Source of the DNA: Octopus vulgaris
Taxonomy: Eukaryota
Direction of reading: 5' to 3'
Assembly (NCBI GenBank): GCA_951406725.2
Contig: OX597819.1
Location: 60,698,001 to 60,762,000, forward strand
DNA: 64,000 nucleotides
In this document: one piece after another, positions 1-64,000 of the stretch
Layout: every line of letters starts with the position of its first letter
Position numbering within the stretch: the first letter of the stretch is position 1
Made by a program: the position numbers and the translations under genes
Notes under the pieces: model-generated
What the model saw: the letters and a program-made list of their open reading frames with translations, nothing else
The model's database searches: none
What the model was told of the DNA's origin: nothing

Positions 1-373
1 GGATATGGTAGACAGAAACTGAAAGAAGCCCATCATATGTATATGTGTGTGTGTGTGCCCCACCATTGCTTGACAACCGATATTGGTGTGTTTACGTCCC
101 TGTAACTTATTGGTTCAGCAAAAGGTACTGATAGGAATAAGGTCTAGGGTTGATTTGTTCAACTAAAGGCAGTGCTCCGAAACAAGTAAAAGAAGAAGAA
201 GAAATGACGCCGACGGCGCCACCGCCGACGAATATGTTTTTATACAAAATTAACATATTAGAATTATAGTAAACAGATTTTTCTTAAATTTTAGGCTCTT
301 CAACAGATTATCTATTCAATCACAAACTAAGAGTGATTACTAATCCCTGTTCTTGTGAGTATGCCCAGCATTT

Positions 374-417
<44 letters not shown>

Positions 418-1328
418 CTGCACTTTCTTCAGGTTGGGTAACCATGTATTTCCTTTGCAGTAGCGAACCTATTTCTGTCTTCAGTCCTGATCTCTCTCTC
501 TGGCCGGGCAACCTTGTACCCCCTCTAAAGCAAGACACCTGTTTCTATCTCACAATAACCTTTCATCATCTGACACAAGAGCACCTCCTCCAATGCCCCC
601 TCCCCTCTCAAAAGAAATTTTTTTTGTCTTGCAAGTACTTTGTGACCCTGTCAGTGCAGGTGCCACTTAAAAGCACCCAGTCCACACTGTAAAGTGGTTG
701 GTGTTCAGAAGGGCATCCAGCTGCAAAAACCTTGCCAAAACTGACCTTGCCTGCGCTTGAGCCACGCAAAAAGCACTAAGTCTATTCTGCTGAGTGGTTG
801 ATTTTAGGAGTGGCATCCAGCTGTAAAAATCGTACCAAAATGATCACAGAAGTCTGGTGCAGCCTTCCGCCTGACTGGCTCTTGTGAAACCGTCCCACCC
901 ATACCAGCATGGAAGGCGGATGTTAAACGATGGCAATGATGATGAAACTAAAGCCTGGAGTACACCTAGTAACAGATGATCTTGAAGTGATACAACCTGA
1001 TCCCTCAACCACTGTTTCCTATCACTAATGGAATTAATTCTTTAGTACTTAAGCCAGTTTAGCCCTATACATTCTCCTCGTTTTATGTTCAAACTAGCCA
1101 GATCAAGCTTCTCACTCTTACCCTACAATGTCATTCTAAAAATAAACAATCACATCATTGACGATGATGATGATGAAATCTCAAAGCTATGAGATAAGGC
1201 ATGATTAATTCAAAACAATGTGAATAAATAAACATAATATTTGCCAGAATATTAGTACTAAGCTAAAGGATTAAATAAACAGAAATTCAATAAATTTCAG
1301 AGGTAAACAGAAATAAATGATAAATTAC

Positions 1329-1425
1329 CTGTATTTAGTTTACATTTCAATTTTCCTTTCACTTGTACAGATTTTGAATCCACATGACATCCTGACTGTG
1401 TAAAATCATTAATCCGAAATGTGAG
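1329..1425 (-). CDS. AP5M1: AP5M1 exon 13 (LTFRINDFTQSGCHVDSKSVQVKGKLKCKLNT); terminal exon not found in window
   Basis: Similar to [22 protein letters not shown]. Ends with a donor. The 13 exons splice to 1390 nt with no stop codon. Confidence 0.92.
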
Positions 1426-3329
1426 CTGACAAAGAGATTAATGGAAATTTGCTTTAATTTTGCAAAATAAATGTGAAAATATAAATTTATAGAATAGAAT
1501 GAATGAATGGATGGAGAGAAAGATAAACATGAGATGAATGTCTTAGTAGCAGTGTGAAGATATAAAAGGATGGTGACTTATGGACATTGATATCATTTTA
1601 ATGTTCACTTTTCCATATTTGCAGGGGTCAGGTGGAGTTTATTGAGGCAGATTTTCTATGGCCAGATGCTCTTCCTGCCACCAACCCTCACCTCTTTCCA
1701 AGGAAAATAATATTTCCCCATGGTTAGACATGTTTCTGCAGGATATTGGAAATTAATGGCACTGCTTGTGTGACAGTGACACTCATTTACAACTATCATA
1801 TCGTTGTCATTTTGCAAAAGTGTTGTAAGTTCAAAACATTGCTTTTTCAGAAAATGAAAAAAATAGTTTTACCATTCCATTTCTTTGTCCATTAGCAACA
1901 GTTTCAGCTTAACAGTAATACTTTGGTGGGTTGTGTAAAATTGTAAACTCCATGAATGTACGAAATTTTCAGTCAGAAATATTTTGCAAAACTGTCATAT
2001 GTGGGACTTACTACACTTTTGAAAAATGCTAACCTGTTGTACTACATTTTGACAATTTTCATATCTTGGCATCTGAAGCAGCTGGAGATATGATAGGTTG
2101 ACTAAAAGGACTGGCTATTGCAAACAAAATTGAATATTGAAAAAAAGAATGCATTTGGCCAAACTTGGACATACGATCCTTTAACATGATAGCAACAATA
2201 TGATGCCAAGACAAGGAGACACAAATATATAAAAACATACAGACACACATATATATATACACAAAAAGTTTCTCTCAGTTTCCATCTATCAAATCCACTC
2301 AAAAGGCTTTAATCGGCTTGGGACAATAATAGAAGACACTTGCCCAAGGAGCTATGCAGTGAGACTGAACCTGAGACCCTGTGGCTGGGAAGCGAACTTC
2401 TTAACCATACAGCCATATCTGTGTCAGGAACCACGACTTTCAGAAATATTTGTTCAAGCTCAGAGTTGTTGAAGTATGTAATAAATTACATGCATCAGTT
2501 GTTAGCTGTCAGGACAGTGTAGTCTCCAAAAATTCCTCATTTCCTGAAATTCACCAATTCTATTCCTGATGTGTCTGAATATCCATTCCTCTTTATGGTT
2601 CTTTTCTGTTCACTTTTGTGTCGTTTTGTGTTTTATTTTTTCTCCTGTGCATGTACTTCTAGCCTTTGTTGCCGTCTTTCATTACTTGACTTACATGTTT
2701 GCTCTCTGTCCCTTCTTTTAACTTTTTCCAACGAAGTAGGTACTTTTTCCAATAGGTAGGGGGCTCTGAAAGGGGTCTCAGGGAGTAGCATCCCTGCCTT
2801 CCTGAGCTAGTTTTCCACCACATTTCTTAAAAATCATGGTGGAGGCTTTGGTCTCAGGACCACTCATGTCTAGAAACTGAGGTTGGGGGTAAGCAAGGGC
2901 ATGCTCCCTGTAGAAAATCCAGCTCCAAAAAAGCTTCATGATAGCAAGGGAGAATGGGCGCCAGCCAGCCCAAAGGTTGGGGTGGGCTGCACCTGCCTAC
3001 TTCACTTGCTATGGCATTGAGGTGGATCCGGCTACCCCCGTTAATGGGGACAAAACCCAAATTTAAAACACTGGATGATGATGATGATTGTAGTGCACTT
3101 GAGCACTGTATGCAACAAACTAGTTATTGGCAGAATTATTAGCACACTGGATGAAATGCTTAGCAGTATTTTGCCCATTGCTATGTTCTGAGTTCAAATT
3201 CTGCTGAGGTTGACTTTGCCATTCATCCTTTCAGGGTCAATAAATTAAGTACCAATGAAACATTTGGGTCGATGTAATCAACTTCTTCCTGCCCCACAAA
3301 TTTCAGGCCTTGTGCCTTTAGAGGAAAGG

Positions 3330-3370
<41 letters not shown>

Positions 3371-3633
3371 CATCATCACTACTACTACTGCTACTAACAC
3401 TACTACTTCTTAAGGCAATGAGTTGGCAGAACTGTTAACATGCTGGATAAAATGCTTAGTGGCATTTAAGTTCTCAGTTCAAATTCTGCTACAGTCAACT
3501 TTGCCTTTCATCCTTTCGGAGTTGATAAAATAAGTACCAGTCGAGCATTGAAATCGAAAAAATTGACTTGCTCCCACCCCAAAACTTGCTAGTCCTGAGT
3601 CAAAATTTGAGATCATCATCATCATCATCATCA

Positions 3634-3665
<32 letters not shown>

Positions 3666-4723
3666 GTTGTTGTTGTTGTTATTATTATTATTAATATTAT
3701 TATTGAGGTGGCAGAGCCATTAGCACACTGGACAAAAAAACTTAGCAGCATTTCACCTGTCTAAGTTCTAAGGTCAAATTCCACTGAGGTTGACTTAACT
3801 TTTCATCCTTTCAGAGTCAATCAAATAAATACCAGTCACATACTGGGGTCGGTTTAATCAACTTCCCCTCCCCTCAAAAACTGCTGGCCCTGTGCCAAAA
3901 TCAGAAATCATATTATTATTATTATCACTACTTCCTGATGTATCACCCTTCCTGTCGATTTCAAGTGCCTATTTTTCTGAATATTTGTAAGAACTACACC
4001 AGTGACCATCCTTTAAAACCTGTTGAACTCAAAACACTCATCAAACCACAAATGAGCAGCATGTTAAGTAGCCACCTGGGTCATATGTGTGGCTACTTAA
4101 CATTTTTATTGTGGCCCACTTGGAAGTGTTGTACACAGTTAGAGTGCTCCATTCAGAACATATTCATATTGCATTTTGACAAATGTTGAAGCTTCCCTGG
4201 TTCAGTATTGATGTGAGAATAAGGCGGCAAGCTGGCAGAATTGCAAGCACGCCAAGCAAAATGCTTTATGGCATTTCGTCCATCTTTACATTCTGAGTTC
4301 AAATTCCATCACAGTTGACTTTGCCTTTCATCCTTTGGAGGTCAATAAAAAAAAAAAAACAGTTGAACACTGAGGCTGATGCAACTGACTTATGCCTTTC
4401 CCAAAAATTGCAGGCCTTGTGCCAAAATTTGAAACCAATATTGATAAGAGAAAATCATTAAGAATGTTATTAATGATATAGCTGTGTGTTTACTCTTGTA
4501 CTGGTTTCAGTCATTTGACTGAGGCCATGCTAGAGCACTGCCTTTAGTCGAGCAAATCGACTCCAGGAGTTATTCTTTGTAAGCCTAGTACTTATTTTAT
4601 TGGTCTCTTTTGCTGAACCACTAAGTTACAAGGACATAGACACACCAGCATCAGTTGTCAAGCGATTTCAGGGAGGTGGGGGGGAGAGGCACATATATAC
4701 ACAAATAAATAAATACATACATA

Positions 4724-4783
<60 letters not shown>

Positions 4784-5332
4784 TATACAACACGCTTCTC
4801 TCAGTTTCCATCTACCAAATCCACTCACAAGCAAGCCTTGGTTGGCATGAGGCTATAGTAGGAGACATTGGCCTAAGGTGCCACACAGTGGGACTGATCC
4901 CGCAACTATGTGGTTGGGAAGTCAGCTTCTTACCACACAGCCAAAAGAGCCACCCACCTTAGTGACTGCTACTTATTAGAATGCCCATCCTGTTGGTCTC
5001 AAATATATGTTTTTCTAAAAGTATACACCCTAATTCTTTTGATACCAATCCATCATAGGCTAACCCTGATTCTATGATACAAGCTCCATTTTAAATTAAA
5101 ATCTCCAAAAAAAATTTCCCATCTTCATTTATGCTCTAAACACAAGCTTAACAATGACAAAGTTATTTTACTAAATATGTCATTATTTCCAAAATGAATT
5201 GAAACAAAATTTAGGGTTTCAACTTAAATACGGTAAGAAAATGGTTAAATATTCAGTAAAATGCAAAGAAAATCAATAACAAAAAACACAACCTTATTCT
5301 GTAAAAGAAAATGAATAAATAAAAAGACTCAC

Positions 5333-5460
5333 CAAAACGTAAGAATTCAGGTCAATGCAAAAAGGATCTTCATACATGTCAGGATTTGTAGGCAACTGTT
5401 TATTGAGTAATAAGGTTGACGTCAGGAAAACTTCAAGGTTTTTACTAGGGAACTTCTGCC
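5333..5460 (-). CDS. AP5M1: AP5M1 exon 12 (QKFPSKNLEVFLTSTLLLNKQLPTNPDMYEDPFCIDLNSYVL)
   Basis: GQKFP and DP.C motifs; AG/gtgagt boundaries. Confidence 0.93.
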
Positions 5461-7800
5461 CTATTGAAAGTAATAAGCAGAAAGATTTAGAATAAAGATA
5501 CATTAATACAATGTAGTATTTTAAGGTAGTGGATCCGTAGAAACATTAATGTCTTAGATGGACTATTGTGCAGTATTTAGTTCTGATTATTTGTGTTCTG
5601 GGTTCAAATACCACCAAAATTAGCTTTGCATCATTTCATCCTTTTTGGATCAATAAATAAAATATTAGTCAATTAGTGGGGTTGGTTTAATTGGATCAGC
5701 ATGTCTGATACAGGTGGACAAAAGATAGAAAAAAAAGAGGACTTTTAAAATTAAACCTTTTAGGGTTCTTCAAATTGTTTCCACTATTTTATTTACTCAA
5801 CATGGCTGCTTGGTTAAGAAGCCTGCTTTGCAACCATGTGGTTTTGGCTCCAGTCCCACTGTACAATACCTTGGGTAAGCATCTACTAAAGAGCTGGGTT
5901 GACTAATGCCTTGAGCGAATTTGGTACAGGGAAACTGTGTGGAAGCCCACTGTATTTGCCAAATGAATATTAGATTTATTGTTATTCAAAGTAATATGCC
6001 GCTGCTAATACCAGCTTTATCATTCTCGATCTATTTTTCCATACTTGCAATAGTTAAAGGAACCTTCCCCAGCAGAGCCTCCTACCACCTTTGTCATGTC
6101 CTTCATCAGTTTCTGTATCCTGATATCAACCCCACCACTACTTCTCATAACCTTTCCTGCAGGTTCCATCCAGTTGGAACATCTGACACTGCTTTAATCC
6201 CACTGTCATCTTCACATGCCTCCACCAACACTGCCAGTCATGTAGCTAAAGGTAAGCAATGGGAGAAGTCCATCCCAGGTGGTGTTTTAAGGGTAGCACT
6301 TTTGGGTCTGTTCTATAAGCCTGTATAGGCAGTACTGGCCAAGTGAGGGTGGCAAACTCAATTACTGCCCCAAGCAGCACAAACTCTAGATCAGTGGTTC
6401 TCAACCAGGGTCGATATAAGATTTCTTTCCAACATTTTGTACATCCTCCGCATTCAATGCTCGTTTTTTTTTTTAACTCTCATGCAACTTCAAACTTTGT
6501 AAACAAGCACCATACAACCAGTCCTTCACTTGGAGAGGGAGAGAATTCATCTGTTGTCAGCAGAGGCAATAGATCTCTGAACTTTGATCTTTTCCCCTCA
6601 TTCTTATTCTGGCTACTCTACTTTTAGAATATGAGTGTGTGTGTGAGAGAGAGAGGGGAAGCGAGAGAGAGAGAGAGGGAAAGAGAGTGTGTGTGTGTGT
6701 TAGGTGATTAGCCTTTTATCTTTTACCTGTTTCAATCACTGGACTGTGCCCATGCTGGGGCACAGCCTTGAAGGGCTTAACTGAACAAACTGACCATAGT
6801 GCTTATCTTTTTCTTAGTTTGGTACCTATTATATTGGTGTCTTTTGTCAAACCACTAAGTTACAGAGACATAAACACACCATCACTGGCATGTGTGAGGG
6901 GACAAAACACATATAGACACACACACATACACATCGTCATTTCATGTCCACTTTTCCATCTTGCATGGGTTGGACGGAGTTTATTTGAGATAGATTTTCT
7001 ACAGTCAGATGCCTTTCCTGTCATCAACCTTTCCCTGTTTCTAAGTAATGTAATATTTCCCCATGGCAAAACATCATCTTGCACAATACTGAAAATGAAG
7101 GATACTACTTCTATGACAAAAAACACTTATTTACAATTATCACATGATATTAAGATTAACACACACACGTATATGTACATGACAAGTTTATTTTGGTTTC
7201 TGTCTACCAAATCCATTTACAAGGCTTTGTGGTCAGCTTGAGACTAAAGTAGACAGTCCAAGGTACTGCACAGCAAGACTGAACCCAAGACCACATGGTT
7301 GAGAAGTAAACTTCTTACCCACACAGCTACATTTGCACCGTTGTATACCTTTGCTACTGAGATTCATACATTTTGTGCCAATTCTGTCCAATTTCCATTA
7401 AGCACTGATTTTTTTTTTTTACTCTAGTTTTGTTTAATTATTGATTTTTTTTCTCCTATGAAGTTATTTCTGGAGAGAGAAGAAAATATGTTAAAATATA
7501 ATAATGATATTTGATATTTTTTTTGGGACTAGACCTAGGCATAAGGCCAATTTTCACAGGCAAGAAGTATTGTTAATTAACGGGTGAAAAATAAAATCAG
7601 AATCCAGGGAGAGAGGAAACAAGTGGTTATTAATTAAGTTGATTTCAGTATATTTTTTTTGTTATACAATCTGATGAAAAAAAAAAAATAATAAAAACAA
7701 CAAATTTGGTGGATTTGAATACAGAAATTTAGTGGGTTGAAACTAATGACTGTAAAGTATTTAAACAATTTCTCAACTGTTCCTGCCAACATGCTGATGC

Positions 7801-7844
<44 letters not shown>

Positions 7845-8046
7845 TGATGATGATGATGATAATAAAGATAGGAAAAGGAAATACACACAAAAAGGAAATG
7901 AGGAATGAAGTAGAAAAATAAAATAAATGCATATACGTTGAGAATTAAAAAGGAAATATAGTAAGAAAAAAATGGTAAAGATAATGTGTGTGTATGTGTG
8001 TAAGAAAGAAAGAAAACTGAAAAATATATATATTTATTAAAAGTAC

Positions 8047-8129
8047 CTATATTCCAAACCAATTTACGCTTATCAACCAGTTGAACACTTCCTTGGCTGG
8101 CATTCACTTCATAAGACTGGACAAGGCCA
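8047..8129 (-). CDS. AP5M1: AP5M1 exon 11 (GLVQSYEVNASQGSVQLVDKRKLVWNI-G)
   Basis: L.W.IG mu-domain motif; phase-consistent AG/GT boundaries. Confidence 0.9.
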
Positions 8130-9206
8130 CTGAAGAAAAAAATATTAAAAATATGAATATACATTTTTTTAGAAGTTTCCAATATAATTACTGTATATTA
8201 TTATTATTATCATCATCATCATCGTTGTTGTTATTACCTCCGCCTTAGTCAAGGAAGAAGTATTGTTTGTAGCCACGTTTGTTTGTCCGTGGATAATATA
8301 TCTCAAGAACTGCTGGATGGATTCGGATGAAAATTTCTTCGTGACTGGCACAAACTGATTAGATTTTGGGATTGATCTGGAACTGGACAAGGATTCTGGA
8401 CTATTTTCCTGTTTTTTTTTTTTTTACTTAAGTTTTGAGAGCAGTTGGATTCATTTTTAGTATTCTCATTTGTGAGAGCAGTCGAGTTTATTTCAGATAT
8501 TCTTATTTTAAAAATCATCCCTGGCTAATCACTGAGAGGACATTGGTGTTGCCTTGGGGGATGTTTGAGCTCTCTGAGTGCTCTTGTTATTATTGTTATC
8601 ATTATATTTATTATCATTACTATTAAGATGGTAAGCTGGCAGAATCGTTAGTACACTGGGTAAATGCTTAAAGACATTTTATCCATCTCTACATTCTGAG
8701 TTCTATTTCCATTGAGGCTGACATTGCCTTCCACTGTTTTGGAATTGATAAACTAAATACTAGTTGAACACAGGGTTTGATGTAATCGACTTACCTCACC
8801 CCTGAACATGGTGGCATTGACCCAAAATTTGAAACCATTATTATTATTATTGAGTGAGAGAGCAGTGAATGCCATCAAAGTGACACTGGGGTAAAATATG
8901 CAAAGCCCAGTACACCCATCATGACTACCTGTCTGATAAGGGTACATCAGGCACATGCATCACAACCATATGTGCATGACATGATGAACTCATGTCAAAA
9001 TAAATAGCACAAGACCTTGCAGGTGAGGCCCAGTTAGAATTTTCGCCAGGTTGAGTAGTCCATCCCATTCAAACGGTCCCTGAATAAGGTTTATTTAAGG
9101 CGTGTTTACGTGCCAATTTGCATGACATTGGTATCTGCCACAACTGCAATTTTTCTTGGCTTTATGGGTCTTCTCAAGCATGACATAATGCCAAAGGTCT
9201 TGGTCA

Positions 9207-9325
9207 TTGCCTCTGTGAGGCCCAATACTTTAAAGGAATTCGGCCACTTTGCCCATGTGAGGCCCAACATTTGAAAGGAACTCAGCCACTTTGCCTCTGT
9301 GAGGCCCAACATTTGAAAGGAACTC
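9207..9325. repeat. Tandem repeat, about 3 x 42 bp
   Basis: ttgcctctgtgaggcccaacatttgaaaggaactcagccact units. Confidence 0.8.
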
Positions 9326-10016
9326 ATAGATACACACACACTTTATGTACAACATATTGACATGTTATCTAACTTTCAACGGAGTCACAGCTAGACTTGT
9401 TGTTATGGTGTTAGGCATCTTAGTAAAGGGCTGTAGAGTTTGTATTATGTTACTTGTACTGTAATGTATTGATGGCCTACACACTTGACTCTTCTTAGCT
9501 ACATGTAGGCCACCTCACCTTTATATAATGCAAAGCACTTTGTAGTTAATGCCATATTTGATGGCGTGTAAGATACACTTTTTTTTCCAAAAATCTAAAA
9601 AAAAAAAAAATCACCTCAGGTTCTAGATGTGAAGTTGAGTCTTCCTTGAACTAATTTTGTCTCTGATGTTCTTTCGACTCAATAAACACTGTTAAAAAAT
9701 TAGGGTGTGTCTAATATGTCCAACAGTCTTTTATGCCATCAAAATGTACATATATATACATGTGTGTGTGTATGGGTGTATGATGATGATATACATATAT
9801 TAGAGGGAACTGGGTTATTTTTCTTGTGTTCATTTTATTTTGGGGAGAAACTTCGGATAGTCTCCTGATTCAAAGTATTAGTAGAGTTTAAATTTTCTCT
9901 GGGGGGATATTGAATTTCATTCGTTGTGAAGAGTTTTCAGCCCAAATCACTGAGTTGACTTCGCACACTTGCTGATCATGTACTGCAGGGACTAAGCTTA
10001 ACACAAGTATCAAATA

Positions 10017-10048
<32 letters not shown>

Positions 10049-11445
10049 TACATTATATTTGCTGATGTTAGCAAAAATACTAAAAAAAAGACAAGCTAAC
10101 AAAAATACTTTCAATATAGAAAGAAAATAGTTACATAAACAATTGTTTCAGTTAAAAGTACTTCATGAAAAATTCATGCATTTTTTATTTCATTAATAGA
10201 CACTGACATGGAAAGAGCATTATGAATAACCCCAAAAAAAAATCTTTGTTGCTTGTTTTGTAATGAAATTTGCATTCAAATGCTATAGTTACCATCATTG
10301 TCATATCAAAAATACCGTCTTTTATAAAACTTGGTATTTTAGAGGCATCACAATTTCAACAGCGCATATTCAGGAAAAACGTTTTTAATACATTAAAGCA
10401 TGGCTCAATTTCCCATATAGGACCCAGGGTGGTTTTTCTTTGAAACAATTCTTTATGGAAAACAAGAGAGTCTAATTATGCTGTAAGATATGGTAATCAA
10501 CATCATTTTAATGACTACTTTTCCGTGCTTGCATGAGTCAGATTTTCTAGGTCTTCTTGTTGCTAGTCCTCACCTAATTCCAAACAAGCTACTATTTCCT
10601 TTTGGCTGAACATGTTTGCATAGAAAATTAAAAATGAACAGTACTGCTTGTATAATGATGACACTTGTTTACAACTATCATGTGATGTCAAGACAAGGAG
10701 ACACAAACATACCCATGCATGCACACGCACACACACATACACACCCATATCATCATCATTTAACATCCGCTTTCCATGCTGGTATGGGTTGGACAGTTTG
10801 ACTGAGGACTGGCAAGCACCAGGCTCCAATCTGATTTGGCAAGGCTTCTACAGCTTGATGCCCTTCCTAATGTCAACCACTCCAAGAGTGTAGTGGGTAC
10901 CTTTTACATGCCACCAGCATGGGGGCCTGTCCGGCAGCAGTGGCATTGACCATGCTTGTATGGTGCTTTTTATGATCCACTGGCATGGGAGCCAGTCTGG
11001 CGGCACTGGCACCAACTACACTTGAATGGTGCATTTTACGTGCCACTGGCATGGGTGCCAGTCAGGCAGTGCTGACATCGTCCATGACAATGATTTTACT
11101 TGACTCAACAGGTCTTCTCATGCACAGCATATTGCCTGACAGTTGAAGGGTTCTCTTAAATGAGCCGGTTATGTGACAGTGACATTAGCATAGGCCAAGG
11201 CTACAATCTCACTTGGCTTACCAGGTCTTATATATATATATATATATATGTTCATCATGTTGAACCATTAAGCCCTACACATTTTTTTCCCTCTCAATCC
11301 TTTCTGCTGAAGAACATAGGCTTGAAATGTCAAAGACTTTTCCATTCTTCCTGAGTGTCAAACTAATACCCCTGCTTGTTGTTCCCTCACCTGTCTTCAT
11401 CTTTTGCATTCTGTAAATGTGAACTATATATATATATATATAGTT

Positions 11446-11476
<31 letters not shown>

Positions 11477-13004
11477 CACACCCACATGCACACATTTATA
11501 TACACACACACACACATTCCACTTCTGTCTACCAAATTCACACACACAAGGCTTTGGTTTTCCTGGGGCTATATTAGAAAATACTTGCCCAAGTGCCATG
11601 TAAGGACTGATCCAAAACGACATAGTTGGGAAGCAGACTTCTTAACCACACAGCCACACCTGTGCCAATTATATAATACTTCAAACAAAATAGCAGAGAA
11701 AGCATCTTTAATTGCTTCAGATAACTCTGGCAACATAACCGAAAATTAATGAATAATTAAGCTGCTCTCATTAGACTCACTTCATGTAGCTTTTCTAATT
11801 TTACTCTTTGGATGGTTTTAATGTTATCTGAGTATATTCTGATATCTTTGGCTCTTTTGATGATACTAACCTAACTGAGACCATCCCATGTTCCATTTTA
11901 TAACTTTCCTGTTTTTAAAGTGATCTAAATAAAAACCTTCCATTAAAATTCCATGTTAACTTTATGTTCTAAACATTGGTTTAATAACTATGTTAAATAG
12001 CCAACAGTGTATCATACTTAATGTAAACACTTAGGTGAAAGGCAAATTTACTGCAGTATTCATCCAGAGATAGCATCTCCTATGCTAAAGATACGATAGA
12101 AAGTGTCCATAAATTATTTTTACAACTTACACATACTGATTGTGGAAGTTGTAAAGATAATTTATGAACACTGGATACAGTTGTGGGTGGCGAAAATCAT
12201 CCCAGTAGCAGCTAATGAGAATGTTGGATGTATTTCATCTTTTTTGGGCCTCGTCAATAGTATGCACTCACAGTCAGTCACATACATAGAAGAGATTCAT
12301 AACCTCTGATATATAGGGAAACAACAAAATGCATTCACTGGTTGAATAAAATCACTGGACTAATACTGCAGTATATTTGCCAGTCAATGATGTATTTACA
12401 TTGAGTATAATACACAGGTGGCTATTTTAATTCAATATTGCTTCTGCTGCATATAATGGACTACAGAGTTATTTTACTAAATTCTTAATTTTTTTCAAAA
12501 CTAATTGAAACAAAGGCAGGGCATTTCAATAGAGATATGGTAACAAAAGGGTTACCATATAATGAGACATGCATTATTGCCTCCATATTGTTTAATAGCA
12601 CAATAATGCATGTGACAAAACGATTAGAGAATAGCATTGTCACCAAATACTGTAAGAACAAGAACTCAGCCATCAGGCTCTGAGTACAACAACAACAACA
12701 TTGTTGTCTTCGTCATCATCATCATCATCATTATTGTCACCCTCATGATTGCATGAGTCAGACAGACTTTGTCCAAGCAAACTTTCTATGGCTGGATGAC
12801 TTTCCTGTCACCATTTGCCACCTGTTTTTAAGTAAGGTGATATTTTCCCAAGGCAAGGCATGTTTTTCATGGAAGAATAGAAACAAACATCTATATGATA
12901 CTCATTTACAATCATCACATTTAGATAGATAGATAGACAGACAGATACAAAGACACCATATCTAAATATAAATAAATAAATAAATAAATAAATAAAGATA
13001 TAGT

Positions 13005-13400
13005 AGGCGTAGGAGTGGCTGTGTGGTAAGTAGCTTGTTCATCAACCACATGGTTCTGGGTTCAGTCCCACTGTGTGGCACCTTGGGCAAGTGTCTTCTA
13101 CTATAGCCTTGGGCCGACCAAAGCCTTGTGAGTGGATTTGGTAGACGGAAACTGAAAGAAGCCCGTCGTATATATGTATATATATGTATGTGCGTGTATA
13201 TTTGTGTGTCTGTGTTGGTCCCCCTAGCATTGCTTGACAACCAATGCTGGTGTGTTTATGTCCCCGTCACTTAGCAGTTCGGCAAAAGAGACCGATAGAA
13301 TAAGTAATGGGCTTACAAAGAATAAGTCCCGGGGTTGAGTTGCTCGATTAAAGGCAGTGCTCCAGTATGGCCGCAGTCAAAATGACTGAAACAAGTAAGA
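13005..13400 (+). mobile_element. Near full-length copy of the dominant tRNA-derived SINE family (many copies in the window, e.g. 4495-4940, 14330-14570, 28130-28760, 63660-64000)
   Basis: A/B-box-like head TGGCTGTGTGGTAAG...GGTTCAGTCCC, conserved body GGATTTGGTAGACGGAAACTGAAAGAAGCCC, internal TA/TG microsatellite, A-rich tail. Confidence 0.85.
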
Positions 13401-13439
13401 AAAAAAAAAGAGAAAAGAGAGATAGATACAGGGATACAT

Positions 13440-13488
<49 letters not shown>

Positions 13489-13552
13489 AATGAAAGACCG
13501 AAGATAGAATATATGCTATCCAGGGATAGCATCTCCTATGCTAAATATACGA

Positions 13553-13632
13553 TACAAGGTGTCTATAAATTATTTTTACAACTTTTACAATTAGTATGTG
13601 AAAGTTGTAAAGATAATTTACAGACACTATAT
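13553..13632. repeat. Short palindromic Tc1/mariner-like MITE; second copy at about 12097-12178
   Basis: gtgtctataaattatttttacaactt...aagttgtaaagataatttacagacac, with a shared upstream gatagcatctcctatgctaaa flank. Confidence 0.6.
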
Positions 13633-13896
13633 ATATTGGTGGTGGGGAGATGGATTTCTTTTAATTTTTGTGTATTAAATCCACACATAAGACTTTGGTT
13701 GGCCCAGGGTTATAGTAGAAGACACTTGCCCAAGATGTTGTGCAGTGGGATTGATCTCAAGACCACATGGTTGGGAAGCAAACTTCTTAACCACACACTC
13801 ACACATGTTAATGTAAATCATTAGCACAGAAACAATACAATCATGAAAATATACAATCCATGAATGTAGATGGAAAATTGACAAATTTCATTTTAC

Positions 13897-14000
13897 CGAT
13901 TATATATTGGTATTTGTAGTTCACAGATATCAAAAGAATTTTTAATTTTAGGATTCAGCGTTAAGCGAACTTCAATGATGACTTTTCCTCCTGGTTCAAC
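13897..14000 (-). CDS. AP5M1: AP5M1 exon 10 (VEPGGKVIIEVRLTLNPKIKNSFDICELQIPIYN-R)
   Basis: Similar to VKNNFEFCEAHIPFYNR; AG/GT boundaries. Confidence 0.92.
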
Positions 14001-15868
14001 CTACAAAAGAAAGACAGCCATTTTCTAGATTTACTATGGTAGACTATTAAGAAAATATTTGTTAGTTTAAAAGTTAATTACCAGAAGGGAACAGGTAAGA
14101 AAAAATCAAAATCTAGTTCAGAAGTTCCCAACCATTTTTTTTTGCTATGGACTCCTTTGATTGCTGTTTTTCTTGGGTGGAGCTGCATAACTATTTGATG
14201 TTTAAAAAATCCTTTTATCTTCATCATCGTTTAACATCCACTTTCGATGCTAGCATGGGTTGGACGATTTGACTGAGGACTGGTGAACCAGATGGCTGCA
14301 CCAGGCTCCACTCTGATCTGGCAGAGGTAAACACACCAGCATCGGTTGTCAAGCGATGTTGGGGGGACAAACACAGACACACAAACATATACACACACAT
14401 ATATATATATATATATATACATACATATATATGACAGGCTTCTTTCAGTTTCCATCTACCAAATCCACTCACAAAGCTTTGGTCAGCCCGAGGCTATAGT
14501 AGAAGATACTTGCCCAAGGTGCCACGCAGTGGATGGGACTGAACCCGGAACCATGTGGTTCATAAGCAAGCTACAAATCTCATATGGACCCCCAAGGGTC
14601 ATATGAGCCCTTGTTGAGAACCACTGTTAGTTAGTAGATTAGCTGGAAGTAAAAGCCAAGTTATATGCTGGGTTCTTTAATACAACAGAAATGAAGAATG
14701 GTATACTTTGTTTCTGTAATTTTTTTTATAACATCGACTTTTACATGCCAGCATGGATTGGAGGGGGTTTATTAAGGCAGATCTTTTTATGATGCCCTTT
14801 CTGTTGCTAGTTTTGAGCAAGGTAGAAATAGCCCATAGCTAGACATGTTTTTGCAGAATATTGAAAAAAAATGACTATTTGGATGACAGTTGAATTAATT
14901 TCAATAAATTTATTTCATTAATTTTCTTTACATGATTTATTTCCACTGTAAGACCTGGCAAACATACCACGGAACTAACAAAATATTACAGTCAAAACTT
15001 CAATAACAAAAGAAAGAAAGAAAGAAGGAAAGGTAAGCAGATAGATAGACAGGGATGGATAGATAGATAGATAGATATAGACAGATAAAGGTAGACAGAC
15101 TTATAAGATAGACAGACAGGGATAGATAGAATGATAGATAGATAGATGGATGGAGTTTATTGAGACAAATTTTCTATGGCTGGATGCCCTTCCTGTCATC
15201 AACTCTCACCTGTTTCCAAGTAAGGTGATACTTCTCCATGGCCAAACATGTTTTTGCAGAATATTAGAAATGAATAGCAGTTATTTACAACAATCACACA
15301 ATGTCAGGACAAGGAGACACAAACACCCACATGATGGGCTTCTTACAGTTTCCATTTACCAAATCCACTCAGAAGGTTTTAATCAGCAAGACTGTAGAAG
15401 ACACTTGTCCAAGGTGTCATACAGTGGGACTGAACCCAAGACCATTTGGTTTGGAAGGAAACTTCTCAATCACACTGCCACACCTGCACCTAAAACTCTA
15501 AGCATCTCTATCAAGGAATCACAGTCTGTTCTCCTACAAGACAGGCATGGGACTGGGAACAGGGGGTGCAAGAGCACTCACTAACATTTTTTTGGAGAGG
15601 AAAATCAAAATTTGCACCCTTGCCTACTTTTCTCGGGTTTAGATAATAGTGAGTAAAAAGTACCTTGAATTCAGTTTCTTCTCAGAGAACATAAATAAAT
15701 AAAAAAAAAAATGAATTTATTTGTAAAAATTTTGGAGCCTGGGTTTGCACCCACTAATTAATCTTCATTCCTGAGCCAGAGAAGACAAGTAGATTTTCAT
15801 ATCTAATTCGATAGTTCAGTTTTAGCTAAAATCTATGTTTAAGCACTGAAGCAGAAGAGTGTACTTAC

Positions 15869-16005
15869 CTGCATATCATAGTAGCCAGTTATCGGCATAT
15901 CTTTGGGGGCACTGACCGAATAATTGCAGAGAGTGAACTGTTCTTGTGGTGGAATGAATCGAATTCTTCGAGAAGTGCTGCGAGCATCTAACTCTTGATT
16001 ATCAC
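15869..16005 (-). CDS. AP5M1: AP5M1 exon 9 (DNQELDARSTSRRIRFIPPQEQFTLCNYSVSAPKDMPITGYYDMQ)
   Basis: F.PP...F.LC.Y mu-adaptin motif; AG/gtaagt boundaries. Confidence 0.93.
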
Positions 16006-16566
16006 CTGTAGTATTACAGAAATATAATATGTTATATTCTACAATGAACAATAAACATTCATTCATTATATAGGCATAAGGCATGTTACACAGGCACACA
16101 GGTATTTCATAGGTACATGTTTTATTAGGGTAGGGTTTAGCTGCTCAAACAGACATCAATTTTTTATCTTCTATTTTTTACTTGTTTCAGCCATTAGACT
16201 GTGGCCATGCTAGGGCACTGCTTTGAAGAATTTTAGTTGAACGAATCGACCGCAGTATTTATCTTTTTTAAAACTGGGTACTTATTTTATTGGTCTCCTT
16301 TGTCAAATTGCTAAGTGAGAAGAATGCAGATACATCAACACATAAAAGGCACACACACACACACACATGTATATGTATGTATGACAGGCTTCTTTCAGTT
16401 TCCATCTTTCATATTCACTCACAAGGCTTTGGTTGGCTCAAGGCTATAGTAGAAGGCACTCACCTAAAGGGCCACACAATGGGACTGAACCCAGAAGCAT
16501 GTGGTTGGGAAGCAAGGTTCTTACCACATAGCCACACCTGCACATATATATATATATATATATATA

Positions 16567-18257
16567 CACTACCGTCAGAAATTAATTAGCACCCTTGATT
16601 TGCTGTTCACTCAAGGTATTTGCTGTCACCTATTGCTTTGTTGCGAGTTCACTGTTGCGCAGAACGATGACGTAACTTTGTTTGCAGAGCGGTTTGAGAG
16701 TCTACAGCCTAATGATGTTGACATAGCAGTGCAACAACAACTTGGAGTGCGGACGCAGACAAATCTTCCTTTGTTTAATAGATATAGGTAGCACCTCGCA
16801 AGGACCGAAATCACACCGTACTAAGTTTTCTCATCGCGTAAGATGTTTTGAACAGCTCGTAGGTTAATTGATTTGTGTATTTGCAAGATTTTTTTTCCTC
16901 ACAAATTCTCCTACACTCTGCTTGGTGACATCACTTCCGGTTCACAAAACTTTCTGTTATACATCAAATAGGTGAGAAATTCTGCTTTCTTTCTTTTTTG
17001 TTTCATGAATAATAACTCATAGCAGTTTTGTTATAGCATAACATTATTCAAATGAATAGTTTTAATGAAAATAACTGGTTTTTATCGTTCATTCCTAGAT
17101 GGGCCCAAGACCTCGCATGACCTTGGAGAGATGGTACGAGGCTCTCTCGTGGCGTGGGAAGCTGTCGGAGGCTGCAATAGCCAGAAAACTTGGGGTAGCC
17201 AGGCGCACAATTCAGTGCTTATTTAAGAAATACGAGGAAACTGGATCAGCAGCTGACAAAAAGGGTTGGGGACGGAAGAGGCTGACGAGCCAGCGGGAGG
17301 ACCGGATGCTGATCCAAAAGTCACTGTACAACTGAAGGGCAACGAGCCGGCAACTGGCGGAGGAGATGCAAAAGATGACAGGGAAGCAGTTGTCTACAAC
17401 CACCGTCAAGACCAGATTACTGGAAGCTGGTCTAAAATCCTGTAGGGCCGCCCGTAAGCCACTCCTTACAGCCCAAAACCGGAAGAGGCGGTTGCTCTGG
17501 GCCTGTGCCCACAAGATATGGACCGTGCAGCAGTGGCGGACAGTGATGTTCACTGACGAGTCGCGATTCAGTCTCGTCAATGACAAGCCTGTCCATGTGC
17601 GATGCCGCAGGGGTGAGCGCTTCAACAAAGACCGCATTGCTCCCACCATGAAGCATGGTGGGGGTGGTCTGATGGTGTGAGGGGCGTTCAGCTACAGTGG
17701 TGTTGGGCGGCTCTATGCCGTCGAAGGCAACATCAACGCAGCAAAGTACGTTGAGATAGTACGGGATACCTCTTTGGTGGCGAGGAGTACATGCTCCAGC
17801 AGGACAACGCGCCTTCCCACACAGCCAAGCTCACAACCGGTTTCTTCAAGGACCATGGGGTGACGGTCATGGACTGGCCTGGCCAGTCACCTGACCTGAA
17901 CCCTATTGAGAACCTCTGGAGTCGATTGGGTAGGGATTTGAATGTGCAGCAATACAGGAACCGACACGAGCTGTTTGGGGCACTTCTTGCTGCATGGAGG
18001 GCCATCCCTGCACAGTACCTGCAGACACTCATAGACAGCATGCCGACCAGCGTAGCAGCTGTCATTGCTGCCAAAGGAGGAGCAACAAGATATTGACTAA
18101 ATTTCACGATTAATAACAATTATGTGGTGTGCTGGGATATGTTTTAATAAATTTTTGATTAAAAACGAGTTTGTTTCTGATAATAAGTTAATTAAATTAA
18201 GAAAATGTAAGAAAATGTAGAAATTTGAGAAGTGCTAATTAATTTCCGACGCAAGTG
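16567..18257 (+). mobile_element. Full-length Tc1-family (DD34E) DNA transposon, 1691 bp
   Basis: 26-bp imperfect TIRs CACTACCGTCAGAAATTAATTAGCAC and CACTTGCGTCGGAAATTAATTAGCAC, TA flanks, internal transposase. Confidence 0.93.
17099..18096 (+). pseudogene. Tc1 transposase pseudogene
   Basis: HTH/GRKR, VMFTDESRF, QQDNAPSH and WPGQSPDLNPIENLW (34 residues between D and E). In-frame TGA at 17333 and 17678, and a frameshifting deletion near 17750-17770. Confidence 0.93.
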
Positions 18258-18533
18258 TATATATATATATACATAGATATAAGTAAACATTTAGTTCTAC
18301 AGAAAGATAAATGGTAATGTTAACCTCTACCTACAACTGAATCAGAAAATGAGTCACTAAAGCATCAGACACATCATTCAAATGTCTCCATTATGATTTC
18401 TTCTTTTTGGTTTATATTGGTGCACTCACCTAAAGGGCCACACGATAGGACTGAACTCAGAAGCATGTGGTTGGGAAGCAAGGTTCTTACCACATAGCCA
18501 CACCTGCACCTATATATATATATATATATATAT

Positions 18534-19495
18534 ATAGTGTGATAAATAAAATATATGCATACATACAAACATATATGTACGTACCTACATCTACATGTAC
18601 ATATACATGCATATATAAATATATATACGTGAGTACAGGACACCACAACTAGACGTAGAACTCAACGAGAAACGAAAATGGAAAAGCCATTTTTTTACAA
18701 CAGAAAAACAGAGACGTGGAACTGGACGAGAAACGAAAATGGGAAAAACATTTTTTTACAACAGAAAAACAGAGTACAGGACATACTACACAAGGAAAAA
18801 TCCCCAATCATCAGCTGTCGCTAGTTAGACGCAAGCGTGTTTCGAAGGCAAGACAGGACACGACTCGTCAAAACTAGGCCTTCCTGTGAGAGAATTAAAA
18901 TAAAATTACCTCGCAGAGGGGTAAAAACAAGCAAGAAAAAAATGTAACACAAACAGGACGTAACAATAAAACTGCACAATAAAAAACAAGATAAAAATAC
19001 ATGTACAAGAAAATACAAAACGAGAAATAAAAAGAAAATACAATACGAGAAATCAAAATAAACAAGAAAACAAACGAAAAGGCCTTTTTTCTGGCATAGA
19101 CGGAGGATGTTCTAGCAGCGCATGGAAACATGATTTTACAGTTTGAAAGCAGCGTGCAAAAGGAAGTGGTTTTGGCTAGCAGTGACAAAGATGAGGAGGA
19201 GTGAGAGAGAGAGAGAGATAGCAGAAGACACACGGCTGAGAGAGAGATGAGGAAGAGTGAGAGGGAGAGAGAGAGTGGGGAAGGTAAAGCAAAGGGAGAG
19301 AATTTCGCGTCATAATTATATATAAGACAGTACTGGGAGGATAAGAAACGGAACGAAGCGACGAATCGAATCGAACCCGACGTGAAGGCGCTGTCAGACA
19401 ATAGTGTAATAAATAAAATATATGCATACATACAAACATATATGTACGTACCTACATCTACATGTATATATACATGCATATATAAATATATATAC
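18534..19495. mobile_element. Non-coding element with 95-bp terminal direct repeats inserted in (TA)n; Penelope/retrozyme-like
   Basis: 18534-18628 and 19401-19495 differ at 2 positions (period 867). Degenerate hammerhead boxes on the minus strand at 18808-18871. Confidence 0.55.
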
Positions 19496-21030
19496 ACACA
19501 CACATAGACATAAGTAAACATTTAGTTCTACAGAAAGATAAATGGTAATATTAACCTCTACCTAGAACTGAATCAGAAAATGAGTCACTAAAGCATCAGA
19601 CACATCATTCAAATATCTCCATTATGATTTCTTCTTTTTGGTTTATATTGGTGCAGGTGTAGGTGTGTGATTAAGAAGTCTGCTCTATGGCACCTGGGGG
19701 CTGACCAAAGCTTTGTGAGTGGATTTGGTAGACGGAAGTAGAAAGCTCACCATTTATGGATGTGTGTGTGTGTGCGTGTGTGTGTGTGTGCGTGTGTGTG
19801 TGTGTGTGATTGTCCTGACATTGTGTGGTAGTTGTAAAACAGGTATCATTATCATTACAAATGATGTCATTTGTTTTGAATCTTTCATGATAACACATCC
19901 ACTCATGGGGAAATAGCACCTTGCTTGGGAATCTGTCTGTTTGTCTGTCTGATCATCATCATCATCATCGTTTAATGTCCACTTTCCATGCTGGCATGGG
20001 TTGGATGGTTTGATTGAGGACTGGCAGGCCAGGAGGTTGCACCAGGCTCTAATCTGATCTGGCAAGGTTTCTACAGCTGGATGCCCTTCCTAACACCAAC
20101 CACTCTGAGAGTGTAGTGGGTTCTTTCTACATGCCACCAGCACAGGAGCCAGTCAGGGGGCACTGGCACCAACCATGTTCGGATGGTGCTTTTTATGTGC
20201 CACTGGCACAGGAGCTAGTCATGGGGCACTGGCATTGACCACATTCAGATGATATATACATATATACACACACACACACACTGTATTGGCACTAGGAAGT
20301 ACATCCAGCTGTAAAAATCATGCCAAAACAGATAGTGGAGCCTGATGCAGACTTCTGTCAAATCGTTCAACCCATGCCAGCATGGAAGACAGAAGTTACA
20401 TGATGATGATGATGACCTAAGCACCCAACCACACCCACACACATATACAAATTAGCAAAGAGGACATAGTTTTTGGTCAGCATGGAGGGCGAGTATTAAA
20501 TGATGATAATGATGATGAATACACATGCCCACTGAATATATTTCATTTTGTCTTTCTTTAGCATTGCCTCACCTCACCTAGGTGTAAGAAATATCTATCA
20601 GAGATCAAAGAATTAATTAGTGTGAGAGATGAGTACTTTTTTAAAAGAAATCTTTCTCTTACACAATACTTCAAATAAAAAAAAAGTTAAGCACCAGTTC
20701 AACGAATTCCTGAAAGGGTCAGGAATTCTCAACCATTTTTTGCCTACAGATCCCTTTGATTACTATTTTATTCTGATGGAGCCCCATAGCCATTTGGCGT
20801 TTAAAAACTAGTTTTATAGATACTTACTTCAAAATTCCTATTTTGTTTTAAGGCCAGTCTCCCTGGGGAAAAGGATTGGCCTGCAAAAGTCCTGAGCCAG
20901 TGCCGCATTACGGTACGCTTGTGCATTGCCACATTATAGGGCTCATGCAGTACCACATTATAGCACTCATGTGGTACCACATAAAAAATCTCAGCACACT
21001 CTGTAAAGTGGTTGGTGTTAGGAAGGGCAT

Positions 21031-21335
21031 GTTGCTTGTTTCTTCTTGAGCCATGCCTGGCTAATAAGAGCAGGTTTCCCGGTTTCATTGGCGTATGGGT
21101 TCCCCACGTGGACGGGACGCCATTCCATTGCAGGCGAGCTGCTATATGCAGGAGGAAAGAGTGAGAGAAAGTTGTGGCGAAAGAGTCAGCAGAAGTTTGC
21201 CATTATCTTCTGTGAGAGTCATGTATAGCTCAGGTGTTTCACTCATAAACACATGCATCACCTGGTCTGAGATCTGAACCAGTGATCCCTCGACCGCAGG
21301 TCTGCTGATCTAACCACTATGCCATGTGCATCCAC
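21031..21335 (-). mobile_element. tRNA-derived SINE with 12-bp TSD, nested in another repeat
   Basis: TGGCATAGTGG...GGTTCAGATC head; TSD TAGGAAGGGCAT at 21019-21030 and 21336-21347. Confidence 0.8.
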
Positions 21336-22787
21336 TAGGAAGGGCATCAAGTCATAGAAACTACACAAAATCAAACTGGAGCATGGTGGAGCTCCCCAGC
21401 TTGCAAGTTCTGGTCAAACCATCCAACATGGACAACGGACATTAAATGATGCTGCTGATGAGGATGTGAGTGGGATAGCACACATAGAGAAACCAAAAGG
21501 TTAACTTAAACTATTATTTGAGATTTTAGTACACATGAACATCATGTTGTTATGGTGCCAAATAAAACTATAATTCTGTTTACAGAAGTTTTGTTTATAA
21601 AGAAATCTATTTGCAAAGTCACTATAACCCACAGAGATAAATTTAGCAGTCACATGCGTATATAATGGGTGGGTTGGGAAGGGAGATAGTGAGTGTTTGG
21701 GGCATGCATGTACACACACTCACACACACACAGAAATACTATGTTATAACATTGCATACACACACACACACACACATACACACGCACAGAAACACTATAT
21801 TATATCATTTGACTATGTGATTTTTTTTAGCAACACGTAAGAAAACACCATAAAGTTATATGTATACACACACACATATTTATGCATTCATAAATGCACA
21901 AACACACAGAAGCACCATGTCATAACAGCATGTGACAATGTGACACATGACCAAACACCCCCATCCCCACCACCACACACAGCATAAAGTCATATCACAC
22001 AAGTGCACACACACATACACACACAGATGTGACATGTGACTTATTACCAACATACATCTATAAGCATATATAAACACAAACATATTAGCACACAAGCAGA
22101 AACATAATACCATCACATCATGTGACCATGTGACTTATCACCAACACATAAAAAAACAACATGAAGACAGACATCTTTCACATAATAAAAACAAAAGACA
22201 ATATATAATATTTCTTCTTATTACTCTTTTTACTCTTTTACTTGTTTCAGTCATTTGACTGTGGCCATGCTAGAGCACTGCCTTTAGTCGAGCAAATCGA
22301 CCCCCAGGACATATTCTTTGTAAGCCTAGTACTTATTCTATCGATCTCTTTTGCCGAACCACTAAGTTATCAAGCAATGCTGGGGGGACAAACACAGACA
22401 CATAAGCACACATACACACACATATATATATGCATATACATATATACGATGGGCTTCTTTCAGTTTCCGTCTACCAAATCCACTCACAAGGCTATAGGAG
22501 AAGACACTTTCCCAAGGTGCCACACAGTGGAACTGAACCCAGAACCACATGGTTGGTAAGCAAGCTACTTACCACCCAGCCACTCCTACACCATATTATT
22601 CAACATTTTTTTTTTTTAAAATTTTTTACTTGTTTAGCATTTTTGAATTTCTGGTACAGAAACCAAGAATTTGCCTTTGATATATAATCAGCACCATCAT
22701 CTTGGATTGGTGCAGGTGTGGCTGTGTGGTAAGAAGCTTGCTTCCCAACCACATGGTTCTGGGTTCAGTCCCTCTGCGTGACATCTT

Positions 22788-22791
22788 AAAA

Positions 22792-22839
<48 letters not shown>

Positions 22840-24133
22840 TGTGTACAGTGCTCAGGTGCACTACAACTCATCTAAAGTGTATATATAATCAGGTGTAGTT
22901 TCGGCGGATTTCGGAAAGCATGAGGGCCTTAAAGGATGCAGTGTCATGGCAGTCAACAACTGACGCAGGCAGTTTATTCCATGCTTCAGCAACTCTGAGC
23001 GTGAAAAAATGTTTCCGAAAGTCATGGGAGCTGTGTTGTTTTCTGACTTTGTAGGCATGTCCACGTGTGTTAGACACATGGAGATCAAAAAGGTGTTCAG
23101 TGTTGTTGTTGGTGAGGTGGTTGATAACTTTGTGGGTGTTTACCAAGTCCGTCGCCAGACGCCGGAGCCTCAGTGAATCCATGCCCAGGGAAACAAGGTG
23201 CTCAGAATATGGTAGGTGTCTGATGGAGGGTATGCGTTTGGTTGCACGTCTCTGGACAGATTCCAGGAGGTCAATGTTCTGAGCAAGATAGGGGTTCCAA
23301 ACTGATGATGCGAATTCCAAGTGTGGTCATACCATAGCTGTATACAGTTTTAAATAGATGGCGGGAGAGCGGCTAACAAAAGTCTTGCTGAGTGATGCCA
23401 AGACACCCTCGGCCTTCTTGACAATTTTAGAGATATGCTTTGTCCAACGCAAATCACTGCTGACAGTGATGCCTAGGTCACACTCGCAGGAGGATTTCTT
23501 GATATCAGTGTTGTGGAAGGAGTATGTGGATGCAGGGTTTTTTCTCCCAAAATGCATGGTGGTACACTTGTCCACAGCCAGTTTCAGTTGCCAGTCTGTG
23601 ATCCATTGCTGCATAGTGTCTAGGTCTGATTGCAGGAAAGAGTTGTAGACATCAGGATCTGTCCTCTTGATTTCAAGGTACAGCTTGATGTCGTCTGCAT
23701 ATTTCAATACTGTGGCATTCTTTAAATTGGCATCTATGTCATTAATGTATGCCACAAACAAGAGGGGACCAAGGACAGATCCCTGCGGTACACCAGATGA
23801 CATCTCATATGGTGTAGAATGCTGTCCTAGAACTGTGACTACCTCCTTTCGGCTGAGAATGAAGGATTTCAACCAGTTAAAAAGGTCATCCCTCACACCC
23901 ATTGCAGAGAGTTTCACCATAAGCCTTTTGTGTGGCACAGAGTTGAAAGCCTTAGCAAAGTCAAGGTAGACAACATCCACCCATGAGCCACTGTCAGTGA
24001 TCTGAGTAATGTCCTCAAGGAACTCGACAAGCTGATCACTGCAGCTGGAGTTAGGGACAAATCCATATTGCGAGGGTCGGATGAGACTGTGAGAGCTCCA
24101 GAAGTTCCAGAGTGTTTCTCTGACACACGATTC
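22788..24133 (-). mobile_element. 5'-truncated CR1/L2-type LINE (RT and C-terminus) with (TTA)n tail, inserted into a SINE
   Basis: YLDFAKAF, GVPQGSVLGPLLF, YADD and TRGH...FFTLRVAEAWNKLP; single in-frame TGA at 23327-23329; flanking CATCTT repeats at 22782-22787 and 24134-24139. Confidence 0.92.
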
Positions 24134-24740
24134 CATCTTGGGCAAGTATCTTCTACTATAGCCTCAGGTCAACCAAAGCTTTGTGAGTGGATTGGTAGAC
24201 GGAAACTGAAAGAAGCCTGTCATATATATATGTGTGCATATGTGTGTGTGTGTGTGTGTGTTTGTGTCTGTGCTTGTCCCCCATCACCACTTGACAACTA
24301 ATGCTGGTGTGTTTACATCCCTGTAACTTAGCAGTTCAGCAAAAGGGACCAATTCAATAATTCTACAAAGAATACGTCCTGGGGTTGATCTGCTTGACTA
24401 AAATCCTTCAAAGCAGTGCTCCAGCATGGTCACAGTCAAATGACAGAAAGAAGAGTCATCATCATCATCACCACTGTTTTCACGTCCACTTTTTGATGCT
24501 TGCATGGGTCAGATGGAATTTGTTGAAGGAGATTTTCTAAGGACAGATGCCCTTCCTGTCAACAACCCTCAACTGTCTCCCAGTAAGGCAATATTCCCCC
24601 ATGGCCAAATGTATTTTCATGGAAGATTGGAAATGAAAGACACAACATGTGTGACAGTGATACTTGTATCTATCATAGATCAAAACAAAGCACCATAAGA
24701 CAAACACACCCACACTAATATATATATATGCATTTGTGTG

Positions 24741-24783
<43 letters not shown>

Positions 24784-25214
24784 TACACCATAGGTTTCTT
24801 TCAATTTCTGTCTATCAAATACACTTACAGATGTCTTCTACTCTGGCTCAGGACTATAGCAGAAAACACTTGCCCAAGGTACCATTTAGTGGGACTGAAC
24901 CCAAAATAACGTGGTTGGAAGCAGACTTCTTAACCATCTAATATAATCTGACTGAAAGACAGTGAGCTGGCAGAAGGGTTAGCATGCCGGGCGAAATGCT
25001 TAACGGTATTTCATCTGCCTTTATGTTCTGAGTTCAAATTCTGCAGTGGTCGACTTTGCCTTTCATCCTTTCAGGGTTGATAAATTAAGTACCAGTTGCA
25101 TACTGGGGTCGATCTAATTGACTGGCCCCAACTCCCCCAAAACTTTAGGCCTTGTGCCTAAAGTAGAAAAATAATAATCTCACAGAATTTAAATAGAAAT
25201 TAATGTATTCTTAC

Positions 25215-25401
25215 TTAATGCGTCATCAACATCAGCACTTTGAACACAGGGGTGAACTGTAAAATTATCCAAACAGAATCTTTCATTTGTAGGCATTTGG
25301 ATAATGTTGAGTGTGACCTCAGGAACAATACCATCCAGATCACACTTACATGTCACCCTGCCATACACTTCCCAGTCATTTCCCTTCTGATTGGTTCCAC
25401 A
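25215..25401 (-). CDS. AP5M1: AP5M1 exon 8 (CGTNQKGNDWEVYGRVTCKCDLDGIVPEVTLN...VHPCVQSADVDDAL)
   Basis: G.VTCKCDL.G..P.VT and HPCV motifs of AP5M1; AG/gtaag boundaries. Confidence 0.95.
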
Positions 25402-26018
25402 CTGAAAGAAAATAAACCAATGAGATTACAGTAAAAAAAATATGATGCAGTAATTTCTGTGAATTTTTCTCAAAGTCTTGTGTAATGAATGACATTATAT
25501 TCAGTTATCAGATATTTTTTTTTTCTTTTTTACTTGACAACCCATGTTATCATCATCATCATCAGCCAGTGTTTTAAATCTGGGTGGGATTCTTTAATAC
25601 TTTTAGATTGTAGAAAGTACTTTCTTCTAGAATGTGTTTGAAAATCCTTTGTGTGTTTACAAAAAATACAATTCTCTCTTTTGAGGATTGATACTTTAAT
25701 TGAGTGAGATATTGGTTTCATAATTTCTCTTTAGCCCTTTTGATACCAGCCTTCTGGAGATCATCCTTGATTCTATGATACAAATTTCCTTATTATCGTA
25801 TTTGTGCCAATGACATGCAAAAAGCATCCACTACATTCTGTAAAGTGGTTGGCATTATGAAGGGCATCCAGCTATGGAAACTACACCAAAGATACATTGG
25901 AACTTGATGTAGCCCTGTAGCTTGTCAATTCCTCGTCAAATTGTCCTACCCATGCTTGCAAGGAAAGCAGATGTTAAATGATGATGATAATGTATTTGAT
26001 GGTGTATAAAACACATTT

Positions 26019-26056
<38 letters not shown>

Positions 26057-27364
26057 AAGTTTCCAAAAATCACCCTGGGTCCTATATACAAAGTTGAGCC
26101 TACATTACATGTTTTAATGCATTAAGAACTTTTTCCCTTGAATATGTGCTGCTGAAATTGGAGGCATCTAATATGCCCAGGCATTTTTTATACCATCAAA
26201 TACGTAATTTTATTTCAAAATTATAAAGGGAGCTTACTCTGTCTCTACGTACCGAAATAAAACGTTAAATGAATGGAAGGTGATAAATTCTGTAAGTTTT
26301 TCTTTCCGTAGAAAAAGAAAATAATAAATGATTTCCTCTATCATTTTTTTATTTTAGAAAAGAAAGAAAAAAAAAAGAAACAAACAAACAAACAAGATTT
26401 CACAACTCAATTAACACAATATCATCAATTGATAACAACATGCTTATGTAAATGTCACTGTATAATAGATCCTCTGGTTTAGAGAGTGTGAAGGTCATCT
26501 AAGCTACTTTTAATATCCGCCACAAAATTTGGAAGGAAAGATAAATAGACAGAATAAGCATACTATGTACAACACTAAAATCTCTATTACTGCAATTTTG
26601 TCGGTCATGAGTCTCTCTTTTGTCTTTAACATTTATTTCAATTCATTCAGTGCAAAAAGCTAAGCTAAAAAAAAAAATTAAAGTAAAAGCCAGGAATGTA
26701 GTATGAAGGTACTTTCTAACAAACATTCTTAAGTTTTTATGTCCGTAATTTTAAAATACTAGTATTTTAATTTTAATTAGTTATTCTAAGAAATACTCTT
26801 ACCACTGCCATTAGTTTGTCATTAATGCTCTGTGGGATTTGAACTCAGTGTGCGAAGAGTTGTAACACATACTATGAGGCATTCCAGCCAATGCTCTAAT
26901 GACTCTGCCAATTTGCTATGTGTGCATGAGTGTGTGTGTATGCGTATATGTGTGTGTGTGTGTGTCTATATACATGTGTGGGTGCGTGTATATCTATATA
27001 TATATGTATATGATATATAATAAATATAATAATAATAATGAAATTATTATGTATAGCGTTCAGGTGCCCTACAACTCATCAAAGGTGTATGTACAGTACA
27101 TAGAATTATGTACAAAAGTCAAGAAAGTGAACAGTGTAAGAGTCATAAGATATATGTGTGCATGTGCATGGAGGTGGGGATATCAGGTGCAGAGTTGGTG
27201 AATTTCAGGAAGCATGGGGGTTTTAAAGGATGCAGTGCATATATATAATTAAAAAATATATATAATTAAAAAGAGAAGAAAAGAAGCTGAACAATTCTAA
27301 AATGCTTATAACTCAACAACAACAATAATAATGGTACTGAAAACTTTGAATAGATTTTACTTAC

Positions 27365-27445
27365 AATAGCAGCTCTAACATTTTCAGAGACACAAATATA
27401 GATTTGATTTCTCCCCTTGTGTGTATTAGGTCTCCAAGCAGGTTG
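27365..27445 (-). CDS. AP5M1: AP5M1 exon 7 (QPAWRPNTHKGRNQIYICVSENVRAAI)
   Basis: Conserved QPAW..YKGK.Q start of the mu-homology domain; AG/gtaagt boundaries. Confidence 0.92.
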
Positions 27446-28317
27446 CTGCGAAATACAAAGATATGAACAAAAATTCAATAATTTATTATCATTGCTTCAA
27501 AAATTAATAAGAATCTGAACAGATCTGAAACCTATGGCCAATAAATCTTAAGTGTAAAAGCTCTAGTTTACTGCTCACATGGATCAGATGGAATTTATAA
27601 AGGTGGATACTCTGCAGCTCAATGCCATGTCACCAACCCTCACCTGTTTCCAAGTAATGTTATGTTTCCCCAAGACCAGACATGTTTTTGCGAAAGTCTG
27701 GAAATCACAGACATTGCTTGTATGATGGTGACACTAGATGTCAACAATCATGTGATGTAAAGGCAAAGAGACAGCAACTCCCACCACAAGCATATTATGA
27801 GCTTCTTTCAGGTTCATCATCATCGTCATCAATTAATGTCTGTTTTTCATGCTGGCAAGGGTTGGATGGTTTGACAGGAGCAGACAAGCCGGAGTGCTGC
27901 ACCAGATTACCAAATTCACTCACAAGGCTTTGGTCAACCCAAAGCTATTGTAGAAGACACTTGCCTGAAGTGACACACAATAGGACTGAAACCAAAACAT
28001 GGTTGGGAAGCAAAATTCTTAATGTTTAAATTTCTTACATGGTATAATACAGGGTGCTGACCATTGTGAACTAATCTAGAATAAAGACAATAAAAGTGAA
28101 GTGATGTCACTTTATTCTTTTTTTCTTTTACTTGTTGACTTTGGTCATGCTGGAGCACTGCCTTTAGTCGAACAAATCGATCCCAGGACTTGTTCTTTGT
28201 AAGCCTAGTACTTATTCTATTGGTCTCTTTGCCGAACAGCTAAGTCACGAGGATGTAAACACACCAGCATCAATTGTCAAGCGATGGTGGTGGGGACAAG
28301 CATAGACACACACAAAC

Positions 28318-28355
<38 letters not shown>

Positions 28356-28530
28356 ATATATATACATATATATACATACAGGAGTGTGACGAAAGAACTT
28401 TGGCCGAAATAAGATTAAGATTAATGTAAAAAATAAATATCACTGAAGCAAAATAACACCAAATATATAGTGCGTGTGTTTTTATTGGCTAAACTGGCAA
28501 TATGACCATTCCGAAATATATATATATACA

Positions 28531-28616
<86 letters not shown>

Positions 28617-29019
28617 GGCTTCTTTCAGTTTCCGTCTACCAAATCCATTCACAAGGCTTTGGTTGGCCCGAGGCTAGAGTAGAAGTCACTTGCTCAAGGT
28701 GCCATGCAGTGGGACTGAACCCAGAACCATGTGGTTGGGAAGCAAGCTTCTTACCACACAGCTACCAAGGATATCAGCATTTGGTGGGAATGACAGTAAA
28801 ATTTTCTCAGTTCAGAAATTGCTATTAGCTTCTTATCAATTACAACTGCTTGTTTCACAGATGAAGGTTTTGTTGCTTACAAGATAATTTATAAGCCATA
28901 CTATACAGGGGAATTCTGAAGCCCAATGGGTTACCCAGAAGGACCCAGGAATATACTGACAAATGGTGAATGCAGCAACATGCGGCAATGGTACATCCTT
29001 CCCCACCTCACTGGGACAC

Positions 29020-29054
<35 letters not shown>

Positions 29055-29163
29055 ATATATAAATTTGTCTTCACCCTTAGTCCGAAGAAATCTACATCTT
29101 AATTCCTAACAGATAATATACTTAGAATAAATTTTTTGTCAATATACAAAGATTTCCACTTAC

Positions 29164-29295
29164 TTTTTGATTTCCGGCAGCAAAGATTGATTTATTGGCA
29201 ATTTTAGCATTGATTGACGTCAAATTAACATCGCGTATTTTCCCTAAAGGTACAGTTTCAATCAGAAATGTGGATATATCATTGAATAAAGAATT
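29164..29295 (-). CDS. AP5M1: AP5M1 exon 6 (NSLFNDISTFLIETVPLGKIRDVNLTSINAKIANKSIFAAGNQK)
   Basis: AG/gtaagt boundaries; similar to ACPFGTLLDANL. Confidence 0.88.
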
Positions 29296-30070
29296 CTGAA
29301 AATACCAGAGGAACATTTCTGAGAAGTTACATATATACAGAGGATATTCAAACAATTACTACTCAGATTACAATCTGAATTATGTTTTCTTTCATCTTGT
29401 AGATTCCAAACAGATAATTGTAGGAAAATAAACACAATGAGATCCAAATGCTTTATGGATATCACATATTGTTAAGAATAATAATTATAATAATAATGGT
29501 TTTAAATTTTGGCACAAGGCCAGAAAGTTGTGGGGGAGCAGGGTAAGTTGATTACATTGACTCCAGTGCTCAACTGGTACTCTTTACATCAATCCTGAAA
29601 GGATGAAAGGCAAAGTTGACCTCTGCGTAACTTGAACTCAGAACCTAAAGACAATCAACCTGATTTAGGTATAAGGCTAGCAAATTTGAGGGGAAGTGTA
29701 ATGGTTGATGTCACCAACTCCCAGTACTTGACAAGTACCTTATGTTATCGAGTCTGCAAGGATGAAAGTCAAAGCCATTCTGGGCAGAATTTGAACTCAG
29801 AATGTAAAGAGTTCGAAAGAAATGTCGCTAAGCATTTTGCCCAATGTCATCATCATCATTTAATGTCCGTTGTCCTTGCTGGCATGGGTTGGATAGATTG
29901 ACCAGGGCTGGCACCAGCATCGCCCACATGATAACAATTCTGCCACCTCACTGCCTTATAAAAATCTATAGTGCCTATATCTGCCTATAAAAATCTATAG
30001 TGATAAAAATAAATCTATAATAGTAAAAAGAAAAAAAAAAGAAAAAACAAACTCAAACCCCTTGACTTAC

Positions 30071-30146
30071 CTCATTATTTAAGTGTGAAGTATGTACAAT
30101 ATCAGATAAGGCACTCAGCAAACCGTGACACAATGTTACACCAGGA
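30071..30146 (-). CDS. AP5M1: AP5M1 exon 5 (PGVTLCHGLLSALSDIVHTSHLNNE)
   Basis: AG/gtaagt boundaries; phase 2 to 0 keeps the frame. Confidence 0.85.
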
Positions 30147-30219
30147 CTAAATTAAAGAAAGATACAGAATTATGTGAAAGATCTATTACTTCTCTTTTTG
30201 GAAGGGCTTTCATTTAAAG

Positions 30220-30457
30220 CAGTGGTTCTCAACTGAGGTCCATGGGACCCTTGTGGGGGGAGGGGCTTGTATGATTTTGTTAAGATTTATCTGCAATAAA
30301 TTGGTTGTACTCCCACGATGCACAAAATGTTTTAACAATTTTTTTTATACAGTTCTTTATAATATTTAATTATAAAAATGTAATGGGATTTTTGAAACAT
30401 CGAATGACTAGGAATCAAAGGGATTTGTAGGTAAAAACAAATGGTTGAGAACAACAG
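30220..30457. mobile_element. hAT-like MITE
   Basis: CAGTGGTTCTCAAC...GTTGAGAACAACAG; 8-bp TSD ATTTAAAG on both sides. Confidence 0.75.
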
Positions 30458-31210
30458 ATTTAAAGAAACACAATCCTTAAGTCTTTTAAGTCGCTTCAAA
30501 TTTCAGTGAGTTATCTCTTTGTTGACATTAATCAGGATATTAAAATAGGTGCAGAAGATTGTAACAAGACGCTATGATGGAAAGGATTTATATAACCCTT
30601 GGAAAAGTGGTAGAAGCATATCCCGGGGTCATGGCCTGGATATAGCCCAATATTCTTAGAATGTAAGGAGTTAAGGGCCAAAACATTTTCATAAGGGTGC
30701 ATTTTCTTTACTGAAAGTCTTCTGCTATTCAGCTTGTTCTAGAGAGTTTCTTACCAAACGCTCTGTAGCTTGGCTTTTGTGATTCTTAAACATGGCCACT
30801 ACTCTATTTGGTTGATTCAAAGTATCACCATCATTATTTAATGTCCATGTTCCATGCTGGCATCAGGTGGACAGTTTGATCAGATCTGATGGACACAAGG
30901 ACTGCATTGTGCTTTGGCATGGTTGCTATGACTGGATACCCTTCCTAACACCAACTTTACAACATGTGCTAGGTGCTTGTTTTCATGCTGCCAGCATCAG
31001 TGAGTCTACAAACATCAAGAGGTAACTTTATGCTAGGAGATGGGAAAGTGATATGAATAAAGTCCAAGAGAAAAGGGCCAAAGCAGAACAGGTTTTGTGT
31101 CCAACCAAAATTAATTTTTATGAATAAAAAAATACTATCTAAACACTAATCACCATTAAGCAATTTATTTCAAAGAATCAAAGTAAAGGATTTTTTAAAG
31201 CTTAACTTAC

Positions 31211-31281
31211 ATTTCAATAAGGAAAGGTTTGGAATGAGATGCTGAATCCACAAATGGTAAACAGCAGAAAAGGAACTGGTC
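31211..31281 (-). CDS. AP5M1: AP5M1 exon 4 (DQFLFCCLPFVDSASHSKPFLIE-I)
   Basis: tttgtttag acceptor and gtaagt donor; similar to MIYACVPLVE...RPPLI. Confidence 0.88.
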
Positions 31282-31755
31282 CTAAACAAAAAGAAAATTG
31301 GAAAAAAGACATTGAAATAAAAATATGAATAGTTCAAAGATTGTGTCAAAATTGATCTTGGTGGCATTTGAATTCAGAACATAAAGAGCTGGAAAAAATG
31401 CTACTAATTGTCTGATGTGCTAACGATTCTGCTAGGTTGCAACCCATTCTTTCTTTTTTTTTTTTTGGCACAAATAATGACAATGTTTTCAACCAAGAAA
31501 GAATTCTTAGCTACTTCATTACAACCTACCATAGATAATGGATTACAAGATGAATGACAGACACATAAAATTAATGGGATCCTTGATCCATCAAATTTCC
31601 ATTGGACATTTGCCACACATTACTTACAGACATCAACAAATAAGAAATTCAGTTGTAAGCCCTATGGACACAAGAGAAAAAGCTAGAAAACTTCTGAGGT
31701 AGGAGGAAACAGGTGATGAGAGAAGGGGAGTAAAAAAAAAATGAGGCTGATTTAA

Positions 31756-31975
31756 CCCTTTCGTTACGAACCCAGCTGAAACCGGCTCTGGCTCTAAGTA
31801 CAAATGTCTTGTTTTCATAAGTTTTGAATTAAAATCTTCCACCAAACCTTAGTCACAATTTATGTTCCTAACACTAGCTGAATGATAACTAAGTTATTTT
31901 ACTAAATTCTTTGTTATATTTAAAGTAATTGAAAGAAACACAGAACATCTCAAAATAAATACAGTAACGACGGGG
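31756..31975 (+). mobile_element. piggyBac-like MITE (TTAA TSD)
   Basis: TTAA|CCCTTTCGTTAC...GTAACGACGGGG|TTAA; older copies are scattered (e.g. about 5030-5250, 32320-32530, 49310-49530). Confidence 0.8.
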
Positions 31976-32039
31976 TTAAAGAAAATAACATAGAAATATG
32001 AAAGTTCAAAAAAATATTTTGGAATATGGCACAATTTAC

Positions 32040-32135
32040 CTTATTTAAAACAATAACAGGAAAGAGTTTTCCACCAGCAGTGTTTACAGAATAGAATGGA
32101 CTTTTATCTTGGTTAGAACATTTCTGTTCAGAGTT
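32040..32135 (-). CDS. AP5M1: AP5M1 exon 3 (NSEQKCSNQDKSPFYSVNTAGGKLFPVIVLNK)
   Basis: AG/GT boundaries, 96 nt, phase 0/0; similar to GGEELWPVV. Confidence 0.85.
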
Positions 32136-35100
32136 CTGAAACAAAATAACACATAACACTTTAGAAATATTATAAATGTAATACACCTGGTAGTGAGCAA
32201 CATTCTTACATTCATATTAAAAATTATATTTACAGTAGAAGTTAGATGAATCAAATTTCAGAAATGGAAGTGACCTTTGCTATATGAATGGCAACTTAAA
32301 CACTTTTGTTACTATATTTCTGCTGAAAATATACAGCATTTGTTTCAATTAATTTGGAAAATAATGAAGAATTTCATAAAATAACTTCATCATTATTACG
32401 ATGGTTTTTGAAATATAAAGTAGTCTGAAATTTTGAGGATAAAGTTTTGATTTAGATCACTTTGAAAGAGGAAGTTTGTATCATAGAATGAGTGGGCTTG
32501 GTTTCAGGTAGGGTGGTATCAAAAGGATTAAAAAAAAGAGAGATAAATATTGAATTAGATGCAACTGAGCGTGATTGTTGCCAGAGCAGCTGACTGGCTT
32601 CCGTGCCGGTAGCATGTAAAAAGCACCATTCGAGCGTGATCGTTACCAGCATCGCCTTACTGAAAAAACATTCAAGTGAGGTCGTTGCCAGTGGTGCTGG
32701 ACTGGCTCCTGTGCAGGTGGCATGTAAAAAACCCCATTTGAGCATGGCCATTACCAGTACCGCCTGACTGGCCCTTGTGCCAGTGGCACGTAAAAGCACC
32801 CACTACACTCTCAGAGTGGTTGGCATTAGGAAGTGCATCTAGCTGTAGAAACTCTGCCAGCCATCTGGTACAGCCATCTGGTTCGCCAGTCCTCAGTCAA
32901 ATCGTCCAACCCATGCTAGCATGGAAAGCGAACGTTAAACGCTGATGATGATGATGATGACTGTGTACTAATGAGAAAGAGAGAGAGAAAGAGAAAATAA
33001 AGAATTATTAACCAGTTATGAAAGAAATGAGTTAAGTATGGCAATCAAGGTAACTTACAAGAGAGTTTGGACAAGGCAGATATAAACTATTCATTCTACA
33101 CATAAAAGACAGGTATAATATTTAACCATTTTGATATCAACCTATCTGAGATTGCCACTGATTCTATGATACAAAATCTTCTGTTAATAAGTTTCTAAAT
33201 TTAGATAAAAACCTTCCATGATGGTTTTATGTCAGAACATTATGTTCCAAACCAAAAGTTGGAACAATAATGACAAAAGTTAGTTATTTTATTAAATCCC
33301 GACAATTTGTTTTTCTTTTTTTCAAAATTAATTGAAAAATATAAGCAAGCCTGGGCTGTTTGATTAAGAAGTTTGCTTCTCAACCACATAGTTTTAGGGC
33401 AGACCCCCTTGGGCTTCTACTATAGCTCCAAAACCAACCAAAGCCTTGTGAGTGAATTTGGTAGGTAGACAGAAACTGAAAGAAGCCCATTGTGTGTGTG
33501 TGCTTCCTTGTCTTGATATTGTGATAATTGTAAACAAGTATCACCATCATACAACCAGTATCATGGCTTTCTAATTTCTGTGAGAACATTGTTAATTATT
33601 TGAGCGTGGTCATTGCCAGTACCGCCTGACTGGCCCTCATACCGATGGTACGTAAAAGCACCCACTACACTTTCAGAGTGGTTGGCGTTAGGAAGGGCAT
33701 CAAGCTGTAGAAACTTTGCCAGATCAGATTGGAGCCTGGTGCAGCCTTCTGGCTCACCAGTCCTCAGTCAAACTGTCCAACCCATGCCAGCATGGAAAGC
33801 AGACATTAAACAATGACGAGTTTAAAAAATAATCAAGCTAATTCAAGAAAGTATCAGGACTGTTTCTGTATATCTTCATAAACATCCTCATCATCATTTT
33901 AACAATTTCAACATCCACTTTACCATGCTTGAATGGGTCAGATGGAATTTGTTGAGGGCAGATTTTCTACAGCTGTTTGCCCTTTCTGTTATCAATGTTT
34001 ACTTATTTCCAAGCAAGGTAATAAACTTCTGGTCTACTGAACAATGAAGAGCCTGGATATGCAGTGAACTGGAAGCAAATGACACTGTTTGAATGAGCCT
34101 TTTGTTTACGAATGTCATGCAATATGTTAAGATATGTCAAGAAGCCTGGACATGGTTTTGCAGTTGAATGTAAGCAAATGACACTGTCTATATTGAAAGT
34201 GAAACTGTAGTTTACAGTCAGCAAACACATGTGAAGAGAACACATGCACACACACTCATATCATCATCACCATTTAATGTCTGCTTTCCATGCTGGCAAG
34301 GGTTGGATGGTTTGACAGGAGCTAGCAAGCTGGAGAGCTGCACTAGGCTCCAGTCATCTATTTTGCTAAGGTTTCTATAGCTGAATGCCCTTTCTAATGC
34401 CAACCACTTTACAGAGTGTACTGGGTGTGTTTTATGTGGTGCCAGCAGCACAGCTGCTTTATTACATGGCACTGGCATGATTGCTGTTTTATGTAGTGCC
34501 AGCACAGGCACTTTTTTATGTGATGCTAGCACAGAGGCTTTCTTATGTGACACTAGCATGAGTGCTATTTTATGTGGCACCATACACAAATATAAGAATA
34601 TGATTGTGAATACAAGTAGCCAAAATAGGGTTTTTCTGAAGGGTTTTTTTTTAGTAACATTATTCACCAATGTGCATAGCACAGAAATCAGAGAGGCACT
34701 CTAGGCAGAGCCACTATTTGTCTGAATTGAAAGATCAAAACTCTGACACTATGGATATGCAGTAAGAATGTCTCAGGAAAGAACTGCTGGACAGATAACA
34801 TCCATGTGCTCGGTTGGTCTCACTTGGAATCTAACTGGATCAACTGGAGATGATTGCTTTTGACAGGATCCAATGGAAGGCATGCTTGAGGACTCTGTTT
34901 CCATAACCCTCCCACAAATAAGTGGGCAAAGAAGATCAGATAAGATGAGGCTTCTTCAGTTTCCCAATTTCACTCACAAAGTATTGGTTGACCAGTAGCT
35001 ATAGTGAAGAACATCAGCTGACAACATTCATACAGTGGGACTGAACTTGTAATCAAATGGTTCCAAAGCAAAACTCTTAACCACACACCCATGCTGTACC

Positions 35101-35163
35101 TGTAAGTTCTTAACCACACAGTTAGATTAGAAGATAATTTTAAGATTTAGAACAAAAAAATAC

Positions 35164-35290
35164 CTTGTTCAATTTAGAGTTTGTTCTGATGCAATTAAAA
35201 AGGTTTTTTGTAAATTCAGTATTCTGTGGAATTGGAACATATTGGTCTTTTTCAGTCAGGACTGTCCATTTCTCAACTGTAGGAAATCGT
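35164..35290 (-). CDS. AP5M1: AP5M1 exon 2 (RFPTVEKWTVLTEKDQYVPIPQNTEFTKNLFNCIRTNSKLNK)
   Basis: ttttgcag acceptor and GT donor; matches the RYPTVEK...YVPVP motif of AP5M1; phase-consistent. Confidence 0.9.
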
Positions 35291-36571
35291 CTGCAAAATA
35301 ATTAAATAAGTATGAAGTATAGAGCCCGTAATAAGTGCAGAGGATCAGCAACTGTTGTGCTCTGATATAATCAACCTTACCTGCACCTACCACAGCCACA
35401 ATATCAGGTATTAAGAGTGCCTCTAAACAGTCACACAACTTGCTAGAAATAGCAGGAAAATCGCTCTCAAATCAAACCTATTGAGGTCAGATAGTTGGGG
35501 CATGAACTGTTACAGTGCATCACTGCAACTACCATTCGTTAGCATTTACTCAGGTTGACCTGGGCAACCCTCTGTGCAGTGTCCTAGTCACTCCCTATTT
35601 CTGCAAGATACTCCCTTATCCACTGAGACCATGTGGCATGTGGCAGACCAACACGAGCTGTCCACCCAAACTGGATCCTCAATGAAGGGAACACAATCAC
35701 AATATGCAGGATCTAACTTGGAAAATCAAGCAACATGACCAAACAGCCTGAGCTGATACTCCTATATTGTACAAGTAACCTACAGTCATAATATAAAAAA
35801 TGAAGAAAACACTTGATAATATAGCCCAGAGTATACTATGTTGAGATATAAATAAAAGATGGATGGTCATGACTTGGAATGCCTTTGATCATAGGTTTGC
35901 TCGATCAGAATCAATTTGGGTTCAAGTAACAACAAGCATAGAAAAATAGATTAGATGGTGGAGAGAATATATATCCAAATTGCAACATAGCATCCCACAC
36001 AATTAAGCACTGTATGTCAGCTAGACAGAGATATAATATATTTAGAATGATAAATCTAGGTTTTACATAGTTATGTAGTTCAGTAACTACATGCTATAAG
36101 TTTGCTTCAATAGAGCTAACTGGGAGTTTAACAACAAGAAAGTATGTGTTAAGCATAAACTGAAGCAACCTTTATATCTAAATCATGTGATATCATCATC
36201 AGCATTTAATGTCCTTTTTCTTCCACGCTAGTGTAGGTGAGATGGAATTTGTTGAGGTAGATATTCTACAGCCAGGTATCTTTCCTGTTGACAACCCTCG
36301 TGTGTTCTCAAGGAAGGTAATATTTCCCATGGCCAGATATGTTTTCCATGAAACACTAGAAATGACACCACTTGTATGATGGTGATGCTCGTTTACAACC
36401 AACATATAATATCAAAACAAGGTTACATACAAGGCTGTGATTGGCCTGGGGCTATAGTAGAAGACACTTGCCTAAGGTACCACTCAGTGGGACTGAACCC
36501 AAGACTACATGGTTGGGAAGCAAGCTTCTTAACTACACAGCTATGCTCGCCCATTTATATATATATATATA

Positions 36572-37301
36572 TAAAATTACATTTAATTCATTAATAGCGA
36601 AACAATTGTCCCAAAATAATCTGTATTTTTGTTATTTTTTATTTGCCCTGTCCGTGTGAGCTAACAATCGTACTGACTTTCATGGGAAACATGTATTTTC
36701 GTGGTTGAAACCTTTTGGATTAACTGGTGCTAGAGTGAGCAATATAGTGACCACTCTCTTATATTTATTTTTTAAAAATATTATAATATGTTATAAAATA
36801 TTATAATAATCCAGGTTTCTCGGAGCACTAGGCCACTTGGTGTTGAATAAATATACTATTAAATTAGTATCTAATTCTCTCACCCTTATTAATTAATTAT
36901 AATTATGCTGCATTTATTTCTAAATGCTGTATTTGTTTTCCGTGAAAGTTTGGCGCGCTGTTGGTTGGGGCATTTGAATTATAACGTCGGATGTAATCAA
37001 TTGAACCACACGCGTATTTATCGTTATGGTAAAATCTGGCGTGTGATTGAGTGGATTTCATCCAGATAGTTTTGGCTGACGAGCTACAAATGGATTTTTT
37101 TTGTAAGTAAAATTACATTTAATTCATTAATAGCGAAACAATTGTCCCAAAATAATCTGTATTTTTGTTATTTTTTATTTGCCCTGTCCGTGTGAGCTAA
37201 CAATCGTACTGACTTTCATGGGAAACATGTATTTTCGTGGTTGAAACCTTTTGGATTAACTGGTGCTAGAGTGAGCAATATAGTGACCACTCTCTTATAT
37301 T

Positions 37302-37307
<6 letters not shown>
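36572..37307 (+). mobile_element. Non-coding hammerhead-bearing retroelement (retrozyme or non-autonomous Penelope-like), partial tandem of a 536-nt monomer
   Basis: Identical 200-bp direct repeats at 36572-36771 and 37108-37307, (TA)n on both flanks, internal type I hammerhead, no ORF. Confidence 0.75.
37063..37159 (+). ncRNA. Type I hammerhead ribozyme
   Basis: Stem I cagatagttttgg/ccaaaataatctg; CTGACGA 37076-37082; stem II GCTA/TAGC; GAAA 37135-37138; palindromic stem III ACAATTGT; GTC cleavage triplet 37144-37146. Confidence 0.85.
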
Positions 37308-37385
<78 letters not shown>

Positions 37386-37899
37386 TCACACACACAAGTT
37401 GCAAAAAGGAATGGTTCTGTGGTTAAGAAGTCTGCTTCCCAACCATGTGGTTTCAGGTTCAGTCCCATTGTAAAGTACTTTGGCTAAGTATCTTCTACTG
37501 TAGCCACAGTATTGTGAGTGGATTTGGGAGATGGAAATTGAAAGGAGAAACTTTTTATGACATTTTAGAATTCAGAAGGTTAGCAAAATGAAAAAAACAT
37601 GATCCAGATCTTCCAGAACATAGTTTGGAAAATCCTACCATTAGACACAGTTTGTTGGCCCTTCATCTTTTAACTACCATACAGACAGTGAGAGAGAGGT
37701 GGTATTTTTCTGGGGGGTTTTTCTGGTGGTTTAAAAGTATATATGTATTATGTACATCTGTCTTTAAAGTTATGCTGTTAAATCAAAATAAGTTTGTCCA
37801 CTTCAATCAGCTAACTTCACTTTAGCACAGTGTATCAACTCTACTGAGACATCTGTGATAAAGTATGCAAAAGTTGATGTTGGAACAATTACATAGATA

Positions 37900-38240
37900 T
37901 TGATTACATGATGGAAGGTTATTGCATTTCCTTTTAATGCTGGAAATCAAAAATTCTTCATGTCCTTGATACAGCTGTTCCTATCTTTCAGGTTGTACTA
38001 ATTATGAAATATTTTGTGATATTTTGGGCATGACATCAGGGCCCAGAACCTTAGCACTCACTACAGAGAAGGTCAATGGAAAAAGGGGAAGGGTGAAACC
38101 CCAAAAAACGTTGGCTGGATGACATCAAAGAATGGATCAGAAGATCTCTGGCTGAATATTGCACAACCAAAGGAATCAATGGAGAGAGCTGATGCATGTG
38201 CCCATGGTCCCTGGCCCTCAGCAATGAGAAAAGGAATAGA
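37900..38240 (+). mobile_element. Decayed RTE-like LINE 3' fragment
   Basis: GKRGRV.P.KRWLDDIKEW-like translation near 38075-38140. Confidence 0.55.
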
Positions 38241-38783
38241 CAAGACTATATATCATCATCATCTTCATCATTTAACGCCTGCTTTCCATGCTGGCATCGG
38301 TTGGACGGTTTCACTGAGGACTGGCAAACCAGGAGGTCACACCAGGCCCTAATCTGATCTGGCAAAGTTTCTACAGCTGGATGCCCTTCCTAATGCCTAC
38401 CACTCTGAGGGTGTAGTGGGTGCTTTTACATGCCACCGGCATGAGGGCCAGTCAAACGGTACTGGCAATGGCCACGCTCAAATGGTGTTTTTTACATGCC
38501 ACCTGCACAGGAGCCAGTCCAGTGCCACTGGCAACGACCATGCTCGAATGTTGTTTTTCACGTGCCAGCAAGGCGACGCTGGTAATGATCATGCTCGAAT
38601 GGTGCTTTTTATGTGCCACTTGCATGGGACCCAGTCAGCGGCCTTGGCAGGGATCACACTCGGATGGTGCTCTTAACGTCCCACTAGCGCAGATGCCAGC
38701 CAGGCGGTGCTGTTATCGGCCACGTCAATGAATTTGATTTTGATAAAGTATATATATATATATATATATACACATACACACAT

Positions 38784-38955
38784 TTTATTTGTGTATTAAA
38801 GTTACCATTGGTTTCATGTTAAATATCTCAGCAATTCTTTAAGCTGATCACATAGAAAGATGCCAATGAACACCAATTTTTCTGTGATTTGCTTGAAGAA
38901 TTGTTGAGATATTTCCGTAACATGAAACGAATGGTAACCTTAATAAACAAATAAA
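38784..38955. repeat. Imperfect palindrome of about 170 bp
   Basis: tttatttgtgtattaaagttaccatt... pairs with ...aatggtaaccttaataaacaaataaa. Confidence 0.75.
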
Positions 38956-40969
38956 GAATCTTTATCAACCAATGCGATATGGAGCACTCATTCTCATTGT
39001 TCGATGTTTACATGTGTATACACACACACATGCCTATGTTTCAGTATATATGCATTGCACAGATTTATGGCCAAAGGTGCTTTCGTCATGTACATCTTTT
39101 TATATGTTTACATCGTCCAGTGTGTCTATTTCTTTTATTTGAAGATGGTACGGTGTGATTTGAAATAATTTGGCTGCTATTTTTAGCCCTCTCTTTATAT
39201 TTTAGAATGAAAAGGCGTGCGCTGGGACAGTGCATACAAACAGAAAGGAGTCAAACAAGACATCTCAGAGGAACTTATGTACGTTACAGCCCCTAGCTCA
39301 AGTCATCCCGTTTCATCTCTAGAGGTTAATAAATTACTCATAGTAATAAGCTTTGCACTAGGAACACACACACACACGTAGTTACTCTCCCCAGACACAA
39401 TAGATAAACTAAGTCTTTTGACAAATATACGATCTCCATCGTGGAAAACAATGTTGGAATACTAGTCACCTTGCCGGAATCGTTCCTTTTTGAGAGATAA
39501 TATTGTAACCAGTTGAGAGAAGAAATGATAGATAGAGCTGCTTGTAGTTGTAAAGTTCCAGATATTATGAAAGATACTATGTTTTCAATATTTTAATCAA
39601 GCTCTGAACGGTTAAATAAAATTATTGCTCGACAAGCATAGCATTTTCGATATGCAAATCCGACAACCGGTACTTGGTGTCTGTACAATGGAGAATGACA
39701 ATTGCTGTATGATTATGAGTTTTGTGACGAAATTTATGACATCAAATATAAGATTCTTAATAAAGTTAACAGTTTTATGCACTATTAAATGGCTAATATG
39801 TTTTCCACGCAGTGATTGTTTTAGTTGCAACATTGTCTCAGATCAAATCACTTGGTCAGACAAGTACATCTCCGAAGTATTAATTTTGAAGTAGTCTCCA
39901 GTTCATAAACGAAAACTGGAAAGTATGTATATACCATGCATTTACTGAAGCTATCAATATAAAAGATAAAATTACTCACTTGGGGGTTTAAAGGGATCTA
40001 ACGTACTGTTCTGTCGTGAAGTGGAAGACAGACAGTCAAACCAATAAAGTGAAGATAGTAAATTATGAAAGATGTTACGCGTAAAATTGTCATATCAAGA
40101 AATACTTTAAGCAAAGCAGTTTATTTGGTTAATGTTAACACTTTACTTCATTAGCTTGAAAAATAAAAAGCTTGTTACAGAAATCATTAAACCAACTATT
40201 ATTCTTCTAATAAAAAAATGGAATTACAGTCATATACATTATTTTCACCCCTGTCCGCATACCGGAGATGTCCGTACATCGATTTCTGCTATTAGTCTAT
40301 GGAGTACACCTACACCTAAAACAGAAACCACGCCACCTTACCGAATAGATTGAACTTCCAGTTCAACTATAAAGATAACACAATTTATGATTGCTATATT
40401 CATTTGAGTGTAACTACACATATGCTACAGTAGTTGGCAAATTCAAAGTATTCATCTGAATGTAGTAATCGTTATTTATCCTCCCTAAAGCATATTACAG
40501 GATACACAGAAATTATATAAACATTTATAAACGGACAGGGTCGATTATTTTATGACGATTGAAGAGCACAACGTTGCTTTGTGTTTATATTTTCTGCCTA
40601 ATTAACCATATGCCTGTATGGACATAAATAATACAATAGGTTACATATACATATGTACGTTAGTAAACATATACATATATATCAATACATCGAACATTTA
40701 TAGATACATTGAGAAATCAAAGCTTAGTCATAAGCAGACGTGAACAGTCGAATAGTTTTATCCAGGATTTCTTTATAAAAATTGTTATTTTAGAAATACA
40801 TTTTATTAAGTACTAATCTAGTAAAACGAATACAAATTACATACGAACATTATAACAAAACACATCAACACAAAAATAAGGGCCACCCTCAAGTTTGTTT
40901 ATATTAAAAGACGACGTACACTTCAACTATGTAACGGTAATAATGGGAAAATTAAAATGTAAAAAAGAC

Positions 40970-41040
40970 CTTGAAAATATTAGGTTCTGAGATGTTCCCG
41001 ACGATCCCATGTAATACACCCACAGTGACCGGATCTTCAT
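40970..41040 (-). CDS. AP5M1: AP-5 complex subunit mu-1, coding exon 1 (MKIRSLWVYYMGSSGTSQNLIFS-R)
   Basis: ATG at 41040. Peptide resembles the AP5M1 N-terminus (R..W....FSR). Phase-2 end joins exon 2 to give FSRRFPTVEK. Donor AAG|GTCTTT is weak. Confidence 0.8.
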
Positions 41041-41090
41041 CTTGTATGTTGTTTGTAAACTATCCCATAGACGTATGAGGCGAACGTAAA

Positions 41091-41145
41091 CTCGCCATTT
41101 TCATTATAACAATCACATGACTATACAGACAGTAACGTGATCAAC
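41091..41145 (-). promoter_or_regulatory. Putative AP5M1 proximal promoter: YY1-like AAAATGGCG and MITF/TFE M-box/CLEAR-like AGTCATGTGA
   Basis: Motifs lie 55-85 nt upstream of the start codon. Confidence 0.45.
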
Positions 41146-41499
41146 ATGTTAATTAATAAGGTGCCCCCTTTAGAGATTTCATTAAAAACTTATCTTGACT
41201 CAATTTTATGAAAATACTTTTGTCTATAAAGTAATAATAGGTATAACTACAGAACTGTGCCCCATCATCGACTTTGTTTCCTCATAACTTCCTTAAAAAC
41301 GCGAAATTTTCAGATCCGTTTTCGAGAATAGAGGTTACGATTATCTTAAAACTTTTGAAAAAAAAAAAGAAGTTTTTTTTAGGTGTTTCGGGTGATATTT
41401 ACTCCAATTTTCCAGAAAAATCTGCCAGCATAATAACCCTTTCTACTATAGGTACAAAGGTGAAAATTTGTTGGGGGTGGCTAATCGGTTACATCGATT

Positions 41500-41880
41500 C
41501 CAGTGCGTAGAGATACTTTGCTAGTTTCAATTGCCGTGCCTATTTCCTTGATTTTTTTCGGTTGTCTGGGTTCCAAACCTATCTTCTGCTGGAAATAGCG
41601 CATTGACCTAGATGGAAAGATGCAGCAGCCGGCCCCAATGAAGAATGAGGCCGCATGCCAACCCATAACAAGGTTCTCTTCGACTACGTGCTGATATTTC
41701 GATTTCTTTACTTGGTGGGAAATATTGAGTCTGTCCTTCCAGTGCACTGTAGGTTCGATCACAGTTATTCTTTATGTATTTCTGGAGAGCTGGAACTTGT
41801 CTGATCGGCGTAATATTACCCTTATCTCCTCTGGGAAGACTACTCTGCCCCTCAGGTCCACTTGCGTTTCCTAGCCTGAG
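41500..41880 (-). mobile_element. Decayed 3' end of an RLE-type non-LTR retrotransposon (Hero/NeSL-like)
   Basis: QVDLRGRVVFPEEI...IEPTVHWKDRLNISHQVKKSKYQHVVEE..GW, resembling the restriction-like endonuclease consensus IELTVPWE...K..KY. Confidence 0.7.
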
Positions 41881-44499
41881 GCTGAACGCAAAATAGGAAA
41901 TATGTCCCCTTCCATTGCTTTCGGCTTGGGAGCTTAGTCACCTTAATCGTAATCTATACTCTCGATAATGTATCTGTGGAAAATTTAAAGTATGCTTTTC
42001 TAAGACGTACTTCTGTAGTCATTCTTTAATGAATAGATCTAGTATTTACTAATCAACGTGTCCTTTATGTTCCTGAAAAGTGCCTCTTGAAGATAATATA
42101 TCTGCTTAGATATTGTGCGTCTTCTTTTGCGTTTCATTGCTTTTATGGTTGATAGTTGGCCACAGGTCATCTGTGATCGAGCATACTTATGATTAAAGGC
42201 ATCCATCTATGAACAGCCCATCCTTTCCTATGCAAAGTCAACCAAGAGACATATACAATGGATCCTTCTATTATAGACTGTAGGAGGGAATATAGAAGAG
42301 ATGTGGTTTCACACGTTAGTTACACCAACTATTGTTATCTACATCTGCTATTTCCACGGTTGGAAACTTACAAAAGGATTGGTCGTGTTTTGTCTCGTTT
42401 CTTTTCGACTTATCACCATACATGTTCATAACGGGACTACCAGACTTTTGTTAGCACAGTCCTCAGTGTTACTGGAAGATCATACAAACTCTATACTATG
42501 ACAAAGAGCAACCATCAGATGAATACACACACACATTAAGATATACAATGTGTATGTGTGTATTCGTCACTGTTCATATTGAAGCTGCCGATTAGTTTTC
42601 TTATTTCAAGTTAGTTAAGGGTGAATCAGTTTGTATAAACTAGCGAGAGAGAAAACAAACCAAAACAAAATTCACACTTATTTGTAATATCAGCATCCTC
42701 AAGATTATTTCCCTTAGCTCTATTTTGATACCAATTATACTTGCAAGAATTCTTTCCTCATTTGTAAAATCCTGTCCACTTATTATAGTAAGGTTGAGAA
42801 GACAATGCTTCGCTGATGACGTCTAACTAGAACGAAACATGTGCTAGAGTGGCTGGCTAGATTTGCCATTGAGTATAAAATTAAGAATTTTATGACATCA
42901 AATTGTTTTCTTGAAATTATCTCCCTATTTTTTAGTGTTACTAGCATTGCTGCTAGTTTTTTGTTTTTTGTCTGCAACTAAACGGAAAATTTTAGTTCGT
43001 TGTAATTTTCGACATGTCATTTACTTGATTAGAATTTATCCAAATCACCTAAATCCATACCATTGGCTTTCCTTCAGCTTTTTGTGTATTATATTGATTT
43101 CAGATTTTCGCACAAGGCCAGCAATTTCAGGACAGGGGTAATCTCGATTACATCGACGCTAGTACTCAACTGGTCTTTATTTTATTTACCTCATAAAAGA
43201 TGAAAAGCAAAGTCAACCTCGTCGGAATTTGAACTCAGAACATAAAAACAGACGAAATGCCGCTAAGCATTTTGTTCTACATGCTAACGATTCTGCTAGC
43301 TTGCCACCTTCTATTAATCACATCTGGAAGGCGGCAAGTTACATAATTGTTGGTGTATCGGACAAAATGCTTAGCGGCAACTTTGTCTTTCATCCTTTTG
43401 AGATCGATAAAATAAGGTCGATGTAATGGACTAACCCCTTCCATTAAAATTGCTGGCTTTGTACCAAAATTTGAAACCATACTAAAACTAATCTGGTCTT
43501 TGCCTTTTGTCATTCACATTATTCTTTATATTGCGGCCCACTTGCTGGTTTTGAAATTAAATAATGATTTAAATCTGTGACAGAATGGGGAAATGGATAT
43601 TGAATAGACATTAAAACGACTCTAGTGCATGACAAATATTAATTTTGACTCGGGCGGGATTTGGACAAATAAAGTAAAGGGACATGACTCATGGCTTTAT
43701 TCTAGCACGCTTAAAATAATACACGAATTATTTATATATTTTTTCTGACCCCCGCCCCTCCCCCAAAACATGAATTATTTTTTTTTAGGGTGGGAAACTA
43801 TGTTGCTTATACTTTCAAGGACTAACGCGGAAATTTTAGTGAAAAGTTTTCATTCGGGAATCAAAATGAAATGACAAGAAATAAAATTATCAGTTTATAG
43901 GTTTTCTCTCTGAATATTCTAACGTCAAACGAATTAAACGTTCATGTATCATTCATTTAGTTAGGGACAGCGTGAAATAAACTTGTTAAATGCTGTCTTC
44001 AATTAAACAATCCTTTCGCAATGTGACAGGTGTCAATACTTGTGGGTTTTCTCTTTAATACGTAATGCTTGATTTTAATTCATAATGTTGAAAATAAATA
44101 TATGGCGATCCTTGAAAGTAGAACTCAAGGATCGCCAATATAATAGCATTATGCACCTTTCTAAACTAGGAGGCCATCTAATGTACTTAGACATTTAAGT
44201 CTGATCAGATGTTCCGGCTATAATCTCATTATTTTAAAGCATACCGTATTCAGTGTGTATCCACTTTAAGCCATACGGGACTATCTATTGCAGTGGCTCG
44301 AATTCTCATATCAGAGATGCCACGCCGGTGATTAATTCAAAGTCCATTCCCAAATAAACCTACTTTGAGTCAGTTGAATAGCTGTCAGAAGCTGCATAAA
44401 AGCAAAAAGAAAACCTTGACTTGTATTTATGCTATAAATACTATAGCCTTATTGACATAACTGAATCTCACCAAGTACTTATTACCAGCAAAAGCCTTA

Positions 44500-44710
44500 A
44501 CAATACCGGCATTTCGAGTCACGTTTTCCCGGCTAACCGAGATGCATGATGGGAAATGTTATAAAGTATTCTTTAATAAACATATCATTAATTTAATTAT
44601 TGTATTTCAATTTTCATAAAAGTTTAAAATATTTATGAATTTAAATAGTTTTTTTCAAAACACATTTGCTAATTAAATTTGATAACAAAATAACTTCACA
44701 TCCGGTCCAC
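44500..44710 (+). promoter_or_regulatory. Putative EIF3C core promoter with ZNF143/Staf-like and ETS-like motifs
   Basis: GCATGATGGGAAATGT at 44544-44559; CACATCCGG at about 44697-44705; YY1-like AAAATGGCTGCC near 44940 in intron 1. Confidence 0.5.
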
Positions 44711-44761
44711 TTTTGGTGACTACTACCCGCATTTTGGCGTATCCGTCAATAAAACTTCGCG
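44705..44761 (+). other. EIF3C: Probable non-coding first exon (5'UTR) of EIF3C; start approximate
   Basis: Strong donor CG|GTAAGT at 44761/44762 in a CpG-rich patch, after an ETS-like CACATCCGG. The first coding exon has an acceptor 3 nt before its ATG, so an upstream exon is required. Confidence 0.6.
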
Positions 44762-47700
44762 GTAAGTTTTACGTATTTAGTACGTTAAATGGCCTGTTCA
44801 CACCTATTATTACTTTTGCATGATTACTTCATTTCCATTTCAAATTATTTTAATTAATATTTATATGATACAATTTTTACTCTATCCTTATAAAAGAAAA
44901 ACCTAAAATTCACGTGTAGAATGTCTCCACGCTGCTTAACAAATGGCTGCCAATGGAAGACTGCTTATTCATGTGTCATGAGTTTTCTTGTTGCTTTATT
45001 CTACAGACATTTTTCAAAGATTGACTATAAGAAATAATTCGGATGTCTATATTGAAATAACATTTATACCATCTAGTTCTTATTTGTAAGTTTGGCCTGT
45101 TGATGTTATATATATATTTTTATCATTTTGCCGCACTCCTACGTAATTTGAGGCATCCATCATCAATTAAAATTTCTCTGATCCGCCCTGGAAAGTTTTG
45201 GGGAATAGGTATTAATCAAACCAAATGTTTATAGATGAAAACCATTTTTAGTTTATTAAGCCAATAACGTTTTAATTACGATATCGCTGCAGAAACAATA
45301 CTCAACTTGGTCTTTGAAATGCCATATGGAATTTCTGTTCTATTGAATTTGGTAACTTATTTAAATAGCAATTTGCTTCGAGTCTGAGTTAAAAAGAAAA
45401 ATCTCAAAATTTAAACAAGTCAATTTTCATTATAGTCCACTTATATCCACGTTTCATATATAGTCACTCTTTAAACAGCTGTTAAATCTGCAATTTTATT
45501 CTCACAAAGGCATCAGTTACAAATTGTACCATTACAACAGCGTTACGTACGATAAATCAGAAATAACTATGTTATAGCTACTGTAGAAACCTTTTATTTT
45601 AAAATATATTTTACTAATATATTGCAAATTGTCAAATTATCTTCATAGACCTTCTAATGAAAACGTTTGTGTTCAGTATTGAAAGGTTAGATTCCAAGGG
45701 GAAACAGATGGTTGGATCTAGTTCGTATATCACCATTTAAAACGATTGATTGATGTCTCGGAGTTTCTGAGGCATCGCTTTTGGGGTGTTAATTATTAGT
45801 GATGTATCCACGTGTTTTTCATATGTAATCCCATAGAAGTTTTCGTAGGTTATATAGCTGTTGCACTGGACATTCTGTTGATACTTATTTAAAGCCAGTT
45901 TAATCAAACCAAAGCGTGCCACGATCGAAGTATGAACGGTAGATCCTGGCTCGTGTAGCATCCTTACGATACCATTACTATACCGCTATTTCTCTCGTAT
46001 AAATGGAGCTGTTTCTCTAATTAAAATACATAGGCTTGTCATTTACATGTCAAGTGAGCTCAGACAGAAAAGAAGAAGGCTTTGCAAATTTCTTTAGAAT
46101 TAACCTGTAATGATTGATTCGACTCCGACAAACAGCTGGGATATACTTTCGTATAGTTGACAATTAAACTGGGGCCAGCCGTTCTTTTCTTCAAAATGAT
46201 TAAAATGTAATGCTGAGACCCCCTTCGGTCATGACTAACCATGGGAATGCACCTAGAAAGTTACCCTCCCAGGCACAAGTTCGGGCAAGGTTGTTTATGG
46301 AAGGCCAGCAGTCGCCCATGTATACCGGCCTCCCCTCGCCACTCCACCAGTGTTATCCAAGGGAAAGGCAACGGCCGATACAGCTTGGTGCCTGTGACGT
46401 CACAACTAAATTCTACAGCTGTAATAGCGATATATTAAACAAAAAAAAAAAGATACTTCTGGGACAAGATAATTACGGAAAAATGTGAGACATTTTTATA
46501 AAGATATGAGATAATTAGCCATGGTGCACTGATGGAGTTTACCACATGGAATGATTGTTAATGTTTCGGTTAGGTAATATATATTTTTTGGCGACGCAGA
46601 TTTGCATTTTTTTTAGCTCATTAATCGAGTTTCGTATTCTGTAGGGCATTTCGTTCTAATTTTTTATCCCTTTTTAGTAAGAGAATAAATACTTGATGCT
46701 TAATATCCAGCAAGAATTATTTCTAAATTATTTTGCGATGGTTTTCTAAAAAGAGGAATCGTACAATTTTGATAAAACTTAAATAAATTTAAAAGCATAT
46801 TTCATGAGTGCTGTATTATAGGAGCTGATCTTTGTTCGTTGTGAAAAGAAACCGGGTATGTCTTCTCTTAGGAGCAGTCAACAAACTGAGAAATGGCTTG
46901 TCAGGAAACTCGCCTCTTTCCTGCACATCGGTATCAGAGAATGAATGTGTTTATATACTTATTTAATACACAAGCTGTGTAATATTTAAATTTATTACTG
47001 TTCTGATTTAAGTTGTGCGTGAAATATTGATTTGGTTAGAAGAAGAAATCAGTAGAGAGTTTTAAAATAGTTTGAAAGAGTTCAGAAGCAGGGTATCTTG
47101 AGCAGTTTCGTTTGAATAGTGTTAAATCATTTTGTTCTGAAAGTATCTAAGAATGCTGGTGAAGAATTGGTCTACAGAAACATTATTTCATCTAGTTGTT
47201 TTAAACTTCAAAATAAAAATTAATTTAAAGTTTGACTTTAAGTATAATTTTCAATTTAGAACATCTTAAGTGGATAGGAATTTACAAAATAAATATCTTG
47301 AAAATAGTTAACGCTAGAAATACAATGGAAGTCTTCCAAATTTATGAATTGATTGCCTTAATTAGTGCTTCGTTGCTCACTAGTGCAGATTTTCTAGGTT
47401 TAAAAGTTAGTAGCAAACCAACTCTGTAAGTTTCAAGAAGGCAATCAAATTTCAAAGTGGATTCTTTATTGATGGTTGTGCCCATCACCACCTACACAAA
47501 TGACCGTTTACTTAGAAGAAATCTATTTAGTCTGAGTTGAATTGGTGTGCTAAGATAATTGGTTTCTCTTTGTGTGTGTTAATAATTTTTATTATTAACC
47601 TAAAAGAAAGTAAAGAGCTGTTAAAATTCTTTGCACACAAGGCAAAGTGCTTAGCAGCATTTCTTCTGGTTCTTTACATTCTAGCTTCAAATTCCATTCA

Positions 47701-49748
47701 GGTTGACTTCTTGGTGTTGTTTGGAGTCAATGGAATGAACTTACACCCTTCTCTAAAATTACAGGCCTTGTGCTAAAATATGAAATCATTAACCTACAGA
47801 TGTTTTGTGGAGCAAAATATTGATCATTTCTTCTCCTTAATCTCTTTGAAAATATCTTTAATTCCTAGCAGTTGCTTTCACAATTTCTTGTACTTCTGTA
47901 AATTAATAAACATATACTTACACTTCAACAAACTAATCAATTGAACTGAAAATGTCATTTTCAGTTAATAATGGAAGCATTTTCTCAATCTGGGAACATA
48001 GATAGGAATTGATATAACTTGAATTCAAAACTCTTCTGTTTCCATGATATATCTATCCTACCATACCACAAAAACTTGTTATTTAAGTGGTTATAGTTTC
48101 TATAATATCAGTTTGTTTTTCCATTGTCTTCTAGCTATTAAGAATTTTATAGTCTTTTCATAGTCTTTTTTTTTTTATATATATAAATGGAAAGTAATTA
48201 AGGATGAATTTTTGAAAATGATGGACCATGTTTATAGCATAACTCTTTTTCACAGTCATATGAAGTACACTTCTTATGTTTCACTTAATTTTGAAAATAA
48301 CCAAACATTTGGACAGATTCAATTTTGACATTAATTGTTATATTAATCTGGTATATCTAAACAGAAGCTTACACAAAATTATGATGGAGAGTTTTAATTT
48401 AAATAGAATTTTAAAGCAAATGGTTATATATTATAGAACTGAGAGATGTGAAATGAATATATCTTTCACCTTCCTGTCTACTGTAAAACAATGTGCAAGA
48501 GAACAAACAAAATGATGGAAAAAAACTTGGTATTTTGATAACTTAAAAGAAAGTGTATGCAGAATGGTGTGATGTTAATTACTTCCTGTTGGCAAGTAAG
48601 CCATCACCCTCATCATTTAATGTCCACCTTCCATGCTGGCATGAATAGGATGGTTTGACACAATCTGTTGAGCTTGAGAACTGCATTGAGCCCCAGGTAG
48701 TGTTTTCTATGGCTGGATGCCTTTCATAATGCCAAATATCTAGGTCAAATGTTTAATGTTAAACCAATCTTAAACTGTGGTATGAAATTGACACTTGCCT
48801 TGCTTGTGTATCAATCTGTAATAATTTTCACAATGCAATTTCAGAATTGTTTGCTAGAAGACTTGCATAGTCTGTATGCTATGTATCAGTCATCCAGGCT
48901 CTAAATTATTAACCACAGTCAAAATATGAGGCATAACTTGGAAGCATAAAACTCAAAAAAGTAAAGAAAACTGAGCTCTCAATTTCTAGAATTTATATGC
49001 ACTTGGTTTACCTGGTTAACAATTTGTTTTTTTCAAGAAAGTTTATAGATAAAATATTGTTGTATCTTGGGAACGTCAGATTAAAGAAAAGTTTAATTGA
49101 AAATATTTGTAGAAAGAAATTTTCTTGGATAAAATGAAAATTTGCAAAAATTCTTAGTGTTTGATTTGATTAAAATGTGGGTCAGAAATCTTCAGGCAGT
49201 GGAATTTTCAGCAAATGTCATCAGCATAATGAACTTTGTCAACTGTACTAAGTAAATTAACCATAATTTAAGTTAATGGTTTCTGGGAATTTTTGCCCAT
49301 GCATCTTTTAACTTTTTGTTACTGTAATTCTGTTGAAATAACATTGCCTATATTTCAATTAGTTCTGAAAATATTTAACAATTTACTAAAATAACTTTGT
49401 TATTATTAAGTTAGTATTTGAAAAATAAATTTAACTCGAAATTTTGATGGAAGGTTTTAAGTGAGATCACTTTTAAAAGAGATTTATATTGTAGAATCAG
49501 GAGTGGACTCAGGTTGGTATTAAAAAGGTTAATTAAATCTACTTTTGGATTGGCATTATTTTATTAGCAGGCAACAGAACAGATCATCAACATTTTATAT
49601 AATGTTTCATTTTGTTTCGATTCATTGATTTAGGTTATGGATTGTGCGAGTGCAATATATAAACCTGTCAGATTAACTCTACTGCAAGCACATCTTAAAT
49701 AACAAGTACATATAAAGAGTAATTTAATATATTATTATTTTTCAGAAA

Positions 49749-49831
49749 ATGTCGAAGTTTTACAAGATAGAAAATGAGACTGATAGTGAAAGCAGCGAAG
49801 AGGAGGTCATACCTCAACGTCAGGCTACAAA
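49749..49831 (+). CDS. EIF3C: eIF3 subunit C coding exon 1 (MSKFYKIENETDSESSEEEVIPQRQAT-K)
   Basis: ttttcag|aaaATG; MS.F..S/E-rich N-terminus typical of eIF3c; gtaagt donor. Confidence 0.88.
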
Positions 49832-51023
49832 GTAAGTATTTCATTTTCATTAGACATTATTGTTACAGACAAAGATCTCTTGTTAAAAATCTTGTGTTTA
49901 TGATTCGTCACCAGTATTTTTTATGCTGGTTATTCTGTGTACCTCAGCTGTGGTCACCTTCCACTGCTAACAATTTCTCCTCAGCATGCATCATCCACTG
50001 TAGCAGTTATCTCTGTACTTTGCCTGATGCAGTCTTATTTTTTTGCATCTCAACCTGTAGTGTCTTTATTTACTGAAGATTGTCTTCACTCACTGCCTGT
50101 TTCAAATATATCAATTATTGCATGCATCTGGACACAAATATAATGGTATGGCTAAGAATTCTTGTTTAAAGCTGTGTTGGCCCTGGGTCAACCGTGTAGT
50201 ACCTTAGGTAAGTTTTCTACCTCAGTCTTGTGTGGGTCAGAACCTTTGAGAAACAGAAACTGTGGAAGCCTGTTGTGAATGTGTGTGTGTGTGATGGAGT
50301 ATATATGAATTGAGAGTGAAACTGGATATAAGAGAAATCAGATGTGCTGTGCAAGAGAGAAGACAGCTGCATAAAAATGTGTTGGACATTCAAAGTGGAT
50401 GTAAGCTGTGGAAGAGAGAGACCCAGGAAGACATGGGTTGGAATAGTGGAGACTGATCTCAGGATATTGATCTTTATGGAGATGACACAAGACTGAGATG
50501 ATTGATTGGTGATATGCTGTGCAAGGATGGAAAAGTGAACAGTAAAATGATGGTAGTGATGGATACTGGGAACATTATATTTTTACACTTTGTCTCTCAT
50601 TCAGTTTGTCCTTGTCAAGTCTATATTTTTTTGTCTATCCTCCCTGTTTGATACCCTCTCATCTCTATCACCCGCCCACTTATAGGATATTTCATAAGAG
50701 AATCCATGCAATTGCCTCGACTAAGCTGAGTACAATGTACAGAATCTTGGTTAATTCCCATTGACCTTAATGGTGACTTTGATCCTTATTTTTTAGCTTC
50801 TCTTAACATGACCTGAGCAGCACCCTCACTTAACTTCCTTGTTGCCAGAAATACTTTTCTTCGTTGATAGATCTAAGATACTTTTTGCCAACTACCAAAT
50901 AAAGAGCTCAACTAAATCATGTGCTGTTAACTTTAACCTGCATTAGCTTGCTACGATTCTTTATGCACTCCATAAACTTGAGATCAGAGTAGTTTTCCTC
51001 TCTCTTGCACATCTTCATGTTTA

Positions 51024-51345
51024 AGGCGCATGGCCTAGTGGTTAGGGTATTTGGCTCACAATTGTAAGGTTGTGAGTTCAATTCCTGGTGACGCATTGTG
51101 TCCTTGAGTTAGACACTTTCTTTTACATTGCTCCAGTCCATTCAACTGGCAAAAATGAGTAGTACTTGTATTTCAAAGGGGCAGCCTTGTCACACTCTGT
51201 GTCACATTGAATCTCCCTGAGAACTACGTTAAGGGTACACGTGTCTGTGGAGTGCTCAGCCACTTGCACATTAATTTCACGAGCAAGCTGTTCCATTGAT
51301 AGGATCAACTGGAACCCTCATCATCGTAACTGACAAAGTGCCAGT
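51024..51345 (+). mobile_element. tRNA-derived SINE (different family)
   Basis: TGGCCTAGTGG and GAGTTCAATTCC boxes followed by a TGTGTCCTTGAG..AGACAC core-like domain. Confidence 0.7.
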
Positions 51346-51712
51346 TTCTAGTACATTTTCATTATCCTAGAAGCATTTGACAATGATGCTGCTATACCAG
51401 TTCTTAGGTACAATCCTTTCCTACACAAATCTAACTTTCAAAGAACCTCTGATTCATCCTGACAGTTTTTACATTCAGCAACTGTCTTTGTAGCTTTGCT
51501 ATTTCAACGTATTTTTAAGTGTATTCAAGCAGTTTCATAAAGGCAACAAATCTAATTTCTTTCATCCCTGTTCTTTTCTCTTTCTCTTGTATGTCCCCTA
51601 TCTGGAAACTGACTTAACTCAAGAGTAATCAGGTTCTTAATATTAGTTGAAGTTAAGGTGGCAAACAGTCTGAATTTTTAGCACGTTGGCCACAATGCTC
51701 AGCAGCATTTTG

Positions 51713-52281
51713 GGCATTCTTTCAATATAACTTGATAGACCAAAATTCTTCAGTGCAGCTCTTTCCATGGCTGTTGTCAACTGTCAGTTGAGGAAATGGG
51801 AGGAGAAAAAAGCTAATGGGTTGTATGTGCGTGTGTGCTTGTTCCCCTGTCTGTGTGTATGTGCTTGTTCTTGTCTGTGTGTGTGTGCCTGTCCTGTTTT
51901 TATGTATTTATGTGTTGTTCCTTATGAACCAGGAACAAACAATGTGTTGTCGACTATAGATATGATAAAATTATGCCAACAATGTCGCATTTTAAACTTG
52001 AAGAAAAAAAGCCTTTTTCTTCCAGTTTAAAATGTGACATTGCTGGCATAATTTTGTTATATCTATAGTCCACAACACATAAATACATAAAAATAGGACA
52101 GGCACACACACTGACACAGACACGAACAAGCACGTATACAAAGGCAGAGGAACAAACATGCATGCATGTACAACCCATTAGCTTTCTTCTCCTCCCATTT
52201 TGTCAACTGATGGTTGGCAACAGCCACAGAAAGAGCCGAACTGAGGTGTTGTGGTCCATTGAGTTTTATCGAAAAAATGCC
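51713..52281. mobile_element. 569-bp foldback MITE with 8-bp TSD (Merlin- or Mutator-like)
   Basis: Arms of about 270 bp are reverse complements; termini GGCATT...AATGCC; TSD GCATTTTG at 51705-51712 and 52282-52289. Confidence 0.8.
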
Positions 52282-52968
52282 GCATTTTGTCTGTCCTTAA
52301 ATTTATCATCATACATCTATTTTCCATGATGACATGAGCTCGATTGTTTGACAAGAGCTGGCCAGCTGAACTACTTGGGCACCATGTCTGTTTTAGCATG
52401 GTTTCTATGGCTGGATGCCCTTCCTAATGCCGTGCACTGGGTGCAGCAGTGGCATGAATGCTTTTTATGTGGTACCAGCACCCTCGGTTCAAATTCAGTC
52501 AAGGTCAGCTTTGCCATTCATCCTTCCAGGATCAACAAAATAAGTATCATTTGAGCACTGGGGTCGATTTAAACCCATCCCCCCCGAAATTGCCGGCTTT
52601 AAATCAAAAGTAACTCCATCATTTAGATGACTCATGTGAAAAATCATTTTGTTCATCATCATTATCACCATTATTTAACATGTTTTCCATGCTGCATGGT
52701 TTGACAATCTGGCAAACTGCAGGGCTGCATTGAGCTCCGGTGTCAACTTTAGCAGGATTTCTTCATCTGGATGCCCTTCTTAACATCAACTACTTCGTAG
52801 TGTTTACTGTTGTTTTATTTATTAAAAGGATCAGTATTAATTTCTTGGAAGTGTTGTTTTCTTTTCAACTTAGTCTTTTCAACTTAATCTTTTCATCTTC
52901 ATCTTTACTTAATGTATTCAGTGTTTTTTCATGTGAAAATGAAATATTTATTTCACTTCTGTTTCTAG

Positions 52969-53034
52969 GACCTACCACTTCAGTGAAGAGGAAGAAGATA
53001 TTAAAAGAGTGGTCCGCAGTGCAAAGGATAAGAG
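52969..53034 (+). CDS. EIF3C: EIF3C exon (TYHFSEEEEDIKRVVRSAKDK-R)
   Basis: Hallmark KRVVRSAKDKRF motif of eIF3c. Confidence 0.96.
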
Positions 53035-54568
53035 GTGAGTTTTATTTATGATTATCCAGTTATTAAGGTTGTTATGTTGTTTGCTTAGATTTAACCCTTG
53101 AGACACTTGCAACTTTTTAGTGGTTTCAACAGTTTAAATCTAAATTTCTTCCTGAGATTGGTAACCTTTAATTACCATTTGTAGTGAAACCTTTAATTTG
53201 CTTCTAAAATTTAACTTGGTAATTATTTATTAGACGTTGCTGCACTGTAAATAGATTCTTTATTTCCAATCATATATATACCATATTCAATGGTGTATAA
53301 GGTGCACTTTTTTTTTCAAAACAATATCCAAAAAAATACATCCTGGGTCCTATGCATGAAGTTATGTCTATATTACATGCTTTCATGCACTACAATGTGT
53401 GTTGCTGAAATCCAGGTGAGTCTAAAATGCCCATGGATCTTTTATGCTATCAAATACAGTAGTTAGTATTGGGTTTAGTCTTTTAGTGTGTAAAATTTCT
53501 GAAACCTAGAATTTTTATCCTTTTTCCTTTTGTTTGGATTATTCTGGGTGCAATTTTTTTCTTCATGTGATTTCTTTTATGATAATACAATACAAAGCTG
53601 TTGGATGAAGTACAATATTCAGTTTTTTGATCTGTTCATGTTTATTTTGGTTTTCAAAAATTTGATTTCTATGTCTTGAATTGCTAATTAGTTTCACATT
53701 TAACATCAACTATCAGAGCACTTTCGTTTTATTTCTCTTGTTCCTTTGCCCTGAGACTAGGGAGGTAAGACAAAACTGAATAGCACCATTACCAAGTTAA
53801 ATGCCCTTACCAAGGACTCACTAACTAAACCAGTTGAGAATCACTGATAAAGTTATGAAGGGAGTTAATTAACTGATTGAAATTAAATTTTGATTTTAAT
53901 TAATGTCATAGTCGAATTAAAACACAATTTTCTCTGCTACTGAATTTTTACATTTTCATCATGAAACAAGCAATTTTGTGATTCCAATTACTTGTAATCT
54001 TATTTTATTCATATTGTTAATCACTTATTTAAAGTAAAAACGATTTGCAATAGGCATTAAATATTTGATTTATCTTTTAAACATAAAATCATTTTTAGTT
54101 TAGATTTTACGATCAAGTTTTAAAGTAACTTCAGTTCAAGATTTTATTAAATTTAAGACTTTGCAAAGAGAATAAAATGGGTTATTGTGTCAGGAAAATT
54201 TGTTTCTTTGACACTGAAATTATAAGTATTTGATACATTTTGTGTTTTTTCTTATAATTATTAGGCTTACAATAATAATAGTCATAAAAACTTTTAATGA
54301 ATTGAAACAAGATTGTTCTACTTGATAAATAGATGTAGACAGAAAGTAAATTAATGGATAAAAATTCTAAAAATTGACTGTTGTATGAAATCTTAGGAAA
54401 GGAGTTGCTGAGATTTTGTAAATCTGGTCAGTATTATACATGATGATTATTAAGTATTTAAATACTTCACCGGTCCTTGATTTTACTGATTCCAACGAAA
54501 TGAAAACCCTGAACTTGGAGTAATTCATTGTGTGATTCATGTTTTTCTTTGTTCTTTTGTTTTACTAG

Positions 54569-54645
54569 GTTTGAGGAGATGCAAAATGTTATTCGTCAAT
54601 TAAGAAATCATAAAAAAATCAAAGATATGTCTAATGTATTGACGG
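54569..54645 (+). CDS. EIF3C: EIF3C exon (FEEMQNVIRQLRNHKKIKDMSNVLT)
   Basis: FEE...IR.IRN.KKIKD motif; AG/GT boundaries; phase-consistent. Confidence 0.95.
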
Positions 54646-55724
54646 GTATGTATTATTTTTAATAATAATAAACCTTTCTATTATGGGCACAAGGCTTGGA
54701 ATTTTGAGGGGAGGGGGTTAGTTGATCACACCGACTCCAGTGTTTGACTGGTACTTAATTTATTGATCCTGAAAGAATGAAAGGCAAAATTGACCCCAGT
54801 GGCATTTGACCTCAGGACATAGAGATAGACAAAATGCCGCTAAGTATCTTGCCTGGCATGCTAATGATTCTGCCAGCTCACCACCCTATATAATAATGAT
54901 AATGCGTTTATTGTATAGAGTGCTCAGATGCACTACAACTCATCAGAAAAAGCACCTGAAAGTGCATGAGCAGCTCATAGAATAATAATGCACAGAAAGC
55001 GAACAGTGAATGAATCATTTAAAAAAGAAGTGGGAAGATGTACTGTTGGTGAATTTCAGGAAGCATAGAAGTTCTGAAGGAAGTAATGTTCTGACAGCTA
55101 TATTCCTTTTTTAGCTATTGCTCTAATGGTTAGAGAATTCCATGTCGTTACTAGATTTTTACTTTGTAGTTTTAAAACTGTAATTTTTAGAATGAGAAGA
55201 CATTTGCTTATTGATTTATGTTATTTTCATTTACTTCAAATTAACTGAAATTTTAAGTGGTTTTTCAGAAATCTTGTTAGATCATTGATCACTTATATGT
55301 AATATATAAATCAGTATGCTTATTTAGAAGACTATTCTACCTTAGTTCTGACTGGAGTTGTTTTATCCTTTCATTTTAAGACTTAATTTTAGTCTATGAG
55401 ATTGATAAAATAGGCATCAGGTAAGGTTACGGGTTGATATATAAGTGAGACTAAAGCCCTTGGTAAAGTGTGTAACAGCATGACTGCCACTTCCATGTCT
55501 TCTTTCTCCAAATTGTCTCTAGCTAGATTGTCATTTAGCTTTAAACTCTGCAATCATTAATCATTCATTTTATGTTCTTTAAGTATATTATTCATTGGAG
55601 AAAAGACCTAACATTTACAACTCTGTGTGTCTTGTTTGTTGGTGTACTTTGACATTTATCTTCTTTTATTTAATGAAAAGAAATATTTTTAATGCATTAA
55701 AATGTTTGTTATTTTTTCTTTTAG

Positions 55725-55837
55725 ATTTTGAAGCTCTTACTAAAGCTTTTGAAAAAGCTAAAAAAATTGTTGACATTGAGGGAATGCCAAGATTTTACCT
55801 TCGATGCCTTGTAGAATTAGAGGATTTTGTTAATGAG
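55725..55837 (+). CDS. EIF3C: EIF3C exon ([37 protein letters not shown])
   Basis: PRFY.R.L.ELED motif. Confidence 0.96.
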
Positions 55838-57048
55838 GTATGTTTTTTTTTTCTTTGAATCTTTTTTATACAATGATCTGTTTTTATAGCTGTGGTTCTG
55901 GACCATTTTTTGCCTGAGAACCCCTTTCATTCCTATTTTACTCTATTGGACCCTCATAACTATTCGATGTATATATATTAAAAAATTCCTACTGTATTTT
56001 TATGATTATATTTTTATGGGGAATTCTATAAAAAAATAAAAATATTTTGTGTATGATAGAAGTAAAAGCAATTCATTGCACTAACAAAATCTTATATGAA
56101 CCCCACCAAGGGCTACCACTGCTCTAAAGGATATATTATTTTAAAATTTGTTTTTGACTGTTAGCTAGCTTTTATTCTGAAATATTAGGAGAGTTTTACA
56201 AGTCATTATTTCAAACATTACAAAAATCATTATAGCTGTTTGAAGTTTAATAATTAGTTGCTGAAATATGGCTTTTGGTAAATTTCATCAATTAGATATA
56301 GCAAAAAATTCTCTTTTCTATTCTGCGTTACTCATTTAAATGTGATGAATATGTGATTACAGGTCGTTTGAGGCAGATGGGGAATGGAAGTGTTAATGTG
56401 ACTGAAAATCTGGGAGAAGGAAATTTTTGAGGTGTTCTCCTTACCAGAATGTTTACACATGTTATGAAAATTCCATCTATCCATGCATCCATTTTAAGCC
56501 ACTATTCCTGGGAGGGCTATGGGAGTAAATTCCTGGGGTACCTCACCACTATTGGGTCCCATGAGAAACAACTGTCATTGTACTTTCTGGCTGGATTCCC
56601 AAATGAAACCAACTGAGGCTGGATATTATCTGTGGTCTATTCCAAGTTGGCTTGGCTTCAAGAGTCCATTTTGCTATTCTTTTCTGTGTTGTTCTAATCA
56701 CATGTCCATAGTGAAAATTGAACCAGAAAATCTTCAGTATGTAATTTTAGCTTTAACCCATTATCATTTAAACTGGCCGTATCCAGCCCAAATATTCTAC
56801 CTGTTTTATGTTCAAACTGGCCGGATCTGGCTTCTCACACCTACCCTAAAATATCATTCTAAGAATAAACAATTGATGCAGTAATCCATTTTGCACCATC
56901 AAAATCTCAAAGCTACAAGATAATACATGATTAATGCAAAACAAAAGGAATAATTTACGTTTGACAGAGTAATATGAATGCTAAAGGGTTCAATCAACTG
57001 TTTTAATTTTCTGCTTGAAGTAATAAAATGTGTTTTCTTTTCTTACAG

Positions 57049-57174
57049 TGTTGGGACGATAAAGAGGGAAGAAAGCAGATGAGCAAAAACAATGCTCGAG
57101 GGTTGACCACTCTTCGTCAACGTCTTCGGCGTTACAAACGGGACTATGAAGAAGAGATCTCAAAATACCGAGAG
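57049..57174 (+). CDS. EIF3C: EIF3C exon (CWDDKEGRKQMSKNNARGLTTLRQRLRRYKRDYEEEISKYRE)
   Basis: W.DKEG.K.M.KNNA..L.TLRQ motif. Confidence 0.96.
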
Positions 57175-57356
57175 GTATGTTATCACAGTTTTGTTTTTTG
57201 ATTATTTGTTGGATTTGTATTTTTTTTTTCTTTTCAATCAACCATTCAGAAAATTAGTTATTTTGACATGGCTTCTGATTGTACATCATATATTTGGGGA
57301 AAAAAAATTCTAAGACATTGAGATTTTGTAAACATGTATACTTGTAACCTAGGTGT

Positions 57357-57388
<32 letters not shown>

Positions 57389-58982
57389 CAAGATTGGGCA
57401 TGTATGCAAATGAGTCTTAGATGAAGAGTTATGTATAAGATGGCCTTTGCAAGTGTGTACAGCACACGTGTGATACATGTAAATATTTGTTGTTGAGGGT
57501 ATGACTCTTACTGTCTTACTTTTTATAATATAAGTTTTTTTTTTTGAAGACCATGAAAATCAAATGGTAGTGTCTTCTACATCACATCTAAAAAAACACT
57601 AATCTATGATATATGTATGTTCATATAGGTGTATTTTTTCTTGTGTGAATGTGTGAGAGGATGTATGTATGTGTGTGCATAATTAATGTTTTTATGTATT
57701 TAACTGGATCACTATTTTCTGTAAATTGCTTGATTTATACAATTTTTATATATTTTTTATTACTTTGTTTACATCAGTTTTCCTCTGCTAGTCTCAGTAG
57801 AACGAACTTTTACTTGGTTTTTAACAATTGGATGTCTTTCTTCTTGCTAACAACTTAACCTTAAAACAAATTGTCATTGTTTAGTCCCAGGTTGGCTCTG
57901 ATGAAGCAGAGCAGATTCATGATAGATGTTCCAACTCTGACCATCCGGGGGGGGGGGGGGAATTTGGTTTCTATTTTTAGCATATTGAGTGACCATGTAG
58001 AGAACCTCCCTTATTTTGACAGGCACAGTAGAGGGGTAACACTTCCAGCTCACTAATCTTTCTGCTATGGTGCTTTATCATTCATGTTACTCAAGTTTTA
58101 AAGAGATTAAATAGAATCTTTGTTGGACATACCCAGCTGTTATTTCATTTAGATTGATATTTCTTTGGTTTCATTAGAAAACCTCACTGATTGAATTTAT
58201 AGCACAGTGAATTACATGATAATGCTGATTATTTATCGATAAAAATAAATTAAACTTCAACCAGTGGTGAGGCTCCAGCTTGGGTATTCATTTGCATTGG
58301 GGAGGGTGGAGTTATTCCTTAGTCGCCTAGTCATCACTAGTCACAGGTCTGCTTTGCCCTAGGGTTGTATACCTGTTCCCGATGTAAACCAAGTAGCTGA
58401 AGATGACCCTATGGCTAAAGTATCCTACTCAGATGAGGGTTGGCTCCTAAACATGTATCATAAAGTCCTAGTATGTAGGTATCTTGATGTTACATGAACC
58501 AGACTTCTCTGTCTATAGGTTAAATAGACCATGTACCTCAAGGGCAAGCTTGGGGGAATAGGAGACTAGCATAGTTAAACTAAATAAACTGGCAAAAGGC
58601 AATGGGAAACCATTGCTATATCTTGTTTCAGACTTTAGCTTAGAGACTCATGATCAATACTTGTAGGTATGGCACATGAAGATAGAAATAAATACTTTGA
58701 GTGACACTGGCTGTGTGCCATATCAGTGTAAGTGAACTGCTGATGAACGAAATCTAAGTTTCATGTTTGATTCCTGGTTGTAGCTAATTCACTTATTACC
58801 CTTTAGTAAAGGAATGAACTCTACACTTTAGAAGTCTATACGGCTGTTCATTCGTTAGTGGAACAGATGTTAAAACAATAAAGCTATGTAACATTTACTT
58901 ATGCATAAATCTAAATCTTTAATACTGAAAAAAAAAAAGTTTTCTTTTTGTCATTTAAAAAAAATTCTTTTATCTTTTCCAG

Positions 58983-59052
58983 AATCCAGATGAAGGAGAT
59001 GAATATGATGAAGGTTCTGATGTTGGAGATGATGACGACGATGATGATGATG
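58983..59052 (+). CDS. EIF3C: EIF3C exon (NPDEGDEYDEGSDVGDDDDDDDD)
   Basis: Continues YRE|NPD into the acidic region; ttttccag and gtaagt boundaries. Confidence 0.9.
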
Positions 59053-59759
59053 GTAAGTTTTTTTCTTAATTAATTTGTATATCTATGACATGTGGCATGT
59101 AAAAAGCACCCACTACATTCTCAGAGTGGTTGGTGTTAGGAAGAGCATCCAACTGTAGAAACATTGCCAGATCAGATTGGAGCTTGGTGCTGCTGCTGGC
59201 TCTCCAGACCTCAGTCAAACCATCCAACTCACGCCAGCATGGAAAACGGACGTTAAACGATGATGATGATGATGAATCTTGACAAAAGTATTGATAAAAC
59301 TAGTTTTTAAACATCAAATGGCAATGAGGGTCCACCAGAATAAAATATAGTAATCAAAGGGATTATTATAGTAATCAAGCAAAATTAGTAAATTGAGGGA
59401 GTTACAGCAGTATTGTAAAACAAATTTTGATGTATGTATTGGTATCTGTTGCAAGAAACCGCTTGGTTTATTTTTTTCTAACATTTTACATAGTTCAACC
59501 TACACAAGTGAATGTGTGAAAAATAAGAATTTTGACAGAAGTTTCTATAAAACTAAATAGTTATCAAAAGAGTCTATAGATAGAAAATGGTTGAGAATCT
59601 CTGGTTTAGAACAATTTCTATCTCCTTTGCAATTATGGAGTGAGAGTGATGTGTCAGTTGTTGGCCGAGTCAGAAAAGTGCCTTTGTTTAGGATCATCAT
59701 CGTTTAACATTCGATTTCCATGCTGGCATGGGTTGGACAAATGGGGAAAAAAGAAGGCG

Positions 59760-59831
59760 TTCCCATGCCAGGAATCGAACCCAGACCGCCTGGGTGAAAG
59801 CCAGAAATCCTAACCACTAGACCACATGGGA
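59760..59831 (-). tRNA. tRNA-Glu (TTC), intronic and antisense to EIF3C; may be a young pseudogene
   Basis: 72 nt TCCCATGTGGTCTAGTGGTTAGGATTTCTGGCTTTCACCCAGGCGGTCTGGGTTCGATTCCTGGCATGGGAA. Perfect 7-bp acceptor stem, A and B boxes, anticodon loop CTTTCAC, T6 run shortly downstream. Confidence 0.85.
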
Positions 59832-59967
59832 TGTGTTACATTATTGTAAACTTAAACTTTGCAACTGTTTCTCTGCCATTCGTTATTAGCCAATGATCTC
59901 AGTATTACTCGATTAACATTATTTTGTGAAAATGTCTCTAATATTTATTAATAATTGGTTTCTGTAG

Positions 59968-60044
59968 ATAATTCTTTGTCTGGAGATGATGATAAGATGT
60001 TGGATTTTACTCGGAAAAGTGATCATGAACCTGTTAAACCCAAG
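59968..60044 (+). CDS. EIF3C: EIF3C exon (NSLSGDDDKMLDFTRKSDHEPVKPK)
   Basis: Phase 1 to 0, AG/GT boundaries, keeps the frame. Confidence 0.82.
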
Positions 60045-60722
60045 GTAGGTCAGTTGTTTGTATTGTGTAATTAAAATGCTTCAGTGGGTGAACCTTCCAT
60101 AAAATTTAGAGAAGAACTTAACTATTGTTATATTAAAGTGTTAAATAATTGATTATGTTAGGGTAGTGGATTATCAGAATCCACATTAAGAAGGGTATCC
60201 AGCTGTAGGAGCCATGCCAAAACAGATAATTGGAGCCTGGTGCAGCTCTTCAGCTTGACAGCTCCTGTCAAACTGTCCAACCCATGCCAGCATGGAGAAC
60301 AAACGTTAAATGACGATGAAGTTAGAGCTCTGGACAAAATACCTAATGGTATTTGATTTGGTTCTTTATGCTCCCAGGTCAAATCCTGCTGATGTCAACT
60401 TTTCCTTTCATCTCTCTGAGGTTGTTAAAATAAAGTACCTGTCGAGTTTTAGAGCTGATGTAATTGACTAACTCCCTTCCTTTAAAACTGCTGGTTTCGT
60501 ACCTAATTCAGGAATAGTTATATAATTAGCTATTTAGGAAAAAAAGATGCTGCCACTTATTGAAAATTAGTATGAAAATAATTGAATCTAGTTAAAACAT
60601 TTTCAAGATTAATGAAGCCAAACCATTTTTCATCATAGAGAAGGGGCAGGTCAAAATACATGTGAAGAAAAACACGAGCAGTTAAAAGTGAGAGTTATGC
60701 CTTTTTAGTAAATCGTTTAGAC

Positions 60723-61272
60723 CAGTGATTCTCAGCCAGGGTCCATATAAGATTTTTAGGGGTCCACACAAAATAGCAAATTGGGTTCCACAATAGTGCT
60801 TTAACCCTTTCATTACTGTATTTATTTTGAGATGCTCTGTGTTTCTTTCAATTACTTTAAATATAACAAAGAGTTTAGTAAAATAACTTAGTTGTCGTTA
60901 AGCTAGTGTTAGGAACATAAATTGTGACTAAGGTTTGGTGGAAGATTTTAATTAAAAACTTATGAAAACAAGACATTTGTAGTCAGAGCCAGAGCCGGTT
61001 TCAGCCGGGTTGGTAACAAGGGTTAAGGGACTCCTGGAAAATTTTTGCTTTAGATGTATTTATTGGCATTTATTGCAAGAAACAACCAGGTTTCTTTCTA
61101 TAACAATTTCTATAGGTCAACCTACACAAGTTAATGTGTAAAAAACAAAATTGGAATTTCGAAGAAAAGTTTCTATAAAACTAGTTTTTAAGCATCGAAT
61201 GACTATGGGGGTCCACCAGAATAAAATAGTAATCAAAGGGGTCCTTAGATAAAAAATGGTTGAGAACCCTTG
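60723..61272. mobile_element. hAT (Charlie/Buster-like) MITE carrying a nested piggyBac-like MITE
   Basis: CAGTGATTCTC...GAGAACCCTTG ends; 8-bp TSD GTTTAGAC with central TA at 60715-60722 and 61273-61280. Confidence 0.8.
60805..61022 (-). mobile_element. piggyBac-like MITE (TTAA TSD)
   Basis: TTAA|CCCTTT...AAGGG|TTAA; reverse complement of the copy at 31756-31975. Confidence 0.8.
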
Positions 61273-61936
61273 GTTTAGACTTTTAAAATGTTTTAACAAT
61301 TATTTTCCGAACATGTTCACACATTGGGTCTAATGTGTAAGAGGACTGTTATCTTTTATCATTTGTCCTTTACTTGAAGGGTTTAGTCAAATAGATCAAT
61401 CCCTCTACTTAATTCTTAGTTTGGTACTTATTCCATTTGATCACTTTTGTCAAACTACAAAGTTACAGGGCTGCAAACTAATAGAAACCAGTTGTCAAGT
61501 GATAGTGGGGGACAAATACAAACACACACACGAATATACATGTATACAACAGGCTACCACTCAGTTTCTGTCTACCAAATTCATTACTAAGGCATTGGTC
61601 AGCCTGAGGCTATAGTAGAAGACACTTGCTCAAGGTGTTGTGTTGTGAGACTTAACCCCAAATCCACATGGTGGCATAGTGAGCTTCCTAACAGCCAAAC
61701 CTGTGCCTGGAGTAATGTTTCAACTTTGAACAAACAACTTGCAGATGCACAAGTTTATGGGGGTCATCAGGAGAGAATGCGCACCGTTTCGGGGCCTTCC
61801 TCTTGACAGCTGAATAAATTGTTCAACAAGTGAAACTTTTGCTTTTGTTTTGTGCTTTGATATTCCTTGCATACCAATTAATTAATTAGCTATCATATTA
61901 TGCAGTTCAATTTTTAATTAACTCTTCTATTTTTAG

Positions 61937-62046
61937 CAAGAGTCTTCTTCAGATGATGATGATGATGAATGGAGTGAATACGGTTCAGATGAATCTTCAT
62001 CAGATGATGATGACTATGACCATATTGCTGCTTCCTTCTTGAAAAA
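61937..62046 (+). CDS. EIF3C: EIF3C exon (QESSSDDDDDEWSEYGSDESSSDDDDYDHIAASFLK-K); gene continues past window
   Basis: Acidic D.W.S..ESSS.D..FLKK motif of eIF3c; gtaagt donor. Confidence 0.9.
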
Positions 62047-62472
62047 GTAAGTCTTTCTAAAAATTGATTTTTTTCTTTTCTTTTTCAATTTAATATGAAA
62101 TATTCTAATTTAAAATAAGATATTAGTTTCTTGGAGATTAGCATAACATGTGAAAAAAAAAAAAAAACTAGCTTTGAATATCTTTAAATTATATTTAAAT
62201 TGACATCAAAATAGTATTTTATTTTAAAGTTATTATCTTCCTTATTATTATTAAGTTGAGAAGTTGGTTTTACAATTGGCACCCAAATTCTTGGATATTA
62301 ATCCCTGAAGTTTCAGTATAATTTTTCCTGTAATTTCTGTTATCAGTTATCTCCTTTTATATTCAGCAGTAAAGAACACTTATGAGAGCTGGACAGCAAA
62401 AGGTTTTCATAGAAACCCAAAGACATCTGTCCCTGGCGAGTGTTTTGACCCTTAACTGCTTACACTCTAAGG

Positions 62473-62836
62473 TAGCGTTTCTAAACGGGAGTTCCCTGGA
62501 ACCCTAGGGTTCTGCAAAAGGTTCCTAGGGGTTCTGCGAGAAAGAGTGAGATAAGCTAATGCTAATTTCATGTGCATGTATAGTAATATTACTATACATG
62601 CACAACATATTGGTTATTGTAATGTTGTAATATAGACATCATCCTATCTAACCTATTATGTTATCAAAAAAATATAACAGTCATATATATATATATATAT
62701 GTGATATTTACCTAGTGAACTATGATGAAAAAATGTGAGAAAGGTAAGGCACATAATTTTTTCTGTGTAGGGGTTCCTTGAGACATGTAATTTGTTTTAA
62801 GGGTTATGCAAGGGTAAAAAGGGTTGAGAAACACTG
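62473..62836. mobile_element. hAT-like MITE
   Basis: TAGCGTTTCTAAAC...GTTGAGAAACACTG; near-TSD CTCTAAGG/CTCTAAGA. Confidence 0.65.
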
Positions 62837-62859
62837 CTCTAAGAGGACTGGGCCACATC

Positions 62860-63320
62860 CTGGCCATGCCTCTTGGATACTCCTTTGCTGCCACCTCTGT
62901 ACTATTGTCTATGTTGCAACCCCCCTGGATGGTAAAGGTACTCCAGAGCCATGGTATTTTGGGTGTTGTGATCAGTTCAGTCTAAGACACCAATTGACTG
63001 TAGGGTAAATTATGCCTTTTGAAATTCATTTCCATTCCTCCTTGGCCAGATCCAGTTGGAACATGTCTCTGCTGCTTCTGCTATTGTCTTAAGTGCTCTG
63101 GTTCTCTTTCTCTCAGGAATTGAGAGCCACTTAAGGTGATTATATGCAGACTTTCCCACAAACCCTCTTGCACCCACCTCTGGTGAGGACAGTGGCTTGG
63201 AAGCCAGATTTTCTCAGTCTGATGGTTAGGTTAGACTGTCATATTTTTCAGTCTTTTAGATGTGGGCTTCCTCCATTCTGCTTTCACAATGAGTTCAATC
63301 AGAATAACTCGTTTTGATGT
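62860..63320 (-). mobile_element. Decayed 3' end of an RLE-type non-LTR retrotransposon (Hero/NeSL-like)
   Basis: KRVILIEL...EEAH..K.EKY...EVGARGFVGKS...IAEAAETCSNWIW with frameshifts. Confidence 0.75.
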
Positions 63321-64000
63321 ATGATGAGTTAAGAATATTGTGAGCAATGTAAATTTTGTTGGAGTAAGTGATGAAAACCTTTTACAAATTGTTGATATAA
63401 GACAAAGGAGTGGTTTAGTGAAGTAGCTGAAGATTTGTTGGATTGACAGATAAATTCACTCTAGGCATGGCATGGAAACATACAGGCTAAGATTTTAGTA
63501 TATGTCAATAATTTATGTAAAAAAATTTGTTTGTAGATTTAACCCTTAGCATTTAAATTGGTCATATCTGGCCCAGATATTCTTCTTGTTTTATGTTCAA
63601 ACCAGCCAAATGCGACTTCTCACACGTACCATACAATGTCATACTAAAAATGAGTAATTATAGGCACAGGTATGGCTGTGTGGTGGGAAGCTTGCTTCCC
63701 AACCATATGGTTCTGGGTCAGTCCCACTGCATGGCACCTTGATCAAGTATCTTCTACTATAGCCTTGGGCTGATCAAAGCTTTGTGAGTAGATTTGGTAG
63801 ACAAACTGAAAGAAACCTATCATGTAAATATATATATATATATATGTGTGTCTGTGTTTGTTCCTCCTACCATCATTTGACAACTGATGCTGGTGTGTTT
63901 ATGTCCCTGTAACTTAGTGGTTTAGCAAAAGAGACCAACAGAATAAATACTAGGCTTACAAAGAATAAGTCCTGGAGTCGATTTCTTTGACTAGAACCCT

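Follow-up and report, generated by a model that had tools for sequence, protein, structure and literature searches.

An octopus hammerhead retrozyme family whose two-armed insertions pair two fixed ends, as do Penelope-like elements of the same genome

A non-coding insert in intron 1 of AP5M1

The window analysed here is a stretch of 64,000 nucleotides from Octopus vulgaris (contig OX597819.1, positions 60,698,001 to 60,762,000 of the forward strand), in which the gene AP5M1 lies on the minus strand. A minus-strand exon at 25192-25425 matches AP-5 mu-1 with an E value of 2.2e-10, the exon at 35143-35301 does so weakly (E 0.16), and a contig of run X1, a run with spliced RNA, joins 40970 and onward to 35164-35290. 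Since this contig splices 40970 to 35290, the insert described below lies within intron 1 of AP5M1 (35291-40969) with its ribozyme strand antisense to the gene, as an earlier note on this DNA had placed it. No effect of the insert on AP5M1 is suggested. An extra A after 35153, just outside exon 2, is present in two DNA runs and would be an allele or an assembly difference. The features of the locus are listed below.

35164..35290, minus strand: AP5M1 exon 2 (host context)
36556..36571: (TA)8 tract on the left side of the target, adjoining the insert's random 5' end
36572..37307, plus strand: whole insert, 1.37 retrozyme units in one arm, running from monomer position 498 (5') to site A (3')
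36572..36771, plus strand: first 200-bp direct repeat, the end of one unit and the start of the next
36599..36610, plus strand: hammerhead half-site GAAACAATTGTC, without a core of its own; predicted cut after 36610
36611..37146, plus strand: 536-nt monomer from cut site to cut site, the predicted RNA circle (fold z -10)
36758..36771, plus strand: internal copy of site A (monomer about 161), an AU-rich fixed 3' end of family arms
36882..36901, plus strand: site B (monomer about 291), the second fixed 3' end of family arms, unused here
37063..37159, plus strand: complete type I hammerhead; predicted cut after 37146
37108..37307, plus strand: second 200-bp direct repeat, its 3' limit being site A
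37308..37384: (TA)n tract on the right side of the target, adjoining site A
40970..41040, minus strand: coding part of AP5M1 exon 1, ATG at 41040 (host context)

The insert comprises 736 bp between (TA)n tracts, and its two direct repeats (36572-36771 and 37108-37307) are identical at 200 of 200 bases with a period of 536. The motif GAAACAATTGTC occurs twice with this same spacing, at 36599-36610 and 37135-37146, so that both the exact repeats and the half-site in the first of them, with a 536-nt monomer between predicted cut sites, are as first described. The reported lack of an open reading frame also holds, the longest ATG frame being 54 aa on both strands and around the circle. The monomer of this locus is one substitution away from the commonest haplotype of the family, found in 11 of 71 loci.

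A very abundant SINE-like repeat flanks the insert as an inverted pair (36446-36544 and 37411-37509, 78%) and is apparently unrelated to it. Also, a later AP5M1 intron contains, on the minus strand at 22892-24163, degenerate LINE-type reverse transcriptase frames of 278 and 145 aa, identified by eye.

The hammerhead ribozyme and the fold of the monomer

Stem I is formed by 37063-37075 and 37147-37159, with one A-A mismatch and one G-U pair, and is followed by the core CUGACGA at 37076-37082 (CTGACGA in the DNA, starting at 37076). Stem II is long, consisting of GCUA/UAGC plus a bulged extension, and stem III has 2 bp with an AAUU loop, the segment reading GAAAC-AAUU-GUC. The elements that define a type I hammerhead (a core of CUGANGA, GAAA and NUH, stems I to III, and an open stem I) are all present. 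The term minimal, used in the earlier note, is not suitable given the length of stems I and II. A scan with Rfam, one of the checks proposed there, gave no hammerhead family at E <= 5 and 8 weak matches only, probably because the long stem II is outside the range of the models.

The stems as first drawn are supported by a comparison of 25 distinct hammerheads of the family, picked for diversity with four junction-truncated ones omitted, where pairing is observed in 94.4% of cells, 27 cells are changed on both sides, and five stem I pairs show such two-sided changes. Either pairing value was reached in 0 of 500 shuffles and the slid controls all remained at or below 38%, the sequences being related, so that the shuffle counts are not probabilities. 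The core is intact and covarying, and self-cleavage is predicted.

The circular monomer folds with -149.6 kcal/mol vs -103.1 +/- 4.6 for 60 shuffles (z -10), and 9 of 169 consensus pairs of the circle fold present a two-sided change. In the best monomer fold the core is hidden, the computed active fold being 5.6 kcal/mol higher, and stem III would gain a computed 6.4 kcal/mol in a dimer. These energies would fit cleavage in multimers and a quiet circle. Moreover, since the AP5M1 locus contains a single whole ribozyme and half of another, release of the monomer would require the downstream core to cut the upstream half-site.

A young retrozyme family

Matches to the insert number 158, spread over about 40 loci, and almost all are 97-100% identical, in agreement with the youth assigned to the element and not with an assembly artefact. 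The core 23-mer is found in 811 exact copies in the genome, which discards a single-copy locus, and the cut-site 15-mer in 2,597. Exact junctions with TA number 816 of the B kind and 329 of the A kind, giving a lower bound of at least 816 insertions, and this number, together with tandem non-coding units carrying one hammerhead each, sustains the retrozyme identity proposed before. The units form head-to-tail arrays with a maximum of 18. Their GC content is 32%, and the 200-bp repeats arise where a 1.37-mer overlaps itself; the arrays consist of simple tandem units, with no LTR pair around a unique core. Any duplication of the target site would be masked by the (TA)n tracts. A tRNA-derived SINE or Pol III origin was also considered, and the unit has neither an A box nor a strict B box, and no tRNA.

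An older subfamily has units of about 490-500 nt, 72-75% alike, where the hammerhead is kept by compensatory change. Between 63 and 98% of sampled family words are present in twenty runs (seven studies, three organism labels), and contigs of three runs display a TA junction at site B or at most 5 nt from it. In run X1, contigs extend over the unit and across the cut site, although strand, level and circularity are not readable from contigs.

The family is real, young and new, non-LTR retrozymes being already published as a kind. Every retrozyme feature that could be settled from sequence is present, and cleavage and circles are predictions. No report of a cephalopod retrozyme, or of the pairing rule described below, was found in the literature, where closed papers and supplements may hold one.

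Two-armed insertions have one A end and one B end

The ends of the insertions were surveyed at 89 loci (40 best matches and 49 from pattern lists on contig 1), of which 85 were classed, the omitted ones being three old-subfamily loci and one running off the fetched stretch; in three complex loci, outer or young arms only were taken. The arms have their 3' ends at either of two constant positions of the monomer, A (161) and B (291), counted from the cut site and both AU-rich, and 126 of 133 arm ends are joined to TA, in line with the preference for TA repeats that had been suggested. By contrast, the 5' ends are uniform around the unit (133 ends, p 0.63). The permuted ends anticipated by the earlier note are then true for the 5' side, whereas the 3' side is confined to A and B.

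Two arms disposed head to head, with their 3' ends outward, are observed in 48 of the 85 loci. Among these young loci, 46 of 48 combine one A end with one B end, none is A+A or B+B, and 2 have one odd end (p 1.4e-14). Of the 37 loci with one arm, 17 have site A as their 3' end and 20 have site B. The 1.37-mer at AP5M1, correctly recognised as such, is a short one-armed copy ending at site A, where it would have been primed before running 1.37 turns; many family copies are two-armed. The longer arm is the A or the B arm equally, 23 each, and both arms exceed one unit in 19 of the 46 A+B loci. The junction lists were examined for neighbours within 15 kb, taking the first 100 of the 329 A junctions and the first 100 of the 816 B junctions; neither A-A nor B-B neighbours occur, and A-B pairs facing outward number 18, 3 of them at loci already counted. 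In the older subfamily, 16 two-armed loci read by eye gave 10 A+B, 6 with one odd end and no same-site pair. The spacing between A and B is about 100 nt there, so the sites follow sequence, not distance. For both subfamilies together, one odd end is found in 8 of 64 two-armed loci. Some second arms of the old subfamily (L207, L213, L221 and L223) have an odd end that falls no more than about 16 nt from the ribozyme cut site, and three of these ends lack a junction with TA.

Four two-armed copies (L177 and the three tiny insertions L225-L227) have arms that are impossible as copies of each other, so each arm was primed on RNA, and fold-back of the cDNA as a general source of the inversion is ruled out at these loci. 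In the other 46 of 47 two-armed copies the short arm falls within the long arm and is compatible with fold-back. Near-symmetric junctions between arms were found in 13 of 47 (p 0.09), and 28 of 34 junctions without inserted bases have a microhomology of at least 1 nt (p 2e-5). A location of the junctions at predicted RNA helices is unsupported (5 of 44, p 0.08). A cleaved linear monomer as template was also rejected, 114 of 127 arms crossing the cut site. Only 3 of 133 5' ends lie at most 10 nt from this site, and the genome therefore bears no trace of cleavage.

The same rule in two families of Penelope-like elements

Two autonomous families of Penelope-like elements (PLEs), Neptune-like and Hydra-like, are present in the genome with many intact open reading frames. 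The first encodes a protein of 781 aa with a reverse transcriptase (RT) and a GIY-YIG domain, which we take to be Neptune-like from its motifs. Its ends are joined to TA at two sites about 40 nt apart, its hammerhead is a U3-A8 variant, and both two-armed copies found (2 of 2) are A+B. In one copy (L099), a 4.7-kb unit, an upstream frame of 479 aa (1068-2504, plus strand) overlaps the RT-endonuclease frame (2426-4768, plus strand), and the repeats of the 3' UTR are rich in TGACGTC and ATTGG words.

The second family encodes a protein of 899 aa and has ends joined to TA at two sites about 160 nt apart. Among 28 loci examined, 11 of 11 two-armed copies in which both ends were found by motif are A+B; two others agree with the rule by BLAST, and in two more the second end is odd. 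The hammerhead of its pseudo-LTR (pLTR) is built like that of the retrozyme, with CUGAAGA, a long stem II and a palindromic tetraloop. The candidate clade label rests on motifs of the 899-aa frame (RWL, DKT, CNLC, CPH and YRDD), evaluated against the clade Hydra criteria available in PMC8557442, namely RWK-like and DKT motifs, an endonuclease at the C terminus with CxxC and CxH, a hammerhead and a (TA)n target. This frame has no significant match in Pfam, its RT resembles the Neptune-like protein weakly (E 1e-4), and its Atlas neighbours are in PLE-type clusters (0.96-0.98). At L141-L142 (G000:C1:119512500-119529900), at least three and a half copies of a 3.6-kb Hydra-like PLE follow each other head to tail, being 98-99% alike, and are possibly rolling copies of a PLE-sized circle.

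The Penelope link of the earlier note is supported. 5' truncation, inverted copies, a tail at one end and a microsatellite target are PLE-like marks of the retrozyme insertions that both PLE families display.

Proposed mechanism

From the observed anatomy (tandem units, covariation of the hammerhead, TA junctions, two fixed 3' ends and random 5' ends), together with the A+B pairing in two-armed copies, the single haplotype per locus presented below and the same rule in the PLEs of this genome, we infer cleavage, circularisation and the identity of the helper. The probable scenario is that of a non-LTR retrozyme RNA copied by a PLE enzyme into nicked TA microsatellites from two fixed sites. First, a tandem transcript would cleave itself, probably as pairs of hammerheads held by the palindrome ACAAUUGU, and a host ligase would close the cleaved monomer into a circle. 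The GIY-YIG domain of the PLE would then nick both strands of a (TA)n tract, and two RT active sites, placed at A and B of the same RNA, would each extend one DNA end, rolling round the circle for 0.1 to 18 turns. Finally, the two cDNA ends would meet by a microhomology of 1-4 nt, producing the head-to-head pair; when a single priming persists, the cDNA from it would be joined to the other flank, leaving a one-armed copy such as that of the AP5M1 locus. A template with one A and one B, as is a monomer circle, or a dimer spanning both sites, would lead to strict A+B pairing, and both fit.

A broader and more tentative proposal, to which we give slightly less than even credence, is that PLE retrotransposition itself is an obligate twin priming at two sites of a ribozyme-made circle, with one fixed site per nicked strand and both reactions rolling. 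If true, this rule would explain the tandem repeats, the inverted copies and the one-sided tail of PLEs; the retrozyme would use it without pLTR homology, its 536-nt circle being a minimal substrate in trans, and every genomic array would be a repeated read of one RNA molecule.

One template per insertion event

Substitutions amount to 0.19% within arms and 0.22% between arms of a locus vs 1.76% between loci (83 loci), and a variant is carried by both arms at 183 of 192 sites when about 56 are expected. There are 47 haplotypes among 71 loci, and L164, with 12.4 units, contains no substitution. Moreover, nine arrays of at least six units (L160, with large deletions, was omitted) have nine different haplotypes, each near-uniform inside. 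Against the circle, 13 minor alleles recur in several, mostly non-adjacent units of one array and in L173 one of them spans both arms; these are unexplained by a single perfect circle without a damaged base or gene conversion. A damaged template base, gene conversion or mixed templates would each give them. A-to-I editing of the template was rejected, A>G (17) and T>C (15) being without strand bias among 72 fixed alleles (p 0.28). Such recurrent alleles were seen in L173, L159 and J55 (L055+L070), two of them being fixed in other loci (L181, L182 and L041).

The recurrent alleles could also come from mixed donors if the same PLE helper and start sites acted on a linear multimer that is transcribed from long donor arrays and left uncut, the hammerhead being incidental to mobilisation and the enzyme dimer alone forcing the A+B pairs. 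This is unlikely, although it keeps a part of the probability, since in PMC11167929 hammerhead mutants are inserted equally well in vitro, ribozyme cleavage is unnecessary and unprocessed RNA is the main substrate. Also, the 5' ends do not pile up at the cut site, and the X1 contig that bridges this site fits an uncut multimer as well as a circle. However, each of the nine long arrays would need an equally long and uniform donor of its own haplotype, with 47 haplotypes among the loci compared, no series of minor alleles is common to two arrays (13 arrays, read by eye), and compensatory changes maintain stem I. The uniform arrays would be better explained by one monomer circle that is read repeatedly than by long donors or in-place growth.

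In the latter case, the PLE machinery would insert short pieces that later grow in place by unequal crossover, which is the model of 10.64898/2026.07.22.740005 for pLTR-derived retrozymes and would account for a variant present in three adjacent units of L164. We consider it very improbable for this family: length and internal divergence of the arrays are uncorrelated (Spearman 0.06, p 0.69, 49 loci), the two inverted arms, when both exceed one unit, have one haplotype for both, the recurrent alleles occupy mostly non-adjacent units, and older-subfamily copies are short, within the view that flanks of 1.5 kb allow.

Relation of the unit to PLE sequences

The reading of the repeat as a mere pLTR or deletion derivative of an unlocated autonomous PLE family, without an independent RNA life cycle, is just as hard to sustain. 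It would be in accordance with the Xenopus data of 10.64898/2026.07.22.740005, where 24 of 57 retrozyme families match known transposable elements and 21 of 22 such elements are PLEs, and the comparison made here covered two of several PLE families in the genome. However, the unit was the 3' UTR of an endonuclease domain in 0 of 93 fetched stretches (two PLE protein queries, flanks of 1.5-3 kb), which also answers the concern, raised in the earlier note, that all copies might be attached to a coding PLE. Within the unit there is no RT plus GIY-YIG frame. The intact Hydra-like element possesses a pLTR that is unrelated to the unit, no match being found between the monomer and Hydra-like pLTRs, and the monomer has no significant sequence in common with the Neptune-like unit, the best match being an AT-rich 34-mer (E 0.013). 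A start-site motif common to the retrozyme and either PLE was sought, and only a weak AT-rich likeness was found.

In one copy, the retrozyme is joined to a fragment of a PLE RT. At L104 (7750-9170, minus strand), a 5'-truncated Hydra-like RT fragment, 98% identical to an intact copy, is followed in the same orientation by an old-subfamily retrozyme that ends at B, the whole lying between TA tracts. The joint has a 4-nt match and a short duplication, and falls in the middle of the RT, in disagreement with a derivation of the unit from a pLTR. L104 and L150 are a segmental duplicate, so one fusion event is counted. This suggests a template switch within one complex, although a single event could also be due to a later deletion between neighbours. 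Based on the proposed copying of a retrozyme RNA by a PLE enzyme, the Hydra-like PLE is, by a small preference, our candidate for the helper; next would be Neptune-like or Naiad-type families, TA-targeting Naiads being recorded for Octopus in the supplement of PMC8557442.

Comparison with known systems

The pairing of two priming events recalls the twin priming of L1 elements. There, two target strands prime on one RNA, giving an inversion joined by microhomology, with the second priming at a variable internal site and arms that do not overlap. In the octopus family, on the contrary, neither site varies, and each of the two arms can extend over several units.

The closest biochemical counterpart of the proposal is the Anolis Poseidon element PAc in vitro, for which PMC11167929 describes two internal RT start sites downstream of the hammerhead, as proposed here, an AT-rich target with both strands cut and extended, and a predicted dimer. 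The start site is the same for both strands in that work, and the two sites of PAc are adjacent, AC-rich and non-homologous to the target, whereas those of the retrozyme are 130 nt apart, AU-rich and partly TA-matching. The pairing of different sites within one event, seen here, is unreported for PAc in the sections of PMC11167929 compared.

With endonuclease-bearing (EN+) PLEs, especially those of the clade Hydra, as portrayed in PMC8557442, the retrozyme has in common the targeting of (TA)n, copies that are truncated at the 5' side and arranged both in tandem and inverted, a tail that is often restricted to one end, and a hammerhead upstream of the 3' ends. The same source mentions non-autonomous Chlamys elements in head-to-tail copies. 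Unlike these PLEs, the retrozyme has no open reading frame, and its tail measures 130 nt (about 100 in the old subfamily) vs 30-40 nt in PMC8557442. The tail is attributed there to a resolution mediated by the endonuclease, whereas the tail of the retrozyme acts like a second site of priming, employed a single time in each event.

As for metazoan non-LTR retrozymes, the family is alike in its non-coding tandem units with one type I hammerhead each and in its co-occurrence with PLEs (PMC7229834). The weak palindromic stem III is like that of axolotl HHR_Amex2, minimal and U3-A8 hammerheads being described in PMC4209133, and the low GC and the strongly self-paired predicted circle are also common; the 536 nt are within the range of 51-972 given in 10.64898/2026.07.22.740005. 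Circles were demonstrated in coral, mussel and axolotl (PMC7229834, where PLEs are proposed as helpers), whereas here they are predicted, and a homologous pLTR was not found in the two PLE families compared. Fixed ends, TA targeting and head-to-head arms are not described in the portions of these sources compared. The vertebrate families of 10.64898/2026.07.22.740005 are tied to pLTRs, with local array growth favoured, a Penelope helper proposed and cleavage in 1 of 9 Xenopus dimers, and the portion of the review PMC7761336 used here reports no motif that points to a helper.

The link between animal retrozymes and PLEs consisted so far of co-occurrence and pLTR similarity, to which this family adds evidence at the level of insertions. 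A non-coding repeat and autonomous PLEs follow the same strict rule for their ends, and each array seems to have been long from birth, copied from a single template; the origin of tandem, inverted and tailed PLE insertions is described as open in the parts of the sources compared. Moreover, the family offers a small testable system, comprising an RNA of 536 nt, start sites mapped at two positions, TA as the target, and candidate enzymes encoded intact by the same genome, in which to ask if circles serve as the template and if the two RT sites cooperate. A defined trans substrate of PLEs would bear on tools for RNA-templated gene insertion.

The genome seems to carry several further retrozyme or pLTR families. 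Other hammerhead repeats, with different stem III palindromes, are located at L079 (100-570) and L109 (2970-3533), with single matches at L159, L176, L074, L152 and L172, and some of them are inverted or tandem and adjoin TA tracts. In or near several TA-rich stretches (L032, L066, L070, L109 and L140), retrozymes, PLE fragments and other hammerhead repeats are often found side by side, and such tracts look like common hot spots.
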